Shown here: positions 1 to 45,141 of the stretch, one piece after another
Layout of the letters: the number at the start of each line of letters is the position of its first letter
Numbering within the stretch: the first letter of the stretch is position 1
Origin: a virus
DNA length: 45,141 nt
Virus record (IMG/VR): IMGVR_UViG_3300025598_000063
Strand: one strand, 5' to 3'
The notes under the pieces: model-generated
The model's database searches: none
What the model was told of the DNA's origin: nothing
The model's input: the letters and a program-made list of their open reading frames with translations, nothing else
Program-made: the position numbers and the translations under genes

Positions 1-127
1 AACAAATACACCTGTTCGTCTTTCTCTTTGTGGTCAGGACGGTAGTTATAGCCCGGCAGTCTCCACATTGAATGCCATACCATCGCAATCGCACCGCCTT
101 TCTCGGCAATCAATTCATGGATGACTG
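1..127. repeat. Terminal direct repeat, copy 1 of 2 (identical to 45015..45141); circular-assembly overlap
   Basis: aacaaatacacctgttcg...caattcatggatgactg is present at both window ends, 127/127 identical by eye. An ORF is continuous across the join. Confidence 0.9.
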
Positions 128-668
128 TGGATAACTTGTGCTCTTGATCGTGAATCACATTGCTTACCAAGATAGGCAATGCAACCAACGCCTTTTTGAT
201 TCGAGTGCGCTCTTCGATCTTATCCACGGCTTGGCTACCACCGGGAGGAATACTGGTTGCCCAACCTTGAAAGTTTCGCAAAGTATCGTTGATCGCTGTC
301 TCGCGGTGTAATTGAATGATGTTCTGGCTTGCCAAAATACGTCGATCCAGTTCTTTTTTGAAAGCAGGAGCATATTTGTCTAATGTAGACTTATTGATAC
401 CTTTATGGCGTTTTAAAGCACCTTTTTGCGTAATTAACCGCTTATATGTGCCATTTAATGCAGATTTTGTGTCTTTTTCGAGCTTTATTGGGCTTTTTAC
501 CGTTTTTTCAGCGGATTCTTTCAGTATCTTCACCCATCTTTTTAGATCGGTTTCGCTCGTATAGCCTTGTTCTTGATAGTGATTGATTGCCAACATGAGT
601 AAGGCAAGAAACAATAATTCGTCTTTCTTGTCCTTCTTCTTTTCGTCAATCTTCTTTTGATCAATCAT
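1..668 (-). CDS. Head morphogenesis / minor capsid protein (Mu gpF / SPP1 gp7-like), 5' part; continues across the circular junction into 45014..44834 (282 aa in total)
   Basis: ATG at 668..666 overlaps the portal stop (ATGA). Hand translation of this frame is open down to base 1 and is the same frame as ORF 44834..45127. It lies directly after the portal gene. Confidence 0.7.
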   Translation of the reverse strand, partial: MIDQKKIDEKKKDKKDELLFLALLMLAINHYQEQGYTSETDLKRWVKILKESAEKTVKSPIKLEKDTKSALNGTYKRLITQKGALKRHKGINKSTLDKYAPAFKKELDRRILASQNIIQLHRETAINDTLRNFQGWATSIPPGGSQAVDKIEERTRIKKALVALPILVSNVIHDQEHKLSTVIHELIAEKGGAIAMVWHSMWRLPGYNYRPDHKEKDEQVYL

Positions 669-2071
669 CGGGCTGCGGGTAACTTCGATTCGGCTTCATC
701 CGGCGGCACATAAGTCTGCATGGATTCAATATCCAATTCCATGTCTTGCGCAAACATTGTACCCATCTCATTCAAGTTATCTTGCGCCCACTGGAACATC
801 CGCGCACGATTCTCAGGATCAGCAATCGGCAGTAGAGTACGCAAAATCTCGGTCATGCCCTTCAACTTAATCTCATCCACTTTCACTGCATCGCTGGCTT
901 TCTCTTCATTCAAATCAGGCCAGACAAAAGACATTCCGTTAAACCAATCATAGAATGCTGCTTCGTAAGACATTGATCCATACGATTCAGGATACTCGTT
1001 CTGACAGGCATCAAAGAATTCCCGCGTCCATGCACGGTGCGCCACGACTTTATTGAGCTTCTCATACAGCGGTTCCATCTGCTTACGGATATCACTGATA
1101 TAGCGCATCAGTTCAGCGGCATCTTCGGTTCCTTCAGCCATCCCGGTAGACATGGTTTCTTGCGTCAAATACCGTGCGGGCATATCCACCGCAGCAGCGA
1201 TGTCCTCCAGAATGTTACGTCTACTGGCGGTCAACGCTTCATTGACGTTATTCAAGTCAATGGCTTCAATGTCTTCATCGGTATCAATCGACAGAATATT
1301 GTCCGTACCGCCTTGTTGCAGAATAGATCGTTTGTATCCGGTAGCCTTTGCCATCATGTTGCTGACAATGGAACCCGCTTGCTTGATCTTCGCCACAATC
1401 AACCCGGCTTTCCGCGCCACCATCGCATCGGTTTGCATCACCAACAAATAGGATCGCAGCGGATAAATCGCCCGCTGGTACACCGAGCGACCGTTGAAAC
1501 CAAAGCCCGCTGAGTTGAACGCCAAGTAAACCGGGAATTCATTCAACATCACCAATGAATTCGCTCTGGCATACGGCTGCCCCGCACCGGTAATCCCATC
1601 CGTCTTGCCTTGAAAGTCAATCGCATTGGGGTTCTGATTCAACACCATCGACCCCGCCAAGTTCAGCGCATCAAAGGTATGAATAAACAAATCTAAGTTC
1701 TGGTACTCCCACGGATCAATTGGCTTATCAGTGGGATGACCCCGCGCACCAATCACCATCGCTGCCACGCCATACACCCTTGATTGCGTCATGGTCGCAA
1801 AGATGTGGTTATCACACGCCAATGCCTTCCACTCGCGCTCAAATGCCTCGCGCAACATCACTTCCGGCCCACGGGCAAACTTAATCTCGCGCGACTTCGA
1901 CATCGCCAACTTCAATGGCCCGGCAGCAATCCGGTAGCCAAGCGGATGATATAAAAACACATCTTTGGCTAATTGATAGCCAGCATTGGTTCCCCATTCA
2001 ATCGTGTCTTGCTCCAACAACTGCTGAAGCTGATTATTGAGGCCCATATTGGAAAGGCTGACATAACTCAT
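665..2071 (-). CDS. Portal protein
   Basis: 468-aa ORF between terL and the MuF-like gene, tightly coupled on both sides. Size and position are typical of a portal; I could not verify a diagnostic motif by eye. Confidence 0.7.
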   Translation of the reverse strand: MSYVSLSNMGLNNQLQQLLEQDTIEWGTNAGYQLAKDVFLYHPLGYRIAAGPLKLAMSKSREIKFARGPEVMLREAFEREWKALACDNHIFATMTQSRVYGVAAMVIGARGHPTDKPIDPWEYQNLDLFIHTFDALNLAGSMVLNQNPNAIDFQGKTDGITGAGQPYARANSLVMLNEFPVYLAFNSAGFGFNGRSVYQRAIYPLRSYLLVMQTDAMVARKAGLIVAKIKQAGSIVSNMMAKATGYKRSILQQGGTDNILSIDTDEDIEAIDLNNVNEALTASRRNILEDIAAAVDMPARYLTQETMSTGMAEGTEDAAELMRYISDIRKQMEPLYEKLNKVVAHRAWTREFFDACQNEYPESYGSMSYEAAFYDWFNGMSFVWPDLNEEKASDAVKVDEIKLKGMTEILRTLLPIADPENRARMFQWAQDNLNEMGTMFAQDMELDIESMQTYVPPDEAESKLPAAR

Positions 2072-2072
2072 T

Positions 2073-3356
2073 TTATATTGCCCTGTTATCAGTTAAGGAT
2101 AATGCTACACCATAAGTAAAGGTGTCCAATAAGTCATCAGCACGTTTATATGCCTCTTTATCCCCAATTCTAAACGTAGTCACTTGCTGAAGGAAATGAT
2201 TCATCGTCCTGCCTTTCCACACAATCGTCTTTTCAAAGGCATGACGGCTGACCTTACAATCCCCCGCGTGAGCCGGGCCACCCGCTGCCATCGCTCGCTC
2301 GTCCTTACCCTTCGCCATCAACTTAGAATCAATCGCGTGAAAAGGCCATGCTCTCGCTTTCGCCCATTGCAGCAACACACTCCCACCCGCTGCATCTTCA
2401 ACAAACACACCTAAACTCCCATTCCGCGCAGATGTAGCCTTCGCCAATTCTTCGCACCGCTCTAATATCAACGGAGCCAAATACTCTAAACTGGCTGCCT
2501 CGATCGCAAACGCATCGTAGTCCAACACAACCAACTTATGCCCAAAGTGACGATTCACCGCAAAGTACATCACCGCTGTCGCGTCATTCTCACTACCACT
2601 CTTCACCGCACAGTCCATTACCGCAAAGACCGCATCACACTTCTCAGGGTAATCAACCGGCTGCTCGTCAACCAAGAAGTACTCCAACTTGAAGAACGTA
2701 CTATTTGACCAAGATATAAACTCAGCCAAAAACTCCTGCTGAAACACTAGCGGATGATTACTCTTCTCTTCTTTCGCCAACTCGTCCTGCGGCACATACG
2801 GATTCGATGCTGTCGGCGCATGGTGAAACTTGAACTCCAAATCGGGATCACGACATATTTGAAAAAAGAAATTTTCTTGATCCACGCCGTTTGGTGTTGA
2901 AAACATCCAAGCATGACCCTTGGTCGTCAACATCGTGGGCTTAATCGACTTCTTCCAAATATCCATCATCTGCGCATTTTTCGAGAACGCCATCTCATCA
3001 CCCAATACCAAGTGATATTCGCGTCCACGACCCGCCAATTCATTGTCGGTCAAATACCAGAAATCCAAATGCCCACCATTGATGGTGCGAATGATCCCGT
3101 CATTCTTACTGGAATTGCGCGTGACAGGCTTCAACATCGCCGCCAACTCTTCATACGGTTCAAATAACTGACGGTGCTCAGGTGCGAATATACCGACTTT
3201 GCGACCCTGTAAAGCATACTGCGCAGCCAATGTGACCAAGAACTTAGTCTTGCCCCATCGCCGTCCACAACACACCGCATTCAGTCTGCCACGGTTCTTC
3301 CACAGATTAGCCTGACCCCTGTGGAAAACCGGTGGATCAATCTGGATTGTCGTCAT
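2073..3356 (-). CDS. terL: Terminase large subunit
   Basis: 427 aa with a Walker A-like CCGRRWGKTKF near the N-terminus. The C-terminal half has nuclease-type acidic motifs (AVMDCAVKSGSENDATAV). It overlaps the terS end by 20 nt. Confidence 0.88.
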   Translation of the reverse strand: MTTIQIDPPVFHRGQANLWKNRGRLNAVCCGRRWGKTKFLVTLAAQYALQGRKVGIFAPEHRQLFEPYEELAAMLKPVTRNSSKNDGIIRTINGGHLDFWYLTDNELAGRGREYHLVLGDEMAFSKNAQMMDIWKKSIKPTMLTTKGHAWMFSTPNGVDQENFFFQICRDPDLEFKFHHAPTASNPYVPQDELAKEEKSNHPLVFQQEFLAEFISWSNSTFFKLEYFLVDEQPVDYPEKCDAVFAVMDCAVKSGSENDATAVMYFAVNRHFGHKLVVLDYDAFAIEAASLEYLAPLILERCEELAKATSARNGSLGVFVEDAAGGSVLLQWAKARAWPFHAIDSKLMAKGKDERAMAAGGPAHAGDCKVSRHAFEKTIVWKGRTMNHFLQQVTTFRIGDKEAYKRADDLLDTFTYGVALSLTDNRAI

Positions 3357-3714
3357 CTAGCGGCAGCGCACCCTTAACCTCAATCACCAACTTATTGTTC
3401 CCATCATCCGTTTCACGCCATCGCCCACGCGTCTTTAAAAAGAACATCGTGCTGGCAGGTATCTGCATGACCGTGGCTTGATGATACAAAGCGTTTGCCA
3501 CATTCATCACCGCGTTAATGTGACCGTCTTCCAAGTCATCCTTGTAATGCTTAACCAATGTCTCATGCGTAATTCCTAGCCTACGGGCAATGTGCTCATG
3601 CGTAATGCCAAAGGCAGACAAGTCACGGACGGTCTGCCGTGTTTGTTCAGTCGGCTTGTGTGAAGGCCGACCAGTTTTCTTTTTACCTTTAGAATCAACG
3701 GGTTGTGCGCTCAT
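3337..3714 (-). CDS. terS: Terminase small subunit (HTH type)
   Basis: 125 aa with a basic N-terminus and an HTH (FGITHEHIARRLGITHETLVKHY). It has an FFLKTRGRWRE motif as in many small terminases and is the first gene of the late block. Confidence 0.7.
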   Translation of the reverse strand: MSAQPVDSKGKKKTGRPSHKPTEQTRQTVRDLSAFGITHEHIARRLGITHETLVKHYKDDLEDGHINAVMNVANALYHQATVMQIPASTMFFLKTRGRWRETDDGNNKLVIEVKGALPLDDDNPD

Positions 3715-3766
3715 GTATCGGTTCCTTACAAAAACGTCAGGGATAAGATTTTTATAATTACGAAAA

Positions 3767-3775
3767 ACTATACCA
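3767..3775 (-). promoter_or_regulatory. Candidate extended -10 element of the late promoter (TGgTATAGT on minus strand)
   Basis: Lies about 50 nt upstream of the terS ATG in an AT-rich spacer downstream of two terminators. No convincing -35, so an activator may be needed. Confidence 0.3.
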
Positions 3776-3847
3776 GAAACCGCCTTTTCATATTTTTTTA
3801 TAAAAATTTTCAGCGTTTTTAAAAGGCGTTTTTAGAGAAAAGGGGGC

Positions 3848-3875
3848 AAAAAAAGCGCAGAGGATAGGGCTGCGC
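3848..3875 (-). terminator. Rho-independent terminator (minus strand)
   Basis: GCGCAG (3855-3860) pairs with CTGCGC (3870-3875) around a 9-nt loop. On the minus strand it is followed by a T7 run (plus-strand A-run 3848-3854). Confidence 0.6.
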
Positions 3876-3960
3876 GAATTGCGATGGTAGGGGGAGATCA
3901 GTACCTTTTTCATGCGATTACCCGCAGATTTTTGCGCGATTATTGGATTGATTGCACATG

Positions 3961-3990
3961 CGCCCCGCCCCGCTATTTTGCGGGCGGGCG
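3961..3990. other. GC-rich imperfect hairpin (cgccccgccccgc tatttt gcgggcgggcg) in the spacer upstream of terS
   Basis: Read directly. Almost pure G/C arms in an otherwise roughly 45% GC genome, with no U-run on either strand. Confidence 0.5.
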
Positions 3991-4006
3991 AGCGAATCGA
4001 CTAGGC

Positions 4007-4032
4007 AAAAAAAAGCCCGATCGGTGTCGGGC
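4007..4032 (-). terminator. Rho-independent terminator ending the leftward early/middle arm
   Basis: GCCCGA (4015-4020) pairs with TCGGGC (4027-4032) around a 6-nt loop. A T8 run follows on the minus strand (plus A-run 4007-4014), 44 nt after the stop of the 66-aa gene. Confidence 0.8.
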
Positions 4033-4075
4033 TTGTAATGGATAAAAAATAGCGAGCGTGGGGGGCGATGGCTGT

Positions 4076-4276
4076 TCACTCGCTCAATCTTGCTGTTTCG
4101 TTTTTCTCTAATATTGCTTCTAATATCCATTCTCGATACTGTTCCTCAGTGGTCCCCCATTTTGCAAGGTTTTGATGATTGACTGGTCGGTTTAATGCTT
4201 CCCTCAAATCTTCTACGCTTTGCAATTTGTAACAGGCCTTGATGTACGTATATAGGTCGATTTTCATTTTTACCAT
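4076..4276 (-). CDS. Hypothetical protein (66 aa; start may be the internal MKIDLY)
   Basis: ORF track. Last gene before terminator 4007-4032; its start overlaps the upstream stop. Confidence 0.55.
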   Translation of the reverse strand: MVKMKIDLYTYIKACYKLQSVEDLREALNRPVNHQNLAKWGTTEEQYREWILEAILEKNETARLSE

Positions 4277-4554
4277 CCCAATCTTTTCGACAATTCATGC
4301 GATAACTGTTTATTTAATTCAAGCCGTTTCAATTGATCCTGAACCCACTTGTTTGCAATGTTTGCCGCTGGTGTATCCCATCCGAACATACTTGCTTCGG
4401 CTATGCTTTCGGCTATTTCTTCATCCTTGCAAGAAAATGTATAACCGGCTGGTGCAATGAAATATCCCGTTTCGCCATATTGAACAACAATATGTTTTGA
4501 GATAATACAATTTTGAATTGCTTTTGGTGTAGGGATTCTAATATAGGTTTTCAT
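4270..4554 (-). CDS. Hypothetical protein (94 aa)
   Basis: ORF track; ATGA overlap with the upstream 63-aa gene. Confidence 0.6.
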   Translation of the reverse strand: MKTYIRIPTPKAIQNCIISKHIVVQYGETGYFIAPAGYTFSCKDEEIAESIAEASMFGWDTPAANIANKWVQDQLKRLELNKQLSHELSKRLGW

Positions 4555-4742
4555 TGTTGCATCCCTCTTAAATAGAATTCGTCAATCCAATCCTTAACAA
4601 TCAATTTAATTTCACTGATTGAGTACCCGCTAAAACGATTGCGATAACTGGCTGCATCGTCATAATGATAGGCCTGTACGTTTACAGTCTCTAAACCAGT
4701 TTCGATTGTGTAGAAAAAATCTCGATAATTAAAGGTTTTCAT
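4551..4742 (-). CDS. Hypothetical protein (63 aa)
   Basis: ORF track; TAATG overlap with the stop of the clamp-like gene. Confidence 0.55.
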   Translation of the reverse strand: MKTFNYRDFFYTIETGLETVNVQAYHYDDAASYRNRFSGYSISEIKLIVKDWIDEFYLRGMQQ

Positions 4743-5398
4743 TATGCTGCCTCCTTTTCGAGCACTGGCAAGATCACGGGCGGTTGATCAAAAAACCGCT
4801 TGCATCCTTCATAAGCTGGTACAACACTAGAGCGAATCGGCATGATCACGCCTACAAAGTTTGAAATATTTGAGATTGTAATGGCCCCTGCACTGTCCCC
4901 ATTTTGATGCAAGAAAACGTGGTGCGGTTTTTTATTAAACTCCTTTGCTACCTTGATAAATCGCGCCAATAACTCAGGATCATAATTTCCTACCGTGTTA
5001 CTTACTTCCTTCACAAGTACTCGCTGCCAGTCGGGAAAACGACCGTCTACCGTAGCGGATAGCATTTTAATATTGATGCTATTGATTTTGACTGATATAA
5101 CTTTTAAATGATCAATTGGCGTAAACTCAAACTCTACTAACTCATCCTTGATGCGGTGCGCGGGTTTAAGGTTTTTCACGGTATCGAGCGGCAAAATAAA
5201 ATCATAATGCTGATCGTCATCAATCTCGTTATTTTGATCGTTTTTATATACCCCCAGGACATGACCATCGGTGGCCACGATGGTTGTTTGGGTAGCATTA
5301 GCGCGTATATATACGCCGTTCAGGTAATAACGGATATCCTTAGTCGCTGCAAGGTTTGCAATGGCTTTAATTGCGTTCATGTGTGCGTAGATTTTCAT
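4742..5398 (-). CDS. DNA polymerase III beta sliding-clamp (DnaN) homologue lacking domain I (218 aa)
   Basis: Motifs match E. coli DnaN as I remember it: VATDGHVLG vs VATDGHRLA, VDGRFPDWQRVL vs VDGRFPDYRRVL, and C-terminal VGVIMPIRS vs YVVMPMRL. The length corresponds to domains II-III only. Confidence 0.72.
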   Translation of the reverse strand: MKIYAHMNAIKAIANLAATKDIRYYLNGVYIRANATQTTIVATDGHVLGVYKNDQNNEIDDDQHYDFILPLDTVKNLKPAHRIKDELVEFEFTPIDHLKVISVKINSINIKMLSATVDGRFPDWQRVLVKEVSNTVGNYDPELLARFIKVAKEFNKKPHHVFLHQNGDSAGAITISNISNFVGVIMPIRSSVVPAYEGCKRFFDQPPVILPVLEKEAA

Positions 5399-5427
5399 AA
5401 TATTAGTATCCTTATTTAGTCGTAGAA

Positions 5428-5733
5428 TTAAGCGGCAATATCAAGCGGCAAAGCATGGTAGTGACTGGCAAGTAATTTTCTAGTTTGATCCCATTTGGCG
5501 GGTTTACGCTGTCCTGATTGTAGAATCGCGCTGATATGAAAACCGTCGAACGGTTGGAAATCGTTTTCCTCGATGATCATGTTTTTTACATGGTTTAAAT
5601 GATCGGATAATTGATTGACCGTTCCTGTGAAAATACCCCTGTGCAGATATTCCATTGGCAAAATAATAAACAAGTTATCATTTTGTTTTTTTGTTGATGG
5701 GTTTGCGATAATAATAAAATCGTATGCTTTCAT
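5428..5733 (-). CDS. Hypothetical protein (101 aa)
   Basis: ORF track. The RBS module TAAGGATACTAcgATTATGAAA is nearly the same as the one in front of 5398. Confidence 0.6.
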   Translation of the reverse strand: MKAYDFIIIANPSTKKQNDNLFIILPMEYLHRGIFTGTVNQLSDHLNHVKNMIIEENDFQPFDGFHISAILQSGQRKPAKWDQTRKLLASHYHALPLDIAA

Positions 5734-5763
5734 AATCGTAGTATCCTTAAAAAGTAGAATGAT

Positions 5764-5847
5764 TTAAAAACCTAAACTTAGCCAAAATAAAATTGAAATT
5801 GATAACAACAAACTAATAGCAACAAACCAATCAGAAAAGCTATTCAT
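5764..5847 (-). CDS. Possible 27-aa hydrophobic peptide (MNSFSDWFVAISLLLSISILFWLSLGF)
   Basis: Hand translation. The ATG overlaps the upstream stop (ATGA at 5844-5847) and the peptide has one predicted TM helix. It is below the ORF-track size cutoff. Confidence 0.35.
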   Translation of the reverse strand: MNSFSDWFVAISLLLSISILFWLSLGF

Positions 5848-6245
5848 GCCGCTACCTTTAAATCATTATTTGTTAAAACGTAAGGCTTATCCCATGCGCC
5901 AACATGGCATGAATAATAGTAGGCACAATTGAAATAATCCGTCATCGAATCGCTCTTATCAAACCAGTCCGCTGATTGCAATGCGTCTCTAATGGCTAAA
6001 AGAATATCTCTTGATGGGTTCTTATAATTGTTTTCTATATGGTAGTTGCATTGCAAGTAATAATCTCTTGCATAATTGGCCCATGCGGTACAGTCCCCAA
6101 AAAAATCAATGGGGCCTGAACGTAAAGTGCAAAGAATTTTAGAATGATGTTGTACGCTTAAACTGTACTTAATCCCTAGCGGTTTAAGTATCTTATCTAG
6201 GTTTGCTTTGATAACTGATTTTTTTTCTTGGTTCATGTAAGCCAT
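5844..6245 (-). CDS. Hypothetical protein (133 aa), first gene of the second leftward transcription unit
   Basis: ORF track. AAGAGGA RBS 7 nt upstream of the ATG, preceded by a 381-nt non-coding region. Confidence 0.65.
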   Translation of the reverse strand: MAYMNQEKKSVIKANLDKILKPLGIKYSLSVQHHSKILCTLRSGPIDFFGDCTAWANYARDYYLQCNYHIENNYKNPSRDILLAIRDALQSADWFDKSDSMTDYFNCAYYYSCHVGAWDKPYVLTNNDLKVAA

Positions 6246-6471
6246 TTTCTTAATCCTCTTAGTTTGCTTAAAAAGTTATCGGTTTGTTACTGCATCCGAT
6301 GAGTAATCTTCTCACAAGTTCTCACGTTATGCAATAGGATAAACCTTGCATCGGTGTAAGATTGTGGTATCCTGTCATACGTTGTCAGGTTCAGTCAGGA
6401 TCGACAATCATTCTATATATATGCCGATTTTTTTCCGCGCTAGGGTAGGGGATAACTGGCAATTCTAGGGG

Positions 6472-6500
6472 ATTTTATGATGAAAATTGCAAAATGCTAA
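6472..6500 (-). promoter_or_regulatory. Candidate sigma70 promoter (minus strand: TTAGCA - 17 nt - TAAAAT)
   Basis: Read from the reverse complement: -10 = 6472-6477, -35 = 6495-6500. It would give a leader of about 220 nt to the ATG at 6245. Confidence 0.35.
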
Positions 6501-6524
6501 CAAAATCAATGGTTTAGGGTGGCT

Positions 6525-6544
6525 TACTGTATAAATACCCAGTA
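6525..6544. promoter_or_regulatory. LexA/SOS-box-like palindrome TACTGTATAAATACCCAGTA
   Basis: Fits CTGT-N8-(A/C)CAG with the flanking TA..TA. The CCAG right arm is the same variant as the E. coli uvrB box as I recall it. It lies about 25 nt upstream of the candidate -35. Confidence 0.45.
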
Positions 6545-6552
6545 TTTTGGTT

Positions 6553-6589
6553 AGTGAGTGCTCACTGGGGCGGTATGTGAGTGCTTACT
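6553..6589. promoter_or_regulatory. Two operator-like 14-mers: AGTGAGTGCTCACT (perfect 6-2-6 palindrome, 6553-6566) and TGTGAGTGCTTACT (6576-6589)
   Basis: Read directly. The centres are 23 bp apart, in the non-coding region between rusA and the 133-aa gene. Confidence 0.45.
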
Positions 6590-6626
6590 AACATGATCCT
6601 GTGGTTTTTAACGTGTTTTTTGCCTT

Positions 6627-7151
6627 TTATTGCCCCTGCGGTTCCAGCGCGTCAATCTGTACTTCGATCCGAGGATGGTGGCTATACGCCTTCGTGACAA
6701 CCAAGTGGGTGACTGCGCTGTCATCCGCGAATGCGATACAGTTCAATGCGTCACCCACGATCTTCGCAATGTTGTCAGCATCCGGCTTCTTCGTGGCTTT
6801 CAATTGCCCCGTAATCGCCTCTTCCTTCTTCTTCTTCGACCACGATGCCGCTATCGGGAAATGCGCTTGAATGCGCATACTAATTGCACCCTCGATTGGC
6901 TTTGCACCATTCATTGCTTCTAATGCAATCATTTTAATTAAATTCTCATACAACACCGTTTTCTCAGGAGTGACGTGTTGAATAAAGTTTCCTTTCTTAT
7001 AACTCCGCGCTCTGCCTTTCGCTACGGGTTCACCCGGTACATCAAAATGAATTGAGCTAATGAGCTGAGTTGAGCTAACTGAGCTAAATTGAGCTGAAGG
7101 AATTGAGCTAAAATCGTCAGCTAAATCAGATTGAGCTAAAGGTTTTTTCAA
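6627..7151 (-). CDS. rusA: RusA-family Holliday junction resolvase with a ~40-aa Ser-rich N-terminal extension
   Basis: FDVPGEPVAKGRAR...KPDADNIAKIVGDALNCIAFADDS matches RusA catalytic-core motifs. TTG start at 7151 with a GGGAG RBS, overlapping the upstream stop (TTGA). Confidence 0.85.
   Translation of the reverse strand: MKKPLAQSDLADDFSSIPSAQFSSVSSTQLISSIHFDVPGEPVAKGRARSYKKGNFIQHVTPEKTVLYENLIKMIALEAMNGAKPIEGAISMRIQAHFPIAASWSKKKKEEAITGQLKATKKPDADNIAKIVGDALNCIAFADDSAVTHLVVTKAYSHHPRIEVQIDALEPQGQ
7052..7140. repeat. Eight iteron-like copies of (T)GAGCT(A/G)A inside the 5' end of rusA
   Basis: GAGCT begins at 7054, 7062, 7072, 7081, 7091, 7105 and 7133, with a degenerate CAGCT starting at 7118. 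Spacing is 8-14 bp. The repeats encode the low-complexity SSIPSAQFSSVSSTQLISS stretch. Confidence 0.8.
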
Positions 7152-7375
7152 TTGACACTCCCATCATCTAATTCAGCCATGTTTAGCTGAAGATTGATTT
7201 CACTTAATTTTAACTCATCAATTTTATTTAACTCAATCGCATCTTTAATCTTCTGCAACGATTGATGAGCTAAAACAATATCACCCAAAATGTCATCAAT
7301 ACGATTATTGAGCTTATCCAATTGCCGCTCAATCGCATCAATTCTTCCAATCACAATATCCGTTACGTTGTGCAT
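7148..7375 (-). CDS. Hypothetical coiled-coil protein (75 aa from ATG 7375; ORF track gives TTG 7393)
   Basis: GAGGG RBS 6 nt upstream of the ATG at 7375; heptad-like sequence IDAIERQLDKLNNRIDDILGDI. Confidence 0.6.
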   Translation of the reverse strand: MHNVTDIVIGRIDAIERQLDKLNNRIDDILGDIVLAHQSLQKIKDAIELNKIDELKLSEINLQLNMAELDDGSVN

Positions 7376-7389
7376 TTTTACCCTCGATG

Positions 7390-8136
7390 TCAAAAAAGAA
7401 AATTTTGTTGCGTTAAATTCTTACTCCAAAATGTAAGCGATTGATTCACTTCAATTCGTTCTCTAATCACCATCGCTCTTACATCTTTAGAAGCAGGTGT
7501 TCGCGATCCCTTCCAATTTGAATCAATGCCAACATTCTTTGCGATGTTAGTTGAATCAGCACTGCTGAAAGGTAATCTTGAAAACACATCCGGGTTCAAC
7601 ATTCGTAAACCATGTAACTTGCAAATGGGGTTTCCATTTTTGTCACAGATTGCATTCATAGCTTCCACAATTCTATTCCACCATGCTTCATTATTTACCA
7701 CTGCATATTGCCCACTTGAACCAAGACATACTCTAGGCCATTCAAGTGCCAAATTAAATAGTCGATCAATAGATTCATGTAGATGCCAAACTGGTGCTCC
7801 TACCCATTTGTTTTTCGGTTCTTTCCAAGGCCATTCTTTAAGTAAGTCATCGTTATCTTTTTCATTCCCATCGATAACATCTGGAATAACAGCAAAATCA
7901 AATGATGGATATCGATGAAGTTCTCCAATCCATGAATAATAATTCGACCAATCTTCTAATGGCTTACCGCTCTTCCATGCAGAGAACGCTCCATTATCCA
8001 CAGCAAAAGATTGGCATACTTCCAACACTAAAGATAATTGTTGCGGATAACGAAATGAAACGAATGCGTGACCCGATTTAACTGCATTAAATGCCGCTGA
8101 TGCAGGAGTAATTGGTAAACCATGATAATGAATCAT
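7390..8136 (-). CDS. Hypothetical 248-aa protein; possibly a TGT-fold / DpdA-like DNA-modifying enzyme (tentative)
   Basis: AGAGGG RBS. The motifs MIHYHGLPITP, VDNGAFSAW, KLHGLRML and SSADSTNIA remind me of the DpdA / tRNA-guanine transglycosylase-like family. Not verifiable without a profile search. Confidence 0.6.
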   Translation of the reverse strand: MIHYHGLPITPASAAFNAVKSGHAFVSFRYPQQLSLVLEVCQSFAVDNGAFSAWKSGKPLEDWSNYYSWIGELHRYPSFDFAVIPDVIDGNEKDNDDLLKEWPWKEPKNKWVGAPVWHLHESIDRLFNLALEWPRVCLGSSGQYAVVNNEAWWNRIVEAMNAICDKNGNPICKLHGLRMLNPDVFSRLPFSSADSTNIAKNVGIDSNWKGSRTPASKDVRAMVIRERIEVNQSLTFWSKNLTQQNFLF

Positions 8137-8220
8137 TAAACCCTCTTTTTAAAAACCGTCTACAAAGACCTACAGTCGTTTCCAACATCGCTGTTGCTAC
8201 CCTACATCATCAGAGTACCC

Positions 8221-8271
8221 GATCGTGGATTCTATCCCCCTTCTCGTCAGTCTGAACCCTAATCCACGATC
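8221..8271. repeat. Perfect 11-bp inverted repeat GATCGTGGATT / AATCCACGATC with a 29-nt spacer
   Basis: Read directly. The right arm overlaps the TAG stop (8259-8261) of the P-like gene, in the 122-nt gap before the 248-aa gene. Confidence 0.7.
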
Positions 8272-8966
8272 ACCCTGTCCTTCCTCGAAGGGGCTATAGG
8301 CTCGTTTACAGCATGTTTGGCAGGACTTTGCGTCATGCGCAATACGCTGGGTTCAATTCCCAATGCCTCGCTCACACAGCGTATTTGCGATTCACAAAGC
8401 GATTCACCGTTTTTGAAATCGTTTAATAATCTAAACGCCCAATCTTTACCACCGTTAGCCGGTTTCTTTTTCAAGATGCTGTCAATCTGTTTCTTAATCT
8501 GATCAATGAATTCAGCGTTTGGTTTTTCAACAGGCTTGCTTTCCAATAGCGGTGGTGGAATATAAATGTCTTTGCCAAAATTGACGAAGCACTGATCCAA
8601 GATTGTTTTCCATCGAGCCTTTGCTTTCTCGTAATTGTCTCGTCGAATATCAAATTGACCGTATTGCTGGGCGGCTTCAAAAACAGCTTTCAAATAAAAA
8701 TCGCCTTTCGCTGCCTCGATGAACAATTGCTCGTAATTCAGTTTCGGTCTTAACCATGACAAGATGTCGGACAAGGATGGTGGATATTGTTGCTGTTTAA
8801 TTTGAGGATAGATTGCTCGAATATCTTCCACTGCGAATTCGGATAATTCCATTGACCAAAAATCAAATATTTCTTCCAATGTGTCATTGGAATATTCCAA
8901 GTTCATCTTCGAGCCGAAGAGGACTTTCATTCTCGCAAATAACGGTTCGACTACCTTGACGCGCAT
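8259..8966 (-). CDS. Replication protein P-like (helicase-loader candidate); start uncertain (8966, 8930 or 8906)
   Basis: EIFDFWSMELSEF...QQYPPSLSDILSWLRP parallels lambda P EIRRQWVLAFREN...RPFLPSPGQFVAWCR (from memory). The ORF track starts at 9080, but that overlaps the upstream gene by 197 nt. Confidence 0.5.
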   Translation of the reverse strand: MRVKVVEPLFARMKVLFGSKMNLEYSNDTLEEIFDFWSMELSEFAVEDIRAIYPQIKQQQYPPSLSDILSWLRPKLNYEQLFIEAAKGDFYLKAVFEAAQQYGQFDIRRDNYEKAKARWKTILDQCFVNFGKDIYIPPPLLESKPVEKPNAEFIDQIKKQIDSILKKKPANGGKDWAFRLLNDFKNGESLCESQIRCVSEALGIEPSVLRMTQSPAKHAVNEPIAPSRKDRVIVD

Positions 8967-9738
8967 CTCTGGTGCGCTTAAATAATTCTTCGGTGTTTCT
9001 GAAGTCGTTGTCTTTTCGTTGTTGGTATCCATTTCCATTTGCTCCATTCGTTTTTTGAATTGATTCTTTTTTCCATTCATCGGCGCGATTTAACCAAGTT
9101 CTAATGGCTCGCTGCCAATCCACATATTTCAATCCTTTCGCTAAGGCATTGTCTTTAAATGATCGAAACATACGATCAATGTCCAAATTTAATTCTTCCG
9201 CCAAAGCAATTACAGATTCATTGGGTGTCAAGTCATCAGGAAAAGTTGTTTCGTGAGAGACAGCCCTGCCCCTCTTGGGGCGATCAGACTTTTTTTCAGC
9301 GTCAACACCCTCTTCCTTTCCATGTTCCATTTCCTTTCCATTCCCTGTTCCACTTCCACTTCCGGTAGTGAGGACTCCATGAGTATTCATTGAGCTATCA
9401 TTGAATTGGATTAAGTCCTTGATCTTGCTAGCTGTTTTTCTGTTTATAAACTGATGTTTCTCAAAATTTGTCACTTTGCCATACATCTTGTTATCGACCC
9501 CTAAAATGAGTTGTATGTAACCTATGTTTGATAACTCATTGAGTAATCCATGAATACTCACTGAGAGATCACGGAGTGGAAATACATCGGATTCGACTAG
9601 CTTAGGGTGAGCGTTGAAATAACCTTCATCATCACTGTAATTCAACAATCCAATTGCTAATAATGCCGCTTCAGCGGATATTTTACTTAATGGTTCATCG
9701 CGCCAGAATTCTGGTTTGACTGTTCTGATTCTTGCCAT
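8884..9738 (-). CDS. Replication initiator / replisome organiser candidate (O-like position)
   Basis: The N-terminus MARIRTVKPEFWRDEPL...LLAIGLLNYSDDEGYF is a recurrent phage replication-protein N-terminus. GGAG RBS; precedes the P-like gene. Confidence 0.5.
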   Translation of the reverse strand: MARIRTVKPEFWRDEPLSKISAEAALLAIGLLNYSDDEGYFNAHPKLVESDVFPLRDLSVSIHGLLNELSNIGYIQLILGVDNKMYGKVTNFEKHQFINRKTASKIKDLIQFNDSSMNTHGVLTTGSGSGTGNGKEMEHGKEEGVDAEKKSDRPKRGRAVSHETTFPDDLTPNESVIALAEELNLDIDRMFRSFKDNALAKGLKYVDWQRAIRTWLNRADEWKKESIQKTNGANGNGYQQRKDNDFRNTEELFKRTRDARQGSRTVICENESPLRLEDELGIFQ

Positions 9739-9759
9739 GTGGATTGCTCCAAAAAATAA

Positions 9760-10074
9760 TTAAACGGAAGCGTTTTGTGAATCGTTACTTTCGCGTTTAT
9801 TTATTTTTTCTCGCATCATTTTTCGTTCAGTCATCGCATACTCATATTTAGCCGCGCATATACTTTCGTGATCTAAACAGAATTCCAATAATAAACAATA
9901 ATTCGTAAAAGAAAGACTAGATTGATTTTTAATAAAGTTATGAACAGTGGTTGGGTGTATACCCATCATCAATGCAATGTCCGTGGGAGATGCACAAGAA
10001 GCTATCAAACGATAGCGAAGTTCTGTGAGCAATCTGAAGGCGATAGAATTGTCATCGTTTTGAAGTCGATACAT
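9760..10074 (-). CDS. HTH DNA-binding regulator (Cro/CII-like position), first gene of the leftward early operon
   Basis: SPTDIALMMGIHPTTVHNFIKN helix-turn-helix; strong TAGGAGG RBS; sits at the divergent promoter region. Confidence 0.65.
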   Translation of the reverse strand: MYRLQNDDNSIAFRLLTELRYRLIASCASPTDIALMMGIHPTTVHNFIKNQSSLSFTNYCLLLEFCLDHESICAAKYEYAMTERKMMREKINKRESNDSQNASV

Positions 10075-10098
10075 AGTGTTCCTCCTAAAAGTTTTACC

Positions 10099-10128
10099 AC
10101 TCTACCGCGTCATTACTGGCTTAGGCAA
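10099..10128 (-). promoter_or_regulatory. Candidate leftward early promoter (TTGCCT - 18 nt - TAGAGT); -35 sits inside palindrome CTGGCT-N8-AGCCAG (10116-10135)
   Basis: Read from the reverse complement. It lies about 25 nt upstream of the ATG at 10074. Confidence 0.4.
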
Positions 10129-10169
10129 TAGCCAGAACTAAAAATTTTTTTCTAAACGCGAAATATTTC

Positions 10170-10198
10170 TTGCGCACAATCTGCTGTAAGCGTATATT
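10170..10198 (+). promoter_or_regulatory. Candidate rightward early promoter (TTGCGC - 17 nt - TATATT)
   Basis: Read directly: -35 = 10170-10175, -10 = 10193-10198. Followed by a leader of about 265 nt before the ERF gene. Confidence 0.5.
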
Positions 10199-10469
10199 CG
10201 TGTTGTGTCGCTGCACTACTCCCCACGAACCACCCGTGGTTGACACGCTCACTCTGTGAGCTTTCTACGACTTATGCTGATTATTTATGAAGAACAAGAG
10301 ATGGAATAGCTGATTTGCATTGAGGGTTTAGGCCAAGAGGTTTGGCAGGAGGCCAGATCAGAAAAAGAAGCACTCAAGTTAGTTTGGAATTCTTTAACAG
10401 ATGAAGAACGCAATCTGGTTGTTTTAATGGATTGTATTGATGAACAACCTTAACCACCAAGGAGACACT

Positions 10470-11018
10470 ATGCAAGAACTGATCAAAGCGTTGATCACCG
10501 CCCGTCAGCGGTCTGAGAACGCAAAGAAGAATGCCAGTAATTCCCACTTCAAAAACCGATACGCTGATTTGGCTGCCATCATTGATGTCGTTAATGCAGC
10601 CTGTGACGGCTTAGGCCTCGCCTTCGTACAGGACTGCGTTAGCGATGCCGATTCCATTACCGTGACGACCAAAGTGCTGCATGAATCCGGGCAGATTATG
10701 GACTTAGCACCGCTCACCATGCCGATTGTTCAGAAAACGCCACAAGCCGTTGGAAGCGCAATGACCTATTGCCGCCGCTACAGCTTGCAAACCGCATTCG
10801 GCATTGCAGCGGAATTGGATGACGATGGTAATGCTGCCAGCCAGCGTAATACTCGTCTATCTGCCAAGCCGACAGAACACGATCAAGAAGTCGTGAAGTT
10901 GATCAAGCAAAGCAATTCGCTCGATGATTTGGCGAAAACGTGGAAAGAACTGACTCCCGAACAGCGCACGATTCATGCGGATGTTAAAGACTATCGCAAG
11001 AAGGAGTTGGAAGCATGA
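10470..11018 (+). CDS. ERF-family single-strand annealing recombinase
   Basis: HFKNRYADLAAIIDVVNAACDGLGLAFVQ...GSAMTYCRRYSLQTAFGIAAELDDDGN is typical of ERF. AAGGAG RBS 7 nt upstream of the ATG at 10470 (the ORF-track start 10437 has no RBS). Confidence 0.78.
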   Translation: MQELIKALITARQRSENAKKNASNSHFKNRYADLAAIIDVVNAACDGLGLAFVQDCVSDADSITVTTKVLHESGQIMDLAPLTMPIVQKTPQAVGSAMTYCRRYSLQTAFGIAAELDDDGNAASQRNTRLSAKPTEHDQEVVKLIKQSNSLDDLAKTWKELTPEQRTIHADVKDYRKKELEA

Positions 11019-11227
11019 AAAAGAACGAAGATAAGTCATCGTTGCGTGAATTAAACGAATTGCGTCTTGAAGTTCATCGGTTGCGTGAAGAAGTGACAGA
11101 ACTGACAACTAATTCAACTTTTTGGTTTAACGCGGCTATGAAGAATGAAGAAATGGCTGAGGGTTTAGAAAAGCAAATACTTCATTTAGTCGCAATGTCT
11201 AGTAATTTTCAAGGAAAACTAGAATGA
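11015..11227 (+). CDS. Hypothetical coiled-coil protein (70 aa)
   Basis: ORF track; ATGA overlaps at both ends. Confidence 0.6.
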   Translation: MKKNEDKSSLRELNELRLEVHRLREEVTELTTNSTFWFNAAMKNEEMAEGLEKQILHLVAMSSNFQGKLE

Positions 11228-11883
11228 GCGAAGAATTGGATCACATCCCAAGCGAGCAAGTTGAACAACGCTCCGCACAATGGTTTCTCGAACGACTAGG
11301 CCGCGCTACTGGTAGCAAGTTTAAAGACGTTATGGCAACCACTAAGACCGGCGAATCAGCGTACCGAAAGAAGTATAAGATTCAACTGGTTGCCGAGCGT
11401 ATTACAGGTAACGCTACAACATTCTTTGTCAATGCAGCGATGCAGTGGGGAACAGATCACGAAGATGAAGCAGCCGAGCAATTCAGTATTCACACTGGCC
11501 TACTGCTAGATGAAATCGGCTTTGTTAAACATCCAAATATTATGTGTGGCGTATCACCTGATCGCATCATCCAAACCGATGAAGGCACGGCTATTTTGGA
11601 AATCAAATGCCCGGAAACATCCACTCACGTTGAATGGATGCTGGAAGGCGGTTTACCTGACCAACATAAACCGCAAGTGCAGGGGCAGATTTGGCTGATG
11701 AACGCGCCTTATGGATATTTTTGTTCATACGATCCTCGGATGCCAGCCAACGCTCAATTGTTCATCGTTCGGGTTGAGCGTGATAACGAATACATCAGCA
11801 AGCTGGATACTGCTATCAGACAGTTTTTGTATGAAGTAGATGAAATGGAAGCACAACTACGCAATTACGCGATTAAACTTTAA
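11224..11883 (+). CDS. YqaJ-like (lambda Exo-type PD-(D/E)XK) recombination exonuclease
   Basis: RSAQWFLERLGRATGSKFKDVMA N-terminus and SPDRII...ILEIKCP nuclease core. It is adjacent to the annealase and SSB. Confidence 0.75.
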   Translation: MSEELDHIPSEQVEQRSAQWFLERLGRATGSKFKDVMATTKTGESAYRKKYKIQLVAERITGNATTFFVNAAMQWGTDHEDEAAEQFSIHTGLLLDEIGFVKHPNIMCGVSPDRIIQTDEGTAILEIKCPETSTHVEWMLEGGLPDQHKPQVQGQIWLMNAPYGYFCSYDPRMPANAQLFIVRVERDNEYISKLDTAIRQFLYEVDEMEAQLRNYAIKL

Positions 11884-11894
11884 GGAGAACACAA

Positions 11895-12302
11895 ATGCAA
11901 TTGATCGGACTAGCACGAATTGGTAACGAACCAGAAATCCGTTACACCAAAAACGATGACGCAGTATTGAGCCTGTCTCTGGCCTACAACTACGGTCGGA
12001 AGGGCGAAGACGGATTCAAGCCTAGCCAGTGGGTAGACGGCGCATTATGGGGCAAATTAGCGGAAGCATTGCAGCCCTATCTAACCAAGGGCAGCACAGT
12101 ATGCGTGACGCTCGATGATCTGCACGTTGAAACTTACGAAAAGAAGGACGGTTCATCCGGCAACAAACTGAGGGGACGCATCACCAGCATCGAATTGACC
12201 AAGCGCGATGCACCAGAAGAAGCACCCGCACCTAAACGTACTGCTGCTGCGGAACCTAAACGTGATGCAATGGAAGGCTTTGAGGACGATATACCGTTCT
12301 GA
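11895..12302 (+). CDS. ssb: Single-stranded DNA-binding protein
   Basis: OB-fold N-terminus (LIGLARIGNEPEIRYTKNDDAVLSLSLAY), a Pro/Ala-rich linker and the acidic tail FEDDIPF. Confidence 0.88.
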   Translation: MQLIGLARIGNEPEIRYTKNDDAVLSLSLAYNYGRKGEDGFKPSQWVDGALWGKLAEALQPYLTKGSTVCVTLDDLHVETYEKKDGSSGNKLRGRITSIELTKRDAPEEAPAPKRTAAAEPKRDAMEGFEDDIPF

Positions 12303-12341
12303 CCAAGTCTTTGATTCTAAAGGATATTTTAACAGTACTGC

Positions 12342-12388
12342 GCGTGAGATATAAATTGATTGACAACACCAAATCTCACGCATATATT
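12342..12388 (+). promoter_or_regulatory. Near-consensus promoter (TTGACA 12360-12365, 17 nt, TATATT 12383-12388) bracketed by a perfect 9-bp inverted repeat GCGTGAGAT / ATCTCACGC (12342-12350, 12373-12381)
   Basis: Read directly. The right arm lies in the spacer just before the -10. It sits immediately upstream of the RHH gene. Confidence 0.6.
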
Positions 12389-12399
12389 AAGGAGGTCTA

Positions 12400-12567
12400 A
12401 TGCCAAAGCAAACAGACAAATTAAATGCGGATGGTGAACAGTGGTTTACCGTTCGTGTTGATAAACAAATGTTGCAAAAATTGAAACAACTGGCTGAACA
12501 GCAAGAACGCTCGGTCAGCCATCAAATACGGTTCATGTTGAAAGAAGCATTATCTAAAATCAAATAA
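12400..12567 (+). CDS. Ribbon-helix-helix (Arc/CopG-like) DNA-binding protein, 55 aa
   Basis: Hand translation: MPKQTDKLNADGEQWFTVRVDKQMLQKLKQLAEQQERSVSHQIRFMLKEALSKIK. AAGGAGG RBS. Below the ORF-track cutoff. Confidence 0.7.
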   Translation: MPKQTDKLNADGEQWFTVRVDKQMLQKLKQLAEQQERSVSHQIRFMLKEALSKIK

Positions 12568-12578
12568 GGAGATTCATT

Positions 12579-12869
12579 ATGCGTACCACCACGCTGTCTG
12601 AAGCCCAAAGTCATTATGACAATCTAACGCCACCCGATGATTATGATCCAATAGATTGTATTTCAGATTATGAATACCGCAAGTTGTCTCGCAAAATAGC
12701 GCGGGAAGAGTGGGAAAGCATTATCGAATATGTTCTCGAATCCACTGATTTATTGCCCGCGTTCGAGGCTGGCCCCGTCACGCTGGGCAGCACATTCTTT
12801 GCAGCGATCACCGAGCAAATTGACGGGCGTATCGTGGATCAATTGAATGCGAGTAATCGCGATGATTGA
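12579..12869 (+). CDS. Strongly acidic hypothetical protein (96 aa; 20 D/E vs 8 K/R)
   Basis: ORF track; AAGGAG RBS; charge counted by hand. Confidence 0.65.
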   Translation: MRTTTLSEAQSHYDNLTPPDDYDPIDCISDYEYRKLSRKIAREEWESIIEYVLESTDLLPAFEAGPVTLGSTFFAAITEQIDGRIVDQLNASNRDD

Positions 12870-12966
12870 TAAACAATACGAAATGCCGATTGTACTACAA
12901 GTGATTTTAGCCATCGTCACACTGTTTGCCCTTTGGATTCTACTAAGCGTATTGTTAAGTTTTTAA
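12862..12966 (+). CDS. Possible 34-aa membrane peptide (MIDKQYEMPIVLQVILAIVTLFALWILLSVLLSF)
   Basis: Hand translation. The ATG overlaps the 3' end of the upstream gene; single TM helix. Confidence 0.4.
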   Translation: MIDKQYEMPIVLQVILAIVTLFALWILLSVLLSF

Positions 12967-12984
12967 GAAAATGAAGGATAAATC

Positions 12985-13188
12985 ATGCAAAAACTTACTC
13001 AACGGTTATTGGATGGAATGCCATACACCCCAGCAGCAAAAACAGATGTCAGTAAGACGTGGGCTAAATATGGTTGGATTCCACCTAGCAAATTGAAGGA
13101 GGAAGAATGCAATTTACCAGCGTTATCATCGCAATACTCGCCATCGGTAGTGGAGTTTTCTACTACCAAAAAACGGAAACACAGATAG
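12985..13188 (+). CDS. Hypothetical protein (67 aa); its 3' 82 nt overlap the next gene
   Basis: ORF track; GAAGGA RBS. The overlap makes the true extent uncertain. Confidence 0.45.
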   Translation: MQKLTQRLLDGMPYTPAAKTDVSKTWAKYGWIPPSKLKEEECNLPALSSQYSPSVVEFSTTKKRKHR

Positions 13189-13319
13189 ACCAATTGCAAC
13201 ACGAACTAGTAACAATGCAGAACGACCAGATAGATTACACCAGCCACATTGCACGTCTAACTGGTCTACTGCGCCGACATCACATTAAATACGGAGAAAT
13301 AGATGCTAAACGAAAATGA
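13107..13319 (+). CDS. Hypothetical membrane-anchored coiled-coil protein (70 aa)
   Basis: GGAGGAAGA RBS. N-terminal TM (FTSVIIAILAIGSGVFYY) followed by a helical tail. Confidence 0.6.
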   Translation: MQFTSVIIAILAIGSGVFYYQKTETQIDQLQHELVTMQNDQIDYTSHIARLTGLLRRHHIKYGEIDAKRK

Positions 13320-13518
13320 TATCCAAGACATGGCAACTGCTGAACCAGTGCAAGAAGCACCAAAATTAGTTGGTTATTTGGTGATCTTGCCCGGTGAACC
13401 CGGCTCGAAGCTGCCTGAACCGATGATTGGTTTATACGTTGAGCCATCAGCAGCAATCATTAAGAAATGGAAAGCCATCGGCTTTGATTATCGACCAGTA
13501 GAAGCAGCCTCATTTTAA
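13303..13518 (+). CDS. Hypothetical protein (71 aa)
   Basis: ORF track; GGAGAAATAG RBS. Confidence 0.6.
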   Translation: MLNENDIQDMATAEPVQEAPKLVGYLVILPGEPGSKLPEPMIGLYVEPSAAIIKKWKAIGFDYRPVEAASF

Positions 13519-13534
13519 TTAAAAGGAAATAGCC

Positions 13535-13792
13535 ATGAAAACCACCTTCATCGCTTTTGCAGCACTCGCACTCGCAGCCTGTTCACAAACACCTATGTAT
13601 CAAAAAGAGAACGCGCCTATTCGCGGATATACCGGTTTACAGGCCATGACGCAAGATCAAGTTATTCAACAAACGCATAATTGTTTGGATGCCAATATGC
13701 GACCCAGCATCGAATATATGAACCAACAATACTCCAATGGCAGCGTACAAGTACCTGTACAGGTTAATTGCTATCCATCTTGGAGAAGGTAA
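13535..13792 (+). CDS. Small lipoprotein (85 aa)
   Basis: Signal peptide with lipobox: MKTTFIAFAALALAAC|SQ. AAGGAAA RBS. Confidence 0.7.
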   Translation: MKTTFIAFAALALAACSQTPMYQKENAPIRGYTGLQAMTQDQVIQQTHNCLDANMRPSIEYMNQQYSNGSVQVPVQVNCYPSWRR

Positions 13793-14041
13793 ATGTTTAT
13801 CGGTTTTCGTAAAATATTTGCACGACCCGAAACCGAAGCACCCAGCATGGGCAGCATTAAGCTGTCGGATGACCACGGCGTGTTTTGGGTATTCAATCCA
13901 CAGCAAGACATTACGCCTTACGAACTGGCTAAACTGATGCCACTGTTTTCCATGCTGCCGCTCTGTTTAAAAACAGGGCTGAATTGGCGGGGCTATGTGG
14001 AAAAGTATGGTTTGTGGCGACACTTTGAGGCACAAAAATGA
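13793..14041 (+). CDS. Hypothetical protein (82 aa)
   Basis: ORF track; TAAATG junction with GGAGAAGG RBS. Confidence 0.6.
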   Translation: MFIGFRKIFARPETEAPSMGSIKLSDDHGVFWVFNPQQDITPYELAKLMPLFSMLPLCLKTGLNWRGYVEKYGLWRHFEAQK

Positions 14042-14262
14042 AAGCAGATGATTTACAAATTGGCGGGGATCACTATAAGCAAATGGCGATCCAGCCGTGG
14101 GAAGTAATGGAATGTGTCTTATCAGAAGCCGAGTTTATCGGCTTCTTGAAAGGCAACATTATTAAATACTCGATGCGCGCTGGACACAAAGGCGATGCCA
14201 AGATTGATCTTGAGAAAGCCAAGCACTATCGCCAGAAACTTGCTGAGGTAATGGGAAAATGA
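14038..14262 (+). CDS. DUF3310-like small phage protein (74 aa)
   Basis: GGDHYK...QPWEVME...FLKGNIIKYSMRAGHKG...DLEKAKHY matches the DUF3310 pattern as I remember it. Confidence 0.6.
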   Translation: MKADDLQIGGDHYKQMAIQPWEVMECVLSEAEFIGFLKGNIIKYSMRAGHKGDAKIDLEKAKHYRQKLAEVMGK

Positions 14263-14438
14263 CATTTGAAGAATGGCATGCGATGAGATGTCTTTTATCA
14301 GAAGTCGAATTTATTGGCTTTTTGAAAGGCAATATCATCAAATATTCAATGCGCGCCGGACAAAACGGAGATCCCAAAATTGATCGTGAGCAAGTTAGAG
14401 ATTGTTGTAAAAAATTAAATCAGGTAATGGGCAAATGA
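14259..14438 (+). CDS. N-terminally truncated paralogue of the DUF3310-like gene (59 aa)
   Basis: Hand translation: MTFEEWHAMRCLLSEVEFIGFLKGNIIKYSMRAGQNGDPKIDREQVRDCCKKLNQVMGK. It is a tandem copy of 14100-14262 and lacks the GGDHY part. Confidence 0.55.
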   Translation: MTFEEWHAMRCLLSEVEFIGFLKGNIIKYSMRAGQNGDPKIDREQVRDCCKKLNQVMGK

Positions 14439-14475
14439 CATTTGAATATGGAGCCAAGCTGAAGGATAAGAACAC

Positions 14476-14655
14476 ATGAACGAACGCCTGATGGAACTGT
14501 ATGACCAAGCGATCATTTTAGAAGGCAATGGTGACTATGTGACAGGTGAGTTAGACCCTTTTAAGTTTGCAGAGTTGATTGTGCGGGAATGTGCTCGCAA
14601 AGTCACTCTCAATGAGGCACGGAACATTTTTGAACATTTCGGAGTTAAAGAATGA
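14476..14655 (+). CDS. Hypothetical protein (59 aa, MNERLMELYDQ...)
   Basis: Hand translation. ATGA overlaps at both ends. It shares the ATGAACGAACG 5' end with the next gene. Confidence 0.55.
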   Translation: MNERLMELYDQAIILEGNGDYVTGELDPFKFAELIVRECARKVTLNEARNIFEHFGVKE

Positions 14656-14876
14656 ACGAACGAATTGATGAGCCTGTTGGCAGATTTGCCAAGTTTACTG
14701 ATGGCGTCTGGCGAGAAGTCACCGATGGTTCTGCAGGAGTGCCTTTGTACGATCATCCTAAAGAATGGGTTGGGTTGACAAATGAGGAAATGATAATTAT
14801 ATGCGAGGCCAACAACATTTATCACGATGGCTTAATTGAAGCCATAGAAGCCAAGCTGAAGGAAAAGAACACTTGA
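14652..14876 (+). CDS. Hypothetical protein (74 aa) ending ...AKLKEKNT
   Basis: ORF track. Confidence 0.6.
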   Translation: MNERIDEPVGRFAKFTDGVWREVTDGSAGVPLYDHPKEWVGLTNEEMIIICEANNIYHDGLIEAIEAKLKEKNT

Positions 14877-14935
14877 AGTGCATTGTTTGGTTCACACAAT
14901 TAATATTATATTTATACCCATAGTGAGGAAATGCC

Positions 14936-15169
14936 ATGCCTAAAAAACGAGAAATTGTTTCAGATAGTGCAGTAAATGTTTGGGTTACCGTTGGTAGCCA
15001 AGGCGTTTCATTGGAAGAAATTGCTCAATTTATTGAAGAAGAAATTGCTGAAAAGCAACGCTATGCAATGCACATAAGTTTGACTTCTCACCCGCCTCAA
15101 AATGGCACAGCAGTTGGAATTGCAAATCAAATCAGAACAAGAGGACAAGTAGAGGATAAAAACACATGA
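14936..15169 (+). CDS. Hypothetical protein (77 aa) ending ...QVEDKNT
   Basis: ORF track; GAGGAA RBS. Preceded by an AT-rich 59-nt gap with promoter-like hexamers. Confidence 0.6.
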   Translation: MPKKREIVSDSAVNVWVTVGSQGVSLEEIAQFIEEEIAEKQRYAMHISLTSHPPQNGTAVGIANQIRTRGQVEDKNT

Positions 15170-15315
15170 CACAAGATGAAATCATTGAGATGGTTAAATT
15201 AGTTGGGTGGGAGATGGTGATTGCGCGAGAATGTCTTAACGACTTTTACAGGCAGTATTTTGATGACGAAAGCGAGGCACAGCTTCGGCAACAAGCAGAG
15301 GATAAAAACACATGA
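15166..15315 (+). CDS. Hypothetical protein (49 aa) ending ...QAEDKNT
   Basis: Hand translation: MTQDEIIEMVKLVGWEMVIARECLNDFYRQYFDDESEAQLRQQAEDKNT. ATGA overlaps at both ends. Confidence 0.55.
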   Translation: MTQDEIIEMVKLVGWEMVIARECLNDFYRQYFDDESEAQLRQQAEDKNT

Positions 15316-15497
15316 CACGCGAAGCCATGATTGCTGCATTAGATGCACTTCAAGACGTGACGTTTTATGCCAGCAACACCGATGGCAGCGTTACCATGCC
15401 ATATAAAGTGGACGGTGATGACACCGAGGCCAAACGATGTGATCGTGCAATTAGAATGTTATTGGAAGCATTAAACAGCAATGGGAGATTACAGTGA
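15312..15497 (+). CDS. Hypothetical protein (61 aa)
   Basis: ORF track; the alternative-frame ORF 15221..15406 was rejected. Confidence 0.55.
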   Translation: MTREAMIAALDALQDVTFYASNTDGSVTMPYKVDGDDTEAKRCDRAIRMLLEALNSNGRLQ

Positions 15498-15727
15498 GTG
15501 CATTAAAACGACCTTCCGCAGAAATCAAGGAGCTGTGGGAAAAGTCATATAGTAATTACGGAGTTTTCGCCGATCTTATATTGGAATCGCAGAAGAAGCA
15601 GCCACTTACACCCAATCAACTGCATGATTTGTGGAAAGCCAGCGTAGGCTACATCTCATTTGCCCGCAAAATTGAACAACTGCATCAAATAGGAGAAAAA
15701 CCCAATGATACAGACGAACCTGTTTGA
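15494..15727 (+). CDS. Hypothetical protein (77 aa, GTG start)
   Basis: GTGA overlap; GGGAG RBS 6 nt upstream. Confidence 0.55.
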   Translation: MSALKRPSAEIKELWEKSYSNYGVFADLILESQKKQPLTPNQLHDLWKASVGYISFARKIEQLHQIGEKPNDTDEPV

Positions 15728-16049
15728 TAAAAAAGTGTTTGATAAAATATTTGGTACTGATCCTCATAAATTGGTTCGCGCCAGTAGCCCGGACACGTCT
15801 AAGGCAGCAGCACATTCAGTGGACACCAGCAACTTGGAGCAATTAGTACTAGGAACAATCGCTGCATTTGGTCGGCTTGGTTGCATTAGCGATGATGTCC
15901 TTCATGCGCTCGATGGATTGCCCTATAGCAGCGTTACGGCGCGATACAAGGCATTGTCCGAAAAAGGTTTAATTGAATTTACTGGTGAACTTCGGAAGGG
16001 TAAATCCGGTCGTAATCAACGTGTTATGAGGGTAGTTAAAAGTGGCTGA
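15705..16049 (+). CDS. Winged-helix-like DNA-binding protein candidate (114 aa)
   Basis: AGGAGAAAAA RBS. The stretch LVLGTIAAFGRLGCISDDVLHAL...YSSVTARYKALSEKGLIEFTGE...RVMRVV looks like a MarR/wHTH-type fold. Confidence 0.5.
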   Translation: MIQTNLFDKKVFDKIFGTDPHKLVRASSPDTSKAAAHSVDTSNLEQLVLGTIAAFGRLGCISDDVLHALDGLPYSSVTARYKALSEKGLIEFTGELRKGKSGRNQRVMRVVKSG

Positions 16050-16215
16050 AGATCAGTTGTGCTTTGACGGCAAAGCGCATAACTGGTGGCGCGATCCAGA
16101 CGGAGATTTAGAATGCTTGCGCTGCGGTGAAATAATAGAGAAAAAGACCCCCTCTCGAAGAGGGGGAAAAGATCGTCTGCCGAGGAAAGAGCTAGACGAT
16201 CTGGAGGGAAACTAA
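16042..16215 (+). CDS. Possible 57-aa Cys/His zinc-ribbon-like protein (GTG start)
   Basis: Hand translation: VAEDQLCFDGKAHNWWRDPDGDLECLRCGEII... Its 3' half is read through the terminator hairpins and overlaps the holin stop, so it is doubtful. Confidence 0.3.
   Translation: MAEDQLCFDGKAHNWWRDPDGDLECLRCGEIIEKKTPSRRGGKDRLPRKELDDLEGN
16141..16201 (-). terminator. Tandem hairpins at the convergent early/late junction; the first is a rho-independent terminator for the late (minus) transcript
   Basis: CCCCCTCT/AGAGGGGG (16148-16166) is followed on the minus strand by TCTTTTT. A second 8-bp stem, GATCGTCT/AGACGATC (16171-16201), is also present. Confidence 0.7.
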
Positions 16216-16721
16216 TTTACTTGATTCATCTTTGCGTGGATCGCATCGTCTTTGGCCTGTGATCCAGCAGAGCTACCAAAATAAAAAGCACAAATTCCTG
16301 TCCATGCAGTACCCAAACTACCCAACATAATATCCACTTCAGTAGCCTGATTGATTTTGCCTAACATCAGGCCCACCAATATTCCGAAGAATCCAACAGT
16401 AACCGCAACTGCGAGAAAAGGAGGAACCCATGATTTGACGTTTTTCTGCATATCTCGCGCAGACGCACGATCATCATTGCTTAACTTGGCAAAATCCAAT
16501 CCTAGTTCCTGTGCCTTCGCTTTTAAATTGATTTCAGCCAATTGAATTGCAGCAACCTGTTCAGCAGTCATCTTATTGGATTCAACCATTTTTTGTACGT
16601 CATCACCTGACATACCCAAAGCCGATTCCAATCCGCTGATTGCCATACCAGCCACTGGTGAAGATAATGCGCTTGCGACCGTTGGAGCCAGTTTTGCAAT
16701 AGTATCAATCCAATCAGCCAT
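16212..16721 (-). CDS. Holin candidate (GTA-type 3TM-holin-like), 169 aa from ATG 16721
   Basis: Soluble N-terminal half, a DDRASARDM motif, then hydrophobic helices (WVPPFLAVAVTVGFFGILVGLMLG, GTAWTGICAFYFGSS). Last gene of the lysis cassette. Confidence 0.55.
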   Translation of the reverse strand: MADWIDTIAKLAPTVASALSSPVAGMAISGLESALGMSGDDVQKMVESNKMTAEQVAAIQLAEINLKAKAQELGLDFAKLSNDDRASARDMQKNVKSWVPPFLAVAVTVGFFGILVGLMLGKINQATEVDIMLGSLGTAWTGICAFYFGSSAGSQAKDDAIHAKMNQVN

Positions 16722-16722
16722 G

Positions 16723-16872
16723 TTAGTTCCTTTTGTTCCATAGATCGAAAAGGGTTTTAACCTTATCTTCAATCATGCCAATTCTTACATCCATTTTTGC
16801 CAATACGATAACCAAAGTAATAAAACCAATCACCATAGGCCAAATTTTTGCAAGAAGTTCAACGGTATCCAT
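16723..16872 (-). CDS. 49-aa single-TM protein (MDTVELLAKIWPMVIGFITLVIVLAKMDVRIGMIEDKVKTLFDLWNKRN)
   Basis: Hand translation; TAATG overlap with the upstream gene. It ends 1 nt before the holin ATG. Confidence 0.5.
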   Translation of the reverse strand: MDTVELLAKIWPMVIGFITLVIVLAKMDVRIGMIEDKVKTLFDLWNKRN

Positions 16873-17096
16873 TATGGCTTATCCGCTTTGGCATCCAATT
16901 TTTCAAAAATTTGATCCAACTTCATCAAAATTCTATTGATGTCGCGCTGATAGTCTTCTTTATTTATATATTTGTCTGGCATAGCAGACAGTTTATCCTC
17001 GATCTTAATGATTGAAGATGACAGATTATTGAGTATCCAGCCACCAAAAAAACCCGCTATTCCAAAGCCAGCGTTAATCAGCGTTTGTGTGTCCAT
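16872..17096 (-). CDS. 74-aa N-terminal-TM plus coiled-coil protein (spanin- or antiholin-like); ORF track start 17141
   Basis: GAGGAAG RBS before the ATG at 17096. TM LINAGFGIAGFFGGWILNNL, then a helical C-terminus. Confidence 0.5.
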   Translation of the reverse strand: MDTQTLINAGFGIAGFFGGWILNNLSSSIIKIEDKLSAMPDKYINKEDYQRDINRILMKLDQIFEKLDAKADKP

Positions 17097-17541
17097 CTTC
17101 TTCCTCATTGAATAGTTCTGCTTCTTTGACGCGGCGATCATGTAATCCTTTTAATACACGTCCACTCGCTTTATCCCAACGCAAAAACTCTTGCTCAACT
17201 TCGTCAAACTTATTTGCATTGACCTTTTTTAGCAAAGTAGACTGCGCAAAGTTTCCACCGCCCACATTAAAACAGAAGTCTACCAAAGCATCATATTGAT
17301 GTTGGTTTATTTCAACTTTGACAAACGCTTTCACGCAATCTTCAGCGTGACGTACATCGTGTAACAATCTTGCTTCAGCCTGTGCCGCAGTAATCGACAA
17401 TCCTTCAACAACATCACCGCCTGTGCTGCCATAACCAATTGTCCAAATACCAGCCGGACACTGATACGCAGTCAACTTGCAGCCTTCAGCCATTTTTACT
17501 AAGTCGATGCCATCGTGATCAAAGTGTAAGTCTTCGTGCAT
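17074..17541 (-). CDS. Endolysin, GH24 (T4/lambda-type) lysozyme
   Basis: EGCKLTAYQCPAGIWTIGYGST carries the catalytic E...D...T pattern. ATG at 17541 with an AGGA RBS; the ORF-track start 17622 would overlap the fibre gene. Confidence 0.85.
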   Translation of the reverse strand: MHEDLHFDHDGIDLVKMAEGCKLTAYQCPAGIWTIGYGSTGGDVVEGLSITAAQAEARLLHDVRHAEDCVKAFVKVEINQHQYDALVDFCFNVGGGNFAQSTLLKKVNANKFDEVEQEFLRWDKASGRVLKGLHDRRVKEAELFNEEEDGHTNAD

Positions 17542-17545
17542 AATA

Positions 17546-19201
17546 TTAAGTCCTGATAATGAAATAAACAGCCAAATAAGGGCTGATTGTATTAAACGCC
17601 GAGCCTGATCCAGTGTTACCAATGCTCGTATCAGTAATTGTTCCTGTTGTTGTCGCAGTAGTGGTATTCACCGATGTCGTTGTTGTTGTGGATACAGGCA
17701 CACTTAATGTCAACGTGGTAGTAGTTGAAACAGGAGTACTGAGCGTTAATGATGTTGAAGTGTTAGTACTGGTGTTTAACGTCAATGCAGTATTGGTACT
17801 GGTTGTAGTTCCTAGTCCAACCAAAGTAACTGCCGTGTTGGTCGTTACCGATCCAGATGGCGTACCAGCAGACGTGCTTCCAATGGTGACATTTGCAAAA
17901 CCTGTTGCGGTGTTATAACTCGTTGGTTGCGGATAACCCACATCAAATCCACCACCACCAGAACTACTTGCATTAGGTCGATATGGAATATTGTGAATGT
18001 GTCCACTATCTACCGCACTGTGCGTATGCACTCCAAGCGCATTACCCGTGAAGGTAGAAGTCGAGACAGCAGTTGCACTTCCAGTCGTATTGCTGGTTGA
18101 AGTAGATACCGCTGTACCAGTGGTCGTGGATGTTGACGTTGATACCGCCGATCCAGTTGGCGTGGCAACGGAAGAAGAAATTGCTGAACCAGTTGGAGTG
18201 CTAGTGGAAACAGAATTAGAAGTTGCAGTCGAATTTGATATCGAATTAGATGTAGAAGTAGAAGTCGATACAGCACTATGATTGTGCGAGGGTAGGTTAG
18301 GTGTGGTCAGTGTAGTCGTAATTGATCCACCACTTGCCGCTAATCCATATACCGCACCCGCACCAATCGGCATCAAGTTTTGGAAATTCGGCACATTAAA
18401 TGTTGTCGAGCCATCTCCAGAACCAAAGCTAATTCCTAATATCGCAAATAAGCCAGAATAACTGGTACGCGATACAGCCTGACCATTACATAACAACCAT
18501 CCTGAAGGCGGTGTAACATTCGTCCACATAATCACCGAGCCTGTTGGCTGTGTGATCGTCGTAGAAGCCGGGCTAGTTGTTGGATTTAATAATACCCATG
18601 CTCCAAAAGTACTATTAAAAATCATCTGCACATCACCATAAGCACCCGGAATATCTCCGGTTGCCAGTGTCACATTTGCGCCCTTCACAATTCCATACGG
18701 GCCAAGAACCGTGGTTCCTAAAGTTAATGTAAGCGTAGGATTGTTGACCGAGTTGCTCGCCGTAGACTTAAACGTGATCATCATTCCATCATTTAATGCA
18801 GTCAAACTAGATGGCAAAGTTAATGTGATGATGTCTGCTGTTCCGGTCGCTACGCCAAATTGATAGACGTTTTGCTGCAATTGATCAACTTGAACCGTGC
18901 TGGCAATCGTACCGGCAGTGGGTAAGTTAGCAGCAATATCGCCCGCCGACCATGCCTGAGCAGTCGTGCCTTCCTGACCGCGAAGCACTGTACATACATC
19001 GCCTGTGCGTGAAGTACATAACGTGATCTCATGCTGCAAGCGGGTGGTTGCATCGGTTAAAGATAACTTAAATGCTTGATCGCCAGTAGGCGAAGGAAAT
19101 GCCGCACCCGTTCCCGTAGCCAAAGTAATCGTTGTATTGGTCGAACTGATTGAGTTAGCAATCGTTGTGGACGCATTGTTTGCAGCAATAATGACAGCCA
19201 T
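17546..19201 (-). CDS. Tail fibre with a phage tail-collar domain interrupted by Ser/Thr-rich tracts
   Basis: GWLLCNGQAVSRTSYSGLFAILGISFGSGDGSTTFNVPNF is the collar motif. HNH/HTH/HIH triplets and the C-terminal SPYLAVYFII are also collar-family features. Confidence 0.8.
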   Translation of the reverse strand: MAVIIAANNASTTIANSISSTNTTITLATGTGAAFPSPTGDQAFKLSLTDATTRLQHEITLCTSRTGDVCTVLRGQEGTTAQAWSAGDIAANLPTAGTIASTVQVDQLQQNVYQFGVATGTADIITLTLPSSLTALNDGMMITFKSTASNSVNNPTLTLTLGTTVLGPYGIVKGANVTLATGDIPGAYGDVQMIFNSTFGAWVLLNPTTSPASTTITQPTGSVIMWTNVTPPSGWLLCNGQAVSRTSYSGLFAILGISFGSGDGSTTFNVPNFQNLMPIGAGAVYGLAASGGSITTTLTTPNLPSHNHSAVSTSTSTSNSISNSTATSNSVSTSTPTGSAISSSVATPTGSAVSTSTSTTTGTAVSTSTSNTTGSATAVSTSTFTGNALGVHTHSAVDSGHIHNIPYRPNASSSGGGGFDVGYPQPTSYNTATGFANVTIGSTSAGTPSGSVTTNTAVTLVGLGTTTSTNTALTLNTSTNTSTSLTLSTPVSTTTTLTLSVPVSTTTTTSVNTTTATTTGTITDTSIGNTGSGSAFNTISPYLAVYFIIRT

Positions 19202-19851
19202 TAGAATGATCCTCCGGCAGCACTATTGATTGGGTTTAACAAAACCCACTTTGAATATTGATTGTTATAAACCATGTTGCAAATCATGTCGGGTTGAATG
19301 TCACCCGTCAACAAGGCTTGATTGTCCATCTTCACAATAGTGATTGCACTTTGTTGAGTGCTGCCTAGTGTTAATTGCAACGTAGGAGTATTGGTTGTAT
19401 TCGCAAAGATTGCTCTAAAACTGAATGCCATCCCATCGTTAATTGCAGTCAACATACTGGTAATCGTGACTAAAATCGCATCTGGCGTTCCAGTAGCAGC
19501 AGCGTAAGTAAATGTAGAATTCTGTAAGGTGTCTGGTTGCACGGTATAGTTATTCACCAAAGAAGAAGTAATAAGATTCGATACAATGTCGCCCGTTGCC
19601 CAATTTCGAGCAATTGTGCCTTCTTGTGCGCGTAAAACAGTTAACTGATCATTCGTTCTTGCCGTGCATAAACAGATTTCACGAATCAATGATGTAGCTG
19701 CATCAGACAATGTTACGGTAAAGCCTTGTCCGGCAGCAGGACTAGGAAATACACCACCCGTATCCACAGCCACGGTGATGACAGTACCGGATGATAATAG
19801 CGGTGCGCCCAATGTTGTCGTACCTTGATTGGATGCCAAAAGAACTGTCAT
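19201..19851 (-). CDS. Fibre-related protein, paralogue of the N-terminal ~205 aa of the 551-aa fibre
   Basis: The two proteins align by eye along the whole length (FPSP..GQ.F...L.DA.T...EI.LCT.RT.D..TVLR.QEGT.A..W..GDI...WVLLNP). Confidence 0.7.
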   Translation of the reverse strand: MTVLLASNQGTTTLGAPLLSSGTVITVAVDTGGVFPSPAAGQGFTVTLSDAATSLIREICLCTARTNDQLTVLRAQEGTIARNWATGDIVSNLITSSLVNNYTVQPDTLQNSTFTYAAATGTPDAILVTITSMLTAINDGMAFSFRAIFANTTNTPTLQLTLGSTQQSAITIVKMDNQALLTGDIQPDMICNMVYNNQYSKWVLLNPINSAAGGSF

Positions 19852-19852
19852 A

Positions 19853-20605
19853 TTAAGCCTCTACGTCTACAAAAAATGTGTACCCAAATGGCAAATTCAC
19901 CGCATTACTATCAATTGCTTCTTGAAGCTGATATGCCACTATAGGCAAAAATCCGTATTCAGTATGTCGGGTTGTTGTATTGGTGTTATTGTAAACGCTA
20001 GCATTGTATTCGGGGAAATCATAATCTCCCTGCTCTGCAACAACAACGGTTTGAGTAAGATAGATTTTAATTGTGACAACATCTTTGCCGGGATGTTCTG
20101 CGGTATCAAACTCAACCGATACCGGATAGGTTTCAGTCAAAAATGGAGCCGCCCCATTCGGCCCAATCAACCACCGCATACAACGCCGTTTTAACCAAGC
20201 AATATTGAATTGCTTGCCATCGCCTTTATATAAATTCCACGTCAATATCCGCTTGTAAACATCATCACTGGTTTCAAAATATTGACCAATACTCACTTGG
20301 TTATAGCGATTATAAGGATCAATATTATAATCATCAGAATTATATGTTCCTGCCCCAACCAAATTACCGACCGATAAAGTCGGCCTAGGATTACCATACA
20401 ATCCCGCGCCCACCCAATCCAGCAAATAGTTGATGATGACCGGATTGGTGTAAACAGGTAGGTTTAAGGCATTGAAGGCATTAAGGTATTCTTGAGCCAC
20501 AATATTGTAGGCTTGGAAGAATGCCACAATGTTCGCATCATCGTTATATTGAACGTAAGGATAGGACGGGATGATCGTCTGGCGCGTGACGTTCGTGGTA
20601 GCCAT
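19853..20605 (-). CDS. Baseplate/fibre-attachment protein candidate (gpI-like position)
   Basis: 250-aa ORF coupled (ATGA-type overlap) to the J-like gene and preceding the fibre genes. Assigned by position only. Confidence 0.4.
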   Translation of the reverse strand: MATTNVTRQTIIPSYPYVQYNDDANIVAFFQAYNIVAQEYLNAFNALNLPVYTNPVIINYLLDWVGAGLYGNPRPTLSVGNLVGAGTYNSDDYNIDPYNRYNQVSIGQYFETSDDVYKRILTWNLYKGDGKQFNIAWLKRRCMRWLIGPNGAAPFLTETYPVSVEFDTAEHPGKDVVTIKIYLTQTVVVAEQGDYDFPEYNASVYNNTNTTTRHTEYGFLPIVAYQLQEAIDSNAVNLPFGYTFFVDVEA

Positions 20606-22050
20606 TATTGTTGCGTCACCGAAACTTGACCCAAAGTCGTTTCAAAGTACGACTGTGGATCACCATAAATCAAGCCAGTACCAGCCAAAGGCGAAAGTTC
20701 AATACCATTCACAGTCACAATAATATTGATTACGCTGATTTGGCTTGGCTGCACCAAAGTTGATATAGATGCTAGAAAGACGGTTTGTAATTCAAAAATG
20801 TTGAGCGGTTGGCCTACAGCAATCGAATTCACATAATTCACAATTGGTTGTCCAGCCAGCGATGCTATGGCTGATGCTGATACAACATTGGTTGCAATCG
20901 TGTTCCAAGTAATGGCAACGGTTGTAAACTGAAAGAATGGAATCACCAAAGGAATGGAATACACGTCAGGGAAATCATTGATGCTTACTAATTGATTTCT
21001 TAGATTTGGAGTAACGATACCGCCCGAAACGTAAGTACCGGATGACGTTGTGTTTTTGCCAATGCTAAAACTGTTGGGTGTGATAACTGTCACCGTCAAC
21101 GGCGTGTTATTGATTCCTGTCATTCCCGTTACACCCGTCACATTGATGACTTGACCTGTGGAATACCCATGCGTTAAATCGGTTGTCATCACGCCGGGGT
21201 TGGCATTCGTGATACCAGTGACGTTTAACTGAGAAGGTAATAACTGATTGATATCAAATAGCCCTTGATAAACCGCATAAGCCATTAAATAGGGATCACC
21301 ACCAGCACACATAATGAGCCAACCACCACCCACGACTTGCTGTAAAGAAATCAAACGATTAAGTACGCCGGGTACTTTTGCTAATTGTGTTTTTAAAAAT
21401 GTTGGCATTCCCTGCGCGGATGCCTGTCCAGCCTCTAATACTCTTGCGCGATATTGTTCGGTCGTTTCAGCGGCCTCTGATGGCGTACCCGTTACCGGAT
21501 TAGTCACCGCTAACTGGATGCTAGTTGGCACAGAGGTGGAAATCGTTGTAACTGTTCCAACTGGAACTGCCCATGATCCAGATACTGTTGCTACCGCAAA
21601 TAATTGTGCGGAAAGACCATTAGTTCCACCGGGTGGTGCTGCACCAATAATGCCACCATCTTGAATTACATACTGATAAGTGCTGTCCGAAACGATGAAA
21701 CCTTTGGAAATTACGAAACCGGGAGTGCCTGTAAATTGCACATAAACCGATGTATTGCTGGCTGCGCCGGGTTGAATGCCATACATAATTCCCAACTGAT
21801 TGAGAATGAAGGCATTGGCTCCAAAGGGAGTAACACTATTGAGTAACTCAACATAGGCTTGATCGCAAAGTGATACTGCACCGGTAGCGGTAGAAGATAA
21901 ATCTTCGATCAGCGAGGCGGGCAATGATGCTGTCAAACCGGGTGATAGCGTCTGAGCGATTGCAATCAGTTCCGCATTCAGCGTACTAGGTGGTGTCGGT
22001 TGCGCCCCGGCGATGGATAATACTGTCGGTATAGTCACGGATGTAGCCAT
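20605..22050 (-). CDS. Baseplate J-like wedge protein candidate (481 aa from ATG 22050)
   Basis: TAGGAGGATTT RBS before the ATG at 22050. The internal SEAAETTEQYRARVLEAG resembles the E(T/S)D..(L/Y)R.R motif of gpJ-like proteins. Confidence 0.45.
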   Translation of the reverse strand: MATSVTIPTVLSIAGAQPTPPSTLNAELIAIAQTLSPGLTASLPASLIEDLSSTATGAVSLCDQAYVELLNSVTPFGANAFILNQLGIMYGIQPGAASNTSVYVQFTGTPGFVISKGFIVSDSTYQYVIQDGGIIGAAPPGGTNGLSAQLFAVATVSGSWAVPVGTVTTISTSVPTSIQLAVTNPVTGTPSEAAETTEQYRARVLEAGQASAQGMPTFLKTQLAKVPGVLNRLISLQQVVGGGWLIMCAGGDPYLMAYAVYQGLFDINQLLPSQLNVTGITNANPGVMTTDLTHGYSTGQVINVTGVTGMTGINNTPLTVTVITPNSFSIGKNTTSSGTYVSGGIVTPNLRNQLVSINDFPDVYSIPLVIPFFQFTTVAITWNTIATNVVSASAIASLAGQPIVNYVNSIAVGQPLNIFELQTVFLASISTLVQPSQISVINIIVTVNGIELSPLAGTGLIYGDPQSYFETTLGQVSVTQQ

Positions 22051-22075
22051 AAATCCTCCTATACGCGATTGTAGC

Positions 22076-22101
22076 AAAAAGGGGCTAAAAAGCCCCTTTT
22101 T
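22076..22101. terminator. Bidirectional-looking rho-independent terminator inside the late block
   Basis: AAAAA GGGGC TAAAAA GCCCC TTTTT (stem 22081-22085 / 22092-96). Confidence 0.8.
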
Positions 22102-22120
22102 ATTGACGATAAACTACTGA

Positions 22121-22396
22121 TTAAGCAGCGGGTGCTTCGGCTGGGGCAGCGTCAGCAACGGGAGCCTCAGCGGGTGCAGCATCAGCAACAGGAGCCTCAG
22201 CGGGTGCAGCATCAGCAGGAGGATTGCGCAGTTCTTCGGGAAGCTGGGGCAATGCGATGTTCTGAATGCCTTGAATAATGTTAAACACATCTTTTGCTTT
22301 GCACTCGCCAAGTGCAGCTAGTGCTGCATTGACTAAATCCAAAGGCAATGAAATTTGAGGTTGTGGTTGTAATTCAGGTTGTGCTTGATCAGACAT
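22121..22396 (-). CDS. Hypothetical 91-aa protein with a Pro/Ala-rich repeat tail
   Basis: ORF track. The C-terminus is 3 x PVADAAPAEA, encoded by the 30-bp tandem repeat. Confidence 0.6.
   Translation of the reverse strand: MSDQAQPELQPQPQISLPLDLVNAALAALGECKAKDVFNIIQGIQNIALPQLPEELRNPPADAAPAEAPVADAAPAEAPVADAAPAEAPAA
22131..22220. repeat. 30-bp tandem repeat, ~3 copies (ggagcctcagcgggtgcagcatcagcaaca)
   Basis: 22161-22190 and 22191-22220 differ only in the last 3 nt; 22131-22160 is a degenerate copy. Confidence 0.85.
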
Positions 22397-22449
22397 TTCT
22401 ATTCTCCAAATGATGTCCGGCGGTGTTGCCGGATATCGGGATTATACAA

Positions 22450-22785
22450 TTACTTTGTTACCGATGACCAAGGCAAAGGTGTGTTTTGTGGTGAAACAGG
22501 GGGAGAAATCATGGAGGCGATTTGTCCGTCAATATTAGCGTAGTAATTGGCTTGGTTGTCGGTTTGTGCGTTAATCCAACCCAACACAATCGTCTGAGTA
22601 AGTTGTGCGTAAGGCACAAAGTTAGGATCGCTTGCTTCAACGGCTAATTGTACGTTGCCATCAATAGATGCAGTGTGCGTTCCGTCAGTACCGGAAACTG
22701 TAAATAAGCAATTTACAACGTAGTCAGGTTGTGGTGACTGTACGCAGTACATTGAATTGATAGTGGTTGTGTAAGTAATTGCCAT
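22450..22785 (-). CDS. Hypothetical 111-aa protein downstream of the fibre genes
   Basis: ORF track. The pattern ITYT...FVPYAQLTQTIVLGWI...PLPW recalls a small conserved family next to fibre genes in aquatic phages (from memory, unverified). Confidence 0.6.
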   Translation of the reverse strand: MAITYTTTINSMYCVQSPQPDYVVNCLFTVSGTDGTHTASIDGNVQLAVEASDPNFVPYAQLTQTIVLGWINAQTDNQANYYANIDGQIASMISPPVSPQNTPLPWSSVTK

Positions 22786-22799
22786 TTTAATCTCCTAGA

Positions 22800-25700
22800 T
22801 TACATACGATAAGCAACAAACGTGTTTGCTGCGGTTTTGAGGAACTTAAATGTGCCAGAGGATGTTGCCGCTACAGTCGCAACACCTACGATTGTAACGC
22901 CTGTTGCTGCGGTTACTGTAGCCGTACCAGAACCAGTATTGACTACGGTAAATTGAAGTGCGGTATTAGTCGCAATAGAACCTGCTGCATCTATATTTGA
23001 ACCTGTATCAAACGTCAGAGCCGCAGCAGAACCGGTATATTGGATCATTCCGGTTTGCAAGATTGCTAGTGTTAAAGTTGCAGCAGCAGATTTAGACGTA
23101 AGGCTTAATGGTTGCCATGTAGCTTTACCAGAATCTATTACTTGGAGGACGTTACCGTCACCATCAGACATTACTAGATAGTTAGATGCTGTGCGAATGT
23201 CTAGGCCGCCATTGTTTCCTGTGTAACCACCAATAATAGTATTTTTAGAACCAGTTGTAATTGCACCACCAGCACCGCCTGATATACCAACATCAACACC
23301 AACAAAAGTATTTTGTGTTCCAGTTGTTGCGTTTACTCCTGCGCCATCACCAACATAAGTATTTTTTGCGCCAGTAGTATTTGAATAGCCAGCATAACCA
23401 CCTAAAAATGTGTTTTGTGCGCTTGTTGTATTTGCATAACCAGCCAAGTAACCAAAAGCAGTTAATCTTGCACCTGTAGTATTACTATATCCAGCTTGAT
23501 AACCTACTGCTGTGCTGTTGGAGGCGGTGGTGTTTGAAGATAAAGCACCTACCCCTACACCCACATTTGAACCACCAGTAGTGTTAGAAGCTAATGCACC
23601 AGATATTGATGTTGTAGTACCACCTAATGCAGTATTGGCTGTGCCAGTTGTATTTTGCAATAAAGCATTTGCACCATAAGCGGTGTTTTCGCCAGTAGTA
23701 TTTGCTATACCAGCTTGGAAACCTACAAAAGTGGAATAACTACCAGTAGTGTTATAGCCAGCTTGACAGCCAGCAAACATAATTCCTGTACCAGTAGTAT
23801 TACTATACCCAGCTTGATACCCAACTGCTGTATTGTAAGATGCGGTGGTGTTGGATAAAAGGGCTTGTCGGCCAACGGCTGTGTTTGAATGGCCACTTGT
23901 GTTGCTAGTCAATGCAACAGTTCCGATTGCAGTGTTAGTTGCCCCTGTATTTACAAGTAAAGCCTGATAACCAAACGCAGTATTTTCTGAAGCCGTAGTA
24001 TTTGCGGCAAGAGCTTGATAACCAAAGGCAGTTGAGTAAGCGCCACTCGTATTAGCCGCCAAAGCACTAGCACCCACCGCAGTATTGCTTGAAACAGCAC
24101 CAGCACCCTTACCCACCGTCAGACCGCTAATAGATACGTCATTAGCTACTGTAAGGGTTGTGCCGTTAAATGTCAGGTTAGCCGAAGCTGTCTCTAACCC
24201 ACCTGTTGTAGTGTAGACAACACGCCCAGAGGTCAAGCCTGAGTTAGTGATAGAAGTGGCATTAACAGTACCGCCGGATTGGTTGGTCGCTGTGGTAGCA
24301 GTTGCAGCATTACCTCCGATAGACAATCCAGAAGCCGTACCCGTAATGTTAGTTCCAACCAATGCGCTAGGTGTACCCAATGCTGGTGTCACCAATGTTG
24401 GTGAAGTTGCCAACACCACATTACCTGTACCCGTACTGGACGTTAAAGTTGGTGCTTGAGCAGCCGATCCAGTTCCTGTTGAAGTAACAAATTGTGGTGT
24501 TGTAGTCGTATTGCCAGATAAGAAAGCGGTTGTAGAAGGTGCAGATTGATATTGAATTGCACCTGTTGTGCCGCTTGCTACGTTCGTTGCAGTTGTAGCA
24601 GTTCCTGCTGTGGCTACGTTTAAATTAGCAACTTGAGTCGTGCTTGAAACCACAAATGGAGCCGTTCCAGTTGAAACTGTACTTGTGATCTGACCTGACG
24701 CACTGACCGTGCTAAACGCTCCGGTAGTGGGAGTGGTTGCTCCAACTGTGCCGTTAATATTAATAGATGCAGTTCCGGTAAGGTTTGTAACCGTTCCGCT
24801 CGCCGGGGTTCCTAATGCTCCGTTGTAGAGTACAACTGCGCCCGCTGATCCGGTGTTAACTGCTAGAGCCGTTGCAACACCAGTACCAAGACCAGAAACG
24901 CCAGTTGATATTGGTAAACCCGTTGCATTAGTTAAAGTTGCAGAACTTGGGGTTCCTAATGCTGGTGTAACTAATGTTGGGCTTGTTGCTAATACTACGT
25001 TACCCGATCCTGTCGAACTGGTTAGCGTGGGGGCTTGTGCAGCCGATCCTGTACCTGTAGATGTATAGAAATTCGGTGTGGTAGACGTGTTGCCCGCTAA
25101 GAAAGTAGTCGTACCCGAACCCGATTGATAAGGCACTGAGCCATTAGCACCACCGGCTAAGTTAGTCGTAGTACCAATCACCAATGAAGATTGTGCCGTC
25201 CACTGCGGCGCAGTACCGCTCGATGTCAGCACATAGCCAGATGTACCAATCGTTAAAGCATTGAATGCAGAAGTGCCATTACCATAAGGCAATGCACCCG
25301 CAGCCAATGTAGTAATTCCCGTACCACCACGATTAACAGCAACAGTCGATCCATTCCATGTCGCAGAAGTAATCGAACCAGCATAATCCAATGTGTTGCT
25401 TGACCAAGAAACATTAGAAGGTGCTAGGTCGTGACGATCCCATGTTCCCGCAGCAGTTGCATTTGTAAGCAATACAACATTCGTATACGCACCAGAAGCC
25501 ACGGATACCACTAATGTATTTGAATTGTTGTTTACAGTAATCGCACCACTGGTTTGATTATTGTTAAACGAAAAAATCGCGCCATTCGGCAGCGTAGTTG
25601 CATCGGGCAACTTAATAACCTGTCCACCTGATCCGGTAACGGTATAAACAGGTGTCGATGAAGCCAATAATGTAATCTGTGTTCCTGATGCAGCAACACT

Positions 25701-26321
25701 TGTATAACCAGCAAAGAATGCGTTTGCAGTTATGTTTGCATTTGCATCGCGTAATACGTTTGAACTTGCACCTGTACTAACAGTGACACCAGAACCACCC
25801 GCAGAAACAGGCAGCGTTCCGGTAGTCAAAGCCGATGTGCTGGTCGCGTACACCGCACCACCGCTTGTAAAGGATGTCAGTCCTGTACCGCCATAACCCG
25901 TACCCAACGTACCGCCAAGCGTAATCGCGCCGGTCGTGGCTGAATTGGGTGTCAACCCTGTGCTGCCTCCGCTAAAGGAAGAAACCAAGGTTGAAGATAT
26001 TGTGGCCCATGTCGGAGAGCCAGTGCCGCCACTCACCAAATACTGCCCCGATGTTCCGGCGGCAGTATAGGCGGTGGTTCCGGTAGCACTTTGGTATACA
26101 ACTGTTCCCGCTGCGCCACCGGGCAAATTTCCCGCTGCGGTTGATGCAGAAGCTAATTTAGTAACCGTGCCACTACCGTTCTTGTAGAACAGAATGCCAT
26201 CAGCGTAATTGATCGCTAACTCTGCACCAGCAGAACTATTGGTCATATTAGAAGCTGAAGGCGTGTTACCAGTAGTACCACTGCCGTAAATTAGAATTTT
26301 GCTATAACCGGACTGAGCCAT
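22800..26321 (-). CDS. Large tail fibre / adhesin-like protein (1173 aa)
   Basis: Gly/Thr/Ser/Ala-rich. It shares the N-terminal motif (SGY..I.(L/I)Y...TG.TPSASN...ELA(I/L)N.ADGILFYK) and the GYGGTGLTSFTSGGAVYA module with the 671-aa protein. Residues ~735-1035 are periodic NT-A-x-G repeats. Confidence 0.8.
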   Translation of the reverse strand: MAQSGYSKILIYGSGTTGNTPSASNMTNSSAGAELAINYADGILFYKNGSGTVTKLASASTAAGNLPGGAAGTVVYQSATGTTAYTAAGTSGQYLVSGGTGSPTWATISSTLVSSFSGGSTGLTPNSATTGAITLGGTLGTGYGGTGLTSFTSGGAVYATSTSALTTGTLPVSAGGSGVTVSTGASSNVLRDANANITANAFFAGYTSVAASGTQITLLASSTPVYTVTGSGGQVIKLPDATTLPNGAIFSFNNNQTSGAITVNNNSNTLVVSVASGAYTNVVLLTNATAAGTWDRHDLAPSNVSWSSNTLDYAGSITSATWNGSTVAVNRGGTGITTLAAGALPYGNGTSAFNALTIGTSGYVLTSSGTAPQWTAQSSLVIGTTTNLAGGANGSVPYQSGSGTTTFLAGNTSTTPNFYTSTGTGSAAQAPTLTSSTGSGNVVLATSPTLVTPALGTPSSATLTNATGLPISTGVSGLGTGVATALAVNTGSAGAVVLYNGALGTPASGTVTNLTGTASININGTVGATTPTTGAFSTVSASGQITSTVSTGTAPFVVSSTTQVANLNVATAGTATTATNVASGTTGAIQYQSAPSTTAFLSGNTTTTPQFVTSTGTGSAAQAPTLTSSTGTGNVVLATSPTLVTPALGTPSALVGTNITGTASGLSIGGNAATATTATNQSGGTVNATSITNSGLTSGRVVYTTTGGLETASANLTFNGTTLTVANDVSISGLTVGKGAGAVSSNTAVGASALAANTSGAYSTAFGYQALAANTTASENTAFGYQALLVNTGATNTAIGTVALTSNTSGHSNTAVGRQALLSNTTASYNTAVGYQAGYSNTTGTGIMFAGCQAGYNTTGSYSTFVGFQAGIANTTGENTAYGANALLQNTTGTANTALGGTTTSISGALASNTTGGSNVGVGVGALSSNTTASNSTAVGYQAGYSNTTGARLTAFGYLAGYANTTSAQNTFLGGYAGYSNTTGAKNTYVGDGAGVNATTGTQNTFVGVDVGISGGAGGAITTGSKNTIIGGYTGNNGGLDIRTASNYLVMSDGDGNVLQVIDSGKATWQPLSLTSKSAAATLTLAILQTGMIQYTGSAAALTFDTGSNIDAAGSIATNTALQFTVVNTGSGTATVTAATGVTIVGVATVAATSSGTFKFLKTAANTFVAYRM

Positions 26322-26351
26322 TTGCGTTTTCTCTCAAAAGTAATATTGCTA

Positions 26352-28367
26352 TTAGAACGTACCGCCGGAAATTCCACCAGTGATCGCGCCAGTTGAAGCA
26401 TTGAACGTCAGACCGGAATTGATCTTAACAGCATTGTTACCCGATGTTGAGGTCACAAATGCAAGATAAGTCGTGGTATCTGCCGTGTCAGATGCAACAG
26501 ACACGTTCGCAGCATTGGTTGCATTGGTAACAGCAGTCGAACCGATTGCAGAAGCAATCTGTGATCCAGTTGCAGCAGAGAATGCAGATGTACCATTTCC
26601 GTAAACAACACCGGAGATGGTTGTAGCACCCGTACCGCCGTTGGATACAGCCAAAGTACCAGTTGCATTGTTGACAGGCACATTGGTAGCGTTGGTCAAA
26701 TCAACAGCACTTGGTGTACCAAGGTTCGGTGTGACCAAAGTTGCGCTGGTAGCCAATACCACGTTGCCAGAACCAGTGGTGCTGGTTGACGATGCGGAAG
26801 TCAACTGACCTTGAGCATTAACCGTGAAGTTACCAAGGGTGTAAGAACCAGCGGTAACTGCGGTATTGGTGATGGAGAACTGTGTACCGGTTAGGGTTAG
26901 ACCTGTACCAGCAGAGTAAGTACCTGCACCAGAGAACTGAGTGAAGGTAATTGCAGTTGTACCAATCGTTCCACCTGCGCCAACAGTGCTGACCCAGCCA
27001 GTGCTTGCGTTTGTTGTGCCGCTTTCAACAAATACAAATGCGCCGTCCACTTGCGCCCATGTATCCATGTCGGCAGTACGGGTCAGTACCCAATTGGAAG
27101 AACCCGAACCCAAAGTGGTAACAACGTAAATACCGTTATCAGCAGCAGCGGTTTGATTTTTAACCAAGATGCGATCACCAACCGATGCAGAGTAGCCATC
27201 AACAGAAAACGCAGCTTGTGAACCAGCATTGGTTAAGGTTGCGCCAACACCGGAAGTGCCGTTGTTGTAAGTTGCATTCAAGTTAACAGTGGTCGCAGCA
27301 GCTACAGAATCCTTCGCAGACAGACCTTGTGCAACAGAATCAACATACTGCTTGGTAGCTAATTGCAGTGCAGAGGTAGGATCTTGAGTAACGGTGACAG
27401 AGGTCAAACCAGCCAAGGTTAGTGAAGATGAACCCAATGTGATTGCGGTTGTACCAATCGTGACCGAATCATTAGCCAACTGTGAATTGCTGATCGTGCC
27501 AGACAAATCGGTTGTAGGAATGGTGGTCGATGCAGTAAATGCAGATGAACCATTGCCAATGATATAACCAGTGAAAGAAGTACCACCCGTACCGCCGTTG
27601 CTTACTGCCAATGTTCCGGTAGCCTGATTTACAGGTACGTTGGTTGCATTGGTTAAGCTAATTGCAGAAGGAGTGCCAAGGTTAGGAGTAACCAAAGTGG
27701 GGCTAGAAGCCAACACTAAGTCGCCTGTACCAGTTGCAGTGGTTGTGCCTGTACCACCAGCGGTGATCGGCAATGTACCAGTGGTCAGAACGGATGAGGA
27801 ACTTGCATAAACCGCACCACCAGAAGTGAATGAAGTTAAACCAGTACCACCGTAGCCTGTTCCTAAAGTACCGGTAACAGTAATTGCGCCTTGGGTGGGG
27901 GAGTTAGGCAATAAGCCAGTAGAACCAAAAGACAGGCTTGATACGGCAACGGACGATGCGTTGACGAAGGTAGGTGCTGACGAACCGTTGGACTTTAGAA
28001 TCTGTCCAGAAGTACCCGCAGAAGTAAATGCGTAAGCACTGCCATCGCCATAAGCCACTGCACCAGCGGTCGGAGTTGACGAACCGTTAGTACCACCATT
28101 GGCAATCGCCAAAGTGCCGCCAAGAGTGATCGCACCAGCCGTGGGTGATGAAGGGGTAAGACCGGTTGAGCCGCCGGAAAAGGTCGTTACGCCATTACCA
28201 CCGGCTTCTGCCAGAACTTGAACTACGCCGTTAGTATCTTTATAAAACAAAATACCATCGGCAATGTTCAGTGCTAACTCACCATTGACGAGGTTTGAAG
28301 CAGAAGGCGTTACGCCAGTGCTTGTGCTGTAATAAAGCTGAATGGGTGTATAACCACTTGCTGCCAT
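26352..28367 (-). CDS. Tail fibre protein (671 aa), paralogue of the 1173-aa protein
   Basis: Shares N-terminus and modules with the 1173-aa protein. It has an ATKQYVDS motif typical of fibre shafts and ends ...GGISGGTF. Confidence 0.75.
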   Translation of the reverse strand: MAASGYTPIQLYYSTSTGVTPSASNLVNGELALNIADGILFYKDTNGVVQVLAEAGGNGVTTFSGGSTGLTPSSPTAGAITLGGTLAIANGGTNGSSTPTAGAVAYGDGSAYAFTSAGTSGQILKSNGSSAPTFVNASSVAVSSLSFGSTGLLPNSPTQGAITVTGTLGTGYGGTGLTSFTSGGAVYASSSSVLTTGTLPITAGGTGTTTATGTGDLVLASSPTLVTPNLGTPSAISLTNATNVPVNQATGTLAVSNGGTGGTSFTGYIIGNGSSAFTASTTIPTTDLSGTISNSQLANDSVTIGTTAITLGSSSLTLAGLTSVTVTQDPTSALQLATKQYVDSVAQGLSAKDSVAAATTVNLNATYNNGTSGVGATLTNAGSQAAFSVDGYSASVGDRILVKNQTAAADNGIYVVTTLGSGSSNWVLTRTADMDTWAQVDGAFVFVESGTTNASTGWVSTVGAGGTIGTTAITFTQFSGAGTYSAGTGLTLTGTQFSITNTAVTAGSYTLGNFTVNAQGQLTSASSTSTTGSGNVVLATSATLVTPNLGTPSAVDLTNATNVPVNNATGTLAVSNGGTGATTISGVVYGNGTSAFSAATGSQIASAIGSTAVTNATNAANVSVASDTADTTTYLAFVTSTSGNNAVKINSGLTFNASTGAITGGISGGTF

Positions 28368-28385
28368 AATATTTCTCCTAATGGA

Positions 28386-29288
28386 TTAAAACGAACCGCC
28401 GGATAACCCGGATGTTGCGTTAAGAGTAGTGAAATAACCAGCGGCAGCGGTGGTTGCGCCAATAGTTGTTCCGTTGATAGAACCGCCTGTGATATTTAAA
28501 GAACTTGCGTTCTGTGTTGCCATGCTTCCCAAACCGGATACATCAGTATAAGGAATTGATGCTACTGCTGATAAGGGCGATGTTCCTGCCCCCTTTACAT
28601 ATCCGGTCAGACTGGCTGAACCGGTTCCACCATGAGCAACAGAAAGTTGCCCCGTAGTGACCTGTGACGCATCAATCGCTATATTCTGATTGACCGCGTT
28701 TGTAATTTGGCCTTGCGCATTAACGGTAATATTGGGAACCGTAGAAGTCGATCCATACGTTCCTGCGCCAACACCGGTATTGGTAATGCTAAATGTGGTT
28801 CCAGAAAGCGTTAAACCTGTTCCGGCAAAATAACTGCCACCCGCACCGCCTGATACCCATTGGAAACTTCCACCATCCCAAGACAGCAATGTATTGCTGA
28901 CAGTGGGAGCAGGGGCAAATGTGGATACATTCGCGCCCGCTTGAAATACAATCTGATTTGCCGCACCACCGTTGATTCCACTCGCAGTCGCTACGTTTCC
29001 ATTAGGAGTAACGTAATCTGTACCGGCAACGGCTGTGGTCAACGCGCCGTTCAAACCTTTTAAAACACCGCTGACCGAAGTGCTTAAAGTAATAATCGGC
29101 GCATTAGAAACAACCGTAAGCGTTCCGTTGAAACCATTGCGAGACAAAATCTGCAAAGGATCAAAGAGATGGCCTACCGTTGTTTGAAGTAGATTCTCAC
29201 CGTCCACCGTCATTACGGCAAGCGATGAACCAGAGATCGGTAGTGTCGCTGGGGCTAACTGATTGACATACGCATTCGATAAACTCAT
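28386..29288 (-). CDS. Tail fibre-related protein (300 aa), third paralogue
   Basis: Shares Y(F/S)AGTGLTL(S/T)GT.FSITNT.V.AG.Y...T.(I/F)TVNAQGQ(I/L)T with the 671-aa protein and ends ...GLSGGSF. Confidence 0.7.
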   Translation of the reverse strand: MSLSNAYVNQLAPATLPISGSSLAVMTVDGENLLQTTVGHLFDPLQILSRNGFNGTLTVVSNAPIITLSTSVSGVLKGLNGALTTAVAGTDYVTPNGNVATASGINGGAANQIVFQAGANVSTFAPAPTVSNTLLSWDGGSFQWVSGGAGGSYFAGTGLTLSGTTFSITNTGVGAGTYGSTSTVPNITVNAQGQITNAVNQNIAIDASQVTTGQLSVAHGGTGSASLTGYVKGAGTSPLSAVASIPYTDVSGLGSMATQNASSLNITGGSINGTTIGATTAAAGYFTTLNATSGLSGGSF

Positions 29289-29298
29289 GGTTCAGCCC

Positions 29299-29646
29299 TT
29301 AATTGGCGATCCAACTCAATGTATCGGAAGTATTCTGACCCAAAATGTAAATTACATTCGTATTCTGCACAGCAATCGTGACACTATTACCAGCCGCCAA
29401 AGCATAACCTGTAGAGGTTGTCACGTCAGATGCGCCGACATAGATTTTGCCAGTATTGGAAGCAGTTGCAGTAATTGTGATGCTGCGCACAATAGTATGA
29501 GAGGGTAGGGCAGTTGCAGTGGTGGTTACAGTGACTTGACCCGTCAAAATACCGAGGGGATTTGCTACAGGTGTTTGATCCGAAGCCCATACCACAGGCA
29601 TTGAATTCGCCATCGTTTCTTGTCCAAATTGAGAGGGTGCAGACAT
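29299..29646 (-). CDS. Hypothetical beta-rich structural protein (115 aa)
   Basis: ORF track; sits between the baseplate and fibre genes. Confidence 0.55.
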   Translation of the reverse strand: MSAPSQFGQETMANSMPVVWASDQTPVANPLGILTGQVTVTTTATALPSHTIVRSITITATASNTGKIYVGASDVTTSTGYALAAGNSVTIAVQNTNVIYILGQNTSDTLSWIAN

Positions 29647-29684
29647 GGATGGCTCCTATGAGAGATTTTCGATATTGTATCCGA

Positions 29685-30020
29685 TCAATATGCGATTGTG
29701 GCAGAGATTGGTGATCCTTGAAGCGTTACTGCGCTTACTGAATAAGATGGATAGGTTGCTGGGTTTCGAGTGATAACTAAACTGGAAAAATAAGGAGCAA
29801 AATAACTTTGTACCGAATTGACCGCTATTGTAGGAAACATTTGCGTTCTGACACTTTGTAATGCTGGAATGCCATTTCTTGAATAAAAAGGTGATTCGCC
29901 TTGATTTAACAATAAATTTTGCAATAAAGTCGTAAACCAGACATTTGAGTTATCACCGGTGGCAGCATCCGTTGCCACTTGTACCCAAGTTCCCGTACTG
30001 TCTCTTCCGTAGGTTCGCAT
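29685..30020 (-). CDS. Baseplate protein candidate (gpW-like position, 111 aa)
   Basis: Follows the gpV-like spike gene. Assigned by position only. Confidence 0.4.
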   Translation of the reverse strand: MRTYGRDSTGTWVQVATDAATGDNSNVWFTTLLQNLLLNQGESPFYSRNGIPALQSVRTQMFPTIAVNSVQSYFAPYFSSLVITRNPATYPSYSVSAVTLQGSPISATIAY

Positions 30021-30023
30021 CTT

Positions 30024-30626
30024 TTATCCTTGTGGCTTATCAGTCGTACTACCACCGCTTTGTACGCCGCCATGAACATGATTATCAAGAGAAATCCCGC
30101 CACCGACAACATCGCCCGATGCCGTGATTGTACCTTGTACTGTTACGTTTCCAATAATTGAGACACCCGAAGCGTTGACAGTTATTGATACCGTATTGTT
30201 AATATCGCGAATCACAACGGCATCCGGGCCATACAGCACCAATTGATTCTCATTAACCATCTGCCATGACATTTTGGAAATTGGTACGAATACCAATGCA
30301 GATAAACTACCCGGCGGCGTTAAATCAGGCACTCCAGAACCCAATCCTGTTAAACCACCCAGCAACGCATCTGCTGCTACACAAAAGCCTATGTCACCAA
30401 CTTGAATGGGTAGCCGTACATATTGTGACATTGCAATCGGAACTTCAATCTGTGGCAGAGTAAAGTAACTATTTACTTCAAAGTTGACAGTCACAAAACC
30501 GTTGTTGATGGCAACCACCGTACAAGGCAATGATTGCCCCATACGTCCAACCGTATCATTGGCAGTATGGATCGCCAACGTGTTGAGCGATTGTGCTAAC
30601 GGTACTTTTTGATTTAAATCGCTCAT
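30024..30626 (-). CDS. Baseplate central spike/hub protein (P2 gpV / Mu gp45-like), 200 aa from ATG 30626
   Basis: ATGA overlap with the upstream stop. OB-like LPIQVGDIGFCVAAD and a C-terminal GGGISLDNHVHGGVQSGGSTTDKP typical of gpV-type spikes. Confidence 0.6.
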   Translation of the reverse strand: MSDLNQKVPLAQSLNTLAIHTANDTVGRMGQSLPCTVVAINNGFVTVNFEVNSYFTLPQIEVPIAMSQYVRLPIQVGDIGFCVAADALLGGLTGLGSGVPDLTPPGSLSALVFVPISKMSWQMVNENQLVLYGPDAVVIRDINNTVSITVNASGVSIIGNVTVQGTITASGDVVGGGISLDNHVHGGVQSGGSTTDKPQG

Positions 30627-31591
30627 TCTTGTATCTGCACGGCATTGAAAATCGTACACCAGCTATTTCCATCGGGTTGCCGGTAATTTCCCGCGTGGCG
30701 TAACTGCGTGATTAAAAACTTATTTTGCATCAATGATGTTTGTTTAAATGCAGGATAACTTGCAGCCGTTTGTTTAAAAGCCGCTTCCGGCATCTTGATG
30801 TAAGTGTTCACACTCAAGTCCGATCGCAAAACAGTTTTAAAACTGATTGTTGAAAATGTTAGCCATGCGGGTTGACCAATTAAATCGTTATATTGCAAAG
30901 TTTTGATCGGTGTAATAACCGTTCCATCGTAAACATTGATCGTGGTCATGTCAGCGGATGGCGAAATCTGTACCCCTATGTATTTGTCATCTTTAATCGC
31001 ACGTTTGCTATATTCATAACATTTTGTCGCAAATGCTGTAAGCGACAATGCTGGAACATTTTGTGTTTCAGTCGCTCTTATGTTTTGACTGATATTGACA
31101 TTAATATTTGTTCCGGCTGGATAAGCAGTCTTTAACGCTTGCTCAATTGCCACGCTCAACTCTGTGCCTTTTGTCCAATTCAACACTAAGTTAAGCGGAT
31201 TGACTAGCTGACCATATATGACGAAAAAATCTAACGTCAGAACAGCGGCTTGATAGTTACCAATAGCTTGAAAAACCTGTCCTTTTAATATCACACCGGC
31301 TTGATTAGGATTGGCGAGGGGATACCCGCCCGCCGACATACCCGCTGACAAAAGAAAAAGTTGCCCATTGTAATTAGCCGCTTGCCCTATGTCATTTAAA
31401 CCCACGCCCCATACTCTGACGCTAGAACTTCCCAAAGGGGTTGCATAGTTAAATGCCGTAATATCAATCTCAATGTTTTGAGAGCCGGGATTAAACGATC
31501 CTTTTCGCGCACCGTTCAAATATAAAGATGACCATTGATTTAATATTCGACCATCGTCTTTACTGATAATCTGAAGATCGTAGTACCGCAT
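30623..31591 (-). CDS. Baseplate hub / tail protein candidate (322 aa)
   Basis: ORF track. ATG at 31591 overlaps the upstream TGA (TGATG). Assigned by position between the tape measure and the spike. Confidence 0.45.
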   Translation of the reverse strand: MRYYDLQIISKDDGRILNQWSSLYLNGARKGSFNPGSQNIEIDITAFNYATPLGSSSVRVWGVGLNDIGQAANYNGQLFLLSAGMSAGGYPLANPNQAGVILKGQVFQAIGNYQAAVLTLDFFVIYGQLVNPLNLVLNWTKGTELSVAIEQALKTAYPAGTNINVNISQNIRATETQNVPALSLTAFATKCYEYSKRAIKDDKYIGVQISPSADMTTINVYDGTVITPIKTLQYNDLIGQPAWLTFSTISFKTVLRSDLSVNTYIKMPEAAFKQTAASYPAFKQTSLMQNKFLITQLRHAGNYRQPDGNSWCTIFNAVQIQE

Positions 31592-31860
31592 CAACCAATC
31601 TCAAATTGTTGAAGCATCTGGCGATATACCAAAGGAGTTGTAAAATAACCTTGTGCTAGATTGATATTGTAATTTGCCGGTGAACCAATCAACGGTTGCG
31701 TAAATATTGTCACATTTTGATTGGTGATCAAAGTAATGTAATACCTCAATCCAAAAGCATTCCATGTGATGATTGCCGTATAAGTCACCCCATCTAATTC
31801 TGGAAAGAATTGGAAATTGGCGTTTGTTACAGGGGTAAAAGGAACAATCGTGATCGCCAT
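31591..31860 (-). CDS. Hypothetical tail protein (89 aa)
   Basis: ORF track; tightly packed after the 218-aa gene. Confidence 0.5.
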   Translation of the reverse strand: MAITIVPFTPVTNANFQFFPELDGVTYTAIITWNAFGLRYYITLITNQNVTIFTQPLIGSPANYNINLAQGYFTTPLVYRQMLQQFEIG

Positions 31861-31862
31861 AA

Positions 31863-32519
31863 TTACGGCCCTGTCCTTGGTGTCACGCTTGTCAAACCGG
31901 AATTCGTATCAGTACCCGCGATTACAAATCCTTTCTCCAATCTTGTGTAAAGCAGATTGGTTGCGATAGACGCTTGCTGTTGTGTGAGTAATGGCTGTAT
32001 AAAATCCCATTGATATATAGACTGCACCTGACGATCCTCAATGCTTGTAATGTCGCGCAACGAAGTGAGTAAACACGTTTGATAGACATAAGCAGGAGTT
32101 AAAATATCAAACGTACCGCCTTGTGCAACATGGTTTTGCACCTGAGTTTGCAAATTGCTCAAAATAGATTGCCGCGCTGAAAAACTGATTCCGTTGCTGG
32201 CAGGACACATCATCAATAAAGACACTTGCAGCGGTTGCGCAATACTGGCATTCGCAGCTATGACGCTGTTTGCGAAGGGATAGTTTGCAACTTGCCAGTT
32301 TGTTAGCATTGATCCCGGCACAGGTTTGAAATGCGCAAAAAAATTGTTTAATTGGTTTGACGATAAATAGGTTCCTGCACTATTTACGTTATTGAAATAA
32401 CCCGCTTCCAATAGGTTTGCAACAGGCATCGTGCCATCAGTCATGCCCTGCGCAATACCGTCTACAAAGAATATTGGCGATATTTCATACGCTAATTGAA
32501 AGTTTGTAAAATCACTCAT
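31863..32519 (-). CDS. Distal tail / baseplate-associated protein candidate (218 aa)
   Basis: Immediately downstream of the tape measure gene with a 4-nt overlap. Confidence 0.45.
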   Translation of the reverse strand: MSDFTNFQLAYEISPIFFVDGIAQGMTDGTMPVANLLEAGYFNNVNSAGTYLSSNQLNNFFAHFKPVPGSMLTNWQVANYPFANSVIAANASIAQPLQVSLLMMCPASNGISFSARQSILSNLQTQVQNHVAQGGTFDILTPAYVYQTCLLTSLRDITSIEDRQVQSIYQWDFIQPLLTQQQASIATNLLYTRLEKGFVIAGTDTNSGLTSVTPRTGP

Positions 32520-35107
32520 GCTGCTTGTGTCAATCCAGTAGCGGCCTGTAATGCACCTTGTTGAACCAGACTACCTGTCATATTTTGCACCACAACAGAT
32601 TGTGGTTGAATGATAGTAAAGGGGTATGCCGAACTTGTCTTTTTATTACCATCTACCGGTGATGGTGGCGTGATTCCAGCATTGGCGGGTTGGTTTTCAA
32701 ATTTCCGCAAGTAATCCTTGCCCAGCGGCCCTGCCTTCGATAGTGGACTTGCTCCTTTATCCAAAATGGTTTCGCCTTGATGATAAGCCAAAACCGCTTC
32801 AGACAAATTGCCATGCGTCTTGGTCATCAAACGATGTAAATGCTTTGCCGCCAATTGCGCTGATTTCTTTTCATCATACAAATCTTCCATCGTGACATTT
32901 GGATCATAATCCTTTGCCGTTGACGGTTTCATCTGAAAAAAGCCATACGCTCCTTTTCCGGCATAACTTAAATTCTTTCCACCGGCACTTTCGTTTTGTT
33001 CAATCTTTGCTAATGTTCCGGCTGGCAATCCCTCTGCTTTTTCAATTTCTGCAAATTTGCTCTTGTCGTAAACAATCGGGCCTTTGTAAGAAAAATCATT
33101 AGCCGGAGCAGCACTGCTTTCTTTTCCAAACAATCCTTTTGGTACATCTTTTAACGAAGCCGGAGCAGCAGGAGATTTAACAGCGGTTTCTCCATATAAC
33201 ATCTTGTACAACCAAGAGCTTTTGTCTAACGGAGGCGTATTCTTTGCTTGCAGATCAGAATCAAATAAATCTCTTAGATCAAATGTACCCTTTATGGTCA
33301 GCCACAAACCTTCTACGGCTTTCTCTAAATTCTCTACAAAGGAATGTTCAAACAGTTCAGCGACACCGCCCAAACCTTTTGACATACCCACCATGACATC
33401 GGTAAAACCGTTTTCAATGTTGATCAATCCGGGAGATATTTTTCCTACAAATTCTGTCCAAGCATTGGACATTTTTGCAAGATTCACAGATGTTGCATCA
33501 CCCAATTTCGTGATTGCTTGTGCGGATTTTTTCATCTCAGGCGTTTCTTTATCCAAAGCATCCAGATTTGCCATACGCGCTTTTTGTTCGGTTTCAGATG
33601 TGTTTTTCATTTGATTGATTGCCGCAGGACTCATACCAAAGTATTTAGTCAAAACCTGACCGGCTTGCGATTCAATACCAAAATTCGGTTTCTTAACCTC
33701 TTTAAACGCATATTCCAACAGTTTTTTGTACGTTTCGAGATTTGATGCTTGTGGCGCAGCACCCACAAATTCACGCATCACATCGCGTGTTTGAAAGCTG
33801 AGTGACTTTTCGGCAATGGTGGATAAGACTTCACCAGCATTGATACCGTACTTTTCAGATGCCTCGGCTGCACGTTTTTCGGTCAACGACAATCCCAAGC
33901 CTTTTGCTTCTTGTATCTCGCCGGCTACCTTTGCGCCATAATCAAAAGTAAATTTCTTCGCTTCGTATAGTCCTGCGACACCAAGACCTAGCGTTGCCCA
34001 TTCTTTTAGGGTTTTGGTTGTTTCATTGACTTCACTGCGTATGCTTTTAAACGGCGTTTCAATCTTTTTGGCATTCTTTTCGGCTTCTTTGTAACCATTG
34101 TTGCGCTCACGCTCATACTCTTCATCTTTCTTTTTATTCAGTGCGCGATCATCGGACAAGATAGACGGAATCGATTGACGCCGGCGTTTGAAATCCCGCA
34201 TCAAATCTTGTTCTTCTTGTTTCTTAGCGTTTTCTTCAAACTTCAAACGGCGTTGTTCATCAATCGTTGCTGCCTTTTCATCGGCAACACGTTTCTTTTC
34301 TTCCGCTTTCTGTTGTTTTGTTTCTTCGGCAAGACGTTGCTTTTCAACCTGTGCTTGATATCTTTCTCTAGCCTTTAAGGTTTTGCTAATCTCATCGTCA
34401 ATGGCCTTTTCTTCTTGCGCCATTTGTTTCTGACGTTTTGTTTTGGCACTTTCTTCTTGCGCCAATTTCTTGTCTTGTTCTTTCTTGAGTGCCTTATCAA
34501 ACTTCTCTTGAGCTTTGAGCGTGGCTTGTATTTCTTTTTCTTTGGCATTTTGCTCGGCTAGAATTGCCTTTTCTTGCTTTTCACGCGCTTTGGCTTCTTC
34601 ACGATCTTTTTTAGCCTGTGCTTTCGCAACTTCTTCAGCATACTTCTTAGCCGCTTTTTCTTCAGCAACACGTTTTTTTTCTAACTCTTTCGCAGCCTTT
34701 TCCTGTTCCTTTTGACGCGAATCTTCTTCCTTCTTAACCTTTTCAGTGGCTGGTTGAGATTCTTTAATCTTTTCTTGAGTTTGATCTTTTAAAGTCGGAA
34801 TTGAACCGACAGCTCGAAACGCTTCAGCCGTTTGCTTGATGGCATCGGTAACGGATTTTGCTGATTTGGTTACGTTTTGAAGATTGGCATCTACCTTGGC
34901 AATAGATTGAGCAATCTGATCTGCACTGGTGCTGACTGCTTTAAGAGAATCCGCAGCACCCGCTGCCTCTCTAATTGCATCGCTAACTTGCGCCCATTGT
35001 TTGGGCATCTTGTCCAACATTTCTTTATAGCGATTGAACGCTTCCAGAAACGCCGTAAACGATTCCGCTTTTACATCAATGTCAATAACACTGCGAAACT
35101 CGCTCAC
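32516..35107 (-). CDS. Tape measure protein with C-terminal lytic transglycosylase (SLT) domain
   Basis: 863 aa, GTG start overlapping the chaperone stop (GTGA). Long Lys/Glu-rich coiled coil (residues ~105-350) and an SLT signature IEQNESAGG...GAYGFFQM. Confidence 0.85.
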   Translation of the reverse strand: MSEFRSVIDIDVKAESFTAFLEAFNRYKEMLDKMPKQWAQVSDAIREAAGAADSLKAVSTSADQIAQSIAKVDANLQNVTKSAKSVTDAIKQTAEAFRAVGSIPTLKDQTQEKIKESQPATEKVKKEEDSRQKEQEKAAKELEKKRVAEEKAAKKYAEEVAKAQAKKDREEAKAREKQEKAILAEQNAKEKEIQATLKAQEKFDKALKKEQDKKLAQEESAKTKRQKQMAQEEKAIDDEISKTLKARERYQAQVEKQRLAEETKQQKAEEKKRVADEKAATIDEQRRLKFEENAKKQEEQDLMRDFKRRRQSIPSILSDDRALNKKKDEEYERERNNGYKEAEKNAKKIETPFKSIRSEVNETTKTLKEWATLGLGVAGLYEAKKFTFDYGAKVAGEIQEAKGLGLSLTEKRAAEASEKYGINAGEVLSTIAEKSLSFQTRDVMREFVGAAPQASNLETYKKLLEYAFKEVKKPNFGIESQAGQVLTKYFGMSPAAINQMKNTSETEQKARMANLDALDKETPEMKKSAQAITKLGDATSVNLAKMSNAWTEFVGKISPGLINIENGFTDVMVGMSKGLGGVAELFEHSFVENLEKAVEGLWLTIKGTFDLRDLFDSDLQAKNTPPLDKSSWLYKMLYGETAVKSPAAPASLKDVPKGLFGKESSAAPANDFSYKGPIVYDKSKFAEIEKAEGLPAGTLAKIEQNESAGGKNLSYAGKGAYGFFQMKPSTAKDYDPNVTMEDLYDEKKSAQLAAKHLHRLMTKTHGNLSEAVLAYHQGETILDKGASPLSKAGPLGKDYLRKFENQPANAGITPPSPVDGNKKTSSAYPFTIIQPQSVVVQNMTGSLVQQGALQAATGLTQAA

Positions 35108-35401
35108 AAGACACCCCTTGTCTGAATGGCACGGATTATATACCGCTGCCTAAATTCTAACGCACTTGCATAACCGAGTGTCTTAAAAACTTCAGTAAAT
35201 CCTATTCCCGCTCCCCACTCTAATGCGGAACTGATGAGGTGGGTGTCGTAGAATCTTCGACCGGAGTCGATGTCTGCAATGTATTGATCCATTCCATAGG
35301 CATCAATGATGTCAAAGACCAATTGTGCATTTCGGCTACGCTCTGGATCATCGTCTTGCGGATCAATCTCGGTAGGCCGTGCCAATTTAATGTAAAAAAA
35401 A
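35104..35401 (-). CDS. Frameshift extension of the chaperone (GT / E+E'-like product, ~226 aa when fused at the T-run)
   Basis: ORF 35484..35104 is in the -1 frame relative to 35783..35220 (start coordinates 0 vs 2 mod 3 on the minus strand) and is open across the slippery site. Confidence 0.5.
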
Positions 35402-35783
35402 CCGCTGCACTGATGACCTCCTCCACTGAATCCTGCGAAATCTTCTTTTGTTTTACCGCAACTTCTAATGGCAAAACAATCCAACCCTTTTCATCTAATA
35501 CACAAACACTCGTTAAACGTCTGATTTCATTTATTAAACCCGCTTTGACGTTTTCCAATTGACCCATTTTCTCTGCCACTTCTTCTAGCAAATAAATGGA
35601 GATTTTTGGGCCAGCTAACATATTGATGCCTTCAGCGTGTAATACGCTAAAGGCTTTAGACAGCGGAAGATAGAATTTCTTGAACACTTCTTTGGGGATC
35701 GGCATTGAATGCACCCAAAGCGTATTTTCTTCTTCAATAGGAATGACTAAATTAAAGTCACTAGAAATAGTGATTTCAGACAT
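35220..35783 (-). CDS. Tail assembly chaperone (G / gpE-like), 187 aa
   Basis: Lies directly upstream of the tape measure gene. It contains a T8 slippery run, and an overlapping -1 frame ORF reaches the TMP start. Confidence 0.6.
   Translation of the reverse strand: MSEITISSDFNLVIPIEEENTLWVHSMPIPKEVFKKFYLPLSKAFSVLHAEGINMLAGPKISIYLLEEVAEKMGQLENVKAGLINEIRRLTSVCVLDEKGWIVLPLEVAVKQKKISQDSVEEVISAAVFFTLNWHGLPRLIRKTMIQSVAEMHNWSLTSLMPMEWINTLQTSTPVEDSTTPTSSVPH
35394..35401 (-). other. Slippery sequence G GTT TTT TTT A (T8) for a programmed -1 frameshift
   Basis: Plus strand shows A8 at 35394-35401. In frame A it reads V-F-F and in frame B G-F-F-Y. P2 E/E+E' uses a similar T-run. Confidence 0.5.
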
Positions 35784-35803
35784 GGGAGGTGGTTCCCTAA
35801 GTT

Positions 35804-35822
35804 AAAAAGCCCCCGAAGGGGC
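35804..35822 (-). terminator. Rho-independent terminator after the tube-like gene
   Basis: GCCCC CGAA GGGGC followed by T5 on the minus strand. The 21-mer is the same as at 40651-40671. Confidence 0.8.
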
Positions 35823-35829
35823 TTTATGA

Positions 35830-36300
35830 TTAAACCCCAGCAGGATTTGCAATAAATCCAGTATAGAGTACAGAGTTAATGTAGTAGGTTCCTTGGATCG
35901 TAACCATAAATCCTGCATCACGACCTGTAAACGGTAATTCAGCCACTTCCACAATTGCACAATTTGCAATTTCATAAGTAGGCAAACTAGCACTATCTGG
36001 ATAGATAGTAATGTCACCAATCAAGGTGCTGAACTCAATCTGCTGCTTGTACAAAGCTGACAGGTTTTGAGTGCGCAGCAAGTGCATCTTGATTACCGCA
36101 GTCTGATAGGGAGCGGGTGAAGTCACCAACCCCGTCAAACTGGTCAACATATTAGTTTGCTCACCGGTGAAAGCAATACTGATTGCATCTGTTCCCAAGA
36201 AAGATGCAGATACATTGAGAATCGGATAAGCAGGAACTTGTACCTGTGCTTGTATCCGGTTTAATGTACCTTGCGGCGTGAATTGATTAGGATTAGCCAT
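35830..36300 (-). CDS. Tail tube-like protein candidate (156 aa)
   Basis: Position: after the 434-aa gene and before the chaperones. Followed by a strong terminator, as expected for an abundant structural protein. Confidence 0.45.
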   Translation of the reverse strand: MANPNQFTPQGTLNRIQAQVQVPAYPILNVSASFLGTDAISIAFTGEQTNMLTSLTGLVTSPAPYQTAVIKMHLLRTQNLSALYKQQIEFSTLIGDITIYPDSASLPTYEIANCAIVEVAELPFTGRDAGFMVTIQGTYYINSVLYTGFIANPAGV

Positions 36301-36303
36301 TTC

Positions 36304-37608
36304 TTACACTCCAATCGGGAAGTTAGAGACAGTTACATTAAATGTAATCTGAGTGAATCCGGTGCTGGGTGTATATGTCACAGCCAAACCGTTGTAAGTA
36401 CCCGTAGCGTAATCACTTGGATTCTCAGCAACATACGTTGTGAAAGCAACCGCAGTAACTTTAACAGGTGCTAATGCAAGACCATAACCAATTGCTGTAT
36501 TCATCACGCTTTGAGCAGAAGCCTGTAAACGGTTGATACCAGTTTGGTTGTAGTACAAAGGATTTGAGGTTGTGTTGCTGCCATTGATAATCGTGTTGCT
36601 GATAATCAAGTTTGCATTGATCTGCACCCAATCGACTGAGTACCAGTATAAGAAATCATTGCCGTCACCGGTGGTTCCCCATACTTGCATATTGTTTGAG
36701 ATACCACCCTCTGCTCCGGTAGTCACCCAATTCACAAACGCTGCTTTCAATGTAGTTTGCTGAGTAAGCGACAAAGTAACAGGAGTTACGCCAAACAAGT
36801 AGCGGAAGGAGAAAGGAGGAACCGAACGTGCAGGGCTAGGTGCGGCAGAACAAACTTGCCATGCCATCGCCGCACCATCCCACTCGGTTGCACCGGCATT
36901 TGCATTGGTATACCAAGCAAACACAGATTTAATTCCGCTGTAGTGCGTGACCGTACCGCTAGTTACAGGAGCAAAGAAATAGGTCTGCGCTGTATTCGAT
37001 GTGTAGGTGTTGGCTAAAGTCTTAAACGCCGCTACCGTATCCCAATATGACGGAATCACAAAGACATAGTATGTCAGCGGATGCGCAATTAACCATGCGT
37101 CAAAATTTGCCACAGCCGTAGCAACCGGTACTGCACCCACTTCAAGCACGTACACACCAGTGCTAGAACCTTGTGCAAACCAAGTGGTTGCCATCGCATT
37201 AAGATCAGTCGCACCTTGTGCTTGTGCTGTACCGGGAACAGTCAATGTGCCGGGATCATTCATCAATTCATAAGTGAATGTGGTTGTACCCGTTACAGTA
37301 GCAACAAAACTACCGTTGAACCCTGCGGGAGTACATCCAGCAACTGTAATTCCTATTACTGTACCTGATGCAATACCCAAAGTAGTTGCGGTCGTAACAG
37401 TTGCAACTTCAGAAGCCCATGAGATGGTGCTAATGACAACTGAAGGTTGTAGGATTTCAGTTAAATCAGAAAGTTGTGCTAAGTAAACGCTTGAACCTTC
37501 GGTAAGATTCGTGCCGCCTTGCGATACCAAGCAACCTTTGCCTTGGTAAGTATTAGGAGCCGGAGCAACCAGTGAGGTAACTGCGACTGTAACGATTTGA
37601 TTAGACAT
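36304..37608 (-). CDS. Tail sheath-like / major tail protein candidate (434 aa)
   Basis: Size and position immediately upstream of the tube-like gene, with baseplate V/J-like genes downstream. No motif verified. Confidence 0.4.
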   Translation of the reverse strand: MSNQIVTVAVTSLVAPAPNTYQGKGCLVSQGGTNLTEGSSVYLAQLSDLTEILQPSVVISTISWASEVATVTTATTLGIASGTVIGITVAGCTPAGFNGSFVATVTGTTTFTYELMNDPGTLTVPGTAQAQGATDLNAMATTWFAQGSSTGVYVLEVGAVPVATAVANFDAWLIAHPLTYYVFVIPSYWDTVAAFKTLANTYTSNTAQTYFFAPVTSGTVTHYSGIKSVFAWYTNANAGATEWDGAAMAWQVCSAAPSPARSVPPFSFRYLFGVTPVTLSLTQQTTLKAAFVNWVTTGAEGGISNNMQVWGTTGDGNDFLYWYSVDWVQINANLIISNTIINGSNTTSNPLYYNQTGINRLQASAQSVMNTAIGYGLALAPVKVTAVAFTTYVAENPSDYATGTYNGLAVTYTPSTGFTQITFNVTVSNFPIGV

Positions 37609-37621
37609 GGCAGTTCCTCAA

Positions 37622-37981
37622 TTAAACGTATGAAACAGCAAGCGTTTGTCCAGTACCGGGAGTGATAACCAAGCCAGCAGTGAATGGGAAATCAATTTCA
37701 TACACGCCAACAGTCGCGGGAATCACAGCTAATTGATTGGTAATGCCAGCACCGCCTGTAGTAGCGGAATCATTCACGCCACCTACGCCAGAACCGGCAA
37801 CCAAAACCGAAACACTAGCAACACGCCCCGCACCCGTTTTTACTTGGGTAACAGCAGTGATGTTAAGACGGCGTGAGACTGAACTGCCTACGACTTGAAC
37901 ACGGTTCGCATCGGTAATACCCAGCACAGCCGCGCTGGAAGGATTTGTTAAAGTTGCTGCTGATAAGGGGCCGATAGCCAT
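37622..37981 (-). CDS. Hypothetical structural protein (119 aa)
   Basis: ORF track; Gly/Val/Thr-rich and beta-rich. Confidence 0.5.
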   Translation of the reverse strand: MAIGPLSAATLTNPSSAAVLGITDANRVQVVGSSVSRRLNITAVTQVKTGAGRVASVSVLVAGSGVGGVNDSATTGGAGITNQLAVIPATVGVYEIDFPFTAGLVITPGTGQTLAVSYV

Positions 37982-38022
37982 GTCAAATCTCCTGTTAAGG
38001 GGCTGGGGTCATTATGATGCTT

Positions 38023-38988
38023 TTACAGCGGTTCCACAATATACGACATTGTAGCGTGTTGAATCAGTTTTTGGGCAATTTCAAGCGCAGCCGTTTGATA
38101 ATAAGACACTCTGAATTTGATGGTCTTTTTTTGCGCCAAAGTGGTCAATTCGCGCTGCGTTCGTTTCATATCTCTTACCGATGGCATACTCATCAAACCC
38201 ATCTGATTACCATTCAAAGTAATCCAATTCAAAATATCTTGTAGATACGTCAACGCCTCATTATTGCGTAGACCGTAGGTCGTTATGATGACATCATCGT
38301 AAACCAGTTGCCACGGATTTCCCAAAGAATCAATGACCGGCAATGCCTGTATCGCACTTGTATGATCAGGTTCAATATGAATAACCGCATAAGGCGGTTT
38401 GGTGTTTGCGGGAACCAAGAAACTGGTATACGTCATCGGCACATTGGTTGGAATGCTTAACCAATAGGGCAAAGAATTGCTGACAACAGGTAATTCATTT
38501 AAATAACTTGTGTCGTTAATTACCTGACTTGCCATCGCGGGTTCAACCGCAATACCTGTGTAGTGATACAACCCAGCCTGATCGTAATAAGCGTGTTGCT
38601 TGGAAAAGGAATATTGCACCCCGGCAATTGTCGCTAGATACAATGCTTGCGGGGCCAATTGATTTAAATCTTTGATTTCTTGATTGGTCGTCAAAATAAT
38701 GCCTGTGCGACCAAAGGTATCGTCTTCGCGCTGTTCTGTCTCAATCGTGTGGTGCAAAGAAGTGGGCGTTACTGTTATTTTAGTCGGCGGCATAACCGCG
38801 CCAAAGTTGTGCATCAAAGTAACACCATTGACCTCCGTAGACAGCACCCAAAATAGTGTTTGGTCTACTGGCAAAACAATTGCAACGTAGAGCGTGAAGA
38901 TAATCGTTTCTTGCGCAGAAAGGGTTTGAACGCCTGTGATCAAACCGGCTGCAATCTGACTTTGAGATTTTTTTGTTAAAGCTGGCAT
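38023..38988 (-). CDS. Hypothetical neck/tail-completion region protein (321 aa)
   Basis: ORF track; start overlaps the upstream stop. Confidence 0.5.
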   Translation of the reverse strand: MPALTKKSQSQIAAGLITGVQTLSAQETIIFTLYVAIVLPVDQTLFWVLSTEVNGVTLMHNFGAVMPPTKITVTPTSLHHTIETEQREDDTFGRTGIILTTNQEIKDLNQLAPQALYLATIAGVQYSFSKQHAYYDQAGLYHYTGIAVEPAMASQVINDTSYLNELPVVSNSLPYWLSIPTNVPMTYTSFLVPANTKPPYAVIHIEPDHTSAIQALPVIDSLGNPWQLVYDDVIITTYGLRNNEALTYLQDILNWITLNGNQMGLMSMPSVRDMKRTQRELTTLAQKKTIKFRVSYYQTAALEIAQKLIQHATMSYIVEPL

Positions 38989-39410
38989 TATTTACTTACC
39001 TTGGCAGCAAAGGCATTGACATAATCACCAGAATCTATAAACGATGGGCGTGGCTGACCTGTTTTAATGCCCATTACATATCCTTCTATAGATCGTTTTG
39101 TTGGTACGCCAGCAATATGATAATCCAAGCGTTTTTCGTCTAATGTTGTTTTGAATTCTTGTTGAATATCATAAGTGCCTAATGCAAATAAATTTACGCC
39201 TTCTTCGTTCAGTAATTCGAATGAATCAACGACCGATCTTGCTAACGCATCAGCCATCATCTGACCTTGCGTTAGAACAAAATCTTCCATAGTTCCGTAA
39301 TCAACCTCTAATTCTTTCGCAACTTCATAAATGCTGGTTGGCGCAGAATCGTCTGGACTCCAGTGCGGGCCATCCATTACGCCAAGGCTTAACTTCATGT
39401 CAAACCCCAC
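38988..39410 (-). CDS. Hypothetical head-tail joining region protein (140 aa)
   Basis: ORF track; 16-nt overlap with the upstream gene. Confidence 0.5.
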   Translation of the reverse strand: MGFDMKLSLGVMDGPHWSPDDSAPTSIYEVAKELEVDYGTMEDFVLTQGQMMADALARSVVDSFELLNEEGVNLFALGTYDIQQEFKTTLDEKRLDYHIAGVPTKRSIEGYVMGIKTGQPRPSFIDSGDYVNAFAAKVSK

Positions 39411-39958
39411 AACGTACCGGTGGACTGAGCAATTGCTAAATAAGCGCGACCATAGGGTGTACCAAATTGATTTAGAGAACCAATGGTCAGATTTTGCATG
39501 GCTTTAGATACAGCATAACTACTTTCCGTACCTTGATCGCTAGCATGGGTCACCAAACCCGTTCTAGGAGTTTGTAAATTCCATTGTTGTTGCAAATTAG
39601 CAAAAAATGTTTGCCCGGATTGGTCTGGCGACCAACTACATAGCCAATCCGCTGCCCAGTTATATACCGCTTCGGTGTAATCAATAGGGATAAGAACTGA
39701 AATCAATTTGTAGACGTTTGCGATTGCGTTCTCATAACTCCACGTCACCCATTGCGTGGGCAATTGTTGTGCGGAAATCTGTGCCACCAATAACGCTTCG
39801 GGTTCTGCCAATAGCGCAGCTTGTGCCGCAACGGAATCAATTGCCAAATTTGCAGGAGTTTGCACAAAAATGGCTTCCGCAGGGAAACCCTGATTCAGCA
39901 AGAAGGTAATGTAACCCTCAAGGGTTGGCGGGTAAAATGGCATTACGACTACAGGCAT
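39395..39958 (-). CDS. Head-tail connector candidate (187 aa from ATG 39958)
   Basis: AAGAGG RBS 5 nt before the ATG at 39958 (the ORF track uses GTG 39964). First gene after terminator 39994-40014. Confidence 0.45.
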   Translation of the reverse strand: MPVVVMPFYPPTLEGYITFLLNQGFPAEAIFVQTPANLAIDSVAAQAALLAEPEALLVAQISAQQLPTQWVTWSYENAIANVYKLISVLIPIDYTEAVYNWAADWLCSWSPDQSGQTFFANLQQQWNLQTPRTGLVTHASDQGTESSYAVSKAMQNLTIGSLNQFGTPYGRAYLAIAQSTGTLWGLT

Positions 39959-39993
39959 AGTCACCTCTTGCTTGTGATGCCATCATTGTAAAC

Positions 39994-40014
39994 AAAAACG
40001 CCCCAAAAGGGGCG
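39994..40014 (-). terminator. Rho-independent terminator after the 167-aa gene
   Basis: CGCCCC AAAA GGGGCG followed by T5 on the minus strand. Confidence 0.75.
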
Positions 40015-40019
40015 GTCTG

Positions 40020-40523
40020 TTATTTGCGTGGGCGACCGCGCTTGGGGGCGATTCCCTCTTTTGGAACTTCAATCGTTTCGCTTATCAAATTTCTGTTATC
40101 GGATGGGCCAGTAGATTGTTCGGTAATCTCAACTTCGGTTAAACCTTTTTGCGTCATCCCCATTTCTTGCGCCTTTTGCGCAATCATGTTGTCAGTCACA
40201 ATTGCACCAATTTCGCGCATATCTGCTGCACGGTCATCGGCATCTTGTTCTGTTTGCGCAATTCCGGCTTCAATTGTTTCTAACGAAATCGGCTTATTGA
40301 TCGAATAGCAATATCCCGAAAATTTCTTGTTTACCTTCTTCGCATCCACAAAACCGTATGCTTCATGTTGATTCACAATCGAATCAATATGATCTTGCGA
40401 CATATCAATTTTGATCTGTGCGCCCGCACGAATCATCTGCACAAATGGTCGTGGATTCTCCGGCAGCGAATAGCAGAACATTCGTTCTTGTTTTGAGCAA
40501 TTAGCAATATAAAAAGATGGCAT
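40020..40523 (-). CDS. Hypothetical 167-aa protein with a C-terminal AT-hook-like PKRGRPRK
   Basis: ORF track; GGAG RBS. Bracketed by terminators on both sides within the capsid module. Confidence 0.6.
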   Translation of the reverse strand: MPSFYIANCSKQERMFCYSLPENPRPFVQMIRAGAQIKIDMSQDHIDSIVNQHEAYGFVDAKKVNKKFSGYCYSINKPISLETIEAGIAQTEQDADDRAADMREIGAIVTDNMIAQKAQEMGMTQKGLTEVEITEQSTGPSDNRNLISETIEVPKEGIAPKRGRPRK

Positions 40524-40649
40524 AGATGTGTCTCCGGTGGTTGGATTAGATATAATCGGTTATCCAAGATTGGGGGGTGGTTCCTCATACCTTGGCTAGA
40601 GGGCCAACTGCCATAAGTAGTTGGCCTTCGTCTTTTTAGATTGTAAAAC

Positions 40650-40669
40650 AAAAAAGCCCCCGAAGGGGC
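40650..40669 (-). terminator. Rho-independent terminator after the major capsid gene
   Basis: GCCCC CGAA GGGGC followed by T6 on the minus strand, 20 nt after the MCP stop. Confidence 0.8.
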
Positions 40670-40688
40670 TTCTTTGGTTGACGCAAAA

Positions 40689-41720
40689 TTAAGCGTAAAA
40701 CGCGCTTAAAACGGTCAGTGCTTCTGGACGTAGTACCCAACCTGAGGTAGCTCTCATGGTGTACAAAACAGTCAATGCTGCATCAGGCAAGGGAGTAGGA
40801 ATCTCAGTAGGAGCAGCCACGTCAATCAACATCAAGCTAGTTGCTGTGGTGTTCGGTGTGAGAGTTGCAAAAATGTTGGTGTTGATTTGGTTGTTGGCTT
40901 TAGGAATCTTGATCTCAGGTGCAATCAAAAGAATCGCATCTGAACCGCCAGCACCTTGACCAATCAGGGTATCGTCTACTGCAAAGGATACATCGTCACC
41001 GCCCGCCCATTGAGCAACGGTTTCGATTACACCAGCAGCAGTCTCAACACCTGCACCAATACGTTGGAATTGAGTCAACTGCACAATACCGCCGTAAGAC
41101 AACTGGCTAATTACGCGCTGGGGAGCCAAGAACACTAAACGCAGGGGCTGACCAATTTGCAGAGTACGAACCTTCAAACCACCAATCAAGTTCAAGAAGA
41201 ACTGTGCAAGTTGACCGGAATCCCATGTTGACAGTGTGGTGTTGCCATTGCTGTCAGCAGGAAGGGTTACGGTGGTCGCGCCCGCAGTGTTCAACAGACC
41301 TTCACCAGAATTGGCGTTGTTGAAACCATACAACAGTGCATTACGCATCTGCTGCGCAATACCTTGACGTGCAGCTAAACGCATCGCTTCGGGCAAGGAG
41401 AAACCCCAATGTCCAGCAGCAGTCTCATCAAAACCGTCATACTGCGCACGGGTTTGAATACGATAGGTAGGGGTGCTGATCATGTTGGGGATCACCGTTG
41501 CACTTGGCAATTGGTTTACGGTGGATTGATTTGCAGAAACTTGAGTGGTCAATTGCATTTTTTTGGCATACACATAAAGATCGCCAGTTCCCAAGCGGGT
41601 CATGGGTTTCTCAGTTGCCAAGGTAGTGAATGCGCCGGATGCCAATGAATACTGAATGATGAACTCAGGCATCATAAAGTGAGGATTGGCGGTAATAAAA
41701 CTGGGTGCGAATGCTGACAT
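40689..41720 (-). CDS. Major capsid protein candidate (343 aa)
   Basis: Position after the scaffold-like gene, typical size, and a strong terminator directly downstream. Confidence 0.65.
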   Translation of the reverse strand: MSAFAPSFITANPHFMMPEFIIQYSLASGAFTTLATEKPMTRLGTGDLYVYAKKMQLTTQVSANQSTVNQLPSATVIPNMISTPTYRIQTRAQYDGFDETAAGHWGFSLPEAMRLAARQGIAQQMRNALLYGFNNANSGEGLLNTAGATTVTLPADSNGNTTLSTWDSGQLAQFFLNLIGGLKVRTLQIGQPLRLVFLAPQRVISQLSYGGIVQLTQFQRIGAGVETAAGVIETVAQWAGGDDVSFAVDDTLIGQGAGGSDAILLIAPEIKIPKANNQINTNIFATLTPNTTATSLMLIDVAAPTEIPTPLPDAALTVLYTMRATSGWVLRPEALTVLSAFYA

Positions 41721-41742
41721 GGCTAGTTATCCTTTCGTTAGG

Positions 41743-42357
41743 TTAGATTAGGCAAAGAGCCACATATTCATTGGTTGCCCAATTCGCATTACCCGTTCCA
41801 GAGTTATACGAAACCGTTCTGTTGTTCGATACGCTGATACGCAATACTTTCACAGGGAAAGCGTTTGTACCATCATAAGGAATCAACTCTTGTGCGGAGA
41901 AATCATAAGACACTTGCTGGGTAATTAAACCACCGTCTAAAGATACAAGGCTTGCTGAACAACGCAGGGGAATACGCGCACCAGAACCCAAGCGGTAGAA
42001 GTTCACTGACATACCGGGTGAGAATAAAGGTACATCAGACTGAGGTGTCGTAATACCACCATAAGCCTGATTGAATACGCAAATACCGGTGGTGTTTGCA
42101 TCGCTTGTAGCTTGCAACACAGTGCTACCCAATACGCCGGAACCGGGTACAGTAGACGCAGCAGGAATATCTTCAGAGATCGGCACACCGCCCCATAAAG
42201 GAGTGGTTGCAGAAGTTGAAAGTACGCCGCCTGATAAAGCAAACTTTACTGCGGGATCGTCCTGTGCATCACCTTGGGTGAAGCCATTGGAGTTGGTTTG
42301 AAACAGGCCAGCAGCATTGGTGACTGCCATCGGCTGAAGTGAAATAGATGCGCTCAT
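41743..42357 (-). CDS. Capsid-associated protein (decoration/cement or second shell protein candidate, 204 aa)
   Basis: Lies between the scaffold-like and major capsid genes. Gly/Ser/Thr-rich and beta-rich. Confidence 0.4.
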   Translation of the reverse strand: MSASISLQPMAVTNAAGLFQTNSNGFTQGDAQDDPAVKFALSGGVLSTSATTPLWGGVPISEDIPAASTVPGSGVLGSTVLQATSDANTTGICVFNQAYGGITTPQSDVPLFSPGMSVNFYRLGSGARIPLRCSASLVSLDGGLITQQVSYDFSAQELIPYDGTNAFPVKVLRISVSNNRTVSYNSGTGNANWATNEYVALCLI

Positions 42358-42368
42358 GTTGGCAGTCC

Positions 42369-44795
42369 TTATTTACGGTTGTTTTGGGTGTTAAAGGCAA
42401 CAACACGCTGGGCGGGAACAGTGAAACTTTCCAGCCAAGAATTAACGTCACCCTTGAACTTGGTAATGGTACGACCAGCACGATCACGCTCTTCAATTGC
42501 GATCAAGTTGCCGCTACCAATCTGACTGTCATTGCGAGCCGCAGCATTCACTGCATCTGCAAAAATCTGTTTCTCAGCCAAAGCCAACAATGCCTTGTCT
42601 TTGATATTGCGTAAGTTGATGTCTTTGTAAGAATCTGAATGCGCTTGCAAACCACGCAACAGACGCTTGCGGTAAGCCATCAAACCTTCTCCCTGTAAAG
42701 GACGGCTGGCTGATTTGCCAAATGCGGAATAGATTGAATCGGCTTTTGCTTGTGCATCAGCCATCATCATTTCTTCTTCATCAGCCTTCTTCGCCATTTC
42801 CTCTTTCTCTTCATCGGAATAGCAATCGTCATCGTCATCAGGCTTCATTTCACCAGCGGGGCCATGCTCTTTAGGATCAGAACCCTCAGCATCTTTACGC
42901 TTCTTGTCACTAAACTTCATGTGTCCGGCTGGGCCTTCCATCATATTGTCTTTGCGCATATCTTCTTCGTCATCGTCCTTGCGCATCTTGTCGTCATCAT
43001 CGTCTTTGCGCTTCTTACGATCAGCCGCCATCATTTCTTCGTCCATGCGGTCATCATCATCGTCTTTCTTGGCATCATCGCCACCACGGACGTAAGAACG
43101 TACCTTGTGCTTGGCTTCGTCATCTGCCTTACCAGCCGCAATGTGGGTTAGGGGTTCTTGGGGAAGATTCTTTTCCATAGCATCTACGCGAGCGGAGATA
43201 TTATGGATAGCATTCAGAATCGCATCCAGTTTGTCGCCTTGGGCATCTGCCTTGGCTTGGTTCATATCGGTCATATCAGACACCTCAGGATTGTTAAGAA
43301 GTACACCAGTGGCAGGGCCGCCCTTATCCCAAACACCTTTACTGCCTCTGCGTTTGGTGACAATGGCGATATGATCTAACAAAAATGGTTTTCCTTCAAT
43401 CAATAAAGGATCGCCACTCTCGGTGATCAAATTCCGATTACCCGAACGCTCGTCAAATACCACGCTTGGGCTTGTACTAATATCGCCCTCGCTGATTTCT
43501 TTCATTGCGTCCGAATCATAAACTTTGGCAATGCCCCATACTTCGTCATCACCGTGGAAATAGGGTAACAGAATACTGCCAATCGCCCTATCTTTGAATT
43601 CTTTGCTGTCCAAAATACTGCTGTCCGGGTGATCCATAATCACCGTCAGACCATTGCAACGCTGCAAGAAATCTTCGTTCATATACAAGGACTTGTCGCG
43701 CCAAACGTGTTCCTCAATGCTGGAACGATACGCTAAACCCGTACCCGTTATGCGAATCGCTAATAAGTGCATATTCGCAAAAGGCTGGGGGCTTGGCAAA
43801 ATGCCTTCAGCCATCAACCGTGCTACATCCAACTCGGTATCCGCAGCCGCAACCTTAAACGCATCAATGTCACCGGGATGTATCGGCATCGGCAGATGAT
43901 CAGGATCAGTCCAAACAAATCCATCAGATTCATAGTTTAGTTTGGGCGTAAACTTCGGCACAGGGTCAGCCGCATAGAACGCAATGAATTGTCCATTATC
44001 GTGTACAGGAATCAAATCGCCTTCATACATAAACCCTGTTTCTTCGAATACTTCGCGCCGCGCTCCCTCTTCAGCCGTTTCCGTACCATTCAAATGCCCA
44101 CCGGGGATCGCAAAATGATATGGAAAATCACCGCCATTTCCACGGCGCAACATCAATATCGTGCCATCCGGTGCTTCAAACATAATCCCCGCTGCACGGG
44201 TTGCTGCACCGCCTTGTGGCCCAATAGGGTAGGGGTTCGGGTGAATAATTCCCGATGGCTCAAAGTCGGACTTCGGCACACAGTTAGGCACTTGCTTGCC
44301 GCCTTTCTCTTTCATGCCGTATTGCTCGTAACCTTCCCAGCAGGGATCAGCATCTAGCATGGATTCGTCACACTTCCATTTGCGCAACGACTTATTAATT
44401 CGGCTGTCAGGATCATGCGCTGTCTTTTCGGAAGTCAACTTAGCCTTCATGCCTTTCATGCGAGCGCAGAATGATTTCTTTCTTGCCCCGCCTTCTGGCT
44501 GTGGACGCTTTAGATGTGCGCCATGCTCTTTATTGTAAGAAGCACGACCTTTTTCATTTAAACCACCTTCAGGATTCTTGCCTTCTTTCTTTGTCCACGC
44601 TTCCGCATCTTGTTTCATCTTGGACAATTCAGCGTATACGCCTTGCAATTCTTTATTCAAGGCTTTCATGTCATTACGCTTAGGAGATTTCCCCACAAAC
44701 TCGCATCCAACAGACTGTGGAACGCCACCAAACCCACCGGGAGTATGGCAAGCGGCTTGCATTAAACGCTCTTGAGCAGGGCTAGTTGTGGGCAT
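42369..44795 (-). CDS. 808-aa capsid-assembly polyprotein: basic N-terminus + Nudix hydrolase domain + DUF2213-like scaffold/protease-like region + Asp/Met/Lys-rich tract + helical C-terminus
   Basis: Perfect Nudix box G233-HLNGT-E-TAEEGAR-REVFEETGF255 (44031-44099). The stretch MHLLAIRITGTGLAYR...LTVIMDHPDS...EVWGIAKVYD resembles DUF2213. It occupies the scaffold/protease slot. Confidence 0.7.
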   Translation of the reverse strand: MPTTSPAQERLMQAACHTPGGFGGVPQSVGCEFVGKSPKRNDMKALNKELQGVYAELSKMKQDAEAWTKKEGKNPEGGLNEKGRASYNKEHGAHLKRPQPEGGARKKSFCARMKGMKAKLTSEKTAHDPDSRINKSLRKWKCDESMLDADPCWEGYEQYGMKEKGGKQVPNCVPKSDFEPSGIIHPNPYPIGPQGGAATRAAGIMFEAPDGTILMLRRGNGGDFPYHFAIPGGHLNGTETAEEGARREVFEETGFMYEGDLIPVHDNGQFIAFYAADPVPKFTPKLNYESDGFVWTDPDHLPMPIHPGDIDAFKVAAADTELDVARLMAEGILPSPQPFANMHLLAIRITGTGLAYRSSIEEHVWRDKSLYMNEDFLQRCNGLTVIMDHPDSSILDSKEFKDRAIGSILLPYFHGDDEVWGIAKVYDSDAMKEISEGDISTSPSVVFDERSGNRNLITESGDPLLIEGKPFLLDHIAIVTKRRGSKGVWDKGGPATGVLLNNPEVSDMTDMNQAKADAQGDKLDAILNAIHNISARVDAMEKNLPQEPLTHIAAGKADDEAKHKVRSYVRGGDDAKKDDDDDRMDEEMMAADRKKRKDDDDDKMRKDDDEEDMRKDNMMEGPAGHMKFSDKKRKDAEGSDPKEHGPAGEMKPDDDDDCYSDEEKEEMAKKADEEEMMMADAQAKADSIYSAFGKSASRPLQGEGLMAYRKRLLRGLQAHSDSYKDINLRNIKDKALLALAEKQIFADAVNAAARNDSQIGSGNLIAIEERDRAGRTITKFKGDVNSWLESFTVPAQRVVAFNTQNNRK

Positions 44796-44833
44796 GGTGG
44801 ATCACCAATATGTTCATGCAAGGGATTTTCACC

Positions 44834-45141
44834 TTATTTTGCTTTCTGTGCAATCCACTCTTGACCTTTGCTTGTCAAAAGCTCAGTTGGAAGATCAGTC
44901 ACATCGTATATCCATTCCGCAAAACACTTACAGTTCGGCAGCACTCCAACCGCTACGTCATTTTCGTAATATTCACCGGCAACCAATCCTTTTGCTCGCG
45001 CCCAACTATCTTTCAACAAATACACCTGTTCGTCTTTCTCTTTGTGGTCAGGACGGTAGTTATAGCCCGGCAGTCTCCACATTGAATGCCATACCATCGC
45101 AATCGCACCGCCTTTCTCGGCAATCAATTCATGGATGACTG
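44834..45141 (-). CDS. 3' part of the MuF-like head morphogenesis gene (unique part 44834..45014; 45015..45141 repeats 1..127)
   Basis: Same reading frame as 668..1 across the circular join. ...YRPDHKEKDEQVY...VGVLPNCKCFAEW resembles the MuF C-terminal motif (D..R..H ... P.C.C). Confidence 0.7.
   Translation of the reverse strand, partial: VIHELIAEKGGAIAMVWHSMWRLPGYNYRPDHKEKDEQVYLLKDSWARAKGLVAGEYYENDVAVGVLPNCKCFAEWIYDVTDLPTELLTSKGQEWIAQKAK
45015..45141. repeat. Terminal direct repeat, copy 2 of 2 (identical to 1..127)
   Basis: See copy 1. Confidence 0.9.

Follow-up and report, generated by a model that had tools for sequence, protein, structure and literature searches.

Introduction

Bacterial polymerases, Hda, the mismatch repair system and the clamp loader are coordinated through one hub, the pocket of the β sliding clamp, at which antibiotics have been aimed as well. 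Herpesviruses have processivity factors with clamp folds that do not form a canonical ring: UL42 is a monomer and UL44 is a head-to-head C-shaped dimer, and in both the groove equivalent to the pocket receives a peptide of the polymerase. The Staphylococcus phage proteins Twort ORF168 and G1 ORF240 and the Caulobacter toxin SocB interfere with the docking of partners on the clamp, and SocB is cleared by ClpXP. The ssrA tag ends in ...YALAA, and its terminal LAA is read by ClpX. A clamp protein that is devoid of domain I has been described in E. coli under the name β*, and it is the model behind the trimer idea that is taken up below. β* reportedly arises from a start inside dnaN as a UV-inducible product of 26 kDa, as described by Skaliter, Paz-Elizur and Livneh in 1996.

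In the complete E. coli clamp, the head-to-tail dimer interface is formed by Ile78, Phe106 and Arg103 of domain I together with Ile272/Leu273 and Glu298-Glu304 of domain III, and the C-terminal strand, N320/Y323 and residues of domain II build the partner-binding pocket at the boundary of domains II and III (PMC11139829). Mycobacteriophage integrases and repressors carry ssrA-like tags that lead to their degradation by ClpXP (PMC9635641). Short phage relatives of the clamp are already annotated but uncharacterised, and one phage genome paper merely names the gene without analysing it (PMC3483164). In the literature that we searched, we came across no work on the function of a truncated phage clamp and no account of a protein that combines one and a half clamp domains, a conserved pocket and a degron-like tail.

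Here we analyse one such gene, the product of which we call mini-β, in a 45,141-nucleotide stretch of viral DNA (IMG/VR record IMGVR_UViG_3300025598_000063), referred to below as the window.

Results

A clamp-related gene at the end of an early operon

The window is a complete ~45-kb phage genome of the myovirus type and encodes a tail sheath, a baseplate, a portal and a terminase. A sequence-only reading of this DNA had proposed that a 218-residue product encoded on its minus strand is a DnaN homologue lacking domain I, on the strength of three sequence landmarks. All three were found in the complete ORF, at residues 41-49, 117-128 and 182-190 (Table 1). The closest in-frame stop codon lies 15 codons 5' of the ATG with no ATG, GTG or TTG in between, so that no 5' extension of the gene is possible. 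This upholds the earlier claim that no upstream extension restores domain I. Furthermore, hundreds of relatives begin at the same point, and the missing domain I is therefore not a truncation artefact of this particular gene.

In the window and in its closest relatives, the early operon ends with this gene and the small-terminase gene follows directly. The terminator-like hairpin listed in Table 1 lies before the small-terminase gene and brings the early gene block to its close. Elsewhere, the early region contains a replication initiator (8884..9738), RusA (6627..7151) and an Erf/exonuclease/SSB module. We detected no DNA polymerase, primase or helicase among the sizeable ORFs of the window, in agreement with the earlier statement that the genome encodes no DNA polymerase, and the phage encodes no clamp loader. 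The 101-residue upstream neighbour had only three detectable homologues, too few for modelling, and the PADLOC models of anti-phage defence proteins matched neither mini-β nor six of its neighbours. A clamp-binding-motif scan of the early proteins returned one internal hexamer-like match, QLSLVL in the product of 7390..8136, which is about the frequency expected by chance. The C-terminus of this product of the same operon, QQNFLF, resembles a clamp-binding motif.

The gene had also been linked to an SOS-box-like site, a one-mismatch CTGT-N8-ACAG sequence at 6527..6542. A LexA-box search found 15 such matches in the window against 15.5 expected by chance, which leaves this link unsupported.

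Table 1. Coordinates of mini-β, its parts and its surroundings in the window
Feature	Position	Strand	Basis or remark
Mini-β ORF, complete	4742..5398	minus	218 aa and stop codon; PHROG 3007, E=2.1e-31, residues 1-190
Shine-Dalgarno-like AAGGA	5409..5413	minus	10 nt 5' of the mini-β ATG; direct sequence reading
Predicted equivalent of DnaN domain II, two units (residues 1-116)	5051..5398	minus	Pfam, PDB alignments, AF2, conservation
Domain II pocket residues R23, L26, T43, G45, H46, L48			E. coli R152, L155, T172, G174, H175, L177
VATDGHVLG motif	5252..5278	minus	Residues 41-49
Predicted equivalent of the II-III linker (residues 117-134), VDGRFPDWQRVL	4997..5050	minus	P122, R126, V127 correspond to E. 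coli P242, R246, V247
VDGRFPDWQRVL motif	5015..5050	minus	Residues 117-128
Predicted single half-domain (residues 135-190)	4829..4996	minus	AF2; hhalign
VGVIMPIRS motif	4829..4855	minus	Residues 182-190
Tail (residues 191-218), no DnaN counterpart	4745..4828	minus	Aromatic patch KRFF; ends ...LEKEAA
Upstream neighbour, 101 aa, family not recognised	5428..5733	minus	C-terminus ...LPLDIAA
Second upstream neighbour, 133 aa, PHROG 10415 (function unknown)	5844..6245	minus	C-terminus ...DLKVAA
Intrinsic-terminator-like hairpin and T-run	4013..4034	minus	Consensus match only

Homology to DnaN

Mini-β is a true homologue of DnaN, and the similarity is far beyond chance. Residues 8-123 match the Pfam family PF02767 (DNA_pol3_beta_2) with E=3.3e-13, and TIGR00663 is matched with E=2e-17. 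Forty solved β clamps were retrieved by sequence with E-values down to 4e-9, in alignments that place residues 11-51 of mini-β on residues 140-180 of the E. coli protein. Profile-profile comparison with DnaN by hhalign gave probabilities of 99.4-99.8%, and a Foldseek search with the predicted fold, described below, matched the E. coli and Pseudomonas clamps with E~1e-11. The proposed homology is thus borne out.

The homology does not extend to a whole clamp. The TIGR00663 match covers only profile positions 136-284, and its 63.2 bits fall far below the curated cutoff of this DnaN equivalog model (137.65), so mini-β is not a whole-protein member. A three-domain DnaN of ~366 residues has PF00712, PF02767 and PF02768, whereas PF02767 was the only clamp domain found in mini-β and 20 of its relatives; the Pfam models of domain I and domain III (PF02768) gave no match in mini-β or in 10 relatives. 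NCBIfam has no specific model for the protein. When the C-terminal unit was searched alone against PDB sequences by HMM, no clamp was matched, and a single-sequence hmmsearch against E. coli halves recovered the MPMR strand alone. The phage family PHROG 3007 is, however, matched over its full length (profile positions 1-186 of 190).

Predicted architecture

We built a confident AlphaFold2 model of the single mini-β chain on 63 relatives (mean pLDDT 92.8, pTM 0.86). It shows the processivity fold, which consists of repeated β-α-β-β-β units, and the Foldseek matches agree with this assignment. There are three such units in the model, at residues 2-54, 65-115 and 138-185, and not four. In place of the ~120-residue domain III of DnaN, mini-β has ~56 residues (135-190), which are predicted to form a strand (138-139), a helix (141-153) and three further strands (161-164, 171-175 and 181-185); another 28 residues (191-218) extend past the C-terminus of DnaN. 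The last strand, GVIMPIR, corresponds unambiguously to the C-terminal strand of E. coli DnaN (V360-R365).

The origin of the remainder of the half-domain is less clear. In hhalign comparisons, the isolated half-domain scored 36.2 against DnaN residues 310-365 and 14.6 against residues 254-300, but once the last strand was removed the scores were nearly equal (15.9 and 14.6), which makes the assignment ambiguous. Colinear hhalign and MAFFT alignments pass through the first half of domain III, following residues 254-291 and then jumping to 354-365. The family motif F-N-P-x-Y-L, in turn, matches F319-N320-x-x-Y323 of DnaN. Because the two halves of domain III are internal repeats, the sequence does not settle where the helix of the half-domain comes from.

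According to the model, mini-β comprises domain II and the II-III linker, followed by a single half-domain with strand β8'' at its end, and it is predicted to lack both domain I and half of domain III. The sequence-only reading had envisaged domains II and III, which cannot be reconciled with three units, or one and a half domains, in a protein without a PF02768 match. The same count speaks against the proposed PCNA/gp45-like trimer, as three protomers of three units would supply nine units, whereas a ring has 12.

The head-to-tail dimer interface is also missing from the model. There is no domain I, and the only half-domain of domain III ends in the pocket-side strand: in β, strand β8'' sits at the pocket and thus faces domain II, and the opposite face, which makes the dimer interface, has no counterpart in mini-β, as a lone half-domain cannot supply both faces. 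As mini-β does not have the known dimer interface, it would be unable to close the usual ring, and the model does not support canonical ring closure. The suggestion that the protein caps host β through a domain III-domain I interface is left unsupported on the same ground, since the face with Ile272/Leu273 and Glu298-Glu304 is the one without a counterpart.

Conservation of pocket and helix residues

Residue conservation was evaluated in an alignment of 251 relatives of 170-260 residues, and the pocket was taken as the 18 residues of subsites I and II given for E. coli β (PMC11139829). The mean conservation of the pocket residues was 0.75, compared with 0.39 for the other 172 core positions, and none of 100,000 permuted residue sets reached the pocket value (p<1e-5). 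Of the nine columns with the highest conservation, seven are occupied by pocket residues that E. coli shares (R152, G174, P242, P363, M362, T172 and L155). In mini-β itself 13 of the 18 residues are identical to the E. coli ones and two are conservative replacements, so that the pocket is present at the sequence level. Judging by this alignment, the pocket is the selected feature of the family. The earlier statement that the II/III pocket is retained can be strengthened accordingly, as no other part of the family is so well conserved, and this favours the decoy for clamp-binding-motif proteins among the roles that had been put forward.

A basic residue is kept on each of the three helices (K11 in 77%, K81 in 73% and K149 in 75% of the family). 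With a median pI of 6.4, the family is close to neutral or slightly acidic, and we down-weighted a UL42-like basic DNA binder for this reason.

The C-terminal tail

The confidence of the model declines along the tail: pLDDT is 84 and then 79 for residues 191-210 and 64 for the last eight. In the family, the segment that follows MPxR is variable, with a median length of 25 residues. A P-x-W motif occurs ~10 residues past MPxR in 52% of the members, and the sub-branch to which mini-β belongs has KRF[FL]D instead.

The tails commonly end in alanine. The last residue is Ala in 167 of 257 members (65%) and the last two are Ala-Ala in 105 of them (41%), with ...ALAA, ...VAA, ...IAA and ...AVA being common endings; the remaining 35% do not have the final Ala and several members have no tail, but the core is retained. 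The -AA termini of the family resemble the ssrA tag in sequence. Mini-β ends in KEAA, with Glu at position -3, where Leu, Val, Ile or Ala is common in the family. Both genes immediately upstream encode products that end in AA (...DIAA and ...KVAA), so that three consecutive genes of the operon share this ending. On a related contig (L001), the 102-residue homologue of the 101-residue neighbour ends in ...YDEALAA and the mini-β relative ends likewise (...EALAA). The -AA ending also occurs in the unrelated family of the 7390..8136 product.

Family and gene neighbourhoods

The family is very large and is carried by phages. One search gave 187 relatives, and a search of a representative library of 1.84 billion proteins returned 1,735 clusters at E<1e-30, of which the best 150 were nearly all 190-250 residues long. 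We confirmed a relative in 495 IMG/VR stretches and found one in 62 GenBank phage records. In bacterial genomes, the gene is located in prophage-like islands, for example in Achromobacter, where it adjoins RdgC and a ParB-like gene; a plasmid search produced mostly full-length dnaN paralogues. Pfam scans of the longer relatives showed PF02767 and low-complexity tails only, and there was no tandem fusion of mini-β units among 259 relatives. The BFVD contains many phage models of ~200 residues with the same shape. The labels given to these proteins vary. Individual records name a 'DNA polymerase III beta subunit', and PHROG 3007 is called a 'RusA-like Holliday junction resolvase', which is at odds with the fold.

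We examined 80 viral loci. A primase gene was nearby in 30 of the 80 and a family-A DNA polymerase gene in 25, and clustering of the loci showed that the co-occurrence of primase, terminase and family-A polymerase is confined to one large lineage. Across these 80 loci, no partner gene was universally conserved, and the termini of the neighbouring polymerases and primases contained no clamp-binding motif. In BcepC6B the relative adjoins the DNA polymerase gene, and in EP23 and some Klebsiella phages it forms a lone or small opposite-strand cassette within the structural genes.

Discussion

The explanation that we prefer, tentatively and at slightly less than an even chance, is that mini-β is a short-lived module which does not form a ring, offers only the clamp pocket, binds clamp-binding peptides and thereby diverts them from, or competes with, the host clamp. 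Domain II, the linker and the strand of the half-domain would together rebuild the hydrophobic pocket that accepts clamp-binding motifs of the QL[SD]LF type. Free mini-β that does not encircle DNA could then bind the motif peptides of host Pol III α or ε, δ, Hda, MutS/L or translesion polymerases, and possibly those of phage proteins. Early in infection it would compete with host β or tether the partner proteins elsewhere, and its ssrA-like C-terminus (...EAA here, and ...ALAA, ...VAA or ...IAA in relatives) would probably pass it to ClpXP, keeping its action brief. The homology, the conservation of the pocket, the breadth of the family and the tail statistics are observations and the fold of one and a half domains is a prediction; we infer the peptide binding, the identity of the ligands, the monomeric state and the proteolysis. 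The δ subunit is bound ~50-fold more tightly by monomeric β than by the ring (PMC11139829), and a pocket module outside a ring can therefore be a strong competitor.

Several observations sit uneasily with this explanation. The conserved Lys/Arg residues of the helices suggest that a DNA-facing surface has been kept, which a decoy acting off DNA would not need, and the frequent proximity of primase and family-A polymerase genes fits a positive role in replication equally well. The present phage seemingly relies on host Pol III, and indiscriminate sequestration of Pol III or δ would harm such a phage, so that some selectivity in the capture of partners must be assumed. The P-x-W motif, or KRFF in mini-β, could fill the pocket in cis from its position ~10 residues away, in which case the conservation of the pocket might reflect self-binding. 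As to the degron, position -3 of the mini-β tail is occupied by Glu and not by a hydrophobic residue.

The main rival is an oligomeric clamp, which we consider unlikely, although the conserved helix lysines and the polymerase and primase neighbourhoods keep it in play. Two half-domains would pair on a two-fold axis to make a pseudo-domain III in a C-shaped dimer of six units, and a pair of these dimers might then complete a ring of 12 units (4 x 3, D2 symmetry) that serves as a processivity factor or a DNA-bound platform for host Pol III or phage family-A polymerases. Three units per protomer and 12 per ring are compatible with the pseudo-symmetry of the clamp fold, the basic residues are kept on all three helices equivalent to those that line the channel of β, genes for primase, DNA polymerase, helicase or exonuclease are often nearby, and the pocket is kept as in true clamps. 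However, the known β dimer interface is missing, neither of the two new interfaces has an observed precedent, and the pockets would point to both sides of the ring. The near-neutral family pI, the lack of an encoded clamp loader and the absence of a natural tandem fusion also count against it, and the tail, which is modelled on the monomer with fair confidence for residues 191-210, may cover the exposed face of the half-domain. The more specific proposition that four protomers form a closed 12-unit D2 ring, or two a UL44-like C-clamp, and thus a fourth sliding-clamp architecture with pockets on both faces that works with host Pol III or the phages' own family-A polymerases, strikes us as decidedly improbable. 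Nearly as doubtful is a scaffold in the phage replisome or recombination machinery, in which the pocket would hold a phage partner, or the protein's own tail (P-x-W or KRFF) as a latch, and leave the partners of the host clamp unaffected. The conserved aromatic motif so close to the last pocket residue, the fairly confident tail (pLDDT ~80), the location of the gene within replication or recombination modules and the motif-like end of the 7390..8136 product are in its favor. Yet no neighbouring family is conserved across the whole mini-β family, the 7390..8136 gene is missing in the closest relatives that retain mini-β, and host β has the identical pocket residues, which have not co-diverged; this speaks for ligands in common with the host clamp.

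We give very little weight to the tail as the main function of the protein, an idea that is wholly inferential: an abundant early protein with an ssrA-like end would saturate ClpXP (or SspB) and so spare other phage proteins, or it would deliver bound proteins to ClpXP. The frequency of -AA in the family, its presence in three consecutive genes of the operon and the same ending in the unrelated 7390..8136 family agree with such a function, but more than a third of the members do without the final Ala, several without any tail, and still keep the core, and the conservation of the pocket is left unexplained. That mini-β is a decaying, functionless fragment of a captured dnaN is scarcely credible. 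It is far shorter than DnaN and scores low against TIGR00663, but the thousands of clusters, their consistent length and boundaries, the strong site-specific conservation, the confident fold prediction and an intact ORF with a ribosome-binding site already contradict this reading.

If mini-β is indeed a pocket module, its family would be a natural minimal version of the pocket, carried on a scaffold of one and a half domains without a known ring-closing interface. It could reveal by what means phages redirect or shut down replication and repair in the host and which of the partners is most important to them, and it could serve as a small soluble reagent to study the ligands of the pocket or to screen for them. 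Several unrelated early proteins end in ssrA-like tails, a hint that early phage functions may be programmed and timed by ClpXP. The database labels can be corrected as well, as mini-β is not a 'RusA-like resolvase' and falls short of a full 'DNA polymerase III beta subunit'.

Comparison with known systems

The named phage proteins of PHROG 3007, namely Burkholderia phage BcepC6B gp31, AH2 gp20, Shigella phage EP23 gp08 and Yersinia phage P400 gp35, belong to the same family as mini-β. Their tblastn identity to it is 26-37% over 80-88% of the query, and PHROG 3007 relatives in the BFVD have the same predicted fold with TM-scores of up to 0.78-0.84. These proteins are known by annotation only, and mini-β differs from them in belonging to the KRF[FL]D sub-branch and not to that with P-x-W. 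The ssrA-like tag of mini-β has a parallel in the mycobacteriophage integrase and repressor of integration-dependent immunity (PMC9635641), which are, however, unrelated proteins from unrelated hosts. Twort ORF168, G1 ORF240 and SocB are ligands of the host clamp pocket, whereas mini-β would be a copy of the pocket itself. UL42 and UL44 have two full domains, a basic DNA-binding face and no sequence homology to mini-β, the family of which is not basic.

Two E. coli proteins are the closest in domain composition. β* has complete domains II and III, that is, four units, whereas three are predicted for mini-β; furthermore, mini-β represents a separate gene family and has a tail. The full-length E. 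coli β (DnaN, 366 residues; PDB 1MMI and 2POL) has six units, and in comparison with it mini-β would lack domain I, half of domain III, Ile272/Leu273 and Glu298-Glu304 and would gain the 28-residue tail. In spite of these differences, mini-β is predicted to have the same processivity fold as β, domain II, the II-III linker and the C-terminal strand are homologous, and the pocket is largely preserved, residue for residue.

C-terminal endings of the early proteins

Three consecutive gene products encoded on the minus strand of the window between positions 4742 and 6245 end in Ala-Ala (table), the last of them being mini-β, the DnaN-like product of about one and a half clamp domains. Among the other listed ORFs of the window, this ending is found only in those at 22121..22396 and 32516..35107. 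In L001, a related contig, mini-β and its 102-aa neighbor have a common …EALAA ending. These endings suggest that the early proteins have a C-terminal signal in common, putatively an ssrA-like ClpXP degron.

Selected features of the early region
Feature	Position	Strand	Description
Early gene product	5844..6245	-	ends in …KVAA
Early gene product	5428..5733	-	ends in …DIAA
Mini-β	4742..5398	-	ends in …KEAA
Non-coding gap	6246..6626		380 nt, between RusA and the next gene
LexA-like palindrome	6527..6542		CTGTATAAATACCCAG, one mismatch, inside the gap
Promoter-like site	6500..6472	-	inside the gap
Terminator-like hairpin	4013..4034	-	strong, with 8 bp (5 of them GC) and a TTTTTTT run after it

The 248-aa product of 7390..8136 (-) matches PHROG 887 (“queuine tRNA-ribosyltransferase”, i.e. 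DpdA/TGT-like) with an E-value of 7e-71, and has no match in Pfam or among PDB sequences. It terminates in QQNFLF, which resembles a clamp-binding motif of the C-terminal type. The conserved C-terminus of its 120 closest homologues is Q-[PSA]-[IV]-Q-M-E-[IL]-A-A, with 31% of them ending in AA and 55% in A. The protein may be a DNA- or RNA-modifying enzyme that either is held at the clamp or carries a tag for ClpXP.

Putative transcription signals and other genes

The LexA-like and promoter-like matches in the non-coding gap are both of kinds that occur at chance frequency within the window. The terminator-like hairpin sets the early block apart from the small-terminase gene (3337..3714), and expression of the late genes would require either their own promoter in 3715..4012 or read-through past this hairpin.

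The replication initiator gene (8884..9738 (-)) and the longest ORF after it (8259..9080 (-)), which has no family match and occupies the presumed helicase-loader position, overlap by 197 nt, and the true start of the latter is probably further downstream. In the head/packaging block, the 808-aa product of 42369..44795 (-) contains a PHROG 6216 domain and a NUDIX hydrolase segment (residues ~201-311); in its relatives, the Pfam domains are DUF6321 and NUDIX.

Mini-β in other genomes

PHROGs labels the mini-β family (PHROG 3007 and 12598) as “RusA-like Holliday junction resolvase”, and this label has been inherited by phage records such as GenBank NC_071156.1, NC_021563.1, NC_042037.1 and others. 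The true RusA of the window is encoded by a separate gene, 6627..7151 (PF05866, E=1e-35). The label is probably an annotation error, and the fold is that of a clamp fragment.

In a prophage-like island of an Achromobacter chromosome (L012/L013), the mini-β genes are adjoined by RdgC and ParB-like genes. In Klebsiella phage RSU-F4K5 (L007), a small ParB-like/DNA methyltransferase/mini-β cassette is set among structural genes.

Follow-up and report, generated by a model that had tools for sequence, protein, structure and literature searches.

A composite phage gene joining a Nudix domain to a prohead protease-like domain and a probable nested scaffold module

A single 808-aa ORF in a viral contig carries, in one chain, a Nudix hydrolase domain, a candidate prohead protease and a scaffold-like C-terminal module, and it is probably a composite head-assembly gene of a ~45-kb myovirus. 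We propose that the scaffold-like module is also translated alone from an internal start and that the Nudix domain is cargo for the capsid, a reading to which, taken as a whole, we assign a probability of roughly 0.6. The window analysed is the complete 45,141-nt stretch (IMG/VR record IMGVR_UViG_3300025598_000063); the ORF begins with ATG and its features are collected in Table 1. A PHROG 6216 match spans aa 199-803 of the 808 residues (E 3e-149), and three Pfam families, DUF6321, NUDIX and DUF2213, match above their curated cut-offs. The coordinates and length of the ORF agree with those in the first-pass annotation, which also held that the Nudix domain is covalently joined to head-assembly functions; the presence of protease and scaffold-like parts in the same ORF bears this out. 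That annotation had the ORF standing 'instead of' a protease or scaffold, a description that fails because both lie inside it, as a gp21-like fold and a scaffold-like segment of 301 aa.

Table 1. Positions of the composite gene, its parts and the neighbouring head genes in the window.
Feature	Position	Strand	Evidence or remark
Whole ORF, stop codon included	42369..44795	-	N-terminal modules, Nudix, candidate prohead protease, acidic linker, scaffold-like tail
N-terminal motif MPTTSPAQERLMQAA... (aa 1-40), conserved	44676..44795	-	phrog_16759 match at aa 1-40
DUF6321 module (aa 72-140)	44376..44582	-	Pfam, 76.5 bits
Small two-cysteine motif DPCWEGYEQYGMKEKGGKQVPNCVP (within aa 150-176)	44268..44348	-	Direct reading
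Nudix hydrolase domain (aa 199-306)	43878..44201	-	Pfam PF00293, E 1.1e-12
Nudix box GHLNGTETAEEGARREVFEETGF (aa 233-255)	44031..44099	-	Exact pattern match
Prohead protease-like domain (aa 311-500), DUF2213 match inside	43296..43865	-	AlphaFold, Foldseek, phrog_530, BFVD
His389 codon, candidate catalytic His	43629..43631	-	Invariant; motif DHP, cf. LNHP in T4 gp21
Ser442 codon, candidate catalytic Ser	43470..43472	-	Invariant; STSP
His475 codon, candidate third triad residue	43371..43373	-	Invariant; LLDH
Internal Shine-Dalgarno-like GAGGTG	43281..43286	-	6 nt upstream of Met508 ATG
Nested in-frame scaffold-like ORF, Met508 to stop (301 aa)	42369..43274	-	Internal start; separate gene in split relatives
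Asp/Glu/Lys/Met-rich low-complexity linker (aa 556-680)	42756..43130	-	Direct reading; two GPAG motifs
Basic C-terminal tail (aa 681-808)	42372..42755	-	Conserved; net charge +8
204-aa head-module gene	41743..42357	-	PHROG 6268; between scaffold and capsid gene
Major capsid protein	40689..41720	-	phrog_6671, phrog_264, weak PF09950
MuF-like head-morphogenesis gene, 3' part	44834..45141	-	phrog_324, E 1.4e-18
MuF-like gene, 5' part	128..668	-	ATG overlaps portal stop codon
Portal protein	665..2071	-	Phage_portal_3

The Nudix domain is identified both by profile and by motif. The PF00293 match scores 48.6 bits against a cut-off of 21.1 and covers profile positions 3-124 of 134, and the domain also matches solved Nudix enzymes, AtNUDX1 being the best (E 4.7e-6); from this sequence similarity we infer an alpha/beta/alpha Nudix fold for aa 199-306. 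Residues ~196-305 had been put forward as Nudix with a textbook signature at aa 233-255, and both proposals stand, the signature lying exactly where it was placed. Across all six reading frames of the window, the pattern G-x5-E-x7-R-E-U-x-E-E-x-G-U has a single match. A chance motif is ruled out, with ~1.3e-6 matches expected from the ORF's own composition and none in 300 shuffled windows. Of 79 close relatives, 78 carry this domain. In principle, the fold could be a structural or binding module, for example a nucleotide sensor or a spacer, with no hydrolase role, and its shortness (~110 aa), its dispensability in 43% of representative clusters and the absence of an equivalog-level family match are compatible with such a role. 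We consider this very improbable, as the full REx2EExG signature and the upstream Gly and Glu are perfect here, and the catalytic residues are nearly invariant across 96 homologues, the motif being kept even where loops have been inserted. The NCBIfam search gave no equivalog near its cut-off (best MutT, 23 bits against 98), which leaves the Nudix subfamily, and therefore the substrate, unassignable by this route.

The DUF2213-like segment that had been noticed after the Nudix domain is a Pfam match at aa 363-484 (26.2 bits, cut-off 22), and the domain around it, aa 311-500, is probably a T4-gp21-like prohead serine protease, as judged largely from a structure model. A first model, built from a low-diversity alignment, reached pLDDT 62 and gave weak PDB matches with herpesvirus assemblins and gp21 on top; a more diverse alignment raised the AlphaFold pLDDT for aa 311-500 to 94.7. 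In a Foldseek search of the PDB the three top matches were chains A-C of T4 gp21 (5jbl; E 2.2e-3 to 3.5e-3, prob 1.00, TM 0.43-0.51 over 166-168 columns), followed by a match at E 0.12. T4 gp21 is the sole convincing solved-structure match to the modelled domain, and we regard the Foldseek support as moderate. Many of the BFVD matches (E 1e-5 to 1e-3) are to annotated prohead proteases, and phrog_530, 'head maturation protease', matches the DUF2213 region (E 1.2e-7).

Three conserved positions suggest a catalytic triad consisting of His389, Ser442 and either His475 or Asp474, the latter adjacent to His475 and conserved in at least 90%. The contexts of the His and Ser resemble those in T4 gp21, with DHP here and NHP there, and the candidate His-Ser-His spacing is 53/33 compared with 55/28 in gp21; in a weak hhalign alignment with gp21, DHP is placed on NHP. 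The third residue of the gp21 triad is Asp (PMC5694885), whereas the third conserved residue here is His with an adjacent Asp. The DUF2213 domain has no detectable profile relation to Pfam S77/S78: a Pfam scan of the ORF found no S77/S78 or other peptidase match, a PDB profile search with the DUF2213 region returned nothing relevant, and hhalign of this region against single sequences of HK97 gp4 or T4 gp21 was not significant.

The gene order is TerS, TerL, portal, MuF-like, the 808-aa ORF, a 204-aa gene and the major capsid gene, with the MuF-like gene (282 aa in all) crossing the window end of the circular contig. The protease-bearing ORF thus sits between the portal/MuF genes and the major capsid gene, as first described, but it does not directly adjoin the capsid gene, as the 204-aa gene intervenes. 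The order protease (gp21), scaffold (gp22), capsid in T4 is the same as here, and an internal start is annotated in T4 gene 21 as well; unlike gp21, the protease domain here is fused in frame to the scaffold-like module and carries N-terminal enzyme modules. A megablast search with 15 kb of the window found no near-identical cultured phage.

The C-terminal 301 aa likely constitute a scaffold-like module with an internal start at Met508, as read from the sequence of this gene and its relatives. A GAGGTG-type site precedes Met508 in 53 of 55 distinct fused ORFs, compared with 2.6% of other internal ATGs, and the Glu codon within the site is always GAG, a codon that accounts for only 21% of Glu codons. 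Moreover, in 16 of 70 distinct related ORFs the scaffold module is a separate gene that starts at the same Met and is served by the same ribosome-binding site. Relative L004 has a separate scaffold gene, too; it encodes 308 aa, and its C-terminal 115 aa are 42% identical to the module here (E 4e-27). Because the C-terminal 301 aa have their own predicted internal start, two products are likely. Within the module, the linker at aa 556-680 contains 26% Asp, 13% Glu, 16% Lys and 10% Met, with GPAG occurring twice (EGPAGHMK at 621, HGPAGEMK at 645), so that both the composition and the duplicated motif reported in the first pass were found. The only helix in the C-terminal module, at aa 520-542, was predicted with low confidence in the first model (pLDDT 62). 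The basic tail that follows the linker is presumably the capsid-binding end of the scaffold; it matched none of the annotated scaffold families.

The existence of split relatives raises the question of whether the long ORF is an artefact in which two or three neighbouring genes, for Nudix, protease and scaffold, were joined by a sequencing or assembly frameshift. In the 16 split forms, protease and scaffold do lie in different frames, with a single-nucleotide offset at the junction, as this explanation would have it. It is nevertheless extremely improbable. In 52 of the 70 distinct related ORFs, drawn from many independent metagenomes, the form is the fused one, and completed genomes of cultured phages have it too; no relative shows a break between Nudix and protease; and an independent contig, L008, is 99% identical over a 201-aa protease-domain query, with an ORF of the same length and the same context around Met508. 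We reject misassembly because metagenomic proteins by the thousand, and cultured phages too, have the same Nudix-DUF2213 architecture.

The predicted arrangement has precedents. In lambda C/Nu3 and Mu I/Z, a long product containing the protease has the same C-terminus as a shorter scaffold, whose translation begins in frame inside the ORF; this common end gives co-assembly and sets stoichiometry. The likeness here extends to an internal start and ribosome-binding site. The proteases differ in type, lambda C being of the ClpP/S49 type, so that homology in sequence is not to be expected, and we know of no N-terminal enzyme cargo on the lambda or Mu proteins. Also unlike lambda and Mu, the nested form here alternates with a two-gene form among close relatives.

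Upstream of the Nudix domain, the N-terminal region is basic, as had been claimed, but it is modular rather than one piece, comprising an N-terminal motif, a DUF6321 module and a two-cysteine motif. Homologues share the start with the N-terminal motif, and 27 of the 70 distinct related ORFs begin MPxxSxAQ. The DUF6321 module is 68-75% identical to proteins of T4-like cyanophages and is optional among relatives, its motif appearing in 28 of 70; the two-cysteine motif, in the form DPCWxGY, appears in 38 of 70.

The Nudix domain is itself a variable module, as the comparison of homologues suggested in the first pass makes clear. Among 150 representative clusters, the N-terminus is a Nudix domain in 85 (57%) and is lacking altogether in 59, and other enzymes occupy the same position in some members, where an ADP-ribosyltransferase, a PBECR1 nuclease, a tail lysozyme or a GNAT domain lies N-terminal to DUF2213; two members combine Nudix with another N-terminal enzyme domain ahead of the protease. 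The first-pass annotation took the architecture to be unusual, but it is widespread and already sequenced in cultured phages, including Klebsiella phage Chronis and Pantoea phage PdC23. PHROG 6216 includes Klebsiella phage vB_Kpn_Chronis gp4, Pantoea phage PdC23 gp04, Yersinia vB_YenM phages and Shewanella vB_Sb_QDWS, which share the Nudix-DUF2213-tail organization at ~40% identity over aligned parts of aa 197-808. As here, these phages have terminase, portal, MuF-like, this gene, one further gene and capsid in that order; unlike here, their proteins lack the ~190-aa N-terminal extension with its N-terminal motif, DUF6321 and Cys motif. Their annotation goes no further than 'NUDIX hydrolase', the label used in Chronis and PdC23, 'glycosyl transferase' or hypothetical. 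The DUF2213+NUDIX Pfam architecture is merely listed in PMC8770471. Our literature searches on DUF2213, on Nudix with prohead protease, scaffold or virion, and on the cultured relatives found no functional or interpretive study, and a search for proteomic or biochemical data on any family member found none in the library covered.

The closest relatives of the Nudix domain among cultured phages are also in head proteins. Burkholderia phage Bcep781 gp17 is a portal with a C-terminal Nudix domain (40% identity, E 9e-15), and Arthrobacter phage Sonali gp3 is a portal-Nudix-MuF protein (34% identity, E 2e-5). Bcep781 shares the head-module type seen here, Phage_portal_3 plus DUF2213, but its DUF2213 protein (gp14), unlike the 808-aa ORF, has no Nudix. 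In both phages the Nudix domain is thus on the portal rather than the protease, and both carriers are head proteins of the capsid interior. BCSR129, for its part, encodes Nudix as a gene of its own, overlapping the MuF-like gene at the latter's end.

We propose the following model. The gene would give two products, the full-length 808-aa chain and a likely more abundant 301-aa scaffold from Met508, arranged as in lambda C/Nu3 and Mu I/Z. The scaffold part common to both would carry the protease and Nudix domains into the assembling procapsid, where the protease would then cleave the scaffold and linkers. The folded Nudix domain would remain in the head as cargo, exit with the DNA at the next infection and hydrolyse a nucleoside-diphosphate-X compound or an RNA 5' end ahead of phage gene expression. 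Being fused to a head protease and scaffold, the Nudix domain is probably loaded into the capsid, and co-assembly of the Nudix-bearing chain into procapsids is, in our view, more likely than not. Incorporation into the capsid, which had been suggested at the outset, is also supported by comparison, given the variable effector domains added at the same position and the Nudix-portal and Nudix-portal-MuF fusions. Retention of the domain and its ejection with an early function are a more tentative part of the model.

At maturation, scaffolds and prohead proteases are usually degraded or expelled, and the Nudix domain could therefore be lost from the head with them. It would then act only in the producing cell or procapsid and never reach the next host; its job there might be housekeeping in the cytoplasm late in infection, or control of the protease as a pro-domain. 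Consistent with this possibility, the Nudix-protease protein of split relatives has no scaffold tail and would need some other way into the procapsid, and the description of T4 has scaffolds and prohead proteases usually leaving the head (PMC5694885). We nonetheless think it unlikely that the Nudix domain works solely in the producing cell. First, the ADP-ribosyltransferase, PBECR1 nuclease and lysozyme domains found at the same position in relatives make sense mainly if delivered to a host. Second, portal proteins, to which related Nudix domains are attached, remain in the virion. Finally, a folded domain of ~13 kDa should, by our reasoning, not cross capsid pores.

Delivery from the capsid also has parallels in known systems. 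Effector domains fused to MuF or portal proteins are described as 'polyvalent proteins' and MuF toxins (Iyer et al. 2017, PMC5512222). Those systems resemble the family here in placing variable enzymes on a head-interior protein encoded in a late packaging module, and ADP-ribosyltransferase, PBECR1 nuclease and lysozyme domains are common to both. By contrast, the carrier here is a prohead protease-scaffold, with MuF and portal as separate upstream genes; a text search of PMC5512222 turned up a single mention of Nudix, in another context, and no account of a DUF2213 or prohead-protease carrier. T4 Alt and the internal proteins are, according to PMC5512222 and PMC5694885, incorporated in the scaffold core; the prohead protease processes them, and they remain in the head and are injected along with the DNA. 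They are separate proteins with a short cleavable N-terminal targeting peptide, whereas the proposed cargo here lies covalently within the protease-scaffold chain.

More broadly, Nudix hydrolases may be recurrent and so far unrecognised capsid-delivered phage enzymes, interchangeably attached to protease-scaffold, portal or MuF proteins and attacking a host nucleotide-derived molecule at DNA entry, an idea we advance with some reserve. Capsid-carried phage proteins such as T4 Alt, the internal proteins and the N4 virion RNA polymerase act before phage gene expression, and they influence both how the first minute of infection unfolds and how host defence turns out. If the Nudix domain is delivered in this way, its target might be an ADP-ribose-derived immune signal or, alternatively, an RNA 5' triphosphate or NAD cap, although we name these candidates with caution. 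Equally conjecturally, in some relatives it could act jointly with a co-fused ADP-ribosyltransferase. Because cultured members exist, the prediction of Nudix cargo is directly testable. If it is true, the widespread DUF2213 family gains a function, that of a prohead protease with a nested scaffold, and its proteins would be modular carriers of cargo enzymes. Nudix would then be common virion cargo in phages of Klebsiella, Yersinia, Pantoea and Burkholderia and in those of many uncultured freshwater and marine hosts, and the DUF2213 carrier could serve as a natural handle to load foreign proteins into capsids.

The most probable reading, at about 0.85, is that the 808-aa ORF is a composite gene that joins protease and scaffold and contains a nested start. 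Across alignments of diverse members, His389 (in DHP), Ser442 (STSP), His475 (LLDH) and several Arg residues of the DUF2213 region are invariant, and Asp474, beside His475 in LLDH, is conserved in at least 90%. An initial structural model rested on a shallow alignment and was poor (pLDDT 62); herpesvirus assemblins and T4 gp21 headed its PDB matches, and many of its BFVD matches were annotated prohead or capsid maturation proteases (E 1e-5 to 1e-3). A second model, covering residues 311–500 and drawing on 142 sequences of greater diversity, had a pLDDT of 94.7 and a pTM of 0.90. In the PDB it best matches the three T4 gp21 chains of 5JBL (E 2.2e-3 to 3.5e-3, probability 1.00, TM 0.43–0.51), with nearly the full 165-residue target aligned; the next match has an E value of 0.12. 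The protease domain alone matches phrog_530, ‘head maturation protease’ (E 1.2e-7). In gp21 the His lies in LNHP and the Ser 55 residues on, positions we take to be His85 and Ser140; the ORF protease has DHP and a His–Ser spacing of 53, and its His389 follows a beta strand, as in gp21. The gp21 triad is His-Ser-Asp (PMC5694885). Sequence-profile comparison connected DUF2213 neither with Pfam S77/S78 nor with any solved structure, and for this reason the assignment of the domain as a gp21-like prohead serine protease counts as well supported but not proven.

A Met conserved throughout the family, Met508 in the window, lies ~20 residues past the protease domain; its ATG (43272–43274) is preceded by GAGGTG at 43281–43286, with a 6-nt spacer. 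We compared relatives at 80 IMG/VR loci, which reduce to 70 distinct ORFs. Protease and tail are fused as in the window in 52 of the 70. In 16 others the protease ORF ends 16–19 residues after GVWDKGG, and an overlapping +1-frame gene starts at the Met508 equivalent behind GAGGT(G/A). A more distant relative, L004, also has a two-gene layout, with a 308-aa downstream product whose C-terminal 115 aa are 42% identical to the window tail (E 4e-27). Among the related loci L062–L087 (for example L063, at the protease stop; window 43272–43290), fused and split forms differ by a single-nucleotide frame offset, GAT ATG versus GAAAATGACTGA. In 53 of 55 distinct fused ORFs the conserved Met follows a Shine-Dalgarno-like match, as do only 32 of 1,223 (2.6%) ATGs elsewhere inside the ORFs. 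Glu within this match is always encoded by GAG, which accounts for only 21% of Glu codons, and GAGG is kept in the fused ORFs while adjoining amino acids vary. Phages PdC23, Chronis and Rac-SA53 carry GAGG or AGGTGA 7–8 nt upstream of the equivalent Met. On the most parsimonious reading the window ORF would yield two products, a full-length chain and a 301-aa scaffold. Such an arrangement resembles lambda C/Nu3 and Mu I/Z, in which a protease gene contains a nested scaffold, and T4, where the protease, scaffold and capsid genes follow in that order and gene 21 has an internal start. The first-pass annotation had placed the ORF where a scaffold or protease was expected; with a gp21-like fold and a nested scaffold-like gene identified inside it, neither is missing from the head module.

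The window begins and ends with the same 127 nt (1–127 and 45015–45141), which makes the contig circularly closed and the genome 45,014 bp long. The phage is a myovirus and has both a tail sheath and a baseplate.

Head-gene neighborhood of the composite ORF
Feature	Coordinates	Strand	Remark
TerS	3337-3714	-	
TerL	2073-3356	-	
Portal	665-2071	-	
MuF-like gene, 282 aa	44834-45141 + 128-668	-	upstream of the ORF; spans contig junction
Proposed composite ORF, 808 aa	42369-44795	-	
204-aa gene, PHROG 6268	41743-42357	-	between scaffold and capsid genes
Major capsid protein	40689-41720	-	

The 204-aa product, in which Gly, Ser, Thr and Val are abundant, has no Pfam match and could serve as a decoration or cement protein; the PdC23 gene in this position carries an ‘endosialidase’ annotation that seems doubtful. 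Elsewhere, an ORF at 7390–8136 strongly matches a queuine tRNA-ribosyltransferase-like family (phrog_887, E 7e-71), and the phage DNA might therefore carry 7-deazaguanine modifications. A 1173-aa tail-spike or fibre-like ORF (22800–26321) contains diverged direct repeats at 23351–23855 (reference units 62–72 nt, identity 61–83%, start-to-start spacings 51 to 318 nt). At 15145–15187/15291–15333 and 14098–14446 there are short direct repeats, each with a ribosome-binding site and start codon (ACAAGTAGAGGATAAAAACACATGACAC...), and a 173-nt tandem duplication, which point to duplication of small genes in the early region.

The Nudix signature reported in the first-pass annotation stands at its exact position: G-x5-E-x7-R-E-U-x-E-E-x-G-U matches once in the six-frame translation, at residues 233–255 (44031–44099), with no match in 300 shuffles and ~1.3e-6 expected from ORF composition. 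DUF6321 (residues 72–140), NUDIX (199–306; 48.6 bits against a cut-off of 21.1) and DUF2213 (363–484) all exceed curated Pfam cut-offs. The ORF also matches solved Nudix enzymes, best AtNUDX1 (E 4.7e-6), and the catalytic motif is nearly invariant across 96 homologues; relatives failing the strict pattern retain it intact, loop insertions aside. The best NCBIfam equivalogs for this domain fall far below their cut-offs and so point to no particular substrate. The acidic Met-rich tract and duplicated GPAG motif are present as first described. Within this low-complexity linker, DAEGS-x-P-x-x-HG-x-AGE(I/M)KPDDD (42800–42870, residues ~640–665) is conserved in the ORF and homologues, possibly as a site of protease cleavage or of capsid binding. 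The DUF6321 module (44376–44582) shares 68–75% identity with proteins of T4-like cyanophages of Synechococcus and Prochlorococcus, far above the similarity of the remaining ORF to any cultured phage; several PHROG families have it at the C-terminus of proteins that are otherwise unrelated, and it resembles a mobile module.

The window is not unique, because its sequence family is already represented in databases and cultured phages. Residues 199–803 match PHROG 6216, ‘unknown function’ (E 3e-149). Klebsiella phages Chronis, RothC and RothD and Pantoea phage PdC23 encode a Nudix-DUF2213-tail protein of ~40% identity at the same genomic position, as do five Yersinia vB_YenM phages and Shewanella vB_Sb_QDWS; these proteins are annotated as ‘NUDIX hydrolase’, ‘glycosyl transferase’ or hypothetical. 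In E. coli Rac-SA53 and an Actinobacillus phage the family protein lacks the Nudix part. A large protein collection yielded 2,884 matches at E <= 1e-10; PF00293 is combined with PF09979 in almost all of the best 120. With the DUF2213 region alone as query, 793 clusters (50% identity level) were found at E <= 0.001; among the best 150, Nudix lies ahead of DUF2213 in 85 and the protein starts directly with DUF2213 in 59. The Nudix domain is thus a frequent but optional N-terminal addition, a variable module as the first reading had raised. A 2022 paper gives the DUF2213+NUDIX Pfam architecture uninterpreted (PMC8770471), and our literature search found no published interpretation of the Nudix-protease-scaffold architecture.

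The Nudix domain is probably capsid cargo. Nudix, protease and scaffold are translated as one chain, and the Nudix–protease junction is split in none of 79 relatives. Its incorporation into procapsids is reasonably likely; that it is kept in virions and acts early in the next host is a tentative proposal, toward which we lean slightly negative. Scaffolds and proteases are normally removed at head maturation, and for that reason the domain could be destroyed or lost at this step; the split relatives, whose Nudix-protease lacks the scaffold tail, also count against its entry into the procapsid. A literature search found no virion proteomics or enzymology for any family member. Other enzymes ahead of the protease in relatives include ADP-ribosyltransferase plus Nudix (P0182, P0217), a PBECR1 nuclease (P0213), a tail lysozyme (P0269) and a GNAT, all of a kind known or proposed for delivery with phage DNA. 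The ADP-ribosyltransferase–Nudix pairing hints at common NAD/ADP-ribose-related chemistry. A 1567-aa relative, P0148, has ribonucleotide-reductase-like segments upstream of Nudix-DUF2213 and may be a gene-calling fusion or unusually large cargo. Such domain types have been described fused to MuF and portal proteins, with packaging predicted (Iyer et al. 2017, PMC5512222), and T4 Alt is an experimental precedent for a packaged, delivered enzyme (PMC5512222).

The arrangement proposed here is mechanistically like the loading of Alt and internal proteins via the T4 scaffold core, and like MuF- and portal-fused effectors. It differs from both in that the carrier is the prohead protease-scaffold chain and the usual cargo is a Nudix hydrolase. 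The nearest Nudix relatives among cultured phages are located in head proteins: in Bcep781, whose DUF2213 protein has no Nudix, the Phage_portal_3 portal gp17 carries one at its C-terminus, and gp3 of Arthrobacter phage Sonali is portal-Nudix-MuF. Stand-alone Nudix genes overlap the end of a MuF-like gene in BCSR129 and lie within the structural cluster of Ralstonia phage PQ43W. Because relatives occur in portal, portal-MuF and protease-scaffold chains, the domain moves between capsid-interior carriers, a distribution that suggests selection on the location of the Nudix domain rather than on its fusion partner.
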